64,000 nucleotides of DNA from Leptonemataceae bacterium (GTDB lineage Bacteria; Spirochaetota; Leptospiria; Leptospirales; Leptonemataceae). The first letter of the stretch is position 1; every line of letters starts with the position of its first letter. Location of the stretch: positions 1,408,001 to 1,472,000 of the forward strand of contig OZ245742.1 in the NCBI GenBank assembly GCA_965227295.1, given 5' to 3'. The notes below the pieces were generated by a model, which ran no database searches, had not been told where the DNA came from, and saw only the letters and a program-made list of their open reading frames with translations. The translations under genes and the position numbers were made by a program. Shown in pieces: positions 1 through 64,000 of this stretch.

Positions 1-546
1 ACTTCACAGAAGTCCTATCGCGTGAACCAGGAGGATCGGGACGTGGCTCGTGCGTTGGAGTTCCTGCACGAGGGCCGCAACCTGGCCTTCGTAAGTGACG
101 CCGGTACCCCGGGAGTCTCGGATCCCGTCTCGCGCCTGGTGCGCACCATCCGTGAAACAATGCCCGATGTGCCGATTGTTCCCATTCCGGGGCCGTCGGC
201 GCTGAGTGCGGTCCTGAGCGTGAGCGGCTGGCAGGCGAATCCGTCGAAATTTCTGGGGTTCCTGAGTCCGAAGCCCGGCCGTCGGCGTCGGGCCCTTACC
301 GAGGCCGGGGAAGGCTTTGCCGGCCCCGTGGTGCTCTACGAGTCGGTCCACCGGATTGAGGCCCTTTTGAGGGATTTACGGGACATTTTTCCGGGGCGAG
401 CCGTATTGGTGGCCCGGGAATTGACTAAGATGTACGAGGACATTCGGCTCATCCCCGAGAATCTCGATGAGACAGAATGGCAGGAAAATGTGGACAAAAT
501 CGCGAAAAAGGGTGAATTCACCGTAATTCTGGGCCCGTTGCGCTGA
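1..546 (+). CDS. rsmI: 16S rRNA (cytidine1402-2'-O)-methyltransferase, 5'-truncated by the window edge
   Basis: Frame open from base 1; motifs VSDAGTPGVSDP, PIPGPSA, FLGFL, LYESVHR, VARELTKMYE, KGEFTV. Confidence 0.93.
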   Translation, partial: TSQKSYRVNQEDRDVARALEFLHEGRNLAFVSDAGTPGVSDPVSRLVRTIRETMPDVPIVPIPGPSALSAVLSVSGWQANPSKFLGFLSPKPGRRRRALTEAGEGFAGPVVLYESVHRIEALLRDLRDIFPGRAVLVARELTKMYEDIRLIPENLDETEWQENVDKIAKKGEFTVILGPLR

Positions 547-564
547 TCTTTTCAGAAAAGTGTT

Positions 565-591
565 TATGCTATTTTCGCATCCTGCCGATAT
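565..591 (+). promoter_or_regulatory. Putative sigma-28 (FliA) promoter of flgM
   Basis: TATGCTAT-N11-GCCGATAT vs consensus TAAAGTTT-N11-GCCGATAA, 24 nt upstream of the flgM start; -10 is near-perfect, -35 weak. Confidence 0.6.
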
Positions 592-615
592 TAGACAGGG
601 AAGAGGTAAACTGCC

Positions 616-912
616 ATGATGATCGATAAAATCGGTGGAATCGGTCCGAACTACGGCCCCCGCAAGAACGAACCTGTCGCGAAGCAAGATGCTCCGGTTC
701 GTGGGGACAACGTGACGATTTCCGAAGAAGCGGCCCGCGCAGCGGATGTCGCCCGGACTTCGCGTATCGTCTCCCAGGCCACGGACGCTGAACGCACCGA
801 ACGACTGAAAGAGATCAAAGAGAAGATGGCTCGCGGTGAATACAACGATGTATCCGACGAGCAGGCCGGCAAGATCGCCGACTCTTTGATGGAAGTCTTC
901 TTCCGCGGCTAA
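616..912 (+). CDS. flgM: Flagellar anti-sigma-28 factor FlgM
   Basis: 98 aa; D-x-V-x-IS motif and C-terminal R.ERLKEIKEK...GEY...KIADSL typical of FlgM; upstream sigma-28 box. Confidence 0.85.
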   Translation: MMIDKIGGIGPNYGPRKNEPVAKQDAPVRGDNVTISEEAARAADVARTSRIVSQATDAERTERLKEIKEKMARGEYNDVSDEQAGKIADSLMEVFFRG

Positions 913-967
913 CGCGAGAAGAGCATACAGTCATTGTCGTACCGCGCTCACACGCGCGGTGATAACG

Positions 968-993
968 AGGGCGCGGGAAACTGCGCCCTTTTT
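968..993 (+). terminator. Rho-independent terminator after flgM
   Basis: AGGGCGCGG-GAAA-CTGCGCCCT hairpin followed by a T-run. Confidence 0.75.
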
Positions 994-1395
994 CGTTTTG
1001 GCGGGCCGGCGAGCGTTTTGACACGGCCGCGCGTGCGGGACACAGCTCTTGAAGTAGCGGAAACACTTTCGTTTGTTCGAGCACGCCCCGAATCGTGGTG
1101 TAAGTTAAGGCCAACGTATATTAAGACTTTTATGGGCACAGCTGGTTCCAGCTAACGGACGGAGGTCATGCCGGGGAAATGTGGGGCGCGCACCGGAACG
1201 GCGTCTTCGCCGCAGGAGTCGTTGTGGAAACAGAGTCGCAAACCCGCGTCCGGGTCGAATTCAGCGTGCTTTGCAAAACGAAACACCACAACTCCCGCTC
1301 AGCCGTAGCAAAAAGATCCCCGCCTTCGTAGCGAAACCGACTCTGTGTGTCTCACGGCCAGCGCCGCGAACAGCGACTCTTGAATCACAGTCAAT

Positions 1396-2454
1396 TTATC
1401 GGTACTTTTCAATCTCCACGCCGATCTGATCGACGACGCCGGCGTATGCGTTGGCCACGGCGCCTTCCGGATTCGCGAGCACAAACGGCTTACCGCTTTC
1501 GCCGGCTTCCATGATGTCCTGCTGGATCGGGATGTGTCCGAGGACCGGGACCTTGTACTTCGCCGCGAAGGCCTCGCCGCCGTTCTTCGAAAAGATGTGC
1601 GAGACGTGGCCGCAGTTCGGGCAGTGGAACTCGGACATGTTTTCGATGACGCCCAGAATCGGAACCTTCACTTCCATGAACATGTGCACGGCGCGGCTCG
1701 CATCCTGTAAGGCGACGTTCTGCGGCGTGGTGACGATCAACGCGCCGTCGAGATCGATCATTTGCGCGAGCGAGAGCTGCACGTCTCCCGTGCCCGGCGG
1801 CAGATCGATGATGAGGTAGTCCAGTTCACCCCAGATCACCTGAAAGAGAAACTGTTCCACGGCTTTGCCGAGCATCGGACCGCGCCAGACAACGGCCTGG
1901 TCGGGATTCAATAAGAATGCGAAGGACATGACCTTGATGCCGTCCACCTCATGCGGCGTGACACGGTTTTGCCCGTCGCCCTTGAGTTCCAGGCGGCCGT
2001 TCACGCCGAACATGCGGCCCAGGCTCGGCCCGTAGATGTCCGCATCCATGAGGCCCACGGAATGCCCCTGCAACTTCAGGGCCGCCGCCAGGTTTGCCGA
2101 GACGGTGGATTTACCGACGCCGCCTTTGCCGGAGCCCACGGCAATGATGTTCTTCACACCGCGGATGCGGTTGCCGACATCCTCGGGCTTCATGCTCTCG
2201 TCGACTTCGAAGCGGATCTTGAGTTTGCCCGGCAGGTCCAGGTCTTTCAGCGCGCCGCGGATGGAGGTCTCCAGGGCGATCTGGACCTTGCGATCAGCGT
2301 CTGGACTCTTTAGAATGAGACGCACATTGTCTCCGTCTTCTTCGAGACGGCCGAACATGCCGAGCTCCTCAAGGTTTTGTTTGTACTGCGGATGCTCGAC
2401 GCGCGCCAGGGCCGAAACGATTTTCGGTTCGATATCGCTCAGATTCACGCTCAT
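1396..2454 (-). CDS. mrp: Mrp/ApbC/NBP35 Fe-S cluster carrier ATPase
   Basis: GKGGVGKS Walker A, DADIYGPS, VWRGPM, DLPPGTGD, ENMS..CPNC. Confidence 0.95.
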   Translation of the reverse strand: MSVNLSDIEPKIVSALARVEHPQYKQNLEELGMFGRLEEDGDNVRLILKSPDADRKVQIALETSIRGALKDLDLPGKLKIRFEVDESMKPEDVGNRIRGVKNIIAVGSGKGGVGKSTVSANLAAALKLQGHSVGLMDADIYGPSLGRMFGVNGRLELKGDGQNRVTPHEVDGIKVMSFAFLLNPDQAVVWRGPMLGKAVEQFLFQVIWGELDYLIIDLPPGTGDVQLSLAQMIDLDGALIVTTPQNVALQDASRAVHMFMEVKVPILGVIENMSEFHCPNCGHVSHIFSKNGGEAFAAKYKVPVLGHIPIQQDIMEAGESGKPFVLANPEGAVANAYAGVVDQIGVEIEKYR

Positions 2455-2506
2455 ATGACGACAGCATGTGTAGAGAAGGTGCGCGAGGCCACCTTTTTCC
2501 GCGGAT

Positions 2507-3127
2507 TTGGCTGGCCCGCACGAACCCGTACACGACGATCGTCCGAATATGCAGGCTACCCCGGATACTCACGTTGCCTTTCTTCGCCGCTGCTACTTCT
2601 CGGCGGCCCTGGTCTTTTTTGTGGCGGGCGCTCTCTATGCCCTCGTTGGATTCGCGGGTTTCAGCCTGGGCGTGTTGCAGGTGAGCGGCGTACTGTCGGA
2701 TCCTGCCGCTGTGAATCAACCCGACGAACCCCTGGCACCGCTGGACCAGGGCGAGTTCCAGGATGTTGACGGCTACGAAAACGTACGCCCCTTTCCGATG
2801 CCCGAGGAGTCGGAGAGCGGCATGGTTCCCGGCCCGGGACCCGGCCTGCGAATTCTCGGTAGCCTGCTCGTGTTGGGGATGGGCCTGCCCGGATTGATTG
2901 CAGGCGCACTTGTGTTTCGGGATCGTCTGAGCCGCGGTGCGCTACCCATCTTGCGCTACTGCGGCTGGGCTATGATGGTTGCCCACGCGATCTTTGCGTT
3001 GCTGGCGCTCCAGGGGAGCAGCCTCGGCGCGTTCCTTTTACTGAGCATCGCCGTCGGCGGTGTCTGGGTCGTGCTCGTCGCTTCGAACCGGGACGTGCGG
3101 GAGCTTGTGCAGGCCCGGGCTTCTTAA
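2507..3127 (+). CDS. Hypothetical membrane protein (~4 TM)
   Basis: ORF fills the gap between mrp and rsfS; several hydrophobic helices and an acidic Pro-rich loop. Confidence 0.6.
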   Translation: MAGPHEPVHDDRPNMQATPDTHVAFLRRCYFSAALVFFVAGALYALVGFAGFSLGVLQVSGVLSDPAAVNQPDEPLAPLDQGEFQDVDGYENVRPFPMPEESESGMVPGPGPGLRILGSLLVLGMGLPGLIAGALVFRDRLSRGALPILRYCGWAMMVAHAIFALLALQGSSLGAFLLLSIAVGGVWVVLVASNRDVRELVQARAS

Positions 3128-3162
3128 TTCGCGGTCGTCCCGAACAGTGGTGTGATTAGCGC

Positions 3163-3585
3163 TTACGAATCGCTTTTCGCCATGACGTTGCTGTCGCCCC
3201 AGAGGCGTTCGAGGTTGTAAAACTCGCGCTGGTCTTTCAGGAAGAGATGTACGATCACGTCGATGAAGTCGACGATGACCCAGCCGGAGGCCACGTCGTC
3301 CGGGCGCATACCGGCGCCGCCGGGAGGCAACTCCTCGTGAAACTTCTTCGTAATGTCCCGTACCAGGGACTTCAACTGTACCGACGAGTTCGCCGTGGCG
3401 ATCAGGAAAATGCTGAAGTACGGGTTCACCCGTTCCAGATCGAGCATCAGGATGTTCTGGGCCTTTTTTTCTTCGAGGAACTCGAAGAGGCCGTGGGCGA
3501 GTTTTTCGCGCGCCTGACGTTGCTCCGGATGAGCGTCCGGTTCCGTGGTGCGCGATGTGCTCAGTGGTTCTTCCCGGGATGACAT
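3163..3585 (-). CDS. rsfS: Ribosome silencing factor RsfS (Iojap)
   Basis: EKKAQNI..LDL, FLIATANS, GWVIVDFIDVIVHLF...REFYNLERLW; start taken at ATG 3585. Confidence 0.93.
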   Translation of the reverse strand: MSSREEPLSTSRTTEPDAHPEQRQAREKLAHGLFEFLEEKKAQNILMLDLERVNPYFSIFLIATANSSVQLKSLVRDITKKFHEELPPGGAGMRPDDVASGWVIVDFIDVIVHLFLKDQREFYNLERLWGDSNVMAKSDS

Positions 3586-3604
3586 GTTCGTTCTGTGAAG
3601 GGCC

Positions 3605-4771
3605 TCAGGGTAGACGAAGCTGCCGTACATCGAAGTCCGCGCCGAGAATGAGCGAGGCGTCGACGTCCAGAGCGGCCCGTCGGAACACAACGCGTTTGCG
3701 CTCCAGCGCGGTCAACTTCATAAGTCGCTCCGCGACGAACGTATCGCCGGAGCGACCGACGATGAACGTCTTTGCCAGCGGCTTGTGCGGGTAGTTGTCC
3801 GCGTCCAGGACCTGCAGGCCGCGATCCTGCAGGAACTGTTTCACCCGGCGGGCCAGGCCGCCCACCTCGGTGCCGTTCAGAACTTCGATGGGAAAGAGAT
3901 CCGTATCCAGGCGGCCGGCCGTGAGGTTCTCGTCGAACTCATTGAACAGGAGCCGGGCCCGCTTGAAATTCACGAGCAGTTTCTGCTCCGGCGGATACGT
4001 CCGCTGATTTACCGGCGCGAATTCCAGCGGCACGTCCAGCACCGTAATGCGACCGCCGTTGGCCGGACTCAGGAACGAAAAGAGCGACGTGAACTCGGTG
4101 ACGGTCAGGTTGCTGGACGGCAGGGCGGCGGCGAACTTCGCCAGAGGCAACGGCCCCAGGGTTTCCCGGTACTCGTCCAATCGCCAGTAAGCGTTGAGTA
4201 CGGCGGACTGCAGACGATAGGTTTGTTTGATGCCGGCCAGGTAGGACTTGCTGCGATCTTCCTCGGGTTTGCGGATGAGCGCATGTTCGACGATTTGGGC
4301 GCCGGGGAAGTAGCGCACACCGCGCCGATAGTGAAAGCCGGCGTCCGGAAACTCCTCGCTCTCTTCCAGAATGAGCGTCATGCCCTCCAGGAGATCGAAG
4401 AGGCGCACGGCTTCGGTGCGACCGAGGGTGATGTAGTACTCCGTGGGGACGTCCGTGAATTCACGGAAGCGATCCGCGGAGCTCGCGCTCATGTCCCGCA
4501 ACGCGTCACCGTCGGCGTCGAAGTGAGCCTCGGTGTTCACGAAGTAAAGCGCGGCCATACGCCGCTCGGGATACACGACGGCCTGGGCCAGGCCGGACAG
4601 AAACGAGCCGTCTTCGTTTTCATCCAGGAACGCGAGGCGGATGCCGAATGGCTCCTCATTGGCGAGCAGCAGCTCCAGGTCGTTGGCCGTCATGCGCTGG
4701 TACACGAAGTACGTAACGAGCAAAATCAAGAACGCAGTGATCAGTAATATGAGGCGCGTCAGTACGGACAT
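3605..4771 (-). CDS. Membrane-anchored LytR C-terminal-domain (LCP-like) protein
   Basis: N-terminal TM; C-terminal IEVLNGTEVGGLA...ADN...DASLILGADF LytR_C motif; sits before rsfS. Confidence 0.85.
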   Translation of the reverse strand: MSVLTRLILLITAFLILLVTYFVYQRMTANDLELLLANEEPFGIRLAFLDENEDGSFLSGLAQAVVYPERRMAALYFVNTEAHFDADGDALRDMSASSADRFREFTDVPTEYYITLGRTEAVRLFDLLEGMTLILEESEEFPDAGFHYRRGVRYFPGAQIVEHALIRKPEEDRSKSYLAGIKQTYRLQSAVLNAYWRLDEYRETLGPLPLAKFAAALPSSNLTVTEFTSLFSFLSPANGGRITVLDVPLEFAPVNQRTYPPEQKLLVNFKRARLLFNEFDENLTAGRLDTDLFPIEVLNGTEVGGLARRVKQFLQDRGLQVLDADNYPHKPLAKTFIVGRSGDTFVAERLMKLTALERKRVVFRRAALDVDASLILGADFDVRQLRLP

Positions 4772-4819
4772 GCGGTCAGCTTGCGCGCTACCGCCGTTGC
4801 GGCCAGCGAAATCCGGTGT

Positions 4820-5527
4820 TCATTGGTAGAGGCCTTCTTTGAAAATCAGTTCGCGCACGGAGGGCGGCACGCAGCGGAGCAGCGTTGCATTGGTCGATTG
4901 CTCAAAGGGTCGGAGTGCCGCGCGAACCTCGGTGGACGAACAAGCGACGAGGGGATTATCGAGCAGCAGCACGCGTTCCTGGATCGTGCCGGCGTCGATA
5001 TTCAGGGCGTCCGCGATCCGTCGCAGCGAATCCCGTAAATCCGTATCGCTGTCTCCGGGGCGCAGAAACACGTACACACGATGATGCCGGAGAATCTCCC
5101 CGGCGCGTTCCCATTGATCGAAATCGTGCAGGCTGTCGGAGCCGATCAAAAGACCGATGTCTTCGTTCGGAAAAATTTTTCTAAGGTACGCGAGCGTATC
5201 CACGGTGTAGCTCGGGGGCGGGCGTTCCAGTTCCAGCGTGAGGATGCGCAGTTTCGCCGCAAAGGCGCCCCGGCTTTCCACGTGCAGGTCCTGGATCATG
5301 GCGCGCAGCATGCGCAGGCGTTGGGCTCCGTCGGCGGGCGGTTGCTCCGTCTTGAACGGTGAGATGTTTGCCGGAATCAAATCCAGATATTCTGCGAGGC
5401 GGGCCTCCAGGATATAACGAACGATGCTGAGATGGCCGGTGTGGGGCGGATCAAACGAACCACCGAAAACCATGCGCCGGCAGGCGGGGAGGGCCCGAGT
5501 GGAACGAGGGGTTGTATTCGATGCCAA
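4820..5527 (-). CDS. nadD: Nicotinate-nucleotide adenylyltransferase
   Basis: FGGSFDPPHTGH, SPFK, SYTVDTL, IGSDS, SSTEVR; start uncertain (TTG 5527 next to the proA stop, or ATG 5473). Confidence 0.92.
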   Translation of the reverse strand: MASNTTPRSTRALPACRRMVFGGSFDPPHTGHLSIVRYILEARLAEYLDLIPANISPFKTEQPPADGAQRLRMLRAMIQDLHVESRGAFAAKLRILTLELERPPPSYTVDTLAYLRKIFPNEDIGLLIGSDSLHDFDQWERAGEILRHHRVYVFLRPGDSDTDLRDSLRRIADALNIDAGTIQERVLLLDNPLVACSSTEVRAALRPFEQSTNATLLRCVPPSVRELIFKEGLYQ

Positions 5528-5529
5528 AA

Positions 5530-6894
5530 CTACTCGCGAATCTGTCCGGAGCCGGTCATGACGTAGGTGGTGGTCGTAAGATCGCGCACACCCATGGGAC
5601 CGCGCACGTGCATGCGTCCCGTGGAAATGCCCACCTCCGCTCCGAAGCCCATCTGCCCGCCGTCGTGGAATCGCGTGGAGCAGTTCACGAATACGGCGGC
5701 CGAGTCCACGTTGTCCTGAAAGCGCCGGATGTGGTTCTGATTGTTCGAGAGGATGGCCTCCGAGTGCCCGCTGCCGTAACGATAGATGAAGTCCACGGCT
5801 TCGTCGACTCCACCGACGACCTTCACGGACAAACGTTCGTCGAGGTACTCGGTGGCGTATTCTTCGTCCGGATCGGCGATGGCCCGGGCGCCCGGAAACA
5901 GAGAGCACGTCGCATCGTCCCCGAGCAGACGGACTCCGGCTTCGGAAAGCTCGCGCAGCAGGCGGGCCTTTTCCGGGAAGGCGGTGTGGATCAACAGATT
6001 CTCCGCCGCATTGCAAACTGACGGTCGCTGTAACTTAGCGTTGGCAATGATGCTCAGTGCCTGGGTGTAATCTGCGCTCTCGTCGACGAAGATGGTGCAG
6101 ACACCCTTGTCGTGTTTTACGACGGGGATGCGCGAGTTCGCGCTGATGAATCGAATGAGTTGTTCGCCGCCGCGCGGGACCACGAGATCGATGAGGTCGT
6201 CCTGTTGCAGCAATGCGAGCATGTACGCGCGGTCCGTTTCGCTCACCAACTGCACGGCGTCACCGGGCAGGCCGGCCCGTTCCAGGGCCGTGCGAAAGAG
6301 TTCATGTAAGATGCGATTGGTATGCACGGCTTCTTTGCCGCCGCGCAGGATTGCACAGTTGCCGCTCTTCACGCAGAGCGCGCCCACATCCACGGTAACG
6401 TTCGGTCGGGATTCGTAGATCGTAAACACGACGCCCATGGGCACGCGCTTTTGAATCATCTCCACGCCGTTCGAAAGTCGACGGCCGAGCACGACTTCGC
6501 CCAGGGGATCCGGCATGGCGGCGATTTCCCGGAGCGCCTGGATCATGTCGCCGAGGCGCTTTTCGTTGAGGCGGAGCCGGTCCACCAGGCTGGCCTTGAG
6601 TCCCGAGGTTTCGGCGGCTGCCAGGTCCTTTGCGTTTTCGGCCAGGATGCGTTCCCGTTCCGCACGGTCTTCGAGCAGGTCCGCGAGGATCAGTAGCGCA
6701 CGGCTCCGGTCGGCGTCGGCACTGCTGCGGATGTAGCGAAACGATCTCCGGCTCACCGCGGCGAAGTCCCGGGCCGTATCGGTGAACGTTTTCGCACGAT
6801 CGTAGAGGGCTTCCAGTTCGGCGTCGCCCGGGCTGACCGTCGCCGGACGGGCGGCGCTGCCCTGATTTTCTTGCACGGTGGTGGGAGGGTTCAT
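5530..6894 (-). CDS. proA: Gamma-glutamyl phosphate reductase
   Basis: IYESRPNVT, LRGGKEA, PRGG, CNAAENLL, GSGHSEAI, NCSTRFHDGGQMGFGAEVGIST, RGPMG. Confidence 0.97.
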   Translation of the reverse strand: MNPPTTVQENQGSAARPATVSPGDAELEALYDRAKTFTDTARDFAAVSRRSFRYIRSSADADRSRALLILADLLEDRAERERILAENAKDLAAAETSGLKASLVDRLRLNEKRLGDMIQALREIAAMPDPLGEVVLGRRLSNGVEMIQKRVPMGVVFTIYESRPNVTVDVGALCVKSGNCAILRGGKEAVHTNRILHELFRTALERAGLPGDAVQLVSETDRAYMLALLQQDDLIDLVVPRGGEQLIRFISANSRIPVVKHDKGVCTIFVDESADYTQALSIIANAKLQRPSVCNAAENLLIHTAFPEKARLLRELSEAGVRLLGDDATCSLFPGARAIADPDEEYATEYLDERLSVKVVGGVDEAVDFIYRYGSGHSEAILSNNQNHIRRFQDNVDSAAVFVNCSTRFHDGGQMGFGAEVGISTGRMHVRGPMGVRDLTTTTYVMTGSGQIRE

Positions 6895-6999
6895 ACGCTG
6901 TCCTTCTACACCGGACTCGCCCTGTTTGGCGGATCTGGCAATGCTTTTAAACAAGCAAGAACGCCGCGGATCGCCCGCACGGCAATGCCTGGAGTTAGC

Positions 7000-7470
7000 A
7001 TGAGTTCAACGAACGAACCGAATCTGCCGATCACCGACGAGACCTCGCCGGTTCTGGTATTTGTCCTCACGATCATTACCTGCGGCCTGTATCTCGTGTA
7101 CTGGTACTATGTCACGTACCGAAACATTGAACGCCTCACGGGCTCCACGCCCACGGGCAACGTGTTCGTGTTCGATCTCGTGATCGCGGTGGTCACGGTT
7201 TTGATCTGGGGCATTTACGTGGATTACAAGATTTCCCAGCGCATCAATGAACTCAACCGCCGCTACGGCCTGGACGAGGACGATACGACCGTGCTCGTCG
7301 TGGTGCTGGACCTGGCCGTCTACGTGACCGGATACCTCACCGGCATCATTTCCAGCGCCATTCATCAGCATCAGTTGAACCGCATCAATCAGCGCGCGGC
7401 GCAGTCCGCACAGATCGGCGACGGCGGCCAGGCTCCGCCGCCGGCCGTCGGCGAAACGCCGTACAATTGA
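7000..7470 (+). CDS. DUF4234-like membrane protein
   Basis: GGAG RBS before ATG 7000; L.IITCGLY..YW.Y motif, 3 TM, Q..LN C-terminus. Confidence 0.7.
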   Translation: MSSTNEPNLPITDETSPVLVFVLTIITCGLYLVYWYYVTYRNIERLTGSTPTGNVFVFDLVIAVVTVLIWGIYVDYKISQRINELNRRYGLDEDDTTVLVVVLDLAVYVTGYLTGIISSAIHQHQLNRINQRAAQSAQIGDGGQAPPPAVGETPYN

Positions 7471-7495
7471 CGCTAAGTATAAGTGAGTAAGAGTT

Positions 7496-8203
7496 ATGAG
7501 TGTGATTGAATCAACCACCGCGGCGCCTCCCGGCGCCGAGAAACCCGAGCACCCGCGACCGGAAGAATGCCTCGCGCCCACGGAGTTCCTGGATTACGAA
7601 CATCCGGCGGTGCAGGCTTACATCGAAGAACACGCCGGCACGTCCGGAGACACCGTGGAACGGTTGACGAAGTTGTACTACGCCGTACGTGACGGGATGC
7701 GTTACAATCCGTATTCGTTGAAGATCGGTCGCGAGCATTTTTACGCGAGTAACATCGTCGGCCTCAAGCAGAGCTACTGCATTCCGAAGGCGTTGCTCTT
7801 TGCGGCGGTCGCCCGCGCCCTGGGTGTTCCGGCGCGCCTCGGTTTCGGGGACGTGAAAAATCATCTTTCGAGCCGGCGACTCATCGATTATCTGCGTACG
7901 GATGTCTTCGCCTTCCACGGTTACGCCGAGCTGTACTTGAACAATGCCTGGGTCCAGGCCACGCCGGCGTTCGATGCGCGTCTCTGCCGCAAGTTTGCGG
8001 TGCCGCCGCTGGAATTCGACGGAGTCACGGACGGCCTCTTTCAACCCTTCGATCGCGACGGGCGGCAGTTCATGGAGTACATCCGCTATCACGGCGTCTT
8101 TGCGGACATGCCGCACCAGTGGTTGCTCGACGGACTCCAGCGCATGTACCCGCACATCTACGAAGAAGGCATGATCGACGGGGACTTGATGGAAGAATCG
8201 TGA
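7496..8203 (+). CDS. Transglutaminase-like protein
   Basis: YAVRD..RYNPY, YCIPKA (Cys), GVPARLGFGDVKNHL, FHGYAE (His), W..ATPAFD. Confidence 0.9.
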   Translation: MSVIESTTAAPPGAEKPEHPRPEECLAPTEFLDYEHPAVQAYIEEHAGTSGDTVERLTKLYYAVRDGMRYNPYSLKIGREHFYASNIVGLKQSYCIPKALLFAAVARALGVPARLGFGDVKNHLSSRRLIDYLRTDVFAFHGYAELYLNNAWVQATPAFDARLCRKFAVPPLEFDGVTDGLFQPFDRDGRQFMEYIRYHGVFADMPHQWLLDGLQRMYPHIYEEGMIDGDLMEES

Positions 8204-8216
8204 CCGGCCGCGAAAC

Positions 8217-9347
8217 CTAAGTATCTTCCAGTATTAGATTGTCTCGATGGATCACTTCATCCGCGCGGGGGGCCAGGTCACGTTTGCGGATCTCCCCCGC
8301 CGATAGCCCGAGCATGGATTGCGTTTCGCGGTAGCTGTAATTCGCAATGCCGCGGCCGATGAGTTTGCCGCATTCGTCCGTAATCTCAATGACCTCGCCG
8401 GCCAGGAATCGGCCGCTGACGGCGCGGATGCCCACCGGCAAGAGTGATGAACCCCGTTCCGAAAGTGCACGCGCCGCGCCGGCATCCACGACGACACCGC
8501 CTTCGGCGCGCGCGAACAGCAGCCATTGCTTGCGCGCGGACAATGGTTTGTGGCGAGGAATCTTGATGAACGTGCCGATGTCTTCGCCTTCGAAAAACGC
8601 GCGCACGGGGTGATCGTGGTCGCCTGGAAGGATCGCCAGGGCACTGCCGCTCATGGAGCAGAGTTCGCCGGCGCGCAGTTTTGTGCTCATGCCGCCGCGG
8701 CCGGGGCCGGCCGGTCCGCCGGCCTGGCCACGGAGCGCCGTGTCGAGCCGATCAATCTCGGTAATGCGGGCGCCATCTACTAAGAATCCTTCAACAGATG
8801 TTAGCAGGATGAGCAGGTCCGCGTGAAACAAGGACGCCACGATGGCGCTCAGAAGATCGTTGTCGCCGAACTGTAGCTCGTCCGTGGCGATGGTGTCGTT
8901 CTCGTTCACCACCGCCAGCGCGCCGATGTCCAACAACTCGTGGAACGTACGGCCGACGTTCAAGTAAGCGCGGCGGTCGCGGAAGTCTCGCGCCGTGATC
9001 AGCAGTTGGGCCACGGGAATGCCGTCGCCGGCGAAGGCCTCGGCGTAGCGCGAGACCAGGCGGGATTGGCCGAGGGCGGCGAGGGCCTGGCGTCGAGTGA
9101 TGTTCGGATCGGGTTGCAGTGAGCGACCGAAGTTGCGCAGGATGTGTCGCCCCGCGCCCACGGAGCCGCTGGAAACCAGGGCCACGTCGATGTTGCGTTC
9201 CCGCAGATAGCGCACCGCTTCGCGCAGTTTCGTGATCATGGCCGCGCTGATGCCGTCGTCCGCGGCGCTGTCGGTAATCAACGACGTGCCGACCTTAATT
9301 ACCACCCGGCGAATATTAGTCTGCTCGAAGAAGTTCGCGCGGATCAT
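8217..9347 (-). CDS. proB: Glutamate 5-kinase with PUA domain
   Basis: VIKVGTS, VSSGSV, NENDT, FGDNDLLS, GGMSTK, C-terminal PUA; ATGA overlap with the obg stop. Confidence 0.96.
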   Translation of the reverse strand: MIRANFFEQTNIRRVVIKVGTSLITDSAADDGISAAMITKLREAVRYLRERNIDVALVSSGSVGAGRHILRNFGRSLQPDPNITRRQALAALGQSRLVSRYAEAFAGDGIPVAQLLITARDFRDRRAYLNVGRTFHELLDIGALAVVNENDTIATDELQFGDNDLLSAIVASLFHADLLILLTSVEGFLVDGARITEIDRLDTALRGQAGGPAGPGRGGMSTKLRAGELCSMSGSALAILPGDHDHPVRAFFEGEDIGTFIKIPRHKPLSARKQWLLFARAEGGVVVDAGAARALSERGSSLLPVGIRAVSGRFLAGEVIEITDECGKLIGRGIANYSYRETQSMLGLSAGEIRKRDLAPRADEVIHRDNLILEDT

Positions 9348-10441
9348 TCCGGTGCTTCCTCGGTTTCTACGACGGGCGTGGGTACGGCGGTCTCGGGCTT
9401 CGGCAGAGATTCCTCGGCCAGAGTCGGCCCGGGAAAGTACTCGAACAGCTTTTCGATGAACGCCGGCGTGCCCTTGCCTTCCGCGGCGGAAAGATAGAGG
9501 ACTTCCGGTACGCCGGTGCTCTCGCGCCACAGTTCCGGCTCGCGAATGGACGCCGCGACTTCATCGGCGAAGGCCTGGTCGTAGTCCATGAGATCCGTCT
9601 TGTTCATGACGACGAGGGCGGGGCGTTGCACCAGCTCCGGCGCGTACTCACGCAGTTCGCTCTGCAGCAATTTGATTTCGTTCGGTGCTTCCAGGTTTGC
9701 CGAGTCGATCACGTAGACGATCAGCCGGACGCGTTCAATGTGCCGCAGGAACGAGAGGCCCAGGCCCTGGCCGCGGCTCGCGCCTTCGATGATCCCCGGA
9801 ATATCGGCGAGCAGCAGCCGGCGATACGCCTGGTTTTGCACGACACCGATGTTCGGTGTGAGTGTGGTAAACGCGTAATCCGCGATTTTCGGATGATTGC
9901 GGGAGACCGCCGAGAGCAACGTGGACTTACCGGCGTTCGGCAGACCCACCAGGCCGGCATCGGCGAGCAGCTTCAGGCGTAGCAGTAAGTTTACTTCATC
10001 GCCGGCTAAGCCGGGCTGAGCGTAGGTCGGCGTTTGATTAACCGAAGTGGCGAAGTGCTGATTGCCCAGGCCGCCCTTGCCGCCGCGAGCGATTACGAAT
10101 TCATCTTCCGGGCGATGCAGGTCGGCCAGGCGCTCGCCGTTTTGCGCGTCCAGGACCTCGGTGCCGATGGGAACGTACAGCGTCAGCGATTCACCGGCGG
10201 AGCCGGACTTGTTGCGCCCGCGGCCGGGCTCACCGCCCGGAGCCGCGTAGAGCTTCGCCTTCATGAGATTGCCGAGGGTTTGCAGCGAGGAGTGCGCCTT
10301 CAGGATGACGTCGCCGCCCCGGCCGCCGTCACCGCCGTCCGGGCCGCCGTCCGGGCGAAACTTCTCGCGATAGAAGCTTACACACCCGGCCCCGCCGTGT
10401 CCGCCGCGGACACGGATTTCGATTTCATCGACGAACTTCAT
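9344..10441 (-). CDS. obgE: GTPase ObgE/CgtA
   Basis: MKFVDE, GGPDGGDGGRGG, GLVGLPNAGKST, YAFTTL.PN, DIPG, NKTD. Confidence 0.97.
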   Translation of the reverse strand: MKFVDEIEIRVRGGHGGAGCVSFYREKFRPDGGPDGGDGGRGGDVILKAHSSLQTLGNLMKAKLYAAPGGEPGRGRNKSGSAGESLTLYVPIGTEVLDAQNGERLADLHRPEDEFVIARGGKGGLGNQHFATSVNQTPTYAQPGLAGDEVNLLLRLKLLADAGLVGLPNAGKSTLLSAVSRNHPKIADYAFTTLTPNIGVVQNQAYRRLLLADIPGIIEGASRGQGLGLSFLRHIERVRLIVYVIDSANLEAPNEIKLLQSELREYAPELVQRPALVVMNKTDLMDYDQAFADEVAASIREPELWRESTGVPEVLYLSAAEGKGTPAFIEKLFEYFPGPTLAEESLPKPETAVPTPVVETEEAPE

Positions 10442-10501
10442 AATGTTCGGCGAGGCGAGGGGAAGCTGGTAGGCCGGCACGCGGAGTGCCGGTGCCGGGG
10501 A

Positions 10502-10768
10502 TCAGACTTCGGCCGCGACGGGAATGACGCTGACCTTTTGCTTTTTGCGATCGATGTGTTCGAACTTCACCGTACCGTTTACGAGGGCGAAGAGGGTGTG
10601 ATCCCGACCGAGGCCGACGTTGTCGCCCGGATGAATCTTCGTGCCGCGTTGACGAATGATGATAGTGCCCGCGTTGATGAGCTGGCCGCCGAAGCGCTTG
10701 ACGCCGAGGCGCTGGGAATTCGAATCCCGACCGTTCTTTGTGGAGCCGCCGCCTTTTTTATGTGCCAT
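10502..10768 (-). CDS. rpmA: 50S ribosomal protein L27
   Basis: [24 protein letters not shown]...RQRGT...GRDHTLFA. Confidence 0.99.
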
Positions 10769-10791
10769 GGTTTCGTTGTCTCCCTGTCGTA

Positions 10792-11121
10792 CTACTGGAT
10801 GATTTCAGATGTTATCGTCATTCGTTCGGGATACTGTTCCCTGAGAACTCGCAATCCCAGGAGCGCCGATTGAAACAAGAGTTCGCTCGCTTCGCTCCAG
10901 TCTTCCGCCGCGATCCGCGCCGTGTAGACTCCGTTATCTGCCTCGACCTTCACGGTGGGAAGATCGAGCAGGATCTTCAGACCGGCCCCGAGATTCTCCG
11001 CCAGGACCGAGACCGCCGCGCAGAGGATGTCCCGGCCGCGGGCTTCCAGTCCGGCGTGCCCTTCGAGCTTCAGGCCGATCGTGCGGTGATTCGGCAGGGA
11101 CTCGACGGCGACCCGAATCAA
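10792..11121 (-). CDS. prp: Ribosomal-processing cysteine protease Prp (YsxB/DUF464)
   Basis: GHAG...DILCAAVS motif, C-terminal QYP; located between rplU and rpmA. Confidence 0.85.
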
Positions 11122-11125
11122 GGTC

Positions 11126-11437
11126 TCAGGCGTTGATCGCCACCACCTGAAGCTTCTGGAGGTTCTGCCGGTGACCCCAGGTCCGCCGGTAGCCCTTGCG
11201 CTTCTTGTACTTGAAGCCGCGGATTTTCGGCGACCTCAGGTTCTCGACGACCTTCAGTTTTACCGAGGCGCCGCTGACCGTGGGTTTGCCCAGGGTCATT
11301 TTCCCGCCGTCGGCCACGCACAGCACGTCCTCGCAGGAGAACTCGGCGCCGGGCTCGTGGCCCGTGAGGTCCGTCAGGAGGATCTGATCTTTTTCTACTT
11401 TGTGCTGGTGTCCGCCCAGCCGGATGTATGCATACAT
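11126..11437 (-). CDS. rplU: 50S ribosomal protein L21
   Basis: MYAYIRLGGHQHKV...GKP.V...FKYKKRKGYRR..GHRQ; true start ATG 11437. Confidence 0.97.
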   Translation of the reverse strand: MYAYIRLGGHQHKVEKDQILLTDLTGHEPGAEFSCEDVLCVADGGKMTLGKPTVSGASVKLKVVENLRSPKIRGFKYKKRKGYRRTWGHRQNLQKLQVVAINA

Positions 11438-11448
11438 AGCGAACTGCC

Positions 11449-11476
11449 AGTACACGAAAACCGCCCGTGATGTCAA
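11449..11476 (-). promoter_or_regulatory. Possible sigma-70 promoter of the rplU operon
   Basis: TTGACA-N16-TGTACT immediately upstream of rplU; would give a very short leader without an SD. Confidence 0.35.
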
Positions 11477-11507
11477 GTCCTTCGATCGCGTACGCCCCGA
11501 ATTTCCA

Positions 11508-11630
11508 GCGTGAGGGACACGCAGGGTGGCGCGCCGCGCCAGTCCGGAGCGCGAAGCGCGGAGGACCAAAGCCGAAGGCGGAGCCCGGAGTGGCCCGACC
11601 CCGCGCGTAGCGCGGGGGCACGCCCAAAAA
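11508..11630. repeat. REP-like multi-hairpin intergenic element
   Basis: GCGTGAGGGA...GCGCGAAGCGC...GCCGAAGGC...GCCCGACCCCGCGCGTAGCGCGGGGGCACGCCC; shares motifs with the flanks of the IS at 21.5/23.4 kb. Confidence 0.65.
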
Positions 11631-11673
11631 GGTTTTGCCCGAGTTACTTCCAGCTGATTCGGGGCGCCCGCGA

Positions 11674-14052
11674 TCAACCACTGCGCCGCATGAGGAACTT
11701 CTCCAGGTACTCCGTGATGTCCTGGATGTTCCGGTTGATCATGCGTTTGAATTCCGGCGGGATGTTCTGAGACTTGATGACCCGGTAGTAGTTCAGCGCG
11801 TTCTTGAGCATCTTGCGCCGCGTGAATTGCTGTGCCTTGATGAGCATGGGCTTGTACTTATAGTAAGCGTACTCCATGGTGTGGTAGTCGCGGCTGAGCT
11901 TGAAGGAATCCGGGATCTTACTGAAATCGTAAGTGAGCGTAAGGTACGGCGCGTCGTCCTCGTCCGGCGGCCGGAGTTCCAGCACGCCCTGGATTTCCTG
12001 CGGCGGCGGTTTCTTCTCGTCTTCGTCCGGTTCCAGGTCCGGAATTTCCGGGGCATCCTCCACGCCCTCGCTGAACGGTGCACCGCCGGGCATACCGTCA
12101 GCGGCGCCGTCATCGGCTTCGGTGGCGTCCGCCTGCATGGGATCCGGCGGGATGAACGGATCGTCGGCGCCCGGCATGCCCACGGGGCTGAGGTCCGGTT
12201 GTTCCATCTCAAGCTTTGCCGGCGGACGATCGTAGTCCGGCGGCGGGGCGAATTCCATCGGGGGGGCCGGCTTTGCCTGCGGTTCGGGTTCTGGTTCTGC
12301 CTCGGGCTCGGGCTCCGGTTCCGGCTCTTGCTCTGGTTCCGGTTCGTCCTCAATGAGCGGCTCGGACTTTGGTAGATCGAGTTTGGGTAGATCCTGGCCT
12401 TCTTCCAGGAGCGGATGCGATTTCGGAAGATCGAGGACGGGCAGTTCCGGCCCCTCTCGCTCGGACAGCTGAACCTTGAGCGCCTCGGGGACCAGAGGGG
12501 CAGCGAGTTGGGCCTGGATCGGTACCCGGGGCAGCGGCAGTTCGGGTTGCTTCTCTTCTTCTTTCTTTTTGTCTTTATTCTTGAGGTAATCCTCGTACTC
12601 TTTCTTGCGCTGTTTGTGCTTTTCGAGTTTTTTAAGAAACTCTTCGCGTTCCTTAAAAAGATCCTTTTTGCGTCGGTCTTCTCCCGAGCGTCGGTCCCGG
12701 CGTTTCGGATCGAAGCTGCGTCGGCGATCCTGGCCGCTACGCCGTTCGATGCCGCTCCGGCGATCTTTCAGCGGAAGATTCTTGAACTTCTCCCATTCCC
12801 GGTCGAAATCCTCGTCGGTCCATCCCTCGGTGATGAGGTTGCCGTTCTCATCAAACCGAAAGCCTTCCGGGGCATCGCTTTCCGTTTCGGTGCCGGGCTC
12901 AGCCAGGCCCAGGGCGTCGCCCGTGCTGACCGAGACGATCTCGCCCATGGCCGGCATGGTGGTTCCCTGCGGTGCCGCGGTGAGCTTGGTACCGGGTGGC
13001 AGGGTGAGCTGGACTCCGCCGGCCCCACCTTCGCCGCCGGGGCCCCCGCCGCCGCCCGCAGGAGTTCCTGTACCGGCCCCCCCGGGCGTTCCGCCACCGC
13101 CGGTCCCCGGGCTACCGCCTGGAGCCTGGCCGGTCGGCGCGCCCTGGATGTTGATTTGCCCCGTGGCGTTGATGGAGCCCGTGGCTGTCACCGGCCCGCT
13201 GATGACGGTACTTTCGCCGGAAGGTGCTCCCGGGTCGCCACCGGCCGCGCCGGCTCGACCCGGAGCAGGCGCTGAAGCCGGAGCCGCGGGAGCCGAGGGA
13301 GCCGACGGTGCCGCCCCGGAAGGGGGAGAACCGGCGGGAGATCCGCCGCCGGACAGGGCCGGGAACGCCTGGGCCAGTTGCTGGACGATGCCTTCGGAAA
13401 TATTGCGGAGTCCCTCGGAGAGATTCTCGAGGGCGATGGCCTGGGTCGTCAGTGGAACGATAATCTCGGGAAACTGGAGGCTGTCCGCTTCCTCTTCGAG
13501 GTCGGTCCCGGACAGCCAGCGTTTGATGTCCTCGATGTTTTGATCGAGCTTGCGGCGGACCTCGTCGTCGTCCACGCGGCTGCGCACGCGTTCGAAGATT
13601 GCCAGGGCCTCTTCGGCCTTTTGTTTTTCTACGAGGGCGTCCGCGTTGGTCAGTGCCCGGCGATGGTAGGCGTGCCGTGATGAGCGCGCGATGATGTCAT
13701 CGGTGGAGTACGTAACCTGGAGCGGCTTTTGCCGGGCCCGGCGTGTGGACGGCTTTTGTTTTTCTTCGCCGGGAACGACCTTGCCCTCTACGGGCGTGGG
13801 CATTTGCTTCAGGGTTTCTTTGAGATCTTCCAGGCCCTCGCGGTCCCCGAGAACGACAGGTTTGCCGGCGTCCCCGGGTCCAGCACCCGGTCGTCCCGCC
13901 GGGGGCAGATCCGGACTGGAGCGCGGCCCGGCACCGTCCCCGCGGACTTCTTGTTCGCCGTCCTCCGGATCCGCTTTCTTTTCTCCCATGGCGGCCCACA
14001 GGCCGACACCGGCCGTCAGGGCTCCCAGGAGTGTGAGGATCAGGACTTCCAT
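11674..14052 (-). CDS. Large membrane-anchored hypothetical protein with Pro/Gly/Glu low-complexity linkers and D/ERR repeats
   Basis: 792-aa ORF, N-terminal TM, helical patches, ordered-looking C-terminal domain (LTLTYDFSKIP...YAYYKYKPML). Confidence 0.8.
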   Translation of the reverse strand: MEVLILTLLGALTAGVGLWAAMGEKKADPEDGEQEVRGDGAGPRSSPDLPPAGRPGAGPGDAGKPVVLGDREGLEDLKETLKQMPTPVEGKVVPGEEKQKPSTRRARQKPLQVTYSTDDIIARSSRHAYHRRALTNADALVEKQKAEEALAIFERVRSRVDDDEVRRKLDQNIEDIKRWLSGTDLEEEADSLQFPEIIVPLTTQAIALENLSEGLRNISEGIVQQLAQAFPALSGGGSPAGSPPSGAAPSAPSAPAAPASAPAPGRAGAAGGDPGAPSGESTVISGPVTATGSINATGQINIQGAPTGQAPGGSPGTGGGGTPGGAGTGTPAGGGGGPGGEGGAGGVQLTLPPGTKLTAAPQGTTMPAMGEIVSVSTGDALGLAEPGTETESDAPEGFRFDENGNLITEGWTDEDFDREWEKFKNLPLKDRRSGIERRSGQDRRRSFDPKRRDRRSGEDRRKKDLFKEREEFLKKLEKHKQRKKEYEDYLKNKDKKKEEEKQPELPLPRVPIQAQLAAPLVPEALKVQLSEREGPELPVLDLPKSHPLLEEGQDLPKLDLPKSEPLIEDEPEPEQEPEPEPEPEAEPEPEPQAKPAPPMEFAPPPDYDRPPAKLEMEQPDLSPVGMPGADDPFIPPDPMQADATEADDGAADGMPGGAPFSEGVEDAPEIPDLEPDEDEKKPPPQEIQGVLELRPPDEDDAPYLTLTYDFSKIPDSFKLSRDYHTMEYAYYKYKPMLIKAQQFTRRKMLKNALNYYRVIKSQNIPPEFKRMINRNIQDITEYLEKFLMRRSG

Positions 14053-14137
14053 GAATTCTGAAGCTTGCCCACGAGGGGGCTCTTATTAAAATCGTCCTCC
14101 GGCCGCCCGGATTTGAGATCTTACGTCACGTTAAATT

Positions 14138-15529
14138 ATGGCCCTTCCCGTAGAACGACTCAACGAACGCTTCGAAGGCGAATTCAAATTCAAGGGGCGC
14201 ACATTGAAAGTTCCGTTCACCCTGCCCGGCGATCTGGTCCAGTTCCAGTTGAAGTTCCGCGGCCCGAAGCACGAGCGCTTCCGCGTCGTAAAGATCGAAC
14301 GGGCGGAGAGCTATCCGCCGGAGCTGCGCCTCGAAACGCCGTTCTGTCCGTACCACGGTCGTTGCGGGGGCTGCCGGGCTCAGCATCTGGAGTATAACCC
14401 AACCCAGCTGCAAATCAAGGCCGTTCCGATTCAAGAGCAGATGGAAGCAGTCTGCGGCCGGCGACCGAAGTTGATCCCGGCACCGGAGATCCAGAGCTAT
14501 CGCCATCGCATGGATTTCGTCGTGGACGGCGAGCATGTGGGCCTGCGACCCATCGGTGATTTTTCGAGTTTCGTGGACATCGAGTCTTGCGGGATCCAGC
14601 GTCCCGGGGCGAACGCCGCGCTGGCATTGTGCCGTGAGTTGCTCCACGAATTTCCGGGCGCCGCGTATCGGCGCGAGGATCGTAGCGGTTGTTTAAAGTA
14701 TGTTACGATTCGGCAGGGCTTTGAGAGCGGCGTGATCGTGCTGACGGCGCAGGAAGAGGGGCGGGGCCTGCGGGATTATGCGGACTTCGTCGCGAAACTT
14801 ACGGACCGCCTGGTATTGGAGCGTGATCGTAAGGATTCACCGATCTTCGGTTACTCTTTGATCGAAACAAGCGCCGATACGCATGAGAACGAGGTATCGT
14901 GCGGCCCGGGCGGGCGGGTCATTGTCGGGCGCGGTGGTTATGACGAGCTGATCGGCGGGCAACGCTTCGATGTGCCGTACGATGCCTTCTTTCAGCCGAA
15001 CCCGCCGGCATTCGACGGCCTGCTGGCTCGCGCGTTCGAGTGGATTGCCGCGCACGACGTGCTCGCGGCTTTGAACGGCGACGGTCGGATGCTGGATTTG
15101 TACGCGGGCGCGGGAGTGCTTTCGGCCGTGACGGCGGCACAGTTCCCGCAGGCCTTCGGTTCCGTGAGGGGTTTTGAGTTTACGGAGTCCGCCGTGGAAC
15201 GGGCGCCGGTTAACTTTCAGTCAGTCGGCTTTAGTGGCGAAACAGATTTCCGCGCGGCCGACCTGAATCAACCATCGGAAGATCTTTTGCAAGATGCGGA
15301 CTTGCTCATCGCCGATCCGCCGCGGGCCGGACTTTCCGGTAAGCTGTGCGCGGCGATTGCGGAGCGCCGGCCGGCGCCGTGGTTTCTGTACATCTCGTGC
15401 AATCCGAAGTCGCAGCTTCGCGATCTGGAAGTGCTGCTGGATCAGTACGAAGTCGTGGAAGCATGCGTGGTGGATTGTTACCCGCATACGCCGCATCTGG
15501 AGCAGGCCGTGTTATTGCGGCGGCGTTGA
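14138..15529 (+). CDS. RlmD/TrmA-family RNA (uracil-5)-methyltransferase
   Basis: CPYHGRCGGC Fe-S motif, YRHRMDF, FFQPN, LDLYAGAG, DPPRAG, YISCNP, D.YPHTPHLE. Confidence 0.92.
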   Translation: MALPVERLNERFEGEFKFKGRTLKVPFTLPGDLVQFQLKFRGPKHERFRVVKIERAESYPPELRLETPFCPYHGRCGGCRAQHLEYNPTQLQIKAVPIQEQMEAVCGRRPKLIPAPEIQSYRHRMDFVVDGEHVGLRPIGDFSSFVDIESCGIQRPGANAALALCRELLHEFPGAAYRREDRSGCLKYVTIRQGFESGVIVLTAQEEGRGLRDYADFVAKLTDRLVLERDRKDSPIFGYSLIETSADTHENEVSCGPGGRVIVGRGGYDELIGGQRFDVPYDAFFQPNPPAFDGLLARAFEWIAAHDVLAALNGDGRMLDLYAGAGVLSAVTAAQFPQAFGSVRGFEFTESAVERAPVNFQSVGFSGETDFRAADLNQPSEDLLQDADLLIADPPRAGLSGKLCAAIAERRPAPWFLYISCNPKSQLRDLEVLLDQYEVVEACVVDCYPHTPHLEQAVLLRRR

Positions 15530-15764
15530 GATTCATGGTACGGCACCTGGAGAGTTGCGGAATGTTACGGGGTGGCGAACGGCGTCTTCGGCCCGGAACG
15601 TTTGGGAGTCACGTCTCCCGAAGCTGAGTTGCCAGGCCGCGTCCGGGCCGAAGTAGACTCTCTTTGCAAAACGCCTGCCCGCAACTCCGAAGAGCCGTAG
15701 CCAAAAAATCCCCGTTAACTTTCCGAGATTTACACCTTGATTCTTGCAGCCAACGCCGCGATTT

Positions 15765-16946
15765 TCAATCTTCGTGGTGCCAGGCTTCGGCCACGGCCTT
15801 TGCAACGATCGCAGCCACGCCTGGTTCCAGCGGCGACGGAATCACTTTGTCCGGGGACGGATCCTTCACCGCTTCTGCCAGGGCTTTCGCCGCGGCGAAC
15901 TTCATTTTCTCGGTGATGCGTCTTGCTCCGGCGTCCAGTGCGCCGCGGAAGATGCCCGGAAACGCGAGAACGTTGTTGACCTGGTTCGGATAGTCACTGC
16001 GGCCTGTGCCGATCACGAAGGCGCCGGCGGCCTTCGCATCTTCCGGCATGATCTCCGGTATCGGGTTTGCCATGGCCAGGATGACGGGTTTGTCGGCCAT
16101 GCTGCGGACCATGTCCGGCGTGACCACGCCCGCCACGCTCACTCCGACGAAGACGTCCGCATCTTTCAACGCGTCGGCCAGGTCCCCCGTGCGCCCTTCG
16201 CGGTTCGTAATGAGCGATAAACGATTCTTAACGACGTTGCTCTTTACGTCGGCGCGATCGCGGTGGATGATGCCTTTGCTGTCGCAGACGACCACGTCCT
16301 GCACCGGATCGCAGACACCGACGTCGTGGTCTTCGTCGAGCAACATGCGCGCGATGGCCGTACCGGCGGCGCCGGCGCCGTTCACGACGACGCGTAGTTC
16401 GGACATGGATTTGCCCGCGATCTTTGCCGCGTTGAGAATCGCTGCCAGCGACACGATGGCCGTGCCGTGCTGATCATCGTGAAATACGGGGATGCCCAGG
16501 TCCTGCAGGCGCTCTTCGATTTCGAAACAGTTCGGCGCGGCGATGTCCTCGAGATTGATGCCCGCGAATGTCGGCGAAACAAAACGACAGACTTTGATGA
16601 TTTCCTCGATATCCTGTGTGCGCAGGACGAGCGGGACCGCGTCGATGTTCGCATACTCTTTGAACAGCACGGCCTTGCCTTCCATGACCGGCAGCGCGCC
16701 ATAGGCGCCGATGTTGCCAAGGCCGAGGACCGCGGAGCCGTCTGAGACCACGGCGACGCTGTTGCCTTTCATCGTCAGTTCCCGCGCGCGATCCGGATGG
16801 CCGGCCAGGACTTCGCTCACCCGCGCGACGCCGGGGCTGTACATCAAAGAGAGATCGTGCTGATTGCGGATGGGCGCCTTTGCGCGGATTTCCAGTTTGC
16901 CGCGATGTTTTTCATGAAAGGCGAGGGATTCTTCGAAAATGTCCAT
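15765..16946 (-). CDS. NAD(P)-dependent malic enzyme
   Basis: YSPGVA, VSDGSAVLGLGNIG, PVMEGKA, INLEDIAAP, FHDDQHGTA, GAGAAG, ANP.PEI, TGRSDYPNQVNN. Confidence 0.95.
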   Translation of the reverse strand: MDIFEESLAFHEKHRGKLEIRAKAPIRNQHDLSLMYSPGVARVSEVLAGHPDRARELTMKGNSVAVVSDGSAVLGLGNIGAYGALPVMEGKAVLFKEYANIDAVPLVLRTQDIEEIIKVCRFVSPTFAGINLEDIAAPNCFEIEERLQDLGIPVFHDDQHGTAIVSLAAILNAAKIAGKSMSELRVVVNGAGAAGTAIARMLLDEDHDVGVCDPVQDVVVCDSKGIIHRDRADVKSNVVKNRLSLITNREGRTGDLADALKDADVFVGVSVAGVVTPDMVRSMADKPVILAMANPIPEIMPEDAKAAGAFVIGTGRSDYPNQVNNVLAFPGIFRGALDAGARRITEKMKFAAAKALAEAVKDPSPDKVIPSPLEPGVAAIVAKAVAEAWHHED

Positions 16947-17005
16947 GGGCTTGCGGGCATGTTTTTGGGATTGGAGACGAGGGCAAGCGGTACCAACACA
17001 ATCCT

Positions 17006-17404
17006 TCAGCGCTCGAACGGGTCGAGCAGTGAGACCTCACAGCCTTCGAAGTCGCGGGTATTGCCGGTTACGAGCGTCAGGCCGTGAATGATGGCGGTTG
17101 CGGCGATCAGCATGTCGGCCTGTGTATGCGTCCGTCCCCGGCGGCGCTGGCGGCCGCGCAGATTGCCGGCCAGCTTCGCAGTTGCTTCATCTACCGGCAA
17201 CACCTGGCAGTACTCGTTTAGAAAGCCTTCCAGCCATTTTTCGATTCGTGGGCTTTCTTTTGCCGCCAGGCCGTAGGTAATCTCTTCGATCGTTACGACA
17301 CTCAAAGCGATCCGCGCCGTCGTCTCGGCCCAGCGTAAGACTCCCTGATTCGGCCTTTTGCGGACGAGTTCGCTGACCACGTTAGTGTCACAGAGCACAC
17401 TCAT
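17006..17404 (-). CDS. vapC: VapC PIN-domain toxin
   Basis: LCDTNVVSE, SVVTIEEI, DMLIAATA, LTLVTGNTRDF. Confidence 0.93.
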   Translation of the reverse strand: MSVLCDTNVVSELVRKRPNQGVLRWAETTARIALSVVTIEEITYGLAAKESPRIEKWLEGFLNEYCQVLPVDEATAKLAGNLRGRQRRRGRTHTQADMLIAATAIIHGLTLVTGNTRDFEGCEVSLLDPFER

Positions 17405-17685
17405 CGAGCACCGGCGTCTCCGGCGAAGGCGTTCTTCCGGTCCTTGCGACGAGTGGGGCGAAACTGCACGTCCTCTTCGGTCATGATATCCCGAAGTTCA
17501 TCAAAACGATCGGCGATGGACCGGCGATTGCGACGCTTCCGCCATTCGTCGAATTCCCGAAAGACTTCTACGCCCACCACCACCGCAACCGGCTGATCCC
17601 GATTCAGAACGACTTGCGGTTCCTTTTCCGCGGCCCGGATCAACTCGGAGAGCCGTTGCTTTGCGTGTCCAATTTTCCAGTCCAT
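17401..17685 (-). CDS. Phd/YefM-family antitoxin
   Basis: W.IGHAKQRLSELIR.A..EPQVV.NRDQPVAVVV; 4-bp overlap with vapC. Confidence 0.9.
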   Translation of the reverse strand: MDWKIGHAKQRLSELIRAAEKEPQVVLNRDQPVAVVVGVEVFREFDEWRKRRNRRSIADRFDELRDIMTEEDVQFRPTRRKDRKNAFAGDAGAR

Positions 17686-17862
17686 GTTGGACAAGCTATC
17701 TGCACGTGGAGAGTTCGTCAAGAACAGGTCACAGAACGGCCAGTGGGCTGTTAGGTTGACTTATCCCGTCATCTTCCCCGCAACCGCATCACCAGCATCA
17801 TGCCCACAACCCCCAAACCCAAACACACCCACCACGCGCTTTGAAATTGCAGGCGGAGCGGG

Positions 17863-18168
17863 GTGCGTTGGGATATATGGATTGACCCGGCGATTCACTC
17901 TTGTAAGATCTTAATTTTGACCGCAGCCGAAGCTAAGAAAATCCTGAAAGAACTGAAGGCCGGTAAACGTTTCGCCACGCGCTTTCAAGAACAGGAATGG
18001 GGCCTCTACTATAGTGACGGCGACGACCGCTATATCGAATGGGGCCGCGAGGCGGACCTCAGCGGGCGCGGGAAGGATCGGTCGTTCGAGAACCGTTTGA
18101 GCGAGGACGAGGCGATTGGGTTGTTGAAACAGTACAGCTACAATCGGACGCGCGGGGGAATGCGGTAG
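17863..18168 (+). CDS. Small hypothetical protein (start may be TTG 17917)
   Basis: Protein-like composition from LTAAEAKKIL onward; followed by a hairpin. Confidence 0.55.
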   Translation: MRWDIWIDPAIHSCKILILTAAEAKKILKELKAGKRFATRFQEQEWGLYYSDGDDRYIEWGREADLSGRGKDRSFENRLSEDEAIGLLKQYSYNRTRGGMR

Positions 18169-18183
18169 GATGATTGTACGATC

Positions 18184-18207
18184 ACCGGCGGGCCGAAACC
18201 CGCCGGT
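18184..18207. terminator. Hairpin between convergent genes (probable terminator)
   Basis: ACCGGCGGG-CCGAAA-CCCGCCGGT, 9-bp perfect stem; no long U-tract. Confidence 0.55.
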
Positions 18208-18216
18208 AAGTGGAAA

Positions 18217-18471
18217 TCAGTAGCGGTTCGCTTTCGGACGTGCTTCGTTTACCACGAGGTTGCGGCCGTTCACTTCCGTTTCCGACAGTGCGTTCATGGC
18301 CGCGATGGCTTCTTTTTTGTTCGGCATCTCCACGAAGCCGAAACCGCGGGAGCGGCCGGTCTCACGGTCGGAGACGATGTGAGCGGAAGACACTTCGCCG
18401 TGAGCGGTGAAAAGTTCCGTTAATGCGCTCTGATCGATATCAAAGCTGAGGTTACCTACATACAGGTTCAT
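18217..18471 (-). CDS. RRM-domain RNA-binding protein
   Basis: RNP2 LYVGNL and RNP1 RGFGFVEM, GRNLVVNEARP. Confidence 0.96.
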   Translation of the reverse strand: MNLYVGNLSFDIDQSALTELFTAHGEVSSAHIVSDRETGRSRGFGFVEMPNKKEAIAAMNALSETEVNGRNLVVNEARPKANRY

Positions 18472-18772
18472 GTTAGTTATCCAGATGATTGATTCGCTTC
18501 GCCTTTTGAAGACGATTTCGGGAACGTAGGTACAGAACGGTGAAGAAGATCGGTGAGGAGGGATCCAGACTGAGACGTCTCGGGTTCTAATGCCGGGGTA
18601 TACCGTTATCGGTATCGAAAGTTAGATAGAAGCGTGGGGGCATGATATCCAGATCTCGCCACGGGTCAAGTGGAATGCAGAAAGCGCTGACAGATTCCGA
18701 TGAATGAGCGCTGACACCACGTTCGGATCTTTGCTCACGACAACTGCGCTCTGGCCCTGAACAGGCATCGCC

Positions 18773-20440
18773 TCACGCCCATTCCGGCGCGGGCAACTCG
18801 ACGCCGTCCCTCCCCGCGCTGAAGTGATGATCGCCCAGATACCGCAAATCCTCGCGTCGAATGTCCCGCGGATCGCAGTGGCCAAGGGCGCGGGTAAGAT
18901 CGAGCATGTCCTTGTGAAAGCCCGTGACGTAGTGATGAATCCGCGTGGCCTTTTCGGGAACATTGAGGCCGCGCATGCGCCATGGGCTGTTCGTGGCGAT
19001 GCCGGTGGGGCAGTGGTTCGTGTGGCACTTGAGCGATTGGATGCAGCCCAAAGACAGCATGGCCCCGCGCGCCGTTTCGATGACGTCGGCGCCGGCGGCG
19101 AAGGCCACCGCGGCGTGAGCCGGCGTGAAAATTTTGCCGGAGGCCGAAAGATGCACCTGGTCACGGATGCCCGCGGACTTTAACTTGCGATCAAGATAAG
19201 CTACGGTTTCGATGCAACTGCCGTAGCCGACGTAGTTGACGAATACGTTGTCGCCCGCGCCGGTGCCTCCGTCGGTGCCGTCGAGCTGAATCGCGTCCGG
19301 GCCCTTGCCGCTGGCCTTCATCGCCTCGACGAGCATGTCCAGTTCCGGCAGATAACCCACGCACATTTTGATACCGACCGGCAGTTCGGTGAGTTCGCGG
19401 ATTTCGTCGATGAAGTCCATGAGTTTCGCGAGCACCTCTTGCGGTGACCCGGCCAGAAGCTCGGCGTGCTGCGCCGGCGAAATGACGCTTTTGCCCGCGG
19501 GTACTTTGCGAACCGCGGCGATCTCCGGCGTTACCTTGGAACCGGGCAGGTGGCCGCCCTTGCCGGGTTTCGCGCCCTGGGAGATCTTAAGTTGCAGCAT
19601 GCGAATGTTATCGTGCGTGCGCACGAGTTCTTTTAAGAGATCGCGGTTGAGCCGGCGAGTCTCGCGGCCGTCCGGTAACGTCGCCGCGTCGCCCACACCG
19701 AACTTGCCCGTGCCGATCTGAAATACCACGTCGTTGCCGGCGACGCCGTGCGGGCCGTAGCCGCCTTCGCCGGTGTTGCAATAGGCCACGTCCTTTACCC
19801 CCAGGCTGATGGCCTCGGCCGACTTGTAGTTGATGGAGCCGTAGCTCATGCCCGAGATGTTGACGCTGCTCGTGACGTGGAAGGGCTTTACGTTCTTGCG
19901 ATGCGCACCGATTTCAAAGCCGTAACTGACGTTCGGCCGATCCGCGGGAAAGTTTTTATGCAACATGCGCGCGCCGATGGTATTGTCGCCGTCGTAGTTG
20001 TCCAGCTCCGTGCCGAAGGCCGTCAGCGCGGAAACGGCGTGCGCCTTCTGGTAAATGTAATCTCGTACGATCCTTGGAATGGGCCGGCCGTCGACGTTGG
20101 TTTCGTTGAAGTATTGTAAGTATTTATCGCGGAAGACGCGCTCAAAGACGAAACGCAACCGTCCGAGGGGGCCGTAGATGCGCACGATGGCGTGATCGTC
20201 CTGAAAGAAAAATTCGCGCAGAACGTAGACTGCCAGGGCCGCCCCCACTGCACCGAGGCCGTAGGGCCAGCCGTAGATGTACGCCAGGAACGGTGACGCG
20301 ATCAAAGCTACGTAACTCACCCCGTCGGCGATGATCTCCAGCGGGGGCCGGTACTCCGGCCGGATGAGCGCGCGTTCTTTACCCCGGGATCGGAAGCGCG
20401 CCAGGAGTTTGTGCGCCGGTTTCGATGCGTCGTAAGCCAT
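18773..20440 (-). CDS. FMN-binding glutamate synthase family protein with N-terminal TMs
   Basis: NISGMSYGS, NTGEGG, QIGTGKFG, LKISQGAKPGKGG, DG.DGGTGA, GCIQSLKCHTNHCPTGIAT. Confidence 0.92.
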   Translation of the reverse strand: MAYDASKPAHKLLARFRSRGKERALIRPEYRPPLEIIADGVSYVALIASPFLAYIYGWPYGLGAVGAALAVYVLREFFFQDDHAIVRIYGPLGRLRFVFERVFRDKYLQYFNETNVDGRPIPRIVRDYIYQKAHAVSALTAFGTELDNYDGDNTIGARMLHKNFPADRPNVSYGFEIGAHRKNVKPFHVTSSVNISGMSYGSINYKSAEAISLGVKDVAYCNTGEGGYGPHGVAGNDVVFQIGTGKFGVGDAATLPDGRETRRLNRDLLKELVRTHDNIRMLQLKISQGAKPGKGGHLPGSKVTPEIAAVRKVPAGKSVISPAQHAELLAGSPQEVLAKLMDFIDEIRELTELPVGIKMCVGYLPELDMLVEAMKASGKGPDAIQLDGTDGGTGAGDNVFVNYVGYGSCIETVAYLDRKLKSAGIRDQVHLSASGKIFTPAHAAVAFAAGADVIETARGAMLSLGCIQSLKCHTNHCPTGIATNSPWRMRGLNVPEKATRIHHYVTGFHKDMLDLTRALGHCDPRDIRREDLRYLGDHHFSAGRDGVELPAPEWA

Positions 20441-20497
20441 ACGCTATTCACGTATGGGAAATGGATGTGCCAACCATTATTCGGGGTTGCGCAACGG

Positions 20498-21412
20498 CTA
20501 TTCAAACCCTGGATCGATCTTCCCCGACGCGAGCAGATCCTGCCACTGCTGCGCATCGTGGGCGACGACGACGTTCACGTCCGGGTGTGCCGCAACGAAT
20601 TCGTGAATGGCGCGAATCTGCTGAGCCACGGAGTCGCGGTCTTCTTGCAGAAACAACATGCTGACGAGTCGTGGTCGCGCGGCCAGACGACGAACGCCTT
20701 CCATGTTCCAGACGATGTCTCCGACGAACAGAAACTCCTGGCCGTCGCGCTTACGGACGTAGATGATCTGACTGCCGGTGGAATGGCCGGCCGCCTTAAG
20801 CAACGCGATGCCCGGCATCGGTGAGTGAATGCGATCATACTCCAGCGGCGTAAACTTATCCAGCGCGCCCTCCGGGAACTCGGCGAGCTCAATGGTCGGC
20901 CCGTGGATCTGTTCTTCCAGCAGCGCCGTGTGTCCGGCAATCTCATCGAGGTACGGCGACTGTGCAATGCCGCCGACGTGGTCCATGTGTTCGTGGGTGG
21001 CGATGATCAAATCTGCCGCGCGCATGGCATTCTGCATTTCGTCGAAGCGTTCCGGAAAGAAGCCTTCGTCGCTGAAGTACTTTTTGTGCAGATGCTCATC
21101 GTGCGCCGTGTCTACAATGACGGAGCGCCCGTCGGCATACGTGATCTGGAACGATGTAAAGACCATAGGCCGCTTCTTGAAAAACGAATCGCCGGCGATC
21201 ACTGCCGCGGCGGGAAACCCGCCTTCGCCCACCAGGAGGCCGTTGATGTTCACGGGGCCATTTTCCTGCGGCCCGGCGGCAGCTCGCAATCCGGCGAGGT
21301 CAATCTTGTAACTCGACGTCTCCGGCACGGGGCCCTGGTCGAAGAAATACCATTTGAGCCCCCAGCCGACGACAACGACGGCGATCAGAATGTAAACGAT
21401 GCGCTTGCCCAT
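20498..21412 (-). CDS. Membrane-anchored MBL-fold metallo-hydrolase
   Basis: THEHMDHVGG, GHSTGS, FVGD, AHD; N-terminal TM; ATG 21412. Confidence 0.88.
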   Translation of the reverse strand: MGKRIVYILIAVVVVGWGLKWYFFDQGPVPETSSYKIDLAGLRAAAGPQENGPVNINGLLVGEGGFPAAAVIAGDSFFKKRPMVFTSFQITYADGRSVIVDTAHDEHLHKKYFSDEGFFPERFDEMQNAMRAADLIIATHEHMDHVGGIAQSPYLDEIAGHTALLEEQIHGPTIELAEFPEGALDKFTPLEYDRIHSPMPGIALLKAAGHSTGSQIIYVRKRDGQEFLFVGDIVWNMEGVRRLAARPRLVSMLFLQEDRDSVAQQIRAIHEFVAAHPDVNVVVAHDAQQWQDLLASGKIDPGFE

Positions 21413-21535
21413 ACACCGAAACTGAGACCGCCGCTGAGAATCGCAAGCCCGAAGAAGACTATGGTGTATGGTAGATACTTTTTTGGGCGCGTCGCCTGCG
21501 GCGACCGCGCTGCTTCGGGCTCCGCTTCGCTGCGG

Positions 21536-23402
21536 GGGCTGACCAAAAAGGTCCTGGATACGGACTTGACACAACGAAAATTCCTGGAAAAAGGCGACGG
21601 CCGGTTGAGGCTCTGCCCATGTCAGATCCGCACGCAGACGAACTTTTCCCTGAAACGACCGAATTGAGTGGTGCCTCGCGAAAGCCCAGGACGCAGAAGT
21701 TCAAGCCGTATGTTCAAAACGAGAGTTATCTTTTCCCGCCGAGTACAGAAGACTACGTGGAGCCGGGGCATCTGGCACGGATTGTCAGCGAGTTGATTGA
21801 CAGGATGGACCTCAGTGAACTCTACACTGCCTATCGCGGCGGCGGCACGAGTGCGTATGATCCGCGCATGATGCTCAAGGTCTGGGTGCTGGGTTATCTC
21901 AACCGAATTTACACGGGCCGGCAACTGGCAAAAGCCCTGCGCGAGAACATTACATTTCTCTGGATCAGCGGCAGTCAGCGACCGGACTTTCGGACGTTGA
22001 ATCTGTTTCGCAAACGCCTGGAGAAGCCGATGCGTTCGATCTTTCAACAGATCGTAATGTTCGCGCTGGATGAGGGAGTCATTACCGGTCGCGAAGTATT
22101 TGTGGATCACACGAAGATGGAAGCAAACGCGAACCGGCATCGTTTTTACTGGCGCAAGACCGCGGATCGTAAGCTTACCGAAATCCAGACGGAACTCGAT
22201 GAACTCTTCAAACACATCAAAGCATTGAGCGAAGCCGAAGATCTCGAATACGGCGAACGCGATCTGGAGGAGATGGAGCGCGGCAGAGTTTCTCCGGAAG
22301 CGCTGCAATCGTTGGTTGAATCTACAAACGCGGCGCTCAAAGCCGACCGGATAGATGCGGAGACTGCCGCAGACACTAAAAAAAACTCCGCAGAACGCGT
22401 GAGTTAGAACGCCGGCGCGAAAAGTACGAAAAACAGCGGGAAATCCTGCAAAATCGCAATGGCTGTTCGCGCACGGATCATGACGCCCGGCCGATGCGCA
22501 TGAAAGACGGCATCATGCGGCCCGGTTATAACGAGGGCATCGCGGTATCGAATCTTTTCGTTACGGCGTATGTTGTCAGCGACAACGGCAGCGATCCGGT
22601 AAGCTTCCCGGAATTGATGGACAGTGTCCGCGAACATCTCCCCGAGGCAGAAGCCGTGATTGCCGACGGCGCTTACGGTACGGAAGAAAACCTCGCGTAC
22701 CTCGAACGACACGGCATCCGGAGCTATGCAAAATACAGTCACTACGCTCGTGAAAGATCTCCAAAATGGAATGAAGAACGTGTACGCTTGAACCGTTTTT
22801 CGTATGATGAATTCAGTGACGTCTATACCTGCCCGGCCGGGGGGACGTTTGCCTTTTCAGCGAACGAAGAGTCGTCTGAGTCGCACGGGGTATGTGGAGC
22901 ACAGCCGTGAGTACAGCGCGCCTCCGGATTGCATACAGTGTCCGTTACGGCAGAAATGCACGCCGGGTAGTTCCGGCACGCTGACCGTGCGTCCGAATCT
23001 GGAGAGGCTGCGTAACATCACACGAGAGAATCTTAACAGCCCGCAGGGTCGTGAGTTTCAACGAATGCGGGGCCATGCTGTGGAAACCGTTTTCGGAGAC
23101 GGCAAATTCAATCAAAAGCGGCGCCGGTATGTAACCCGGGGCCTTGCCGGTGCACAAGCCGACGCCGGGTTGTTCTATCTTGCCCATAATGTTAAAAGAA
23201 TGAGCTGCGAACGGAGCCTGCACACCGAGGGGGTGGCGGAGAACCGCGAGCCCGGGCCAGGCTTGCCCGGAGGGTGAGCCGGTCGCCGAAGGCGAGGCCC
23301 GGGCGTTCGCGTAGCGACGCGGGTCGGAGCCAGGGGGAGCGGAGCTCCCCCCAATAAAATGAATGCCCTATCTCTTCTGGCAGGCCACTTTTTGGTCAGC
23401 CC
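21536..23402 (+). mobile_element. IS1182-family insertion sequence
   Basis: Perfect inverted repeats GGGGCTGACCAAAAAG (21535-21550) / CTTTTTGGTCAGCCCC (23388-23403); probable 3-bp CGG target duplication if the ends are 21536/23402; encloses the transposase. Confidence 0.9.
21619..23277 (+). pseudogene. IS1182-family DDE transposase split over three frames (two frameshifts)
   Basis: AYDPRMMLK, PDFRT, VDHTKMEANA in ORF1; RTDHDA..MRMK, PGYN, IADGAY, YTCPAG in the -1 frame; C..CPLR..C and VETVFG..K in the third segment; shifts at A8 22378-22385 and G6 22839-22844. Confidence 0.85.
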
Positions 23403-23446
23403 CGGCCTTCGGCCCCCTCCACATCGCTCGCGCGAAGAGCCCCGAA

Positions 23447-23821
23447 TCACAAGCGCCGGGGATCGGAAGGATCGCGATGATCGATAAGTCTCTTCTCCGC
23501 CCCGGCATACGAAGCGAATCCCAGAGCCAACAACCACACACCGCCGATCAAGAGGCCGCCGGCTTCGCGAAACACTTCGTTGTTGAGATAATCTTCCACG
23601 AAACCCGGGAACATAAACGCGGCGGCAAGCACGTAGGTCGCACCGAGGAGCAGAGCCACGCGACCGGACCAGCGGTTCCCTGCCGTGGCCACGGCGAAAG
23701 CCGCTGGAATCGCGTAGACGAGCATCCAGAAGAACATATCGGAGTCGTTGAGCTGGAGCAAGATCGCCCAGGCAAACAACAGGGCGAAGGGAATCGCAAG
23801 GATGCGCAGGATGGATTTCAT
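23447..23821 (-). CDS. TMEM220-like membrane protein
   Basis: LQLNDSD..FW..VY and E..REAGGL motifs, 4 TM. Confidence 0.75.
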   Translation of the reverse strand: MKSILRILAIPFALLFAWAILLQLNDSDMFFWMLVYAIPAAFAVATAGNRWSGRVALLLGATYVLAAAFMFPGFVEDYLNNEVFREAGGLLIGGVWLLALGFASYAGAEKRLIDHRDPSDPRRL

Positions 23822-23836
23822 GAACTCACCGTAGTT

Positions 23837-25147
23837 TCAGTCACCCGCGGAGACGGCCAGACGAAAGCCGGCGCTGCGATCTTCGGCCAGGCTGGGAAAT
23901 CCGCCGTAGTCTCGAAAATTCGACGCCGCGTACTCCCGGGACTGGTCGAAGCTCCCTCCGCGGATCACCTTAAAGACGCGCCCGCTCACCGCGCGTTTCA
24001 CCGGAAGCCGGTGCCCGGGATACGCCTGGTACCAGCTCGCCGTCCATTCCCGGGCGTTCCCGCACATGCCGAAGATGCGATACGGACTCTCATCGCGGAT
24101 CGCCGTAACGGGAATCGTGTCGCCGTGGCCGGATTCCAGAGTGTTGCACTTTGCCGGATCGAACTCGCCGCGAAAGGGAAAGGCCGGCGGCGCATTGTAA
24201 ACCGACGTCGGATCGCCGTTGATCTTGACGGCGCGCGCATCGCCGCGGGCGGCGAACTCCCATTCGAACTCCGTGGGCAATCGTTTACCGGTCCAGCGCG
24301 CGTAGGCCTCGGCGTCCCGGTAGCTGGCGACGATGACGGGATGATTCGCCTTGCCCCGCGGATAGCGACCGTCTTTCCAGGACGGCGGGAACGGATGACC
24401 GGCCTCGGTGCAGAAGCGATGGTACTCGACGTTGGTAACTTCGTATTTATCGAGGTAGAACGGTTTGATGCGCATCATCACTTCGAACTCCCGCCGATCG
24501 TAGTCGGGGTTGAAGTTGTCCAGGTTCGGATTGTCGCCCTGGCCGAAGATCGCGAAGCCGCCGGGAATATAACGCATCTGCTTGCCGTCCACCTGGTGGC
24601 GAATCTCCGGCAGGGCTCGCCGGGCCGTACGATCTACGGCCGGCTGCACCGGACGTAGATAGCCCAGCTTGCGGCGGTAGAGCCCGGCCCGATAGCCCAC
24701 GGACAGGGTGCGCAGGCCGTGATCGCGTTCCAGATCAAAAGTACCGAAGAGCAAGAACTCACGCAACTTCGCCGGTCGTCGATCGTAGCGGATTTCGAGA
24801 CGATTCGCCGTGAACGTGCCCGCCACTTCGCCGCGTCGGTTCAGCAGGGTGAGCGGGCGTTGCTTTTTCAAGAAGTACTCCCGGATCTTCTCGGCCTCGT
24901 CCCGCTGCAGATCCAGTGGATCCACGCTGAGAATGCGCAGGGCGCCTTTGCGTTTCTGCACCGCCACGACCTCGCCCAGCCCGATGAACTCCCAGCGGTC
25001 CCCGCTCCCCTGATCCACGTGTTTCGGGAATTCAAGGGCCGGATACTGCAGTCCGTCCGGTCCCTGGGAGAAGCCCGCGGTCGGAATTCCGGGGATCAGG
25101 GCGAGCATTATATAGAAGACTGTGCGGATCTTGAGCTGAACGGGCAT
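23837..25147 (-). CDS. Secreted formylglycine-generating enzyme (SUMF1/FGE-sulfatase) domain protein
   Basis: Signal peptide; FYLDKYEVTN, HPV, KRLPTEFEWEFAARG, MCGNAREW, RGGSF, GFRL. Confidence 0.9.
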   Translation of the reverse strand: MPVQLKIRTVFYIMLALIPGIPTAGFSQGPDGLQYPALEFPKHVDQGSGDRWEFIGLGEVVAVQKRKGALRILSVDPLDLQRDEAEKIREYFLKKQRPLTLLNRRGEVAGTFTANRLEIRYDRRPAKLREFLLFGTFDLERDHGLRTLSVGYRAGLYRRKLGYLRPVQPAVDRTARRALPEIRHQVDGKQMRYIPGGFAIFGQGDNPNLDNFNPDYDRREFEVMMRIKPFYLDKYEVTNVEYHRFCTEAGHPFPPSWKDGRYPRGKANHPVIVASYRDAEAYARWTGKRLPTEFEWEFAARGDARAVKINGDPTSVYNAPPAFPFRGEFDPAKCNTLESGHGDTIPVTAIRDESPYRIFGMCGNAREWTASWYQAYPGHRLPVKRAVSGRVFKVIRGGSFDQSREYAASNFRDYGGFPSLAEDRSAGFRLAVSAGD

Positions 25148-25475
25148 GGCGGCCTCGAAAAAAATGCGATTCTATGGCTCAGTATCGGCAAATCGCCGGA
25201 AATATGTCACACCCATGTGGTATAAGGGAGGCATCAAAAGCGAACGGTGCCTGCGGCGCCGGCGCGAAGGACACAGCAGGCAACAAAATGCAAAAAAAAA
25301 TGCAGCAAACAGATGATTTGTGCTTGTCGTTTATGTAGTGCTTTGATAGCCTGTGAGTATAAATTTTTATTGATCGACGGTGGAAAAGCCTCTCAAATCG
25401 TGGTAAATTGTCCAATGAGACATAAACTTTGAGGTTTTGAATCCGTCTATATAACTGAGTATAAGAGGTAGACCC

Positions 25476-25694
25476 ATGATCGTAAAAGAAGCGGAAAACC
25501 CGATCTACCATCGACGGAAGCGAGAAAGCCTGCCCGGGCGCGGACTGGATGCCCGCCCCGGCAATCACGAGAAAAGCTTCGACCAGTATCTCCTGGAAGC
25601 CTTCCAGGGCGAAGTCGTGAAAAAAGGCGATCGTTTCGCTGACGACGTCAGCAACCTCACGCGTGAGAATCTCATCCGGCTCAGTTCCGTCTGA
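25476..25694 (+). CDS. Small conserved hypothetical protein resembling a Leptospira family
   Basis: GAGG RBS; KSFDQYLLEAFQGEVV motif that I recall from small leptospiral proteins (unverified). Confidence 0.7.
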   Translation: MIVKEAENPIYHRRKRESLPGRGLDARPGNHEKSFDQYLLEAFQGEVVKKGDRFADDVSNLTRENLIRLSSV

Positions 25695-25863
25695 GCCGGA
25701 CCTGTAGCGAAGAAGTGAATTGAAAGTCACACAGGTTGAAGATTTCCGAATGCGCGTGTAAGGGGAATGGTACGCAGTTTGCCCGCCCGCTCTCCAGCGG
25801 ACGGCCGGTAAGTCTGTGTGCCCTGTGCCGGGCAGTCTCCCCGCCCTGGCTACCTCGACGGCG

Positions 25864-28017
25864 TTACTTGAAGCGGTACTTCATGAAGTCCATGAGACCC
25901 TGGTGCAGTTCGCGCTTGCCGTCTCCTTTCTCTTTGACCAGCATCTCCCGGTTGTCGTGAATGATGACGTCCTCTTTGAGCTTGTCCTCGCACCGCTGGA
26001 TGATCTCATCCCGATTCTGCGCCAGAAACTCGCGGCTACCGTAAATGTGGTGATAGCCCTGAATCGGAATGCGCACAATGTCTCGCACGGATGCGGCGCC
26101 GACGTCCACCATATCCAGTAGTTTCTTCGTGCCTTCGCCCATCTTCTCCAGATCGTCGCGAATGGGGTAGCGGCCGCGCTGCCAGGCCTCGTTGATCTTC
26201 GTCTTGAGCGCCTCGAATAGCTTGTTTTCCTCGGTGCCCAGGGTCTGCACCGCCTCGGAATCCTCGGCGCGCTTCCGGGCGAGTTTGCGCACTTCCTGCC
26301 GGGCCTGTTTCTTTTTTTCGGTGTCCGTGGTTTCCGGGGCGCTGCCGCGAATGCGCATGAGCCGGCGGTCTTCTTCCGCCTGCATGGTATTGCGGATTTT
26401 TGCCAGGTTGGTGTCGGAGATCTCCGAGCTTGTGAGAAAGAGGATGAGCCGGGACCACCACGGCAGGTGTTTTACGTAGGATTTGCGAATGGCCCGGCGC
26501 AGGCGGTCGATGTATACCGGCGCCAGATATTCTTTGATTTTTGCGTCCGGCAGACGAAAGACACCGAACAGGTTTTCCAGCACGCGGAGTAGATAGGTAT
26601 CCTCGCTCTTTTCGAACAGTTCGATGGCCATGTCCACAGCCTTTGCCGTGATCTGCCGGTCTTTGTAAATGATGTGAATGTTATCGAAGAGGTCCAGGTC
26701 CACCTCGTTCGTGATCTCGGAGGAATCGAGGTACGGTTCCGTGCAGGCGATGATGCCCGGCACCCGGCCCTGTAACATCATGCGCAGAAATGTTTCGGGG
26801 ATGTTGATGCTGCGATTGTTGCGCGTACGGTACAAATTGCCGAAGGCCTTGATCTTCGCCACGACGTCGCGCATTTCGTTTTGTTCGGAAGTCTTCGCCT
26901 GGTGTTTGGAAAATTGTTTGAGCCAGTCGCCCAGCTTCATGACCTCGACGGCCAGTTGCACTTCTCGTATGGGTGGTTCGCCGATGGCGGATAGTTTTTC
27001 GTACGCCAGTCCCGCCAGCTTCGAGTAGTACTCGTAGTTACTGATCTCGCCGGCCTTCTGCTGTTTCGTAAGAGCGGTAACGGTTTCAGCAGGCATCCAG
27101 TCGCCCATGTGCTGCGGACTTACGAACTGACTGAGCGCCGCAAAGCGGTTTTGAATCTCACCGGTCTTCGCGAAGAGCACGATGTCGTAGACCTTGTCGG
27201 CACCGGGGAAGCCGGCCTTGCGGATGTCGTCACAGCTCAGTGATACCAACAGGCGATCCCGGACGGCCTGGATCAACAGCGGACGATAGAGGCGCTTGTA
27301 GATTTCCTGGTTGACCTTGCGGATGTTGACGATGTCCGCCTGGGTTACGGCGCCAAGGCTCTTTTCGTCCACGTACATGCCGCGGAGGACGAAGTCGGCG
27401 CGGCCTTGCTGGAACGGCAGCTCGGATACCTTCGTCACGCTCTGGAATAAGGTGGCGTAGTCGTACCCGAATTCGGCGGTTTCGATGACGGCCTTAAGTA
27501 CGCGCAGCGATGTTTGAATCGTGGAACGATAGCCGACGATGACTTTGTCCGTGTGTTTGTCCGTGGGCGCGACGTAACGCGTAATGAAGCTGATGCCGAC
27601 CTTCGCATCCGGGGCGACCTCGCGCAGCACGTGGATGAACGCCGGGTTCTGTGCGGCGAGGGCCAGGCATTGTTTCGCCAGGTCCTCGTCGTTGGGCATG
27701 GGAATTTTATCGCTGATGCTGCGCTTGTAGATGAGCAGGTCTTTGGATACGTCCTGGAGCTCCGGATAAAAGACGTCCTCGCGACGGAAGACGCCGGTGA
27801 GGTAGCGCTGGATGGCCTCGTAGACCATGCTCAGCTGCTTCACGTTTTCGCGGAAGTCGGGGGACATTTCCGGTCCGTAACTTCCCTGGGAACTGAAGAT
27901 GCGACCGGCATCGGCGGGATGAAGGGCGAGTATCTTGCGCGGGTCCTGCTCGAAGCCGTCGTAATCGCTGCCCGGGTCGTGGGAGGCTTCGATGTCTTGT
28001 TCTTCGGAATCGCTCAT
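25864..28017 (-). CDS. Large conserved hypothetical protein
   Basis: 717-aa ORF with host-like codon usage, mostly helical; overlaps the upstream gene by 4 bp. Confidence 0.8.
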   Translation of the reverse strand: MSDSEEQDIEASHDPGSDYDGFEQDPRKILALHPADAGRIFSSQGSYGPEMSPDFRENVKQLSMVYEAIQRYLTGVFRREDVFYPELQDVSKDLLIYKRSISDKIPMPNDEDLAKQCLALAAQNPAFIHVLREVAPDAKVGISFITRYVAPTDKHTDKVIVGYRSTIQTSLRVLKAVIETAEFGYDYATLFQSVTKVSELPFQQGRADFVLRGMYVDEKSLGAVTQADIVNIRKVNQEIYKRLYRPLLIQAVRDRLLVSLSCDDIRKAGFPGADKVYDIVLFAKTGEIQNRFAALSQFVSPQHMGDWMPAETVTALTKQQKAGEISNYEYYSKLAGLAYEKLSAIGEPPIREVQLAVEVMKLGDWLKQFSKHQAKTSEQNEMRDVVAKIKAFGNLYRTRNNRSINIPETFLRMMLQGRVPGIIACTEPYLDSSEITNEVDLDLFDNIHIIYKDRQITAKAVDMAIELFEKSEDTYLLRVLENLFGVFRLPDAKIKEYLAPVYIDRLRRAIRKSYVKHLPWWSRLILFLTSSEISDTNLAKIRNTMQAEEDRRLMRIRGSAPETTDTEKKKQARQEVRKLARKRAEDSEAVQTLGTEENKLFEALKTKINEAWQRGRYPIRDDLEKMGEGTKKLLDMVDVGAASVRDIVRIPIQGYHHIYGSREFLAQNRDEIIQRCEDKLKEDVIIHDNREMLVKEKGDGKRELHQGLMDFMKYRFK

Positions 28018-28592
28018 TCTTGTTCGAAAGAGTGCGGCCGCGCGTGCCGGGTTTCCAGCAGCTCGCGCTTGAGATCGTCCGGTGTAAACAGCGGGCGTTG
28101 TAACGCGCCGCGGCCGGTAACCGCTGCCAGCACCAGAAAGCCCCCGTAAACGAAGACCCAGGGATTCAGGGAATAGTCGTTCGTCTCACGGATGTAAGTG
28201 TGTACCGGATTCGGAAAAATAATCCCCGCCACATACAGAATCGCAACCAAAATTACGCCGCCGTAGTACAGCGGCAGTCGATAGCGGCCGGCCGTTCCGG
28301 ACAGATAGAGGAACAGGCCCAGGATGGCCGGCAGAATGAACAGCGTGCGATAGTTGGAACCTCTGGACGGCGTTTCCGGTGACATAAGATCCACCTCGTA
28401 GGTGATCCAGGGGGCCAGGCCGGCGAAGGCGAGCGCCAGGCTCGCGATGACGAAGGCAATTTGCATGATGTCCATGCGGCTGAGCTGTTCGCCGATCCAG
28501 CCGATCAGTGCGCGTCCCACACCGATCCAGCCGAGCATGATGACGCGGAGGAGTTCGCCGAAGCGGCGGAAGATCATTCCAAATGAAGTCAT
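28014..28592 (-). CDS. Hypothetical membrane protein (~4 TM)
   Basis: Hydrophobic helices; coupled to neighbours. Confidence 0.7.
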   Translation of the reverse strand: MTSFGMIFRRFGELLRVIMLGWIGVGRALIGWIGEQLSRMDIMQIAFVIASLALAFAGLAPWITYEVDLMSPETPSRGSNYRTLFILPAILGLFLYLSGTAGRYRLPLYYGGVILVAILYVAGIIFPNPVHTYIRETNDYSLNPWVFVYGGFLVLAAVTGRGALQRPLFTPDDLKRELLETRHARPHSFEQE

Positions 28593-28600
28593 AGTAGAAG

Positions 28601-29065
28601 TTAGAGGGTGAACTGGATTTCCAGCTCCACCGTGGCGCCGAGGGGCAGGGCTGCCACGCCGACCGCGAAGCGGGCGTGTTTGCCGGCATCGCCGAAGATT
28701 TGTTGCGCCATGTCCGAGGCCCCGTTGGCGATTTTATGATGTTCGAAAAAGTCCGGCGCCGATGCGACAAAGGCGCCGAGCTTCAGCACGCCGCCGATGT
28801 CGTCGAGTTTTGCGACTCCGCCGGCGGCGGCCAGGCCGTTCAGGAAGCACTGAGCCATGGCGGCCTGCGCGGGTTCCAGTTCGCGATCCTTCGTCATGGG
28901 ACCCGCGAGCATCAGCTCGCCGCCGCGCAGTGGCAACTGCCCGCTCACGTAGATGATGTTGCCCTCGCGTTTGGCGGGGACGTAGGATGCCAGCGGCGGG
29001 CTGAGTTGCGGCAGGGCGATTCCCAGTTCTTGCAGGCGTGCGGTAAGCGCGGGCATGGGCGACAC
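28601..29065 (-). CDS. RidA/YjgF-family protein
   Basis: ASYVP, IYVSGQLP, ANGASD, GKHARFAVGVAALP..ATVELE. Confidence 0.9.
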   Translation of the reverse strand: MSPMPALTARLQELGIALPQLSPPLASYVPAKREGNIIYVSGQLPLRGGELMLAGPMTKDRELEPAQAAMAQCFLNGLAAAGGVAKLDDIGGVLKLGAFVASAPDFFEHHKIANGASDMAQQIFGDAGKHARFAVGVAALPLGATVELEIQFTL

Positions 29066-29144
29066 TTGCGGCCCTTCATCGCGACGCCAACAAGATTTCC
29101 CGAATTTCGGTTGAGGCGGCGGTGGTACGCGGTGGGATCGTTCC

Positions 29145-29867
29145 GTGTCGGATGTGGATGATCAGGCGGGGCTCACGGAATACCTGGGCCGGTACATTAC
29201 GCAGCACAAACGTGAGACGATGCAGGCGGTGCTGGATCATCGCACGGACTTCGTGACGGTGGTGCTGGAGGACATCTATCAGCCGCACAACGCGAGCGCG
29301 GTGCTGCGTACGTCCGATTGCTACGGCGTCCAGAACGTGCACATTATCGAGAATCGGAATAGCTACCGTGTGAATCCCCAGGTGGCCATGGGGTCGGCGA
29401 AGTGGCTGTCGTTGCATCGGTATCGCGAGCAGGACGCCGACAACACGCGGGGTTGCCTGGACGCGCTGCGTGCCGCCGGCTATCTTTTGGTGGCGACGAC
29501 GCCGAACGTGGAGCCGGCCTACACGCCGCACGATCTGCCGCTGGACCGCCCGGTGGCCTTGTTGTTCGGTACGGAAGAAGAAGGACTGACCGGGGCCGCG
29601 TTGGACGCGGCGGACTGCGCGCTGAACATCCCGGCCTTCGGGTTCACGCAGAGTTACAATATTTCGGTGAGCGTGGCGATTACGCTGACGACGCTCATGC
29701 ACCGGCTGCACGTAAGTGATGTTGCCTGGAAGCTAAACAAACGGCGGCGGGCGGAGTTGTTGTTGGAGTGGTATCGCCGGGTGGTCACACGCCACGAGGA
29801 CATCGAGCGGCGGTTTTTTCAGGAATCCTCCGGCCACAGAGGCACAGGGGACACAGAGGGCGGGTAA
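29145..29867 (+). CDS. trmH: SpoU/TrmH-family tRNA 2'-O-methyltransferase
   Basis: VVLEDIYQPHNASAVLRTSD, MGSAKW, LFGTEEEG, IP.FGFTQSYNISV. Confidence 0.88.
   Translation: MSDVDDQAGLTEYLGRYITQHKRETMQAVLDHRTDFVTVVLEDIYQPHNASAVLRTSDCYGVQNVHIIENRNSYRVNPQVAMGSAKWLSLHRYREQDADNTRGCLDALRAAGYLLVATTPNVEPAYTPHDLPLDRPVALLFGTEEEGLTGAALDAADCALNIPAFGFTQSYNISVSVAITLTTLMHRLHVSDVAWKLNKRRRAELLLEWYRRVVTRHEDIERRFFQESSGHRGTGDTEGG
29833..29858 (+). repeat. Solo copy of the CACAGAG triplet repeat inside the trmH 3' end
   Basis: GCCACAGAGGCACAGGGGACACAGAG, one mismatch to the arm at 30483. Confidence 0.7.
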
Positions 29868-29950
29868 GGCTGAGCCCTGGAAAGCGCGGTCGCCGCAGGC
29901 GGCGCGCCGAAGCACATCTGGCCTTGTAGGCTCCCCTTAAGTTCGGGGCA

Positions 29951-30427
29951 TCAACGATTAAACACAGTCCTGGAACCGGCGTACCGCGGTTTCCAGTAGA
30001 CGTTGCGAATGTCGGCGTAGCTCACGGTCTTGCCGGAACTCGGCGCGTGAATGAAGCGATAGTTGCCGACGTAAATGCCCACGTGGGAAACCTTGTTGCC
30101 CGACGTGCGGAAGAACACCAGGTCGCCGACTTTCGGAACGCGCAGGGGATCGAGCTTGCTGTACTGCGCCGTTGTTGCCCGCGGCAGTTTGTAACCGGCG
30201 CGCTTGTAGACGTAGCTCGTAAATCCGGAGCAGTCGAAACCCGAGGGACTGTTGCCGCCGTACTTGTAAGGCGTGCCCAGGTACTTCTGCGCGATCTCCA
30301 CGATGCCGCCGCCGTCATACTTCGTTACCCGGCGATCTTCGGAGTACGACCCCGCGTTCGCGTGCAGCGTGCCCGCGACGAGGAACGCGGTGGCCGTGAA
30401 TAAGGTGGCTATGCGGCGGAACTTCAT
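29951..30427 (-). CDS. NlpC/P60 (C40) cell-wall peptidase
   Basis: Signal peptide; LGTPYKYGG, GFDCSGF, GDLVFF, SHVGIY, FIHAPS. Confidence 0.95.
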   Translation of the reverse strand: MKFRRIATLFTATAFLVAGTLHANAGSYSEDRRVTKYDGGGIVEIAQKYLGTPYKYGGNSPSGFDCSGFTSYVYKRAGYKLPRATTAQYSKLDPLRVPKVGDLVFFRTSGNKVSHVGIYVGNYRFIHAPSSGKTVSYADIRNVYWKPRYAGSRTVFNR

Positions 30428-30479
30428 GGTGTACGTATCGAACTCCGCGGGGCTGAAATTCAGTGCCTGCCAGGAACTT

Positions 30480-30634
30480 TTTGCCACAGAGGCACAGAGG
30501 ACACAGAGAGCGATCGTAGAAGATTGTTCTCAGGCTATGATAGTTGGGGCTTGTTTAAACAACTCCAACCGTTCTTAACCTGTCCCCTTTCACTCTGCGA
30601 AATCTCTCTGTGTCCTCTGTGCCTCTGTGGCAAA
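30480..30634. repeat. Inverted-repeat element (31-bp perfect arms, 93-bp spacer)
   Basis: TTTGCCACAGAGGCACAGAGGACACAGAGAG (30480-30510) and exact reverse complement (30604-30634). Confidence 0.9.
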
Positions 30635-30650
30635 GGGAACTACATTACGG

Positions 30651-31628
30651 CTACAGCGGAAACCAACACGCCGCGTCCGTGTTGCCGTGTTGTTCGAGGC
30701 GCGGCTCATCTTCTTTGCAGCGCTGTTGCACCATGGGACAACGCGTGTGAAATTTACAGCCGGGCGGCGGGTTCACCGGGCTCGGGACCTCGCCGCTGAG
30801 CAGCATGGGTTTCTTGCTGCGATCCAGCGTGGGGATGGAGTCCAGCAGGGCGCGGGTGTACGGATGCGACGGCTGTGAGTAGAGCGCGTCGGTTTCGCCG
30901 TGCTCGGCGATTTGGCCCAGATACATGACGTAGACGTGGTCGCTGATCGTGCGGACCAGCGAGAGATCGTGGGAGATGAACAGCAGGGACAGCCCCAGGT
31001 CCTCTTTGAGTTCGAGCAGGAGATTCACGATCTGTGCCTGCACGGATACGTCCAGGGCGGAGACGATTTCGTCGGCGACGATGAGCTTCGGCCGCAGCGC
31101 AATCGCCCTCGCAATGCTGATGCGCTGGCGCTGGCCGCCGGAGAATGCGTGGGGATAGCGTTCCATGTAATCGGCGCTGAGGCCGACCTTGCGGAGATTT
31201 TCGGCGACGGCCGCCCGGGCCTCGTCTTTATTTCGAACCATGCCGTGGACTAACATCGGTTCGGCGACGATTTCGTAGACCGTGTGCCGCGGATTCAGCG
31301 ACGAGTAGGGATCCTGGAAGATGACCTGGTAGTCGCGGCGATACGGTTTCCAGGCCGCCGCACGATGGATGTCGAGGTCCTGGCCGCCGAGCCGCAACGT
31401 GCCGGACGTCGGGCGGACCAGGCCCAGGATGGCGTTGCCGAGCGTACTCTTGCCGCAGCCGGATTCGCCGACCACCGAGATGAGCGACTTCGGCGGCACG
31501 GTGAGCGAGACGCCGTTCACGGCCTTCACGTGTCCGACGGTCCGTTTGAGGATGCCGCCCTTAACCGGGAAGTGGACCTTGAGGTCCCGGACTTCTACGA
31601 GGGGCTGTGTCTGTGTCGCGCTGCTCAT
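30651..31628 (-). CDS. oppF: Oligopeptide ABC transporter ATP-binding protein (OppF-like)
   Basis: GESGCGKS, FQDPYSSLNP, FSGGQRQR, HPYT..L, NPPPGCKFHTRCP; start ATG 31628. Confidence 0.9.
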   Translation of the reverse strand: MSSATQTQPLVEVRDLKVHFPVKGGILKRTVGHVKAVNGVSLTVPPKSLISVVGESGCGKSTLGNAILGLVRPTSGTLRLGGQDLDIHRAAAWKPYRRDYQVIFQDPYSSLNPRHTVYEIVAEPMLVHGMVRNKDEARAAVAENLRKVGLSADYMERYPHAFSGGQRQRISIARAIALRPKLIVADEIVSALDVSVQAQIVNLLLELKEDLGLSLLFISHDLSLVRTISDHVYVMYLGQIAEHGETDALYSQPSHPYTRALLDSIPTLDRSKKPMLLSGEVPSPVNPPPGCKFHTRCPMVQQRCKEDEPRLEQHGNTDAACWFPL

Positions 31629-31653
31629 CTTGCTAAGTGATGTTCGTATGGTA

Positions 31654-32745
31654 TTAGTGCTTCGCCGCCGTTTGTTCCGCGTCGTGGTACAGAAAACACG
31701 CAACGCTGCGATTGCCGGCGCCGGGAATGTTCGCCTGATCCGCGCCCTGTTCGCCGCGCTCCGCCGTTTGTAGATGCGGCCGGGCCGTGCACGCCTCGAA
31801 CGCCCGCGGGCAGCGTTCCCGAAAACGACAACCGTCGTCGTAGTCTTTCGGCCGCGGTACCTGGCCGCCGATGGGCTGCAACGCCTTGCCGCGATCTCCG
31901 TAAAGATCGGGCAGGGCCGCGAGCAGTCCGCGGCTGTACGGGTGCAACGGTTGCGCGAGAAAATCTTCGACGGGGGCCTCTTCGACAATGCGTCCGGCGT
32001 ACATTACCGCGAGGCGATCGGCGTACTGGGCGATGAGCCCTAAGTTGTGCGTAATCAACAGTACGGTGGTGCCCTCTTCACGTTGCAGTTCCACGAGCAG
32101 TTCCATGATCTGCGCCTGCACGGTGACGTCCAGGGCCGTCGTCGGTTCGTCGGCGATGATGACCGCAGGCTTGAGCAGGAGGGCCATGGCGATGACGACG
32201 CGTTGCAACATGCCGCCGGAGAGTTCGTGGGGATAACCCGACAGGATGCGATCGGGGTCCGCGAAACCCACGCGCCGGAGCAACTCGCGGATGCGCACGT
32301 CGGGATCGCCGCTGTAGGCGTGATAGTCGAAGACTTCCCGTAACTGCTGTTGGATCGTCATTAGCGGATTCAGCGCCGCCGACGGTTCCTGGAAGATCAT
32401 GGCGATGCGGTCGCCGCGGAGATCGCGCAGTTCTTCCTGGCTCATGGCCAGGATGTCCGTGGCGGGTTTCGCGCCGACGCCGTCGGGATCGAAGAGGATG
32501 CGCCCGGCGAGCACGCGGCCGCCGGGGGACGGCAACAATCGCAACAACGAAAGCGCCGTGACGGTTTTGCCGCAGCCGGACTCGCCGACCAATCCCAGGA
32601 CCTCGCCGCGCCGCAGCTCGAAGTTCACGCGGTCCGTAATCGCGGTAACACCTTCGTCGTTCGCGAAGCCGATGGAAAGATCTTCTACTTTAAGTATCGC
32701 TGCCAAATCTTTCTGTATCCGGTATGGTTGTCTTGCTTCTGTCAA
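31654..32745 (-). CDS. oppD: Oligopeptide ABC transporter ATP-binding protein (OppD-like)
   Basis: GESGCGKT, LSGGMLQR, ADEPTTALD, HPYS..L, CRFRERC. Confidence 0.9.
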   Translation of the reverse strand: MTEARQPYRIQKDLAAILKVEDLSIGFANDEGVTAITDRVNFELRRGEVLGLVGESGCGKTVTALSLLRLLPSPGGRVLAGRILFDPDGVGAKPATDILAMSQEELRDLRGDRIAMIFQEPSAALNPLMTIQQQLREVFDYHAYSGDPDVRIRELLRRVGFADPDRILSGYPHELSGGMLQRVVIAMALLLKPAVIIADEPTTALDVTVQAQIMELLVELQREEGTTVLLITHNLGLIAQYADRLAVMYAGRIVEEAPVEDFLAQPLHPYSRGLLAALPDLYGDRGKALQPIGGQVPRPKDYDDGCRFRERCPRAFEACTARPHLQTAERGEQGADQANIPGAGNRSVACFLYHDAEQTAAKH

Positions 32746-32761
32746 TCCGATCTTACGAATT

Positions 32762-33799
32762 TCATTCCACCCGTTGCCGGGACTTCGGATCGAAGGCTTC
32801 GCGTGCGCCTTCGCCGATGAACGTGGCGAGCATGAGCGTGGCGAACAACGCCGCCGTGGTCGCCAGGGTGATGCGTGGGTGTTCGCGGATGACGTCCAGG
32901 CCCTGCTGTAACAGCTCGCCCCAGGAGGGCGTGGGCGGCGGCAGGCCGAAGCCCAGAAAGTCCAGCGCGGTGAGCGAAGTGATGCCGCTGATCAACGTAA
33001 ACGGCAGGATCGTAATCACCGGCGTGAGTGCGTTGGGCAGGATGTGCCGGAAAAAAATGCGCACATGGCCGAGGCCCAGGGCCCGGGCGTTGCGCACGTA
33101 GGCTTGATCGCGCAGTTTCAAGAACTCGCCGCGCATGTAGTACGATAGACCGATCCAGGTAAAGAGCGACATCACGGAAACCAACACGGGGAAGCTGTAG
33201 CCGTAGATGGCGCCGATCAGGATGACCACGTAGAGGAACGGCAGCGCCGACCAGACTTCGATGATGCGCTGGACGGTAAGATCAAATACGCCGGCGATGT
33301 AACCCTGGATCCCGCCGATGATGATGCCGAGCACCGCGCTCACGAGTACGATGGCCAGCGAAAACAACATGCAGATGCGAAAGCCGTAGATGAGCCGCAC
33401 AAGTAAGTCGCGACCCAGGCGATCACTGCCCAGGTAGTGCGCGTGTTCGAAGGACGGTGCGAACGGCGGCGTGCCCGGTTGATCGAGGTCGGCGGTGTTC
33501 GGTCCGTGGGGGATGAGCGCGCTGATCATGAACGCCTGCGCGCGGAAGTCCGCGTTTTTGCGCAGGGCCGTGTAGTCCGCGGCTTCTTCGTAGGGCTGGC
33601 CGAAATCGGTGCCGGGATAATAGTAGAGCACGGGAAAGTACGACTGGCCTTTGTAGCTAATGTAGAGCGGCCGATCGTTGGCGATGAACTCACTGAACAG
33701 AGACAGCACGAAGGCGACGCTCAGGATCAGCAGCGAGTACCACGCGCGCTTGATGGCATGGAAACGCCGAAAGCGATCTTTGGTTATCTCCGAGAACAT
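32762..33799 (-). CDS. Peptide ABC transporter permease (OppC/YejE-like)
   Basis: LGSDRLGRD, MRGEFLKLR, HILPNAL, LDFLGFGLP..PSWGELL. Confidence 0.92.
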   Translation of the reverse strand: MFSEITKDRFRRFHAIKRAWYSLLILSVAFVLSLFSEFIANDRPLYISYKGQSYFPVLYYYPGTDFGQPYEEAADYTALRKNADFRAQAFMISALIPHGPNTADLDQPGTPPFAPSFEHAHYLGSDRLGRDLLVRLIYGFRICMLFSLAIVLVSAVLGIIIGGIQGYIAGVFDLTVQRIIEVWSALPFLYVVILIGAIYGYSFPVLVSVMSLFTWIGLSYYMRGEFLKLRDQAYVRNARALGLGHVRIFFRHILPNALTPVITILPFTLISGITSLTALDFLGFGLPPPTPSWGELLQQGLDVIREHPRITLATTAALFATLMLATFIGEGAREAFDPKSRQRVE

Positions 33800-33818
33800 A
33801 CCTGTGCTACTTTTTTTG

Positions 33819-33956
33819 ACTCCGAGGACCGAGCTGCCGAGGTTTTTGGGGAGGAGCTTCGCGGTGTGAATGCGGCCTGGTTATGAGTGCTGTAATTGTT
33901 TTTTCTTTCACCTGTTCAATCTCAATCTTAACCCTCGATACCTCGGTCCTCGGAGT
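33819..33956. repeat. Inverted-repeat element, CCGAG-unit family (copy 1)
   Basis: ACTCCGAGGACCGAG (33819-33833) / CTCGGTCCTCGGAGT (33942-33956), extended by a third degenerate unit. Confidence 0.8.
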
Positions 33957-33966
33957 TAATTCTGCT

Positions 33967-34980
33967 TCAATCAAAACGTATCCTCGGATCGATGACGACG
34001 TAGAGGATGTCGGAAAATAGCCGGCCGAGCATGGTGAGGATGCTCACCAGCAGGATGATGCCCATCACCACGTTGTAATCCCGGTCCAGGATCGCGGTGT
34101 AGACGAGCAGCCCCATGCCGTCGATGTTGAAAACCTTTTCGATTAACAGTGCCCCGGCGAAGATTAGCGTGAACACCTCGGACAACCGCGTGGCGATGGG
34201 GATGAGCGCGTTGCGAAGGGCGTGTTTCCAGACGGCCAGATCGAACGGCGAGCCCTTCACCAGGGCCGTGCGCAGATAGTCCTTGCTGATTTCTTCGAGC
34301 AGGCTGTTTTTCATGAGCAGCGTGAGAAAGGCAAACTCCGACGCCATGTAGCAAATGATCGGCAGGAACATGTGATGCAAAAAGTCGCCGACCTGGCCGA
34401 AGAACGTCAGTCGTTCCCAGTCGTCCGAAACGATGCCGCCGATGGGAAAGAGATCGAGGTACGAACCGCCGGCAAAAAAGACGATCAGCAAAAGTCCGAG
34501 CACGTAACCGGGAATCACGTAGCCGGCAAAGATCACCGCCGATGTGCTCACATCGAACGTGGACATGTGCTTGAGCGCCTTTTTGTGTCCGAGAGGGATG
34601 CATACGGCGTAAGCCAGCAAAAACGAAGTGAGCCCGAAAAAGAGCGAGATCGGCATGCGCCGGGTGATGACGTCCCACACCGGTTCGTGATAACTGAAAG
34701 AATCGCCGAGGTCCAGCGTCAGCACGTTACCGAGCCAGATGAAGTAGCGCTGCCAGGCGGGTTTGTCGTAGCCGTAGTAGGCCTTGATGTACTCGAGTTC
34801 CTGCGCCGAGATGATGCGCGTGGTGTCGACGCCCTGGGCGCTGGCGGCCTGGCGGACGTTGGAGATGTACTGCTCGACGGGGCCGCCCGGGAGAAACTGC
34901 GTCAGCGTGAATACGAGCACCGTAATCCCGAGGAGCGTCGGGATCATGAGCAGGAGGCGTCTGAGGATGTAAGCTTTCAC
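33967..34980 (-). CDS. Peptide ABC transporter permease (OppB/YejB-like)
   Basis: YILRRLLLMIPTLLG, PGGPVE, KNSLLEE..KDY, HALRNA, DPRI. Confidence 0.93.
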   Translation of the reverse strand: MKAYILRRLLLMIPTLLGITVLVFTLTQFLPGGPVEQYISNVRQAASAQGVDTTRIISAQELEYIKAYYGYDKPAWQRYFIWLGNVLTLDLGDSFSYHEPVWDVITRRMPISLFFGLTSFLLAYAVCIPLGHKKALKHMSTFDVSTSAVIFAGYVIPGYVLGLLLIVFFAGGSYLDLFPIGGIVSDDWERLTFFGQVGDFLHHMFLPIICYMASEFAFLTLLMKNSLLEEISKDYLRTALVKGSPFDLAVWKHALRNALIPIATRLSEVFTLIFAGALLIEKVFNIDGMGLLVYTAILDRDYNVVMGIILLVSILTMLGRLFSDILYVVIDPRIRFD

Positions 34981-34992
34981 GGAAGAAGAATT

Positions 34993-35130
34993 AACTCCGA
35001 GGACCGAGGAGACGAGGCCAGGGCGAGATTGAAAAAAGTAAAAGGAGAGTCACTACACCAGTCTTTGCCCACAAACCTTCACGCAACGAAATCTCTCCCC
35101 AAAATCCTCGGTCCCTCGGCCCTCGGAGTT
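34993..35130. repeat. Inverted-repeat element, CCGAG-unit family (copy 2)
   Basis: AACTCCGAGGACCGAGGAGACGAGG (34993-35017) / CCTCGGTCCCTCGGCCCTCGGAGTT (35106-35130). Confidence 0.8.
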
Positions 35131-35140
35131 CATCCAAACC

Positions 35141-36952
35141 TTAAGGCCCCTTGTAGATGACCTTATCCGGTTCGCCCGGTAATTCGCTGTTGTCTTTGAT
35201 CGCCGTTTCCAGGGCAGCCTGTTTTTGTTCGTCGTACCACCAGTATACCAGCGCCGAGTTCTCGCGGCTGTACTTGTTGATGACGTACTCCGGTGTTCCG
35301 AATTTGTTCCAGTACAGGAGACGCGTTTTGTCCGCCTGCCAGAGTAAGACGAACGGCGTGAGTTCCAGCAATCGCGCGTCCAGTTGTTTGATGAGCGTAT
35401 TGCGGCGCCCCAGGTTCGTTTCGAACTTGAGTTTCTCCAGGATGGCGTCCACTGTTTCGTCTTTTACGCCGGCCAGGTTGTACGAGGACTCCAGATCCGC
35501 GAAACGCGAGTGAAACATGGGCTCCGGATCGCGCAGGCGGGAGGCCCCGGTGTTGATCCAGAAGATGTCGAACTGAAACGAGTCCGTGCGTTTGGTGACC
35601 TCGGCCTTGGAGCGCAGCTCGATCTTCGCGTCGATGCCGACCTTCTTAAGATCTTCAATGTACAGGTTTAGATGGCGTTGGTCGCTCGCATATGTTAAGA
35701 ACGTAACCGACAACGGCTGCCCGTCCTTCCGGCGTTTGCCGCCGGGGCCGACGGCCCAGCCGGCCTCGTCCAGGAGATCCCGGGCCTTCGCCGGATCGTA
35801 GCGCACCACCGGCACCGCCGGGTTCTGGTTCTTCGGATAGAGGTCCGGGAAGTACGAGTTCAACAGAAAGTATTCGTTAAACATCAACTTTTCGTTCATT
35901 AGCGGAAGGTTGATGAGGCGCGTGAGGGCCTCCCGCACGCGCGGGTCCGCGAATTTATCGAGACGCATGTTGATGGCCAGGCCCTGGAAACCCAGCGGTT
36001 GTTTGTTGTACGCGGCCTGGCGGACGATGTGATTCTTTTGCACGGCCTCGATGTTTTGCGTCTGCTCGGCCCAGATGGAAGCCGTGTAGATGGCGTAAAG
36101 ATCGTAGTCGCCTTTCTTGAACGCTTCCAGCGCTGCCGTGCGATCTTCCATGAACTTATAGCGGATGTAATCGAAGTTGAACTTGTTTTGATTGTAGCCG
36201 CGCGCCCGCGCCCACCAATCGCCGCGACGTTCCAGCAGCACGTAACGATTGCGACGGAATTCGCGGATCTTGTACGGACCGTTTACGACCGGAAAGTCGA
36301 AGTTGACCTTGTTGAAGTCCTCGCCTTCCCAGACGTGCTTCGGGAAGGCGTAGAACCCGCCGGCGTCCCAGAAGGCACGCCAGTGTTTTTCCTTCGCCAC
36401 GATCTTTACGGTTTTTTCGTCGATGACTTCCGGACGTTCGAAGCGTTCGAGAATGGAACGCGGGATCGTCGTAAGATGTTTCGGGTTCATGATGACGTCG
36501 TAGTAGAACTGCACGTCGGCAGCGCTTACCGGCTTGCCGTCGGACCACTGCGCGTCCGGATGAATGGTAAACGTGAAGGTTTTGCCGTCGGCGCCGCGGT
36601 CCCACTGTGCGGCCAGGTCGCCCACCGGCTCTTCGCGTACGCTGTGCAGATCGATGAGCGCGTGAAACATGAGGTTGTTGATTTCGGCGGTTGTGGCCCA
36701 GTTGTCCAGCCAGGAGTTCAGGGTCTTCGGGAACGGTCCGCCCCAGAGATTGAACGTGCCGCCCTTAACGGCGCCGTCCACCGCGATGGGGTCCGCGCTG
36801 CCAGGGCCCTCGACTTCGTAGGGTTCCGTTTGCACCGGCGGAAGTTCGGTGGAAGAATCGTTTTTTCCGTTGCAAGCCAGGACGGTTCCCGCGAGAACCA
36901 GGATTGGAATGATGGTGCGGTACGTGCGGAGATCTGAGTGCAGTTTCATCAT
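35141..36952 (-). CDS. Peptide ABC transporter substrate-binding lipoprotein (family 5, YejA-like)
   Basis: Lipobox VLAC, WSDGKPVSAADV, GPYK, F.DPRVREAL, YWNKFG; start taken at ATG 36952. Confidence 0.9.
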   Translation of the reverse strand: MMKLHSDLRTYRTIIPILVLAGTVLACNGKNDSSTELPPVQTEPYEVEGPGSADPIAVDGAVKGGTFNLWGGPFPKTLNSWLDNWATTAEINNLMFHALIDLHSVREEPVGDLAAQWDRGADGKTFTFTIHPDAQWSDGKPVSAADVQFYYDVIMNPKHLTTIPRSILERFERPEVIDEKTVKIVAKEKHWRAFWDAGGFYAFPKHVWEGEDFNKVNFDFPVVNGPYKIREFRRNRYVLLERRGDWWARARGYNQNKFNFDYIRYKFMEDRTAALEAFKKGDYDLYAIYTASIWAEQTQNIEAVQKNHIVRQAAYNKQPLGFQGLAINMRLDKFADPRVREALTRLINLPLMNEKLMFNEYFLLNSYFPDLYPKNQNPAVPVVRYDPAKARDLLDEAGWAVGPGGKRRKDGQPLSVTFLTYASDQRHLNLYIEDLKKVGIDAKIELRSKAEVTKRTDSFQFDIFWINTGASRLRDPEPMFHSRFADLESSYNLAGVKDETVDAILEKLKFETNLGRRNTLIKQLDARLLELTPFVLLWQADKTRLLYWNKFGTPEYVINKYSRENSALVYWWYDEQKQAALETAIKDNSELPGEPDKVIYKGP

Positions 36953-36956
36953 AAAT

Positions 36957-38882
36957 ATGCTTCTGAAGACGCTGGTATGGGTCATGCCTGTGTCGGTTGT
37001 TTCGGTTGTCGGGCCGTCGTGCAATAACAATCCTTACGGATCGTACTCCGATCGCAAGGTCTTCTATACGTCTCTCGACGAAAATCCGGCTACCCTTGAT
37101 CCCCAGCGGATCAGCGACGTGGACTCGCAGTACGTCGGATCGAATATTCACGACACGCCGTACGAGTTCCACTATCTCAAGCGTCCGCTGGAGCTGCAGC
37201 CGTCCATGGCCCGGGCGATGCCCGAGACCGGCTGGAAAACCGTGGGCGGTCGCCGCGTATACTTTATGAGATTCTCGCTCAAGCGCGGCCTGCGTTTCGA
37301 CGACGACCCGTGTTTTGCTGACGGCCGCGGCCGCGAGATTACCGTGGACGATCTGATCCTGGCCATTCGTCGCGCGGCCGACGATTCCATCGAACCCTTC
37401 GGCAAGACCTTTCTGATGGACCGGCTCATCGGCTTTCGCGAGTTTCACGAGAATTTTGACGAAGCCCCGCAGGCGGCCATCGCCGGCGTCGCACGCATCG
37501 ACGATGACACGCTGGAGTTGTTATACGATGCTCCGTATCCCCAGGCGATCTACTTTCTCGCGCACGTTACGTCGTCGCCGGTGCCGGCCGAGTGCCTTGC
37601 CTACTACAACGGTGAAGACGGCCGGCCGGCGTACGACCGCGCTGCCGTCGCCAGTGGTCCGTATCGCATTGCGGAGTGGCGGGATCATCATGAACTCATT
37701 CTCGAACGCAATCCGAATTACCGCGACGACGATCGCTATCCGGAGACGGGCGTGGAAGGCGATCGCGCGGCCGGGCTCTTAGATCGTGCCGGGCAGAAGT
37801 TACCGATGCTGGATACAGTGCGTGTGTTGATCATCAAACGCGGTCCGCCGAAGTGGGAGCTGTTCGGTCAGGGGTACCTGGATTTGTATCGCAACCGACT
37901 GGACCTGCAGGAACGGCTCATGCAGAGTCCCGATCGGGCCGCCGCGTTTGAACGCAAGAACGTCACGAAGGCCGTCGAGGTGGAGCTGTCGTCGTTCGGC
38001 TGGTCGTTCAATATGCTGGATCCGGTAATCGGTAGTAATCTAAAGTTAAGACAGGCCCTCTCGCTGGCCGTGGACCGCGAGGAGATGATCCGCCTGTTTC
38101 TACCCGGCCGCGCGACGATTGCCCACGGGCCGATTCCGCCGGGCATCGCCGGTCACGATCCGGAGTACACGAGTCCCTGGAGCCGCTACGATCCAGGGCG
38201 CGCGAAAGAGCTGCTGGCCGAGGCGGGTTATCCCGGCGGTGTCGATCCGGCCACGGGTCGCGCGCTGGAGTTGCAGTTGTTCGATCGGGCGGCGCAGGGG
38301 CGTGCGGCGATTTACCGTTTTTATATTGATCAGTTCGCGGATATCGGTGTGAAACTTACGGTGGATCAGATGGATTTTCCGACGCTCATTCAAAAAATGC
38401 ATGCGAAAAACTTTCAAATCATTCACTGGGGCTGGGGCGCGGACTACCCGGATCCCGAGAATTTTTTACAGCTCTTCTACGGGCCGAACGCGAAGTCCAC
38501 GTACAACTCCAGCTCCTACCGCAATGCTGAGTACGACGCCCTCTACGAACAAATGGCGCGCATGAACGACGGTCCGGAGCGCAGCGCGTTGATCCGGCGC
38601 ATGTACGACATCCTGAACGCCGATCTTCCGAAGACGTTTTTCTTTCACCGGCAGAGCCACTATTTTACCCAGGCCTGGGCCGCGCCGGTCAAACCCAGTC
38701 CGCTGGATTATCGCGAGATGAAGTACTGGGACGTGGACATCGAAGAGCGCGAACGCAAGGTCCGCGAGTGGAACAGCCTGAGCTTTACGGCCTGGCTGAT
38801 CGTCCTGTGTTTCGCGGCGGGGGCTGTCGCGCTGATCTACCTTTCCCGGCGAAGAATGCGCCACTGGAGCCGCGGTTCATGA
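36957..38882 (+). CDS. Peptide ABC transporter substrate-binding protein (family 5) with C-terminal TM
   Basis: LDP, YHYLKRP-like motif, FDDDPCF, SGPY, LRQAL..AVDR, WGADYPDPENFL; N-terminal Cys-containing signal; start uncertain. Confidence 0.88.
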   Translation: MLLKTLVWVMPVSVVSVVGPSCNNNPYGSYSDRKVFYTSLDENPATLDPQRISDVDSQYVGSNIHDTPYEFHYLKRPLELQPSMARAMPETGWKTVGGRRVYFMRFSLKRGLRFDDDPCFADGRGREITVDDLILAIRRAADDSIEPFGKTFLMDRLIGFREFHENFDEAPQAAIAGVARIDDDTLELLYDAPYPQAIYFLAHVTSSPVPAECLAYYNGEDGRPAYDRAAVASGPYRIAEWRDHHELILERNPNYRDDDRYPETGVEGDRAAGLLDRAGQKLPMLDTVRVLIIKRGPPKWELFGQGYLDLYRNRLDLQERLMQSPDRAAAFERKNVTKAVEVELSSFGWSFNMLDPVIGSNLKLRQALSLAVDREEMIRLFLPGRATIAHGPIPPGIAGHDPEYTSPWSRYDPGRAKELLAEAGYPGGVDPATGRALELQLFDRAAQGRAAIYRFYIDQFADIGVKLTVDQMDFPTLIQKMHAKNFQIIHWGWGADYPDPENFLQLFYGPNAKSTYNSSSYRNAEYDALYEQMARMNDGPERSALIRRMYDILNADLPKTFFFHRQSHYFTQAWAAPVKPSPLDYREMKYWDVDIEERERKVREWNSLSFTAWLIVLCFAAGAVALIYLSRRRMRHWSRGS

Positions 38883-39862
38883 GCGCGTATATTGTCCGGC
38901 GTTTGTTGTACTTCCTGCCCGTGTGGTTCGGGGTGTTTCTCTTAACGTTCAGCATCTTTCACTTACACGATCCCATGACGCTGGCCGCCGTGCAGTTGCC
39001 CCAGGCGCCGGAAGATCGTCTGCGTGCCTGGGTGCGCAACAACGACTATCATTTGCCGCTCTTCTTGAATCTGCCGTCCGATGCCGAAACGATTCGCGCC
39101 GACGGCGAAGTGCATCCGGAGTTCGCGGAGCGTTCGCTGTTTTATTCGCAGTTCTTCTTGAGCGTGCGTGATCTACTGCTCTTTGATTTTGGTACGGACC
39201 GTGCAAAGAAACCCATCGCGGAGTCCGTCGCCGAGCGCGTGGGTCCGACGCTTTCCATCATGTTGCCCGCGCTCGCGTTGACGGTAGTGATCAGCATCGT
39301 CGTGGCGCTACTGTCCGCGTATCTGCGCGGCACGCCGGTGGACGTCGTCGGCGTGGTCGGCAGCGTCGCGTTGCTTTCGATTGCGCTGCCGGTTTACATT
39401 CTCGCCGCCCAATACCTGTTCGGGCGATTGTTTCCGGTGGTGCCGGTGTACGGTCATGTGCTTGCGCCCATCATCATTGCGGTCTTCGGCAGTGTCGGCG
39501 CGCACGTGCGTTTTTATCGGAGCGTATTTTTGGAACAGATGGATCAGGAATTTGTGCGCACGGCTCGCGCGAAAGGCGCGCCGGAATCACGGGTCCTCGG
39601 CCGCCATGTACTGCGCAATTCCTGGATCCCGGTGCTCACGCAGGTGTCACTGTCGGTGCCGTACTTAATTACCGGTTCGCTGTTGTTGGAACAATTTTTC
39701 GGCATACCGGGCATGGGCGATCTGCTGTACTCGGCGCTGGTGGCGCGAGATTTTCAGGTGATCAAGGTGATTACGTATTTAGGTTCGTTTGTTTACATGA
39801 TGAGCATGCTCGCCACGGACATCGCGTATACGCTGGTGGATCCGCGGATTCGTTTTCGGTAA
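38879..39862 (+). CDS. Peptide ABC transporter permease (OppB-like)
   Basis: MSAYIVRRLL, FVRTARAKG, HVLRN, EQFFGIPG.G, DPRI; ATGA overlap with the upstream gene. Confidence 0.92.
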   Translation: MSAYIVRRLLYFLPVWFGVFLLTFSIFHLHDPMTLAAVQLPQAPEDRLRAWVRNNDYHLPLFLNLPSDAETIRADGEVHPEFAERSLFYSQFFLSVRDLLLFDFGTDRAKKPIAESVAERVGPTLSIMLPALALTVVISIVVALLSAYLRGTPVDVVGVVGSVALLSIALPVYILAAQYLFGRLFPVVPVYGHVLAPIIIAVFGSVGAHVRFYRSVFLEQMDQEFVRTARAKGAPESRVLGRHVLRNSWIPVLTQVSLSVPYLITGSLLLEQFFGIPGMGDLLYSALVARDFQVIKVITYLGSFVYMMSMLATDIAYTLVDPRIRFR

Positions 39863-39867
39863 CATTG

Positions 39868-40902
39868 ATGCACTGGTTGTTACAGAACATACTGTTGATC
39901 GTCGGTGCCGTGCTGTTCGCGGCCTGGTATCGATACATGCGCAATCGCGGCGGCCTGGCCCATGCCCGGGAGCGACTCCGCTGCGTTCCCGGGGCGCGGC
40001 TCGCAGGCATTGTGCTCGCGATCTACTTCACGATCGGCTACGTGGATTTGCTGCGCATCCCGGCCGCGGGCGAACGGCTCTTCGCCGTAAGTCCCATTGA
40101 TTTAATCTTTAGCGCCGTCCCGCAGGAACGAACTTACAGTGCTCCTTTTGCGAGCAGCGTTATTACCGCCGTGGACGAAGACCCGCAGGCGCCGCAAAAC
40201 CGCGTGCGTGGGTGGCACGTCCTTGGCACCGACGTGAACGGATACGATGTCCTGTATAACGTCTGCAAGGGCTGCGGCGTGGCGCTGCTGCTCGTCCTCG
40301 GTACCATGCTCGTAAGTTTCCCGCTCGGCTTGTTGCTCGGACTCGCGGCCGGGTACTTCGGTGGTTTCGTGGACGACGTCGTGCAGTGGTTGTATACGAC
40401 CATGGCGAGCATCCCGTGGCTCTTGTTTGTTCTGGCCTTCCTGGCCGTCTTCGGTCGCTCGCTCTTGTGGATCTGCGTGGCCTTCGGGCTCACGTCCTGG
40501 ACCGAACTCGCGCGCTTGATTCGCGGCGAAACTCTGAAACTGCGCGAACTGAATTACGTGCGTTCCGCGCGATCCGCCGGTGTTTCTCCGGCACGCACGA
40601 TCCTGCGGCACATCCTGCCGAATCTCTCGCACGTTTACATCGTAACGTTTACGATCACCGCGTCGTCGATCGTGCTGGCCGAAAGCGTGCTGACGTTCAT
40701 CGGCATCGGCGTGGAGCCGGGGCAAAGTTCCTGGGGGCGCATGTTAGTGGAGGCGCAGACGGAACTCGTACGTTCGCCGCCGATTTGGTGGGTGTTTGCG
40801 GGAGCGTCGTTTTTGGGGATTTTTCCCCTGGTGCTCGCGTTGAATGTGTTCGGGGATGCGCTAAGGGACGCGCTGGATCCGCGGTTGGATCGGCGAAAGT
40901 GA
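39868..40902 (+). CDS. Peptide ABC transporter permease (OppC-like)
   Basis: LGTDVNG.D, ARLIRGE, HILPN, AESVLTFIGIG, SWG.M, GDALRDALDPR. Confidence 0.92.
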   Translation: MHWLLQNILLIVGAVLFAAWYRYMRNRGGLAHARERLRCVPGARLAGIVLAIYFTIGYVDLLRIPAAGERLFAVSPIDLIFSAVPQERTYSAPFASSVITAVDEDPQAPQNRVRGWHVLGTDVNGYDVLYNVCKGCGVALLLVLGTMLVSFPLGLLLGLAAGYFGGFVDDVVQWLYTTMASIPWLLFVLAFLAVFGRSLLWICVAFGLTSWTELARLIRGETLKLRELNYVRSARSAGVSPARTILRHILPNLSHVYIVTFTITASSIVLAESVLTFIGIGVEPGQSSWGRMLVEAQTELVRSPPIWWVFAGASFLGIFPLVLALNVFGDALRDALDPRLDRRK

Positions 40903-40922
40903 GGGTCAGGGGGCGCCTTCCT

Positions 40923-41876
40923 TTAAGTCTCGGCGGATTTGGTTTTCGGATTGATTTCAGCGTTCCTGGTGCCGCCTTCGTCTCTTGCGGGCCCGGGATT
41001 CTCGGTGTAGAGACTGGCTTCTCGAACTCGAATATTGTGCAGTAGTTCTGTGTGTCGTGTTGGAATTTTCGAAAGAAGGGGATCCGATACATCGTTGTCG
41101 CCAAGAATGTACGGTTCACAGATCATAAGGGGATCCTTTACTGCTGCAACATATTCTTGTAGGTACTCTCGAAGGTTGCTTGCATTTACAGGTTTTCTTT
41201 CCATTACGCTTCGATAGAGTCTATTCTCCTCGGAAGCCATAGAAATCCAGATGATCGGATAGGGCTTTCCGCGCATTACTCCCTTCAGGGGTTCGGTCCC
41301 ATCAAGAAAATAGTCAAAATCCGGGTCCAATATGACGCGCGTCAGAATTAGTGCAAGTTCCACGGATATAATAAACTTACCGTCACTCGCATATTTGCAC
41401 AGGCGAAATCCTGCGTCAATGGAAGGTCCGATATAGTCGACAAGTTCTCGAATCGTATGTGTAGTCGGCTCAGTCTCAATCCTGGCGTTCACAACGGGAA
41501 AACCTGCGGTCCAGGCCGTCGCCTTTAAGGATAGTGGAAGATCTTGTCTGCGTATAATTTCTATGTAATTGGTGATACTGCTGCGGAATGCGCGAATGAT
41601 ATGTTTTGCGTGTTTCCCGTCGCTGAGCTTGACTGTATAAACTAATTCGTCTCCGAGAAGTTTCCAGAGTTCCGGAATTTGATCTGCATTCGGGTTCCAA
41701 TCGGGTATGTTGTATATTTCGGATCGCAGTTCTCTATCAAAGTCTCCGTATAAATCCTTGAAAAACTTAAGCCACGGATGTTCGTCTTTGCGTTCTTCAT
41801 GTGGATTGTTTTTGTATGCCGTGGCACCGACCACGTCGATACTGACGAAGAGTATTAGTTCTGCGTTGACAGGCAT
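40923..41876 (-). CDS. Divergent class III nucleotide-cyclase-like protein
   Basis: SIDVVGAT (first metal Asp), WKLLGDEL (second Asp), DYIGPSIDAGFRL (aligns with D.WGD.VN.AAR), IISVE, LKG; lower GC than flanks. Confidence 0.7.
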   Translation of the reverse strand: MPVNAELILFVSIDVVGATAYKNNPHEERKDEHPWLKFFKDLYGDFDRELRSEIYNIPDWNPNADQIPELWKLLGDELVYTVKLSDGKHAKHIIRAFRSSITNYIEIIRRQDLPLSLKATAWTAGFPVVNARIETEPTTHTIRELVDYIGPSIDAGFRLCKYASDGKFIISVELALILTRVILDPDFDYFLDGTEPLKGVMRGKPYPIIWISMASEENRLYRSVMERKPVNASNLREYLQEYVAAVKDPLMICEPYILGDNDVSDPLLSKIPTRHTELLHNIRVREASLYTENPGPARDEGGTRNAEINPKTKSAET

Positions 41877-41896
41877 TACGCATTTCTTAGGATTTC

Positions 41897-42430
41897 TTAT
41901 TTGATTCCCAGAGTATCTGCTCGAACAGACACTGCGGCTGGCGAAACATAAAACTTAACTGCAGTTTGGCGCGGGCCGTATTTCTGGTAGTAGTCCGAAA
42001 AAGGCTGCGCGGGCATGAGGAAGGCGGCAGCAAACCAATTGGCCTCCCATTCCTCGCGAGTACTTCCAAATCGTTCCGCGCGTATTTTCATTTCACCCTG
42101 CATTGAGTGCAGGAAGTAATGACCCAACTCGTGTGCGATGGAGAATCGGTTTCTTGTCGGTCCGGTAAAATTTGATACGTATATGTCGAAATTGCATTGC
42201 TCGTGAACAACTATCGAAGCATGCGCTGTTTGTTCCCATAGAACGTAGTCTACAAAGTGGACCGTGCCACCGAATGCGTTGGCGACGGGAATAATGTCGT
42301 CGCCGGGAGCATAGCCGGCGGCTCTCGCGACTTCCTCGGCAGTGTGCTCGACGCTAGTGCGAGAGAAATTACCAGGCATCGCTTGTGGATATTCCTGACC
42401 TGGGAGGTGATTCTTTTCTGCCGCATTCAT
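41897..42430 (-). CDS. ImmA/IrrE-family (DUF955, M78) zinc metallopeptidase
   Basis: RNRFSIAHELGH.FLH and EWEANWFAAAFLMP, C-terminal F.VS..A..VR; no N-terminal Xre HTH; start uncertain (42430 or 42466). Confidence 0.92.
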   Translation of the reverse strand: MNAAEKNHLPGQEYPQAMPGNFSRTSVEHTAEEVARAAGYAPGDDIIPVANAFGGTVHFVDYVLWEQTAHASIVVHEQCNFDIYVSNFTGPTRNRFSIAHELGHYFLHSMQGEMKIRAERFGSTREEWEANWFAAAFLMPAQPFSDYYQKYGPRQTAVKFYVSPAAVSVRADTLGIK

Positions 42431-42624
42431 GGAGGTTGCCTGAATATACGTGGATAGCTTGCACACAGATGTGGCACCCGATCCCTGGTTTGCAACCGTA
42501 AAAACGCCAGGATTCTCAAGGTGCGGTGAATCATCAGGGAAAGTGTCCCTTTATGTGTATGTAGACCCTCAGAGCAGAAGCATAGTGTACATAATTCTTG
42601 ATGCAGGGCGCCAGCCGGTCCCAC

Positions 42625-48429
<5,805 letters not shown>

Positions 48430-48431
48430 GC

Positions 48432-49820
48432 TCAACCTCTCCCGGAGATGCCGGCGTAGATGTCCCGGCGGCCGGCGGGCAGGCCGGAGGGGCCCTTGGG
48501 ACCGATCTTCGTCACCAGCGTTTGAAAGATAACCATGGAGCCCTCGTGAAAACCCAGGGACACTCCGGCAAGATACAACAACCACAGCCGGTACTTTTCA
48601 GCGCCCACCAGGCGAATCGCCTCGTCTTTGCGTTCCTGTAAGTTGCGCGCCCAGTGCGCGCAGGTGAGCGCGTAGTGTTCGCGGATGGCCTCGACGTCGT
48701 GGACCTCGAAGCCGCGCAGTTCGAACTGCTCCACCTGATGGCCGATATCGTCGAGTTCGGAGCCGGGAAAAATGTACTTGAGAAGCAGGCGTTTTTCTTT
48801 CGTGATGTGTCGACGTCGATGGGCGGGTTTCGCGCGGCGGGCGATGCAATGATGCAACATTACGCCGCCGGGTTTCAGCATGTCGTACTGTTTTTGATAG
48901 TAACGTTCCCAGTTCGCGCTGCCCATGTGTTCGAACATGCCGATGCTCGCGATCTTGTCGTACGGGCCGTCGGCGGGAACGTGATGAAAGAAATCGTTGC
49001 ATTCCACGGTAACGCGATCTTCCAGGCCCAGCTCCCGAACCTTGCGCACGGCCCATTCGTGCTGCGCCGGCGACAGCGTCACCGCGTGGACGTGCACGCC
49101 GTAGTGTTGCGCCATGTGACACGTGAGTCCGCCCCAGCCGCAGCCCGTGTCCAGCACGCGCTCGCCGGGTTGCAGGCGCAACTTACGCGCGACCAGGTCC
49201 ATCTTATCGAACTGCGCCTGCGCCAGGGAATTCTCCCAATCGTGAAAGTAGGCGCAGGTGTACTGCATCTCTTTGTCGAGCCACAACGCGTAGAATTCGT
49301 TGGAAAGATCGTAGTGGAACTGAATGAACTCGCCGTGTTTCCGTTTCGCGCCGCTCCGGCCGATCTCGTCGTCGGCGTAAGCGTTCGCGTTGACATACTT
49401 GCCGGGCCACACGAACAGAAACGGCAGCAGCCGGCGCAGCACGAACCACTTGTTCACGGACTTGAGGCCGCGCTTGAACTCCGGCGTGCGCATGGACTTC
49501 AGAAAATCGATGATGTCGTCGTCGGAGAAGTCGATCTGCCCGGCGGCGTAGCGCATGAGCGTGTTTTCCAGGTTCCACGGTCGTCGCAGAATCGAACCGA
49601 CGGCGCCGGGATCGTTTACGGACAGGTGATATTGTACGGCTTTGCCGCTATGATTCAGCGGGTAGATTTTATTGTCCCAGAGTTTGAGGCCGATGGGTGC
49701 GTCCAGGCGTTCGGCCAGGTGATCCACTACGGCCCGCAGGGCATCGAGCAGTCGATCACTGCCTTTGCCGGCTGTCGCGGGCGGGAAGGCGGGCTGCGGA
49801 GCGACGGTATTGTTAGACAT
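48432..49820 (-). CDS. cfa: Cyclopropane-fatty-acyl-phospholipid synthase family methyltransferase
   Basis: HYDLSNEFY, M.YTCAYF, LD.GCGWGG, SIGMFEH, KYIFPG, HYA.T...W. Confidence 0.9.
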   Translation of the reverse strand: MSNNTVAPQPAFPPATAGKGSDRLLDALRAVVDHLAERLDAPIGLKLWDNKIYPLNHSGKAVQYHLSVNDPGAVGSILRRPWNLENTLMRYAAGQIDFSDDDIIDFLKSMRTPEFKRGLKSVNKWFVLRRLLPFLFVWPGKYVNANAYADDEIGRSGAKRKHGEFIQFHYDLSNEFYALWLDKEMQYTCAYFHDWENSLAQAQFDKMDLVARKLRLQPGERVLDTGCGWGGLTCHMAQHYGVHVHAVTLSPAQHEWAVRKVRELGLEDRVTVECNDFFHHVPADGPYDKIASIGMFEHMGSANWERYYQKQYDMLKPGGVMLHHCIARRAKPAHRRRHITKEKRLLLKYIFPGSELDDIGHQVEQFELRGFEVHDVEAIREHYALTCAHWARNLQERKDEAIRLVGAEKYRLWLLYLAGVSLGFHEGSMVIFQTLVTKIGPKGPSGLPAGRRDIYAGISGRG

Positions 49821-49901
49821 AATCCTGATACGACCTGAATAAAAATGACACTCAGGGCAGGACAGACCGAAACAAGCGCGAGAACGACGGTCAATGATTT
49901 T

Positions 49902-50612
49902 TTAGTCGAACGGTTGGCGAGTCCGATGCGGCGCTTTTGCCTGTGAAGCGGTGCGTTTTTCCGCGAGCAGGAGGTGCGGTTCCATGATTCTCTGGACGCG
50001 TTCGCGCTGCGTTTCGATCTCTTCTTCCGTCTCCGGAGTGCCGATGTCGATGGGATCTTCGTAGCGGAGGCTGACCTTTGCAAACGGCTTCGGGATCATG
50101 AAGCGATCCCAGGAATTGAAGAACCAGGCGCGGTCCGCCTCCGTGTAAAACGGAACGACGACACCCTTCGTCGCGCGGGTCAGATGAATCAGTCCCGGCT
50201 TGGCGATGCCGATGGGCCCCCTGGGACCGTCGACGATGTGCGCGGCCAGCTTCGCGCGGCGAATCTTCTTAATGACCTCGAACAAAGCCGCGGCGCCGCG
50301 GCGGGACGATGATCCGCGCACGGGCTGCCAGCCGGTACGGCGCGCCACGTCCGCGATGATCGAACCGTCCTGAGACGGGCTGATCATGATGCATGGTTTG
50401 CGTTCTTTGAAATTCTGAAAGTGGCGGATGGCCGCAAAGAACTGCTGGTGCCAGCAGGCGAGGATCACCACGCCGCCGGAGTCGAGGACCTTCAGGACCG
50501 CTTCTTCGTTCTGAACATCCATGCGGAAGGTCCACGAGTACATCCGAATCAACCGATAGACCAGCGGTTGCAGGATCTTCAGAACGATGAAGTATTTGAT
50601 CTTGCGGCCCAT
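49902..50612 (-). CDS. DUF374 / lysophospholipid acyltransferase-family protein
   Basis: ACWH, IS.S.DG, VRGSSSR.G, VDGPRGP, SWDRF.IPKPF. Confidence 0.88.
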   Translation of the reverse strand: MGRKIKYFIVLKILQPLVYRLIRMYSWTFRMDVQNEEAVLKVLDSGGVVILACWHQQFFAAIRHFQNFKERKPCIMISPSQDGSIIADVARRTGWQPVRGSSSRRGAAALFEVIKKIRRAKLAAHIVDGPRGPIGIAKPGLIHLTRATKGVVVPFYTEADRAWFFNSWDRFMIPKPFAKVSLRYEDPIDIGTPETEEEIETQRERVQRIMEPHLLLAEKRTASQAKAPHRTRQPFD

Positions 50613-50627
50613 AAGAAAAGGGCCGGC

Positions 50628-51662
50628 TTAGTTTTTGATTTCGAAGACGGCCTTGTTCTTCTCGATCCACTCCAGCAACATCTCGACGCCCTTCCGCGGG
50701 GAGATGGCCGGCTTGAAACCGAAGTTCTTCGTCGCCTTGCTGATGTCGCAGATGAAGTAGCGCATGTCGCCCGGACGCTCTTCGTGGTACTCGATCTCCG
50801 GTTTGCGGCCTAAGATGTCGCCGATCATGTGAATGCATTCCACGAGGGAGATTTTGTTTTCCGGTCCGCCGCCGATGTTGTAGACGCCCGGCTCGGGTTT
50901 CTTGAACCAATCGATGAACGCCTGGGCGCCGTCGGAACCGTAGATGATGTCCCGCGTTTGTTTGCCGGTACCGAAGATGCGGCAGGGCCAGCCGAAGGCC
51001 GACCGAATGGCGAAGTTCGCCACCCAGCCGTGATCTTCGCCGCCGAACTGCCGCGGGCCGTAGATGCCGGTGAAACGAAACGAAGCCGCTTTGGTGTTCA
51101 GCATGTCCGTGAACGTGCGGGCATAGTGTTCCGCCGCCATCTTCGAGGCGTGCAGCGGAGAGATTTGCCCGACCATGGTATCTTCGTCTTCCGGAATCGC
51201 CACGGGATTGCGTTCGTAGGCGGTCTCGCCCTCGGTCAGTGTATTGTTGATGTGGTTGCCGTAAACGTGAATGGAAGACGTGTTTACGACGGGGATCTTG
51301 TGCTGGCGCGCCGCATCCAGGACGTTGAAGGTACCGAGAACGTTCGTGTTGAAGTCCAGGCGGGGATCTTCCCAGGAGATCGTCATGGCCGGCTGAGCCG
51401 CCGTGTGCACGATGTAATCGCAACCGGAGCTGTGATCCTTGAGGGCCTGCTCGTCGCAGACGTCGGCCTTGACCATCTCGCAGCCCATGCCCTTGAGTTC
51501 TTCCCAGTTAAAGTCCCGGGTCTTGTCGGTGCCGTAGCCGGTCCGGCCCAGTTCGTACTTCGTCATGTTGTCGTACGCGACGACCTCCCAGCCCTCTTTG
51601 CGAAAGTTTTCGCATACGTGAGAGCCGAGAAATCCGCATCCGCCGGTTACCAGTACTTTCAT
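50628..51662 (-). CDS. NAD-dependent nucleotide-sugar epimerase/dehydratase (CDP-paratose 2-epimerase-like)
   Basis: TGGCGFLGS, HTAAQ, IYGPRQFG.EDHGWVA, GTGKQTRD, RPGD; the catalytic YxxxK appears as LHASK. Confidence 0.88.
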   Translation of the reverse strand: MKVLVTGGCGFLGSHVCENFRKEGWEVVAYDNMTKYELGRTGYGTDKTRDFNWEELKGMGCEMVKADVCDEQALKDHSSGCDYIVHTAAQPAMTISWEDPRLDFNTNVLGTFNVLDAARQHKIPVVNTSSIHVYGNHINNTLTEGETAYERNPVAIPEDEDTMVGQISPLHASKMAAEHYARTFTDMLNTKAASFRFTGIYGPRQFGGEDHGWVANFAIRSAFGWPCRIFGTGKQTRDIIYGSDGAQAFIDWFKKPEPGVYNIGGGPENKISLVECIHMIGDILGRKPEIEYHEERPGDMRYFICDISKATKNFGFKPAISPRKGVEMLLEWIEKNKAVFEIKN

Positions 51663-51732
51663 CTGATTACTCCTGAGGTGTTTCCGTAGTTCTTTCTATG
51701 ATAAACGTGTGCCGTTGCCGGCCGTAAGTATT

Positions 51733-52896
51733 TCAAAGGATTTCTTTGAGGTCTTTCGGGATCGCCGCGCCGAGGACCGGCAGTTCGCGCCCGAGTTCTT
51801 TTAAGGTATCCGCGCTGAGGCGCTGGGAAGTTTTGCCCGGACCGAAGTCCAGGATGTGCGTGACTTTCGAATCGTCCACCGCGGGTTTCATGGACTTGTC
51901 CCAGTACAGCGTGTTGATGGCCATGTCTTCGAACATCTTCACGGGAAGATTGTCTTTCTGCGCGCGCAGATCTTCGCCGTCGAAGAACGAATAGACCGGC
52001 ACCTTAAGTTCGTCGCCGGAGTACTTAAACTCGATACGCTGGACTTCCGGGATGAAGATGTCCCGCACCGGCTCCATGAGTTTGCAGTGGAACGGGCAGG
52101 TGGTGCGCAGGTAGACGAACTTGAACTTCTTCTCGTCGATGTCGGCCTTGTATTTTTCGTGAAAGGCGATGAGCGACGAACGATGCGAAGAGAGGATGCG
52201 GTTCGTCGGCGAGTTGTAAAGTGAGACGTAGATTTGTTTGTCCGCGTCGAGGCCGCCGTTGACTTCCAAAACCATCTTTTCGACCTCGGCGTGATCCAGA
52301 CCCAGGACCGCCACCATGGGCGAAGGCGTTTTCCCGCCGAGGGACTCGGACTGCGCGACTTCCTCGTCGGTGGGATCGAAGAACGGGAAGGCCTTCTGCG
52401 CGGACACGCCCAGGTACAGAAGATACTTCATGTACTTGTTTACGGCGGCGTAGTAGTCGTCGCCGGAGAGCGTGAGCGCCATGAGGGACGCGGGAATCAG
52501 GCCCTGGCTGTGACCGGTGGTGCCGAGCGTGTTCGCCATGAGATCGTTCATGGAGAAGCCGTTTTGCAAAAGATTTTCCACGTGCACGAGCTGGGTCATC
52601 TGGATCATGGCGATGGAAACCGCCGCGCAGCCCAGGTAGTCTTCCGAGGGAATCGTGGAGTCGTCTTCCAGCCAGCCTTTCACATCGATGCCGTGGGGCA
52701 GGCCGACGCTGCCTTCCACGCGGGGCCGCTCTTCTTCTACCGCGGCCAGGGCCGCGTCGAAGAATTTCTGGAAGGCCGGTTCTTTGTAGAACTTCGCGAG
52801 TTCTTTGTACCACGGGGCGCCCTGGCCGCCGAACTGAATATAAAAGCGCGCATTGTTATCCTGCGCCTGTTTGAGAAGAGCGGGAGTGTCTGCCAT
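51733..52896 (-). CDS. Stand-alone acyl/malonyl-CoA:ACP transacylase resembling the type I FAS starter AT domain
   Basis: FGGQG, GHSQG (catalytic Ser), SPMVAV, SLYNS, CPFH, HILDFGPG. Confidence 0.82.
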   Translation of the reverse strand: MADTPALLKQAQDNNARFYIQFGGQGAPWYKELAKFYKEPAFQKFFDAALAAVEEERPRVEGSVGLPHGIDVKGWLEDDSTIPSEDYLGCAAVSIAMIQMTQLVHVENLLQNGFSMNDLMANTLGTTGHSQGLIPASLMALTLSGDDYYAAVNKYMKYLLYLGVSAQKAFPFFDPTDEEVAQSESLGGKTPSPMVAVLGLDHAEVEKMVLEVNGGLDADKQIYVSLYNSPTNRILSSHRSSLIAFHEKYKADIDEKKFKFVYLRTTCPFHCKLMEPVRDIFIPEVQRIEFKYSGDELKVPVYSFFDGEDLRAQKDNLPVKMFEDMAINTLYWDKSMKPAVDDSKVTHILDFGPGKTSQRLSADTLKELGRELPVLGAAIPKDLKEIL

Positions 52897-52924
52897 GAGT
52901 TAAAGATCCTGTGTTGAGATTGCG

Positions 52925-53488
52925 TTATTTGTTTACGCGTTCTACGAAAGAGAAATCGCGCATGTCCACTTTGATGACGTCGCCCTGGTTGATGTAAAGG
53001 GGCACCTGAACCTCGCCGCCCGTTTCGACTTCCACACGTTTCTTCGCGGTGCCCACGGTGTCGCCCTTGATGGCGTCCTCGGCGTAGGAGACCTCCAGTT
53101 CGACGAAGGTCGGCGGAATCATGCCGATGGCGTTGCCCTCGTAGAAGGTTACCTCGACGGGAGTTTCTTCTTTCATGAACGGCAGGTATTCCTCGACCAT
53201 GTCCTTGCCGAGGTTGATCTGCTCGTAGTCGTCCCGATCCATGAAAACGATTTCGTCGCCGTCCTGATACAACAGTTGCATGTAACGCTTTTCGAGCTCG
53301 GCGTCTTCGACCTTTTCGTTGGACTTAAACGTGCGCTCGATGACGTTACCGCGCTGGAGATGTTTGAGTTTCGTGCGCACGAAGGCGCTACCCTTGCCGG
53401 GATTTACGAACTGAGCGAAGCTAACGGAAAAGAGATCTCCATCAACTTTCAGAACCATGCCTTTCTTGACATCGACGGCGTTGATCAT
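52925..53488 (-). CDS. efp: Elongation factor P
   Basis: VNPGKGSAFVRTKLK, FMD..YEQ, KGDT, VETG..VQVPL; start ATG 53488. Confidence 0.97.
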   Translation of the reverse strand: MINAVDVKKGMVLKVDGDLFSVSFAQFVNPGKGSAFVRTKLKHLQRGNVIERTFKSNEKVEDAELEKRYMQLLYQDGDEIVFMDRDDYEQINLGKDMVEEYLPFMKEETPVEVTFYEGNAIGMIPPTFVELEVSYAEDAIKGDTVGTAKKRVEVETGGEVQVPLYINQGDVIKVDMRDFSFVERVNK

Positions 53489-53507
53489 ATCGGAGGGTAG
53501 GTTTTGA

Positions 53508-54725
53508 ATGACAGACCAGAGCGTCAAACACTTGTTCCAGGCGGTGCCGGACCGGCAGTCCCCCTTTCCCGCGGCCTTTGCGGGGGTGTCGCCCGAGGAC
53601 TGGAACGACTGGCGCTGGCACATGCGAAACCAGATCACCGGCCTGGCCGAACTGCAAGAACTGCTGTCCGCAGAAGCCCTGGCGGAAGCCGCGGCCTGGT
53701 TCCGGGAACCCGGCGCGCAGGAATTCCGCTTCGCCGTCACACCGTACTACGTCGCATTGTCTCGCTTTCTTGCTCCGCCGGAAACCCTGGAGTCGCCGGC
53801 CTTCAACCGGAATTCCGGGCAGGGGTGTCCGATTCTTGCCCAGGTCCTGCCGCAGACCGTCGAGCTTGCCGACCCGGTCTACGATCTCCCTGATCCCCTC
53901 GCCGAAGAAACGCACATGCCGGTCCGTGGTCTTACGCATCGCTATCCGGATCGCGCCCTGTGGTACCTCACGCATCGCTGCGCCGTGTACTGTCGCTATT
54001 GCCTGCGCAAGCGCAAGGTCAGCGCCGCGGACACCGCTCCGAACGCACACGAGCGCGAGGCCGCGCTGAACTACATCCGCGAAAATCCGCAAATCCGCGA
54101 GGTCATCCTGTCCGGCGGGGATCCGCTCGCCCTCTCCGACGCGAAGCTCGACAGCCTGCTCGGTGATCTGCGTGCCATCCCGCATCTGAGCAGCCTGCGC
54201 ATCCATACGCGCATGCCGGTTACGCTGCCGTTTCGCATTACGGACGAACTGTGCGCCGTGCTGCGGCGTCACTTTCCCATCACACTGGTCACGCACTTCA
54301 ATCATGTCCGCGAAGTCAGCGCCGACGCGCGCGCGGCGATTCGCCGTCTGCGGATGGCCGGCGTGAGCGTGTTGAATCAGTCCGTTCTCTTAAGTTCTAT
54401 TAATGACACATTAGAAGATCAGCGGGGTTTGTTGCTCGCACTCGTGGAAGCCGGGGTCGTGCCGTACTACCTGCATCGTTGCGATGAGGTGCGCGGTGTA
54501 TCGCACTTTCGCGCGCCGCTGGAACGCGGCCTGGAAATCATTCGCGGTTTGCGCGGCACGTTGAGCGGTTTCGCTATCCCACGCTACGTCGTCGATTTAC
54601 CCGGCGGCGGCGGAAAGATTGCCCTCGAACCGGAGTACCTCGTCGACAAGCGTCGGTCAGCGGATGGAAAGTTAGTGTACACTTTTTCAAACGGGGCGGG
54701 GAAAAAATACAGAGTTCACGAATAG
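53508..54725 (+). CDS. epmB: KamA-family radical SAM lysine 2,3-aminomutase (EF-P modification)
   Basis: THRYPDR, CAVYCRYC, ILSGGDPL, RIHTR.PV, NQSVLL, PYYLH, YVVDLPGGGGK; divergent from efp. Confidence 0.88.
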   Translation: MTDQSVKHLFQAVPDRQSPFPAAFAGVSPEDWNDWRWHMRNQITGLAELQELLSAEALAEAAAWFREPGAQEFRFAVTPYYVALSRFLAPPETLESPAFNRNSGQGCPILAQVLPQTVELADPVYDLPDPLAEETHMPVRGLTHRYPDRALWYLTHRCAVYCRYCLRKRKVSAADTAPNAHEREAALNYIRENPQIREVILSGGDPLALSDAKLDSLLGDLRAIPHLSSLRIHTRMPVTLPFRITDELCAVLRRHFPITLVTHFNHVREVSADARAAIRRLRMAGVSVLNQSVLLSSINDTLEDQRGLLLALVEAGVVPYYLHRCDEVRGVSHFRAPLERGLEIIRGLRGTLSGFAIPRYVVDLPGGGGKIALEPEYLVDKRRSADGKLVYTFSNGAGKKYRVHE

Positions 54726-54753
54726 GTTTTTTCCGCCCCCCTTATCTTTTTTT
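54694..54753 (+). terminator. Probable terminator overlapping the epmB stop
   Basis: GGGGCGGGGAAAAAA ... TTTTTTCCGCCCC imperfect stem, then a T7 tract. Confidence 0.45.
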
Positions 54754-54792
54754 ATTGATCCGTTTTCTCTCCCGGGCTATCGTTTGCCCATT

Positions 54793-55242
54793 ATGTCTTC
54801 TTTCCCGCACACCAATCGTCTCCGCTCCCTTGCGGGTATTGAGGACTCATTGGAGAACCTCGTCTTTCATCTTGGCCGCGTACTGGAGCCCGAACTGGAA
54901 TCCGCGTCGTCGTCGGAATCCGCGGCACAACCATCTGAAGACCAGTCGAGCCTTGCGAAGCTTCAGAGGCTCCGCCATTCTCTGGCAATCATTCGCGCCA
55001 GCTACCTGGCGCATCGTCCCGTATACGCCCTTGACTTTGCGGATCTGCGTGCCGGTGACCGTCTCGTGCTCGGTGCCGCGCCGCTTATGAACGCCCTGGC
55101 CACGGGGTTCTTTCTCTACTACGGTGCCGGCGTGGTGATTCCGTACGCCTTCTCCGCGGTTGCATGGGGAACGCTGCTCTGTTCGTTTCTCTACTTCCGT
55201 TATCGCCGCCGTCTTCGTGCGCTACGTAATAAAGAATCTTGA
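54793..55242 (+). CDS. Hypothetical membrane protein (2 C-terminal TM)
   Basis: ORF fills the gap; TM hairpin followed by a basic tail. Confidence 0.55.
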   Translation: MSSFPHTNRLRSLAGIEDSLENLVFHLGRVLEPELESASSSESAAQPSEDQSSLAKLQRLRHSLAIIRASYLAHRPVYALDFADLRAGDRLVLGAAPLMNALATGFFLYYGAGVVIPYAFSAVAWGTLLCSFLYFRYRRRLRALRNKES

Positions 55243-55263
55243 GAATCCGGAGGAATGAGCCGG

Positions 55264-56595
55264 CTACTTCTGCCCCAGCACAATCAACGTAAGATCGTCC
55301 GCAATGTTCAAATCATGGCTGTGTTGGCCGATCAACGTGGCGAAGCGCTGGAGTACGGCATCGCCGAGTTCTTTGGAGGAGGCGTGATTATCGCAGGCGC
55401 TTTCGGCCACCCAGTGTGTCCCCACGGCTTTGCCGTCGACGTTCTGCTCTTCCACCAGGGCGTCGGTAAAGAGCAGCAGGCGGGCCCCCGTTTCAAAAGC
55501 GTAGCTAGCTTCGATGTACTGGGGATCGTCGACCAGACCAATGGGCGGCCCGGCACTCGTGAGTTCCTGCACGGGGTCGGAACCGCGGCAGAGCAACTGT
55601 GCCAGATGACCGGCCGAGCAGAAGATAATATGATCCGCATACACGTCGACCACCACCGCGGAAAAGCTGATCGAATCGCCGTAGTCCCGCACCAGAACGC
55701 GATTGAATTCCCGCAAGGTCGCGGCCGGTGAACGTTTCTCCGCGTTTACACCGGCCCAGGCACCCTTGATCAACATGGCGGAGAGAGAAGCGTTGATGCC
55801 GTGGCCCCGCGCGTCCGCGAGGAAGATGCGCAGCCGATCCGGGAAGGGTCGGGAAAGATCGTAGAGATCGCCGCTGAGTTCGGCGGCCGGCAGGTGCCGT
55901 AGCGAAATGTCGAACTCGCTGACCATGTCATCATCGATGCGATACACGCGATTTTGCAGATGCTGGGCCAGGGTCAGGTCTTCGCTCATCAGCAAGCGCA
56001 GGTTTTCGACTTTGCGATACGATTCATCGTAGTTGCGCGTAACGCTGGCGAGCACCAGACTGAAGAATACCAGGGCCAGGGGCAGACCTACCACGAGGTC
56101 CCAGAACCGTTGGTCTTCGGACGCGTAGTCCACGACCTGGAGCGGTCCGTGGAAGTCCAGGTAGATCAATACGACGACGATGCCGATCATCAGCGCAAAG
56201 GCGAGGACCTTCAGTACGCCCCGCACGAGCACGGCGAGCATCGTGGCGAGGAGGAAGAAGAAGTACTGCGCGACGCCGTCCGCACCGGCGTTCTTGAACC
56301 ACAGAAAGACGAGAACCATCGTGCTGATGATCAGCATGGGCAGGGCCAGCAACTGATAGCGGTTCCGAAAACCGGCGAAGAAGCGGCTCAGATAATAAAT
56401 CAAAAAGAACGTCAACGATGCGCCGGCGAGGATCATCGCGGTACCGCCGATGCCCAGGGCGAAATCGACGAAGATAAACAGCGCGCTGATCACCCCCGCG
56501 TAGAAGGACGACACGTTCAGGATGCGATGGTCCAGCGGCAGGGCGTGTTTGGCCCCGAAGACCTGACTCGAAATTTTCCAGTATAGTTTCAGCAC
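55264..56595 (-). CDS. Membrane PP2C/SpoIIE-family phosphatase
   Basis: ~6 TM; LSGDLYD, ADARGHG..A, SAGH, LFTDAL.E, DDLT; start uncertain (GTG 56595 or 56637). Confidence 0.9.
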   Translation of the reverse strand: MLKLYWKISSQVFGAKHALPLDHRILNVSSFYAGVISALFIFVDFALGIGGTAMILAGASLTFFLIYYLSRFFAGFRNRYQLLALPMLIISTMVLVFLWFKNAGADGVAQYFFFLLATMLAVLVRGVLKVLAFALMIGIVVVLIYLDFHGPLQVVDYASEDQRFWDLVVGLPLALVFFSLVLASVTRNYDESYRKVENLRLLMSEDLTLAQHLQNRVYRIDDDMVSEFDISLRHLPAAELSGDLYDLSRPFPDRLRIFLADARGHGINASLSAMLIKGAWAGVNAEKRSPAATLREFNRVLVRDYGDSISFSAVVVDVYADHIIFCSAGHLAQLLCRGSDPVQELTSAGPPIGLVDDPQYIEASYAFETGARLLLFTDALVEEQNVDGKAVGTHWVAESACDNHASSKELGDAVLQRFATLIGQHSHDLNIADDLTLIVLGQK

Positions 56596-56657
56596 AATTC
56601 TTGCCGGCGAACGAAAAAATCCATGCAGTCCAGGCACATGCGCAGAGTCTCGCCGCC

Positions 56658-57437
56658 ATGCCCGGGGTGCATTTTCTCCTGTTGAGCGGCGGCACCGGCC
56701 AACGCATGGGGGCCACCCGTCCCAAGCAGTTTCTAAATCTCGGTGACCGGCCCGTACTCCAGCACAGCCTCGATACCTTTCTGGCCTGGACTCCGCCGAA
56801 AGACCTGTCCGCCAATCGCGGGGGATGCATCGTCGTCGCCCCGGCGGCTTACCGTGACGAAACCATGCACGTGCTCACGCACATCCCGGCCCTTCGCGGG
56901 ATATTATCGGACCTGAGTGCGCCGCATCCCACCGGCGGCGTAACGGAAAATTCAGAAAGTGTCGCGGGGGTTGTCGAGGGCGGGACGAATCGTCACGAGT
57001 CCACGTTGCATGGCCTTGCCGCTCTGGCTCCGCATCTCCGTGACGGCGATGCCGTGTTCATTCACGACGCCGCGCGGCCGCTGATCGAGGACGCGGAGCT
57101 GACGGCGCTCTGCCGGGCGATCTTTGCGAAAGATTCGAGCGGCATCGCGAGTCTGGCCGGCCCGGTTACGGAGACGATCGTAAAGGGCAGGTCATTACCG
57201 GGGGCGTTCGAGCACAGCGTCGATCGCAATGAGTACTTCGCCATCAAAACGCCCCAGGCATTCACAACGACTGTGCTGCGCCGGTTGCAAAACTTCACCG
57301 GCAGCTTCACGGATCTTTTGACCTGGGGCGAGGCCGCGGGCATTCGCGGAGAACTCGTCCCCGCGGGCCCGCGCAACATCAAACTCACCCATGCCGCGGA
57401 CTTGCCGTACCTGGAAACCCTGCTGCGTTCTTCCTGA
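56658..57437 (+). CDS. ispD: 2-C-methyl-D-erythritol 4-phosphate cytidylyltransferase-like protein
   Basis: LLSGGTGQRMG..PKQFL, GG.NRHES, IHDAARP, KTPQAF, NIKLT..DL. Confidence 0.85.
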   Translation: MPGVHFLLLSGGTGQRMGATRPKQFLNLGDRPVLQHSLDTFLAWTPPKDLSANRGGCIVVAPAAYRDETMHVLTHIPALRGILSDLSAPHPTGGVTENSESVAGVVEGGTNRHESTLHGLAALAPHLRDGDAVFIHDAARPLIEDAELTALCRAIFAKDSSGIASLAGPVTETIVKGRSLPGAFEHSVDRNEYFAIKTPQAFTTTVLRRLQNFTGSFTDLLTWGEAAGIRGELVPAGPRNIKLTHAADLPYLETLLRSS

Positions 57438-57828
57438 ACCACGGAACGAACTGCACGATTCCCCAGAGCATCTCGGGCACGAGAAAGAACGCGAGCAACA
57501 CTGTGCCGCCGCCGGCAAGATAAAACACCATCCATGCGCTGAAGAGCGTGCGCCCGATCGCGTCGTAGAAGCCGTATTCCGGCAGCGGATTGCGCAGACG
57601 AATTACGGACCACAGTGTAACGATACTGCCGAAAAGATTCACGAAGAACAGATGCATCGGATCAAACGCCGGAAAGGCGCCGCCGAATCCGAGCACTGTG
57701 TGCAGCTCGCGCAGCAGATCGATTTTCAGCGCGGCGATGATCGGTACGGCGAAGCCCGCCGACAGTACGACGTCATAGAGCGCCGACCACCACACGATGC
57801 GGCGATAGTGGGAATCAGAAAGTTGCAT
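57385..57828 (-). CDS. Hypothetical 4-TM membrane protein, probable MerR target
   Basis: GGAGGT RBS; SALYD, NLFGS.V..WS..R, D..GR.LFS.W motifs. Confidence 0.75.
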   Translation of the reverse strand: MQLSDSHYRRIVWWSALYDVVLSAGFAVPIIAALKIDLLRELHTVLGFGGAFPAFDPMHLFFVNLFGSIVTLWSVIRLRNPLPEYGFYDAIGRTLFSAWMVFYLAGGGTVLLAFFLVPEMLWGIVQFVPWFRKNAAGFPGTASPRHG

Positions 57829-57882
57829 GTTTACCTCCCGGGACGCGCGTTTCGCGCAGAACCCCTTGCCAACTTTCCGGCC

Positions 57883-57914
57883 AGTATAAACACTGGAGCA
57901 CACTCCATGGTCAA
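57883..57914 (-). promoter_or_regulatory. MerR-type promoter/operator
   Basis: TTGACC-20 bp-TATACT with dyad TGGAG-N4-CTCCA (57894-57907) inside the long spacer. Confidence 0.8.
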
Positions 57915-57931
57915 GAGGGGGCCGCAAAAAA

Positions 57932-58303
57932 ATGCTCATCGGTGAACTCGCGGAACGCACAGGCCTGTCCCGGGACACGATCCGTTACTACGAGAAGTTG
58001 GGACTCATTCCGGTATTGGTGCGCCGGGACAACGGTTACAAGGAGTACCCGGAAGAATCGGCGCAGGCGGTGAACCTCATTCGATTGGGCAAGTCGCTGG
58101 GGTTTACGTTAGCGGAGATCCGGGCTTTCGCCGGGCGCATTCAGTCCGAGGACGTTGAGTTTGCGGATGTGCGGGATGAGATTCAGGAAAAGGTCGCCGA
58201 CATCGACGTGCGTATTCGAAACCTCAAGGCCATGCGCAAGGAACTTCTGCACATTCTGGATACCTGCCCGGCGCGCTCGCGGTTGCGCGGCAAGCTTCAG
58301 TAA
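57932..58303 (+). CDS. MerR-family transcriptional regulator
   Basis: IGELAERTGLS.DTIRYYEK.GL, NGYKEY, LGFTLAEI, coiled coil, C-terminal CP. Confidence 0.95.
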   Translation: MLIGELAERTGLSRDTIRYYEKLGLIPVLVRRDNGYKEYPEESAQAVNLIRLGKSLGFTLAEIRAFAGRIQSEDVEFADVRDEIQEKVADIDVRIRNLKAMRKELLHILDTCPARSRLRGKLQ

Positions 58304-58328
58304 TTGCGAAAAACCTGCGCGGTATCCG

Positions 58329-60038
58329 TCACTCGTCGGTATCGCCCAGGCGCATCTGCATTTTCTTCATGCGCCGGACTTCGGCTTCTTTGCATTCGAA
58401 CGAACGGTTTAAGTACCGGCGGGCAGAAGTTACGTCTCCCTGTTCTAAGGCCACGAAGGCGCGGTTAAACCACAGCAGGGAGTTGTGCGGATTGGCTTCG
58501 ATGCGGCGGCGTAGATAGTTCTCCGCCTCATCGTAACGCTTTTGGTGAATGAGATCGCGGAGGGCCTCGTCGCGATCCGGAGCGTCCGCCGCGGGCGCAT
58601 CGAACAGGGGGGCCGTCTTCGGCGCGTGCGTGCTGACGGTCTCGCCGCAATCCTTCACGCGGACCAGCAACATGGTTACGTCATCGTCCTGGGCGCGGCC
58701 ACCGGTAAAACGATCCAGGTCCCGGCGCAGCGTACGCAGAATATCCCTGGGTGGAAACTCGCGCATCTCGTGCAGTACGCGTTTGAGGCGATCGCGGCCG
58801 TACTGTTCCTGGCTGTCGTCGTTGGCTTCTTCCAGGCCGTCCGTATAAAAGAAGAGCAGCAAATCCCTGGAGAGCGGGTACTCGCGCATTTCGTAGCGCG
58901 CTTCGTCGAACATGCACAGAATGTCGCCGGCGGAGTCCAGCTCATCGATGGTGCCGTCCGGATGTACGGCCAGGGCCGGCCGGTGCGAGGCGTTGCAGAA
59001 TTGCACAATGCCCCGCGCGGGTTCCAGCACGGCGATGTAGCCGGTCATGTAGTGGTGCTCAAGCAGGTACTCCATTAAGTCGCGGTTGATGAAATCGAAG
59101 ATGCGATCCGGGCGATCGTTGCCCGCGGACAGCGCATGAAAAAACGAAAGCCGCGCCATGGACGCGATGAGCGCCGCCGGCACGCCGTGGCCGCTGGCGT
59201 CGGCCATGAAGATCGCCAGACGATCATCCTCCTCACGTCCGCTGAATTCTTTCATGACGCGCACATCGTAGAAGTCGCCGCCGACCTGTTCCATGCTCTC
59301 GTACATGCCGAGCATTTCCACGGTATCGTTGCGCGGCAGATGTTTCGGCAGGAGGTTGCGTTGTACTGTTTGCGCCAGGTTCAGGTCGCGCAGGATCGCG
59401 TCCCGGCGTTGTTTGAGTTCCTGGCGCATGCCGATGAGCCGCCGTTCGCGGTTGTAGGCGGTCAACCGGATGCGCTCACCGGCGTAGTGCATGATCGTCG
59501 TCACGAAGAAAGCGATGCAGACGTTGTTTAAGTCGTAGAGATTTTCGAGCTGATAGAGCCCGGTATCGAAAATCAACGGAACGATCAAGTACTGTGCGAA
59601 TGAGAGTGCGAGCAGGCCGGCCACGTAAAAGAACGGAAAGGGAAACAGAGCGGAGAGCAGCACCGCCAGCAGGTAACCGGAGACGTACCGGGTGTCGTAG
59701 TCCGTGAGCGCGGCCATGGCCGGGGCGACCTGGAGCATGATCATGCCGGCGGTCCCCAGGTAGAGCAGCGAGTAGCGTTGTGCGTGGCGGCGGAACAGGG
59801 AAGCGATTACGATGATGAAACCGATGGCGCTGAGACTCAGGCGCAGCGCGGCCAGCAGCCAGGCCTTCTCCGGGTGGATGAGTCCATCCATAAGCAGGAA
59901 CGGCGTCCAGCCGAAGGTGGCCATCAGGCCGGCCCAAAAGAGCAGCCGGATATTGACGGCGCGGAGATAGTCCTTAAACTCGGCGTAATTGACCCCGGCC
60001 CGTTCGGGAAAGAAGCGCTGCATCAGCGTCCGTGACAC
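58329..60038 (-). CDS. Membrane PP2C/SpoIIE phosphatase with C-terminal TPR
   Basis: ~6 TM; VGGDFYD, ADASGHGVPAA, NASH, FYTDGL.E, QDDDVT; TPR-like tail. Confidence 0.92.
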   Translation of the reverse strand: MSRTLMQRFFPERAGVNYAEFKDYLRAVNIRLLFWAGLMATFGWTPFLLMDGLIHPEKAWLLAALRLSLSAIGFIIVIASLFRRHAQRYSLLYLGTAGMIMLQVAPAMAALTDYDTRYVSGYLLAVLLSALFPFPFFYVAGLLALSFAQYLIVPLIFDTGLYQLENLYDLNNVCIAFFVTTIMHYAGERIRLTAYNRERRLIGMRQELKQRRDAILRDLNLAQTVQRNLLPKHLPRNDTVEMLGMYESMEQVGGDFYDVRVMKEFSGREEDDRLAIFMADASGHGVPAALIASMARLSFFHALSAGNDRPDRIFDFINRDLMEYLLEHHYMTGYIAVLEPARGIVQFCNASHRPALAVHPDGTIDELDSAGDILCMFDEARYEMREYPLSRDLLLFFYTDGLEEANDDSQEQYGRDRLKRVLHEMREFPPRDILRTLRRDLDRFTGGRAQDDDVTMLLVRVKDCGETVSTHAPKTAPLFDAPAADAPDRDEALRDLIHQKRYDEAENYLRRRIEANPHNSLLWFNRAFVALEQGDVTSARRYLNRSFECKEAEVRRMKKMQMRLGDTDE

Positions 60039-60140
60039 GGCGAGAGGTTACGACGAGCCCAGGTCCGTAGTCTACCTAAAAGTAACCGTGTTCGCCTGGA
60101 AATCGCTGTACTTTTGGTCGGGTGTGTGCTAGAGAGAATC

Positions 60141-60731
60141 ATGCGACTGTTTACCGCCGTCGAAGTTCCCGAAGACGTTTCCGAGCGCATCGCCGGAATC
60201 TGCCACGGCCTCCCCGGAGTTCGCTGGACCCCGCCCGATCAGTTCCACATGACCCTGCGCTTTATCGGCGAGGTCAGTGAGGCGCAGCGCGAGGAGATTT
60301 CTGAGACCCTCAGCGGAGTGCACTGCGACTCCTTTACGTTGCATTTGCGCGGCCTCGGTCAATTCTTGCACCGGCGGATGCCGGGGGTGATCTGGCTGGA
60401 CGTGGAGATGCAGCCGGCCCTGGAGCATCTGCATCGAAAAATCGAAAGCGCGCTGCGAGGCCTCGGCTTCCCCGGCGACAAACGCGCGTTCCAACCGCAC
60501 GTTACGATCGCCCGGTTGAAGACGGCACCGTCTTCGCGGGTGCAGCAGTACCTCGATACCTACGGCGACTTCGATGCCGGCTCGTTCGAGGTGAACGAGT
60601 TCTTGTTGCTTTCCAGTGTGCTGCGGCCGAACGGCGCCACGCATACCGTGGAGGATGTTTACGATCTGCATCCGGACTATTCCGACGGCGGCGAGCAACT
60701 GGCGCGCGAAGCGGACCAGGGCGCGGCGTGA
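60141..60731 (+). CDS. thpR: RNA 2',3'-cyclic phosphodiesterase (2H family)
   Basis: MRLFTAV, HMTLRFIG and F.PHVTIAR (two HxT motifs). Confidence 0.93.
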   Translation: MRLFTAVEVPEDVSERIAGICHGLPGVRWTPPDQFHMTLRFIGEVSEAQREEISETLSGVHCDSFTLHLRGLGQFLHRRMPGVIWLDVEMQPALEHLHRKIESALRGLGFPGDKRAFQPHVTIARLKTAPSSRVQQYLDTYGDFDAGSFEVNEFLLLSSVLRPNGATHTVEDVYDLHPDYSDGGEQLAREADQGAA

Positions 60732-61348
60732 AACCGGACCAGGCGCCGCCGTACTTCCGCGGGACGCAGTACATCGGCTCGTTTCCGTCGATTGACGACT
60801 GCCCGAATACCGGCGTGATCCCGCAGATCGCATTTACGGGCCGCTCGAACTCGGGCAAGTCCAGTTTGATTTCGGCGTTATGCGATCATCGTAATCTTGC
60901 TAAGTCTTCTTCGGCGCCGGGTAAGACTCGCACGTTGAACTACTTTCTCGTTCCGGATTCCAATGCCCCGCCGCACGGTTTGTATCTTGTTGATTTGCCC
61001 GGTTACGGTTTCGCTAAGATTCCGAAGAATGAGCGCTCGCGTTTGCGCGCCATGGTGGATCGTTTCCTGGCCGAAGCGCAGAACATGTTGCTGCTCGTCA
61101 TTGTCCTCGACGCCCGCCGAAAACTGGAAGAGGAAGAAGAGAACATTGTGCGCTACTGCCGCGAGTTCGATCAGCCGTTCGTATTCGCGCGGACGAAGTG
61201 GGACAAGTTGAACACCAAAGAGCGCGGCAAGGCGTTAAACGATTGGAAGGCCGCAGGGTTGGCGGATGTGAGCATTGCGCTGTCGTCCGTGAAGAAGAAC
61301 GCCGGGATCGTGAAGATGCTGGACCTGGTGCGCGGGAAGTTGGGTTGA
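60728..61348 (+). CDS. engB: Ribosome biogenesis GTPase EngB/YihA/YsxC
   Basis: GRSNSGKSS, PGKTR.LN, DLPGYG, TKWDK. Confidence 0.93.
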   Translation: MKPDQAPPYFRGTQYIGSFPSIDDCPNTGVIPQIAFTGRSNSGKSSLISALCDHRNLAKSSSAPGKTRTLNYFLVPDSNAPPHGLYLVDLPGYGFAKIPKNERSRLRAMVDRFLAEAQNMLLLVIVLDARRKLEEEEENIVRYCREFDQPFVFARTKWDKLNTKERGKALNDWKAAGLADVSIALSSVKKNAGIVKMLDLVRGKLG

Positions 61349-61389
61349 TGGGGCAAAAGATACGGTGACTTCTGGCGACGTGAGGGCGT

Positions 61390-61889
61390 CTAAAAATTGT
61401 CGAGGACATCCTTTGCCGCTCTTCCCGAAATCCTTTTTATTTTCAAGGCAATGTCGGTTAGAGTTTCGAATGCTTTACTGGCCCTATCGCCCACATCATC
61501 TAATTGCATATTGGCGACGCGAACACCAAGCATAATATTTTTTGCGCGATGGTATTCGCCTCGAATGTTTGCCCGTTGGACCTGGGTCAGTCTATAACGA
61601 GGCCTTGCCATTAGTTCCTCGCAGACCTGTTTCAACATGAGCGCATAGTGCTGGACGATATCGGACAAAGCTCGATTCAGGTGATGTTCAACATCTGCGA
61701 TCTGCCAGGTAATGATTGCCGGATCGGGATTGGCAGACATCGCTTCTTTTCCAGCCTTTTGTAAGTGGAATAGACAGTCTCTGACATTTGTGTAAGCGCC
61801 GCCGCTATGATTAAGAATCGTTCTTTGAATACTTCACGAAGGTATTCGTCAACATCTGCAGCATTGCGGTATTCGCGAACTACTGACAT
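61390..61889 (-). pseudogene. Orphan helical protein, apparently one gene split by a -1 frameshift (ORFs 61677-61889 and 61390-61740)
   Basis: Overlapping ORFs join as ...YKRLEK-EAMSANPDP... if one A is added to the A4 run at 61747-61750 (minus strand). Confidence 0.5.
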
Positions 61890-61895
61890 CGATGA

Positions 61896-62147
61896 TCATG
61901 TGGTGAAATCTTTCAATTCTTGCAACTCTTCTTCGGAAATTTCCGGGCTGTCAACAAAGGCCCCAGAATGACGCCCAAGTGTGATCTTGCCTTCTCCTCG
62001 TGGAGACCTCAGACTTCTGCCTAGAGTGTGCATGATTGCCGCCTTTTTTAAGACAAAGTCTGCCGTGAGTGGCTGATCAGGCTCTCGCCCCATCGTAGCC
62101 GCGTAAAGGTTGGTAAGTTGCTGAGATACTTCGTCAAATTTCTTCAT
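61896..62147 (-). CDS. Small orphan protein
   Basis: 83 aa, ATG with AGGGT upstream, tight spacing with neighbours, lower GC. Confidence 0.6.
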   Translation of the reverse strand: MKKFDEVSQQLTNLYAATMGREPDQPLTADFVLKKAAIMHTLGRSLRSPRGEGKITLGRHSGAFVDSPEISEEELQELKDFTT

Positions 62148-62162
62148 GCTACACCCTGCCGA

Positions 62163-62588
62163 CTATTGCAGTTTATCCATTAACTCCTCAATTTCTCGTA
62201 ATCCGTTGAGAAGCCTGTTGTCGATTTTGCCGTCCTTTTCTGCAACCTGCGCAATGCGCAGCTTGTATTCGGAAATCTTATTGTCCAGTTCAGAGCCTTC
62301 CTGGATTTCACCTTGAATTAGAAATTCGTCCTTAATAGTCTTCAGTCTCTCCAGGAACATCTTTGAAAGTTGCTTCCGTCTCTTGATGACTTCACTCTGA
62401 GCCTCTTCCCGTAGCGAATCGGTTATCTGAAATTCATCCCGCACAAAAGATGCGAGCAAGGAGAAAATCCGAACGTATAAGGTGTCGAGATCTTCCTCCG
62501 AGGACCAGTTTTCCTCAATGATCGTTATAAGTGTAATCGGCGTAACGAACTCTTTGGTGAATTCGTTTATGTTGGCCAGTTCACCCAT
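62163..62588 (-). CDS. Acidic helical orphan protein
   Basis: 141 aa, amphipathic helical pattern, lower GC. Confidence 0.7.
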   Translation of the reverse strand: MGELANINEFTKEFVTPITLITIIEENWSSEEDLDTLYVRIFSLLASFVRDEFQITDSLREEAQSEVIKRRKQLSKMFLERLKTIKDEFLIQGEIQEGSELDNKISEYKLRIAQVAEKDGKIDNRLLNGLREIEELMDKLQ

Positions 62589-62969
62589 AATCCGTAGAAG
62601 AGCCTAAGGTCGGATGTCGATCGTGTAGGTCAAAGCAAATCAAGCTTTGTCGTGTTTCATAGAGACCCAGTTCACAACTGGTTTGTGTACCTTTTTCACA
62701 TTATGTCGCACAGTACCATTTTCCAGGCAAGAAGTAAAATCGGCGTGTATTTGAGGCGAGGCTTGTTCAACGATTGAACAAAAGAGTTGACTCGCGGCGC
62801 GGGGAGCGATTCTTGTCTCGTTCGCCCCTGGGACTCACCTGGCGAAGCTGTGTCCGCACGGCGTCGCGTCCCATTTGAGTAGTACCCCGGCAATTGCCGG
62901 GTGTCTCACTCAAACCCCAAAAAATTTCAACGAACTCATTCGAGAGTACACAGCATTTCAGAGGAATAT

Positions 62970-63947
62970 ATGCAAAAGACAGCCCTGATTACCGGGATTA
63001 CAGGCCAGGACGGATCCTACCTGGCCGAGTTTCTTCTAAATAAAGGCTACAAGGTTTTCGGCATGGTCCGCCGATCCTCCACGGAAAACTTCGAGCGCCT
63101 GGAACACCTGCGGGACCGTGTGGAATTGCGGCAGGGGGACTTGCTCGATCAGCTCAGTTTGATCAACCTGATCGACGACACGCAGCCGGACGAAATTTAC
63201 AACCTGGCGGCGCAGTCCTTCGTGCCCACGTCCTGGACGAAACCGCTGCTCACCGGCGAGTTTACCGCCCTGGGCGTGACTCGCATGCTCGAAGCGGTTC
63301 GCACCGTAAACAAGAAGATCAAATTTTACCAGGCTTCCAGCTCCGAGATGTTCGGCAAGGTCCTGGAGGTTCCGCAAACGGAAACGACTCCGTTTTATCC
63401 GCGTTCGCCCTACGGCGTTGCCAAGGTTTACGGACATTTCATTACGGTAAACTACCGCGAGTCGTACGATCTGTTCGCCGTTTCCGGCATCCTGTTCAAC
63501 CATGAGAGCCCGCGGCGCGGCAAAGAGTTCGTAACGCGCAAAGTTTCGGACGGCGTCGCGCGCATTAAGCTCGGTCTTACCAACGAACTGCGCATGGGCA
63601 ACCTGGACGCGAAGCGCGACTGGGGTTTCGCCGGTGATTACGTCGAAGCCATGTGGCTGATGCTCCAACAGGATTCCCCGGACGACTACGTCATCGCCAC
63701 CGGAGAGACGCATACGGTCGAAGAGCTCGTGAAGGTAGCCTTCTCCCAGGCCGGTCTGGACTGGGAGAAGCACGTCGTAATGGATGAGCGCTTCCTGCGT
63801 CCGGCGGAAGTCGATCTCCTCGTCGGTGATCCGAAAAAGGCGAAAGAGAAGCTCGGCTGGGAACCGAAGGTGAGCTTCGAAGAACTCGTTCGCATGATGG
63901 TCGATTCGGACATCAAGCTCCTCGAAGAAAATCCGCGGCGGCGTTGA
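62970..63947 (+). CDS. gmd: GDP-mannose 4,6-dehydratase
   Basis: [70 protein letters not shown] before ATG 62970. Confidence 0.98.
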
Positions 63948-64000
63948 TACAGAATTCTTCGCGTCAGCGATGTGCAGGGTGGCCGAAGGCCAGTCCGCGC

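Follow-up and report, generated by a model that had tools for sequence, protein, structure and literature searches.

A mobile gene pair of a minimal M78 peptidase and a class III cyclase-fold protein, probably an undescribed module of toxin-antitoxin-like or anti-phage type

What could tie a zinc peptidase of the ImmA/IrrE type to a protein from a family that is almost everywhere annotated as "hypothetical", when the two genes lie next to each other in a low-GC stretch of a Leptonemataceae genome? The locus that raises this question is found in the window, by which we mean the whole 64,000-nt stretch of contig OZ245742.1 that was analysed, and a first-pass annotation had suggested that the second protein is a divergent class III cyclase and the pair a candidate signalling or defence system. 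Considered together with the two-gene systems that it resembles, the pair probably constitutes a so far undescribed module that is toxin-antitoxin-like or directed against phages, and the evidence for this is set out below beginning with the locus itself.

A low-GC gene pair and its surroundings

The two genes are co-oriented and 20 bp apart, as the first-pass annotation had described them, and run on the minus strand with the peptidase gene upstream of the gene for the 317-aa cyclase-like protein (Table 1). An alternative in-frame ATG at 42430 would give a 177-aa peptidase, which fits the starts of homologues better than the longer frame and is probably the true start. The pair is bounded by a convergent opp permease gene (3' end at 40902) and by a large co-oriented signalling gene (stop at 42625) whose 1986-aa product is a kinase-cyclase protein of kinase-GAF-cyclase make-up. 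The AT-richness that had been noticed by eye is borne out by a GC content of 0.481 over 40923-42466 against 0.591 for the window, and third codon positions follow the same trend, with GC3 values of 0.47 and 0.53 in the two genes of the pair against 0.77 in the neighbouring 1986-aa gene. Among 625 sliding 1544-bp windows, GC falls below 0.50 only over the pair and over one other stretch at ~60.9-63.4 kb. The proposal that the pair was inserted after opp holds in part: the pair does follow opp, but because it lies inside a 9.7-kb segment that is missing from both same-genus genomes, in which the site of the pair is empty, a plain 1.5-kb insertion at that point does not describe it.

Table 1. Coordinates of the gene pair and its parts in the window
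Feature	Positions	Strand	Details
M78 peptidase gene	41897-42466	minus	189 aa, GTG start
Cyclase-like gene	40923-41876	minus	317 aa, ORF
Cyclase-fold catalytic core, residues 1-216	41229-41876	minus	AF2 model, Foldseek, VIA-align
C-terminal extension, residues 217-317 and stop codon	40923-41228	minus	AF2 model, conservation
158-bp spacer, stop of 1986-aa gene to peptidase ORF	42467-42624	minus	Presumed promoter region of the pair

No sigma-70-like site was found on the minus strand of the 158-bp spacer, which is filled by a 65-aa ORF (42427-42624), and other loci show no conserved small ORF with the pair. A look for RNA sequencing runs turned up two DNA-type runs of one study and none of RNA. 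Scans for promoters, terminators and repeats around the pair gave nothing beyond chance, flanking direct repeats were not found, and no integrase or defence gene adjoins the pair in the window.

A minimal peptidase and a cyclase-fold protein

Gene 1 codes for a minimal stand-alone M78 (ImmA/IrrE-type) zinc metallopeptidase. Pfam PF06114 matches it at E 3.2e-18, and PADLOC capP at E 1.2e-21 over no more than positions 4-145 of the 242 in that model; the zinc site that had been read as intact consists of H112, E113 and H116 in HELGH together with E139, a Glu further downstream, all four invariant in 45 homologues, among which E141 is also conserved at ≥90%. The AF2 model (pLDDT 89.9) finds its best Foldseek matches in CapP (7t5t, E 2.3e-5) and IrrE/PprI (3dti and 8sln), structures of 240-278 residues, and comprises the protease domain followed by a short, helical, HTH-like linker; the protein ends there, at residue 189. 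There is no HTH in the Pfam scan and none at the N-terminus, no C-terminal GAF domain in the AF2 model or by Foldseek, and no GAF, CARF, SAVED or cNMP-binding domain by Pfam, the AF2 model or Foldseek. The peptidase stands alone as first described, HTH-negative by Pfam, with no HTH gene adjoining the pair in the window and no conserved small ORF beside it in the 82 paired loci discussed below. Its relatives PprI and CapP are reported to be activated by nucleic-acid ligands (PMC10904395; preprint 10.1101/2022.04.27.489752), and the first of these sources reports that PprI requires its GAF-like domain for ssDNA binding and activation and that PprI with the GAF domain truncated retains intrinsic cleavage activity. 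The earlier suggestion that the peptidase of the pair is an ssDNA- or stress-activated switch like IrrE or CapP is doubtful, since the domain needed in PprI is missing from it.

The 317-aa protein has no Pfam, NCBIfam or PADLOC match at E≤1, and its identity comes from its predicted structure. In the AF2 model (pLDDT 88), class III adenylyl and guanylyl cyclases are the top Foldseek matches in the PDB (E 2e-9, TM normalised to the target 0.69-0.81), and VIA-align superposes 184 residues of model range 1-216 on a class III cyclase with Z 16.8 and an rmsd of 2.9 Å, so that the beta-alpha-beta-beta-alpha-beta palm core of the cyclase homology domain is present by both methods and the model of gene 2 is that of a class III nucleotidyl-cyclase fold, as had been proposed. 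Sequence profiles see little of this. PF00211 does not match the protein and misses the gene in the host genome, where it has 51 matches; the family profile finds cyclases among PDB sequences at non-significant values (1ybt E 0.65; 1wc0 E 1.6; range 0.65-1.7). In hhalign, the family aligned over 59 columns with 12 canonical cyclase domains from the host genome at E 0.019 and a probability of 2.4%, in a set where 2 of the 12 domains are stop-free on both strands and were taken in the forward frame, one of them, L090 (a minus-strand match), probably in the wrong frame. This weak alignment agrees with the motif register, as does, strongly, the fold match. The similarity of the protein to cyclases at the level of sequence profiles is weak.

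The register itself had been called correctly from the letters. The 317-aa protein and the canonical cyclase domain of the window space K-x-x-G-D and D-x6-(N/D)-x3-R identically, and with canonical class III cyclases (PF00211) in general the protein has in common the fold over the whole catalytic domain and the spacing of the metal Asp, K-x-x-G-D, D-x6-X-x3-R and K-G motifs. In 46 sequences of the family K72, G75, D76, E77, K118, W122, N130, D147, G150, P151, D154, G156, F157, R158 and G199 are invariant and S12, D14 and K198 nearly so, a set that takes in the metal Asp residues D14 and D76, K72, D147, R158 and K198/G199. The same catalytic residues are kept with a few single substitutions in 92 loci, where D14 and D76 are present in every full-length copy. 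Both metal Asp residues and the Arg (R158) are therefore retained, as the first reading had it, and so is a further pair, Lys72 and Asp147, at what we take to be the base-specifying positions, Lys/Asp as in adenylyl cyclases. At the position of the transition-state Asn, all 46 sequences and the 92 loci carry Asp154 with Arg158 kept, and because of this replacement by an invariant Asp the chemistry may not be cyclisation. The family differs from PF00211 cyclases in this substitution and in the absence of a profile match, but also in its own invariant residues (E77, K118, W122, N130 and P151), in a longer helix after strand 1, in having at the C-terminus either an extension of ~100 aa or a fused NUDIX domain, and in an obligatory link to the peptidase that is broken in one 5-locus clade. 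No DNA-binding domain is found in the protein by Pfam or in the AF2 model.

Residues ~217-317, the additional C-terminal region pointed out in the first-pass annotation, lie beyond the cyclase core and are modelled as helices at 216-225, 232-245 and 273-291 followed by a disordered acidic tail, with a conserved Pro255-[FY]-[ILF] stretch. The extension varies in length across the family, and in a side branch its place is taken by a NUDIX domain (L120:1919-3199, PF00293, E 3.6e-12), a fusion that points to nucleotide chemistry. Longer fused forms (556-2000 aa) were sought with residues 1-215 and none was found, which is weak evidence, and no M78 domain occurs within ~285 family proteins. The family is large: a search of 1.84 billion proteins gave 1623 cluster representatives with E≤1e-3.

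Linkage and spread of the pair

Related loci were sought with an alignment of 14 closer sequences as query; at least 193 lie in genomes. In 82 of the 92 loci examined the peptidase gene lies directly upstream of the cyclase-like gene on the same strand. This count is made up of 71 of the 80 genome loci, to which one copy cut by a contig end (L057) may be set, and of 11 of the 12 on viral contigs, the twelfth being cut at the contig edge. Most intergenic gaps measure between -4 and +25 bp. The linkage also holds in reverse: in 31 related genomes all nine peptidase matches of at least 112 bits adjoin a cyclase-like match, and weaker M78 matches in the same genomes are not next to one. No third gene of ≥80 aa is conserved beside the pair in the 92 loci, nor any neighbouring ORF of 35-160 aa in the 82 paired ones. 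The two genes are a dedicated pair, and the co-occurrence that the first-pass annotation had proposed to check is tight in both directions.

Pairwise distances of the two proteins correlate (r 0.72 for 78 pairs, a value reached in 0 of 999 Mantel permutations). Such linkage and mirrored distances are expected of any co-inherited pair and do not imply physical interaction; a complex prediction for the two proteins, both given as alignments, reached a best ipSAE of 0.21 against a mark of 0.32, a value that speaks neither for nor against a complex. Five loci, all of one Phenylobacterium-type clade, carry the cyclase-like gene without any peptidase, which suggests that the enzyme is not necessarily lethal alone. 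In this clade the extension is the shortest seen (59-60 residues past the core) and PVRL replaces P[FY][ILF]. We considered the clade as proof that the extension is the cleavage target and dropped the argument, as five paired Leptospira loci also have short extensions (62-82 residues) and the five orphans represent one lineage.

The pair is present in 6 of 30 relatives, was not found in the other 24, and is absent from both congeners. Across a wider range it is spread over at least 10 bacterial phyla, temperate phages and plasmids, with a match to phrog_18024 at E 1.3e-47. In phage phiCD27 it corresponds to gp38/gp37, between the lysis genes and the integrase; in phage LE1 to gp81/gp80, beside the CI repressor; and on plasmid p5 of L. 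interrogans it adjoins a PIN-type TA pair. The pair is horizontally mobile and is carried by phages and plasmids. Its neighbours vary from locus to locus, and most of the immediate ones are ordinary or unrelated genes; some are defence genes (type IIG, I and III restriction-modification, DpdF, ShosT, PsyrT), which make up just a few per cent of the neighbours sampled, one gene on either side of each locus, and HTH families occur about 3 times each among 81 upstream genes. A compact two-gene operon, a patchy distribution and carriage on phages and plasmids are features of a TA-like layout, and all of them are found here.

Known systems and possible modes of action

PADLOC 2.0.0 assigned the pair to no catalogued system, in agreement with the first reading, and we found no description of it in the literature, where the supplementary tables of defence-discovery papers, outside the scope of the search, might list it. 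CapH/CapP, Pycsar and RosmerTA were weighed as identities and ruled out, since the peptidase has neither a GAF domain nor an HTH partner. Pycsar, too, is a small mobile operon built on a nucleotidyl cyclase fold of class III type, but the 317-aa protein matches none of the PADLOC models, those for PycC included, its partner is a peptidase, it has the Lys/Asp of adenylyl cyclases at the base-specifying positions, and no cNMP-binding TM or TIR effector adjoins it in the window or is conserved in the 92 loci. The absence of a PycTM/PycTIR-type effector is what had led to the judgement that this is not standard Pycsar, and that judgement stands.

Like the pair, RosmerTA (RmrT and RmrA) is a module of two genes, one for an M78 Zn-peptidase protein and one for a partner whose mechanism is unknown, and the peptidase domain is matched by the PADLOC RmrA models (E 3e-14 at best). 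These models have 357-400 positions, however, of which the central peptidase part alone aligns (for example, residues 95-158 to positions 196-259 of 383), and the RmrA antitoxin has an N-terminal HTH, whereas the peptidase of the pair has 189 aa and is HTH-free by Pfam. For RmrT, to which no PADLOC match of any kind leads from the 317-aa protein, the source says that the toxins are "of unknown function", and it describes a validated anti-phage layout of a Zn-peptidase antitoxin with such a toxin (preprint 10.1101/2022.05.11.491447). CapH/CapP, IrrE(PprI)/DdrO and ImmA/ImmR also join an M78 family peptidase (PF06114) to a single dedicated partner gene, and CapP and IrrE/PprI, the nearest solved structures, have the M78 domain with HExxH and Glu that is present here. 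In those systems, in contrast to the pair, an XRE-type HTH repressor adjoins the peptidase; the pair has a cyclase-fold enzyme in place of a transcription factor, no CBASS or DNA-repair regulon, and a peptidase that lacks the GAF-like domain found at the C-terminus in CapP and IrrE (189 aa as against 240-278 aa). According to the CapP study, CapP cuts CapH at F82/R83, in the CapH C-terminal dimerisation domain (preprint 10.1101/2022.04.27.489752).

The reading that we favour, at about an even chance, is that of a mobile conflict module whose effector, an NTP-using protein of the cyclase fold, is under proteolytic control by the peptidase. The two genes would form a self-contained unit, either toxin-antitoxin-like or a prophage-type abortive-infection defence. 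Gene 2 would code for a catalytically competent class III cyclase-fold enzyme, to judge from its residues and model, and on account of Lys72/Asp147 its predicted substrate would most likely be ATP or another purine NTP, from which it would either make a (cyclic) nucleotide or simply drain NTPs. The dedicated M78 peptidase is probably constitutively active, because it has no GAF domain, and by analogy its specific substrate may be the cyclase-like protein, since characterised M78 peptidases cut the product of the adjoining gene. If so, then the C-terminal extension would be the most likely cut site, and cleavage would set the enzyme on or off, with the peptidase acting as an inactivating antitoxin or as an activating switch. 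A more specific version is possible, and we advance it tentatively: the cyclase-fold enzyme would itself be the toxin, by draining NTPs or by making a nucleotide, toxic or non-canonical, that the change of Asn to Asp would allow, and a sensor-less M78 "protease antitoxin" would cut it and so hold or release it, in an immune or addiction module that has no separate effector.

Control could also run the other way, with the cyclase-fold enzyme as sensor and signal maker and its nucleotide switching on the M78 peptidase, which would then be the effector that cuts host or phage proteins. To our knowledge, known M78 peptidases are single-substrate switches and not broad effectors, and the peptidase of the pair, a protease domain with a short helical linker, has no GAF, CARF, SAVED or cNMP-binding domain, nor the GAF-like domain on which the ligand activation of PprI depends. 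This arrangement is unlikely in our judgement, even though the catalytic residues are conserved in both proteins, no other effector is encoded beside them, and activation of PprI and CapP by nucleic acids offers a parallel. The position of the pair in or beside the lysogeny modules of LE1 and phiCD27 recalls instead an accessory of mobile elements with no part in defence, which would manipulate nucleotide second messengers of the host or the element's own lysis-lysogeny decision. A host genome so heavy in class III cyclase signalling (the 51 PF00211 matches) would suit such a role, as would cAMP, a plausible product if K72 and D147 do indicate ATP; but chromosomes, that of the window among them, also have the pair by itself, with no prophage genes adjoining it, phiCD27 has a separate metalloprotease adjoining its integrase, and the cyclase-like protein has no DNA-binding domain, so that we think this role improbable.

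The favoured reading, with its NTP-using enzyme, further supposes that the cyclase-like protein is active. Were it a pseudo-enzyme, a non-catalytic nucleotide-binding sensor that regulates the peptidase or is regulated by it, then the loss of the transition-state Asn and the failure of the canonical cyclase HMM to match would be readily understood. The metal Asp, Arg and phosphate-binding Lys/Gly residues, which are usually lost in pseudo-enzymes, show the near-invariance described above, however, and the Asp that takes the Asn position never varies, a hint that Asp154 has a function; a pseudo-enzyme is very unlikely. An ordinary chromosomal signalling pair with a housekeeping role and an incidentally low GC content is already disfavoured and seems to us extremely improbable: its one attraction is the co-oriented kinase-GAF-cyclase gene next door, and against it stand the absence from both congeners and most relatives, the scatter across many phyla, phages and plasmids, the changing neighbours, and the gap in GC3 between the pair and that same gene.

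If the pair is indeed a defence or TA module, then the substrate range of ImmA/IrrE-type peptidases would extend from HTH repressors to an enzyme, and Pycsar would be joined by a second use of class III cyclase chemistry in bacterial conflict, one with a different architecture. In any case, the large cyclase-like family is one for which Pfam, NCBIfam and PADLOC hold no model, and the occurrence of the pair in Clostridioides difficile prophages and on pathogenic Leptospira plasmids gives it a bearing on phage-host work with these bacteria. At ~1.5 kb, the pair is small.

A conserved peptidase and cyclase-like gene pair

The first-pass annotation had described an AT-rich islet of two genes 20 bp apart, and both composition and ORF coordinates bear this out. 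The two ORFs are co-oriented on the minus strand with 20 bp between them, their GC content is 0.481 compared with 0.591 for the window, and their GC3 values of 0.47 and 0.53 compare with 0.77 in the neighboring large gene. Among 625 sliding windows of 1544 bp, GC falls below 0.50 only over the pair and over one stretch near 61-63 kb. The pair is flanked by the end of an opp permease gene (40902, convergent) and by the stop codon (42625) of a large gene in the same orientation as the pair, which encodes a 1986-aa kinase/AAA/TPR/GAF/cyclase protein. An in-frame ATG at 42430 would shorten the peptidase to 177 aa, in agreement with the starts of its homologs. A 65-aa GTG-start ORF (42427-42624, minus) exactly spans the spacer from the large gene's stop to this likely ATG; nothing conserved corresponds to it at the other loci, and it is unlikely to be a gene.

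Features of the window and of one related genome (G018)
Feature	Position	Strand	Remarks
Cyclase-like ORF	40923-41876	minus	317 aa
M78 peptidase ORF	41897-42466	minus	189 aa from GTG start
Site without counterpart in both same-genus genomes	40903-50626		from opp permease gene to epimerase-like gene
Cyclopropane-fatty-acid-synthase-like gene	48432-49820		inside strain-specific stretch; label from reading translation
236-aa gene	49902-50612		inside strain-specific stretch
Epimerase-like gene	50628		bounds strain-specific stretch; label from reading translation
Two small helical-looking ORFs, 116 and 141 aa	61390-62588	minus	inside second low-GC stretch
Two module versions on one G018 contig	standard ~88.8-90.2 kb; fusion ~46.4-48.3 kb		L120:1919-3798 (G018:C2)

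Relatives of the cyclase-like gene were detected 193 times in one-genome-per-species contigs, and 80 loci were kept. Directly upstream, in the same orientation, 71 of these 80 have a peptidase homolog, and an additional upstream copy, at locus L057, is cut by the contig end. Of 12 IMG/VR viral contigs, 11 show the same arrangement and the other begins within the cyclase-like gene. The gap between paired genes clusters at -4 to +25 bp. The unpaired loci are five Phenylobacterium-type loci of one clade, L013, L067, and L022, the last with a peptidase remnant at most (E 0.79). Linkage also holds in reverse: each of the nine peptidase hits that reach 112 bits in 31 related genomes adjoins a cyclase-like hit, and lower-scoring M78 genes do not. 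Clustering of neighboring ORFs revealed no conserved third gene among those of at least 80 aa and none among those of 35-160 aa, so that a hidden small HTH partner is absent, in line with the first-pass annotation, which saw no HTH partner nearby; the co-occurrence for which it proposed a survey is evident from the counts. Across 78 pairs, the distances among the peptidases correlate with those among the cyclase-like proteins (r 0.72, reached by 0 of 999 permutations), which is expected for co-inherited genes and is not evidence of contact. The pair is real, intact, and strongly conserved.

The five Phenylobacterium-type genes (L051, L052, L056, L063, and L070) lack the peptidase, are shortened to 261-281 aa, and occupy a conserved setting with a ~838-aa circularly permuted ATP-grasp gene on one side and a ~545-aa gene on the other. 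Domestication on the chromosome may have given rise to this offshoot of the family. The clade shows that the cyclase-like enzyme can exist without the peptidase, at least in shortened form.

Fold and active sites of the two proteins

The cyclase-like protein has zero matches in Pfam, NCBIfam, and PADLOC even at E<=1. The window's own genome has 51 matches to PF00211 at other places, the cyclase-like gene not being among them; many belong to multidomain proteins of great length, with open frames reaching ~1990 aa, and this class III cyclase complement is unusually large. When 1.84 billion cluster representatives were scanned directly with HMMER, 1623 scored as relatives at E<=1e-3, 1044 of them at E<=1e-10; those that any source names are called "hypothetical". 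The AlphaFold model, built from a 46-sequence alignment, is confident (pLDDT 88, pTM 0.85), and the Foldseek matches listed from the PDB are exclusively class III adenylyl/guanylyl cyclases (best E 2e-9, target-normalized TM 0.69-0.81, 184 matches at E<=0.001). VIA-align superposes the model on P. aeruginosa CyaB with Z 16.8 and rmsd 2.9 A over 184 residues, and about fifty more cyclase entries reach Z 15-16.6, with model residues 1-216 covered in all. Sequence-profile links from this family to cyclases are weak, and the class III assignment rests on the predicted structure and on motif register; the earlier structural call is right.

Class III cyclases use metal-binding Asp, base-specifying Lys/Asp, and transition-state Asn/Arg residues. 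The window's canonical cyclase domain carries the motifs FMDFKGFT, KTIGD, DVWGDAVNVAAR, and IKNRGK, to which SIDVVGAT, KLLGD, DYIGPSIDAGFR, and LKG correspond in the 317-aa protein, with the same spacings in both (K to D, +4; D to N/D, +7; D to R, +11). K72, G75, D76, E77, K118, W122, N130, D147, G150, P151, D154, G156, F157, R158, and G199 are invariant in the family, and S12, D14, and K198 nearly so, a pattern that recurs in the 92 loci apart from a few isolated substitutions and the ORF of L068, which is truncated at its N-terminus. The family combines an adenylyl-cyclase-like Lys/Asp pair with a family-wide Asn to Asp change. Because the catalytic positions are conserved family-wide, the enzyme looks catalytically competent by its residues. 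A C-terminal extension is conserved as well (helices 216-225, 232-245, and 273-291, and a Pro255-aromatic stretch); beyond it the tail is disordered and variable.

The peptidase matches Pfam Peptidase_M78 (E 3.2e-18) and the PADLOC capP model (E 1.2e-21, aligned over positions 4-145 of 242 only), with weaker matches to central parts of the RmrA models. H112, E113, H116, and E139 are invariant across 45 homologs drawn from paired loci. Among solved structures it comes closest to CapP (7t5t, E 2.3e-5) and IrrE/PprI (3dti, 8sln), all of 240-278 residues. In its AlphaFold model (pLDDT 89.9), three short helices come after the protease domain, and there the chain ends. GAF-truncated PprI retains intrinsic cleavage and loses ssDNA binding and ssDNA stimulation (PMC10904395; preprint 10.1101/2022.04.27.489752). 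Since the chain ends after the short helices, and PprI needs its GAF domain to respond to ssDNA, the peptidase is without the region by which its relatives sense DNA damage.

Known systems and a proposed mechanism

The pair is built from known parts, an M78 switch peptidase and a class III cyclase fold, and it fits no system catalogued in PADLOC, where the cyclase-like protein matches no model at E<=1. Pycsar combines PycC with a cNMP-binding TM/TIR effector, whereas this pair has neither a PycC profile match nor such an effector, so the earlier statement that it is not standard Pycsar holds. CapH/CapP, IrrE/DdrO, and ImmA/ImmR are ruled out by the missing HTH partner and GAF domain, and RosmerTA as PADLOC defines it by an RmrA alignment confined to the protease core, the lack of an HTH, and a partner matching no model. 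The pair may best be viewed as a hybrid of Pycsar, CapH/CapP-type systems, and RosmerTA, that is, an M78-controlled two-gene module with a cyclase-type output enzyme, and the signalling or defence role first suggested for it is plausible. Literature searches found no description of the pair, which supplementary tables could hold.

Where the sources consulted describe them, characterized M78 peptidases each target one adjacently encoded protein and cut its C-terminal oligomerization region. CapP cuts CapH at F82/R83 (preprint 10.1101/2022.04.27.489752), and IrrE/DdrO is a second example (PMC12828697). Because the sole constant partner of the peptidase here is the cyclase-fold enzyme, with its conserved C-terminal extension, the peptidase most likely cuts and thereby controls this enzyme, which would be the effector. 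If so, we lean toward a constitutive "protease antitoxin" that would hold the enzyme down until peptidase supply or activity fails, given the missing sensor domain of the peptidase and the intrinsic activity of GAF-less PprI. This would parallel RosmerTA, whose antitoxin is a Zn-peptidase protein (preprint 10.1101/2022.05.11.491447). The data fit an activating cut equally well.

A side branch bears on the chemistry. In G018 a standard pair is accompanied by a second one, whose cyclase-like protein carries a fused NUDIX domain (PF00293, E 3.6e-12) and whose own M78 gene lies directly upstream. This fusion suggests that the module carries out nucleotide chemistry. The C-terminal half of gp37 of C. 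difficile phage phiCD27 matches no Pfam model and resembles the NUDIX part weakly (E 7.8e-5 in a ~290-sequence database).

Distribution, mobile elements, and neighbors

The loci, with phyla assigned by hand from sequence record titles, come from Spirochaetota, Pseudomonadota (alpha, beta, gamma, Magnetococcales), Planctomycetota, Verrucomicrobiota, Myxococcota, Campylobacterota, Fibrobacterota, Acidobacteriota, Abditibacteriota, and Armatimonadota. The cyclase-like gene is present in 6 of 30 relatives of the window's genome and in neither of two same-genus genomes. In both congeners the opp permease homolog ends at the equivalent of window 40881-40884 and the next match, 0.7-0.9 kb further on, corresponds to window 50627; with these flanks so close together, everything from 40.9 to 50.6 kb is strain-specific at this site. 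The stretch also contains the 1986-aa gene, and no part of it looks more foreign than the low-GC pair. No repeats were seen flanking the pair.

Among phage protein families, phrog_18024 matches at E 1.3e-47. In phiCD27, gp38 (M78) and gp37 (528 aa) have the holin/endolysin genes on one side and the integrase on the other, and a second metalloprotease gene adjoins the integrase. The pair of Leptospira phage LE1, made up of gp81 (M78, annotated as an immunity-region regulator) and gp80 (394 aa), adjoins the CI repressor, and on L. interrogans plasmid p5 the pair adjoins a DUF433/PIN pair and several HTH genes. Neighbor genes of the genome and viral loci are heterogeneous. Upstream (n=81) they include Peptidase_S24 (4), HTH families (about 3 each), type I/III/IIG restriction-modification, DpdF, ShosT (2), and PsyrT (1), and downstream (n=83) N6-methylase/MmeI-type genes (4) and integrases (2). 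Judged from these family counts, the defence and mobile-element flavor is suggestive but modest. In the second low-GC stretch of the window, the 1544-bp windows below 0.50 GC start at 60901-61901.
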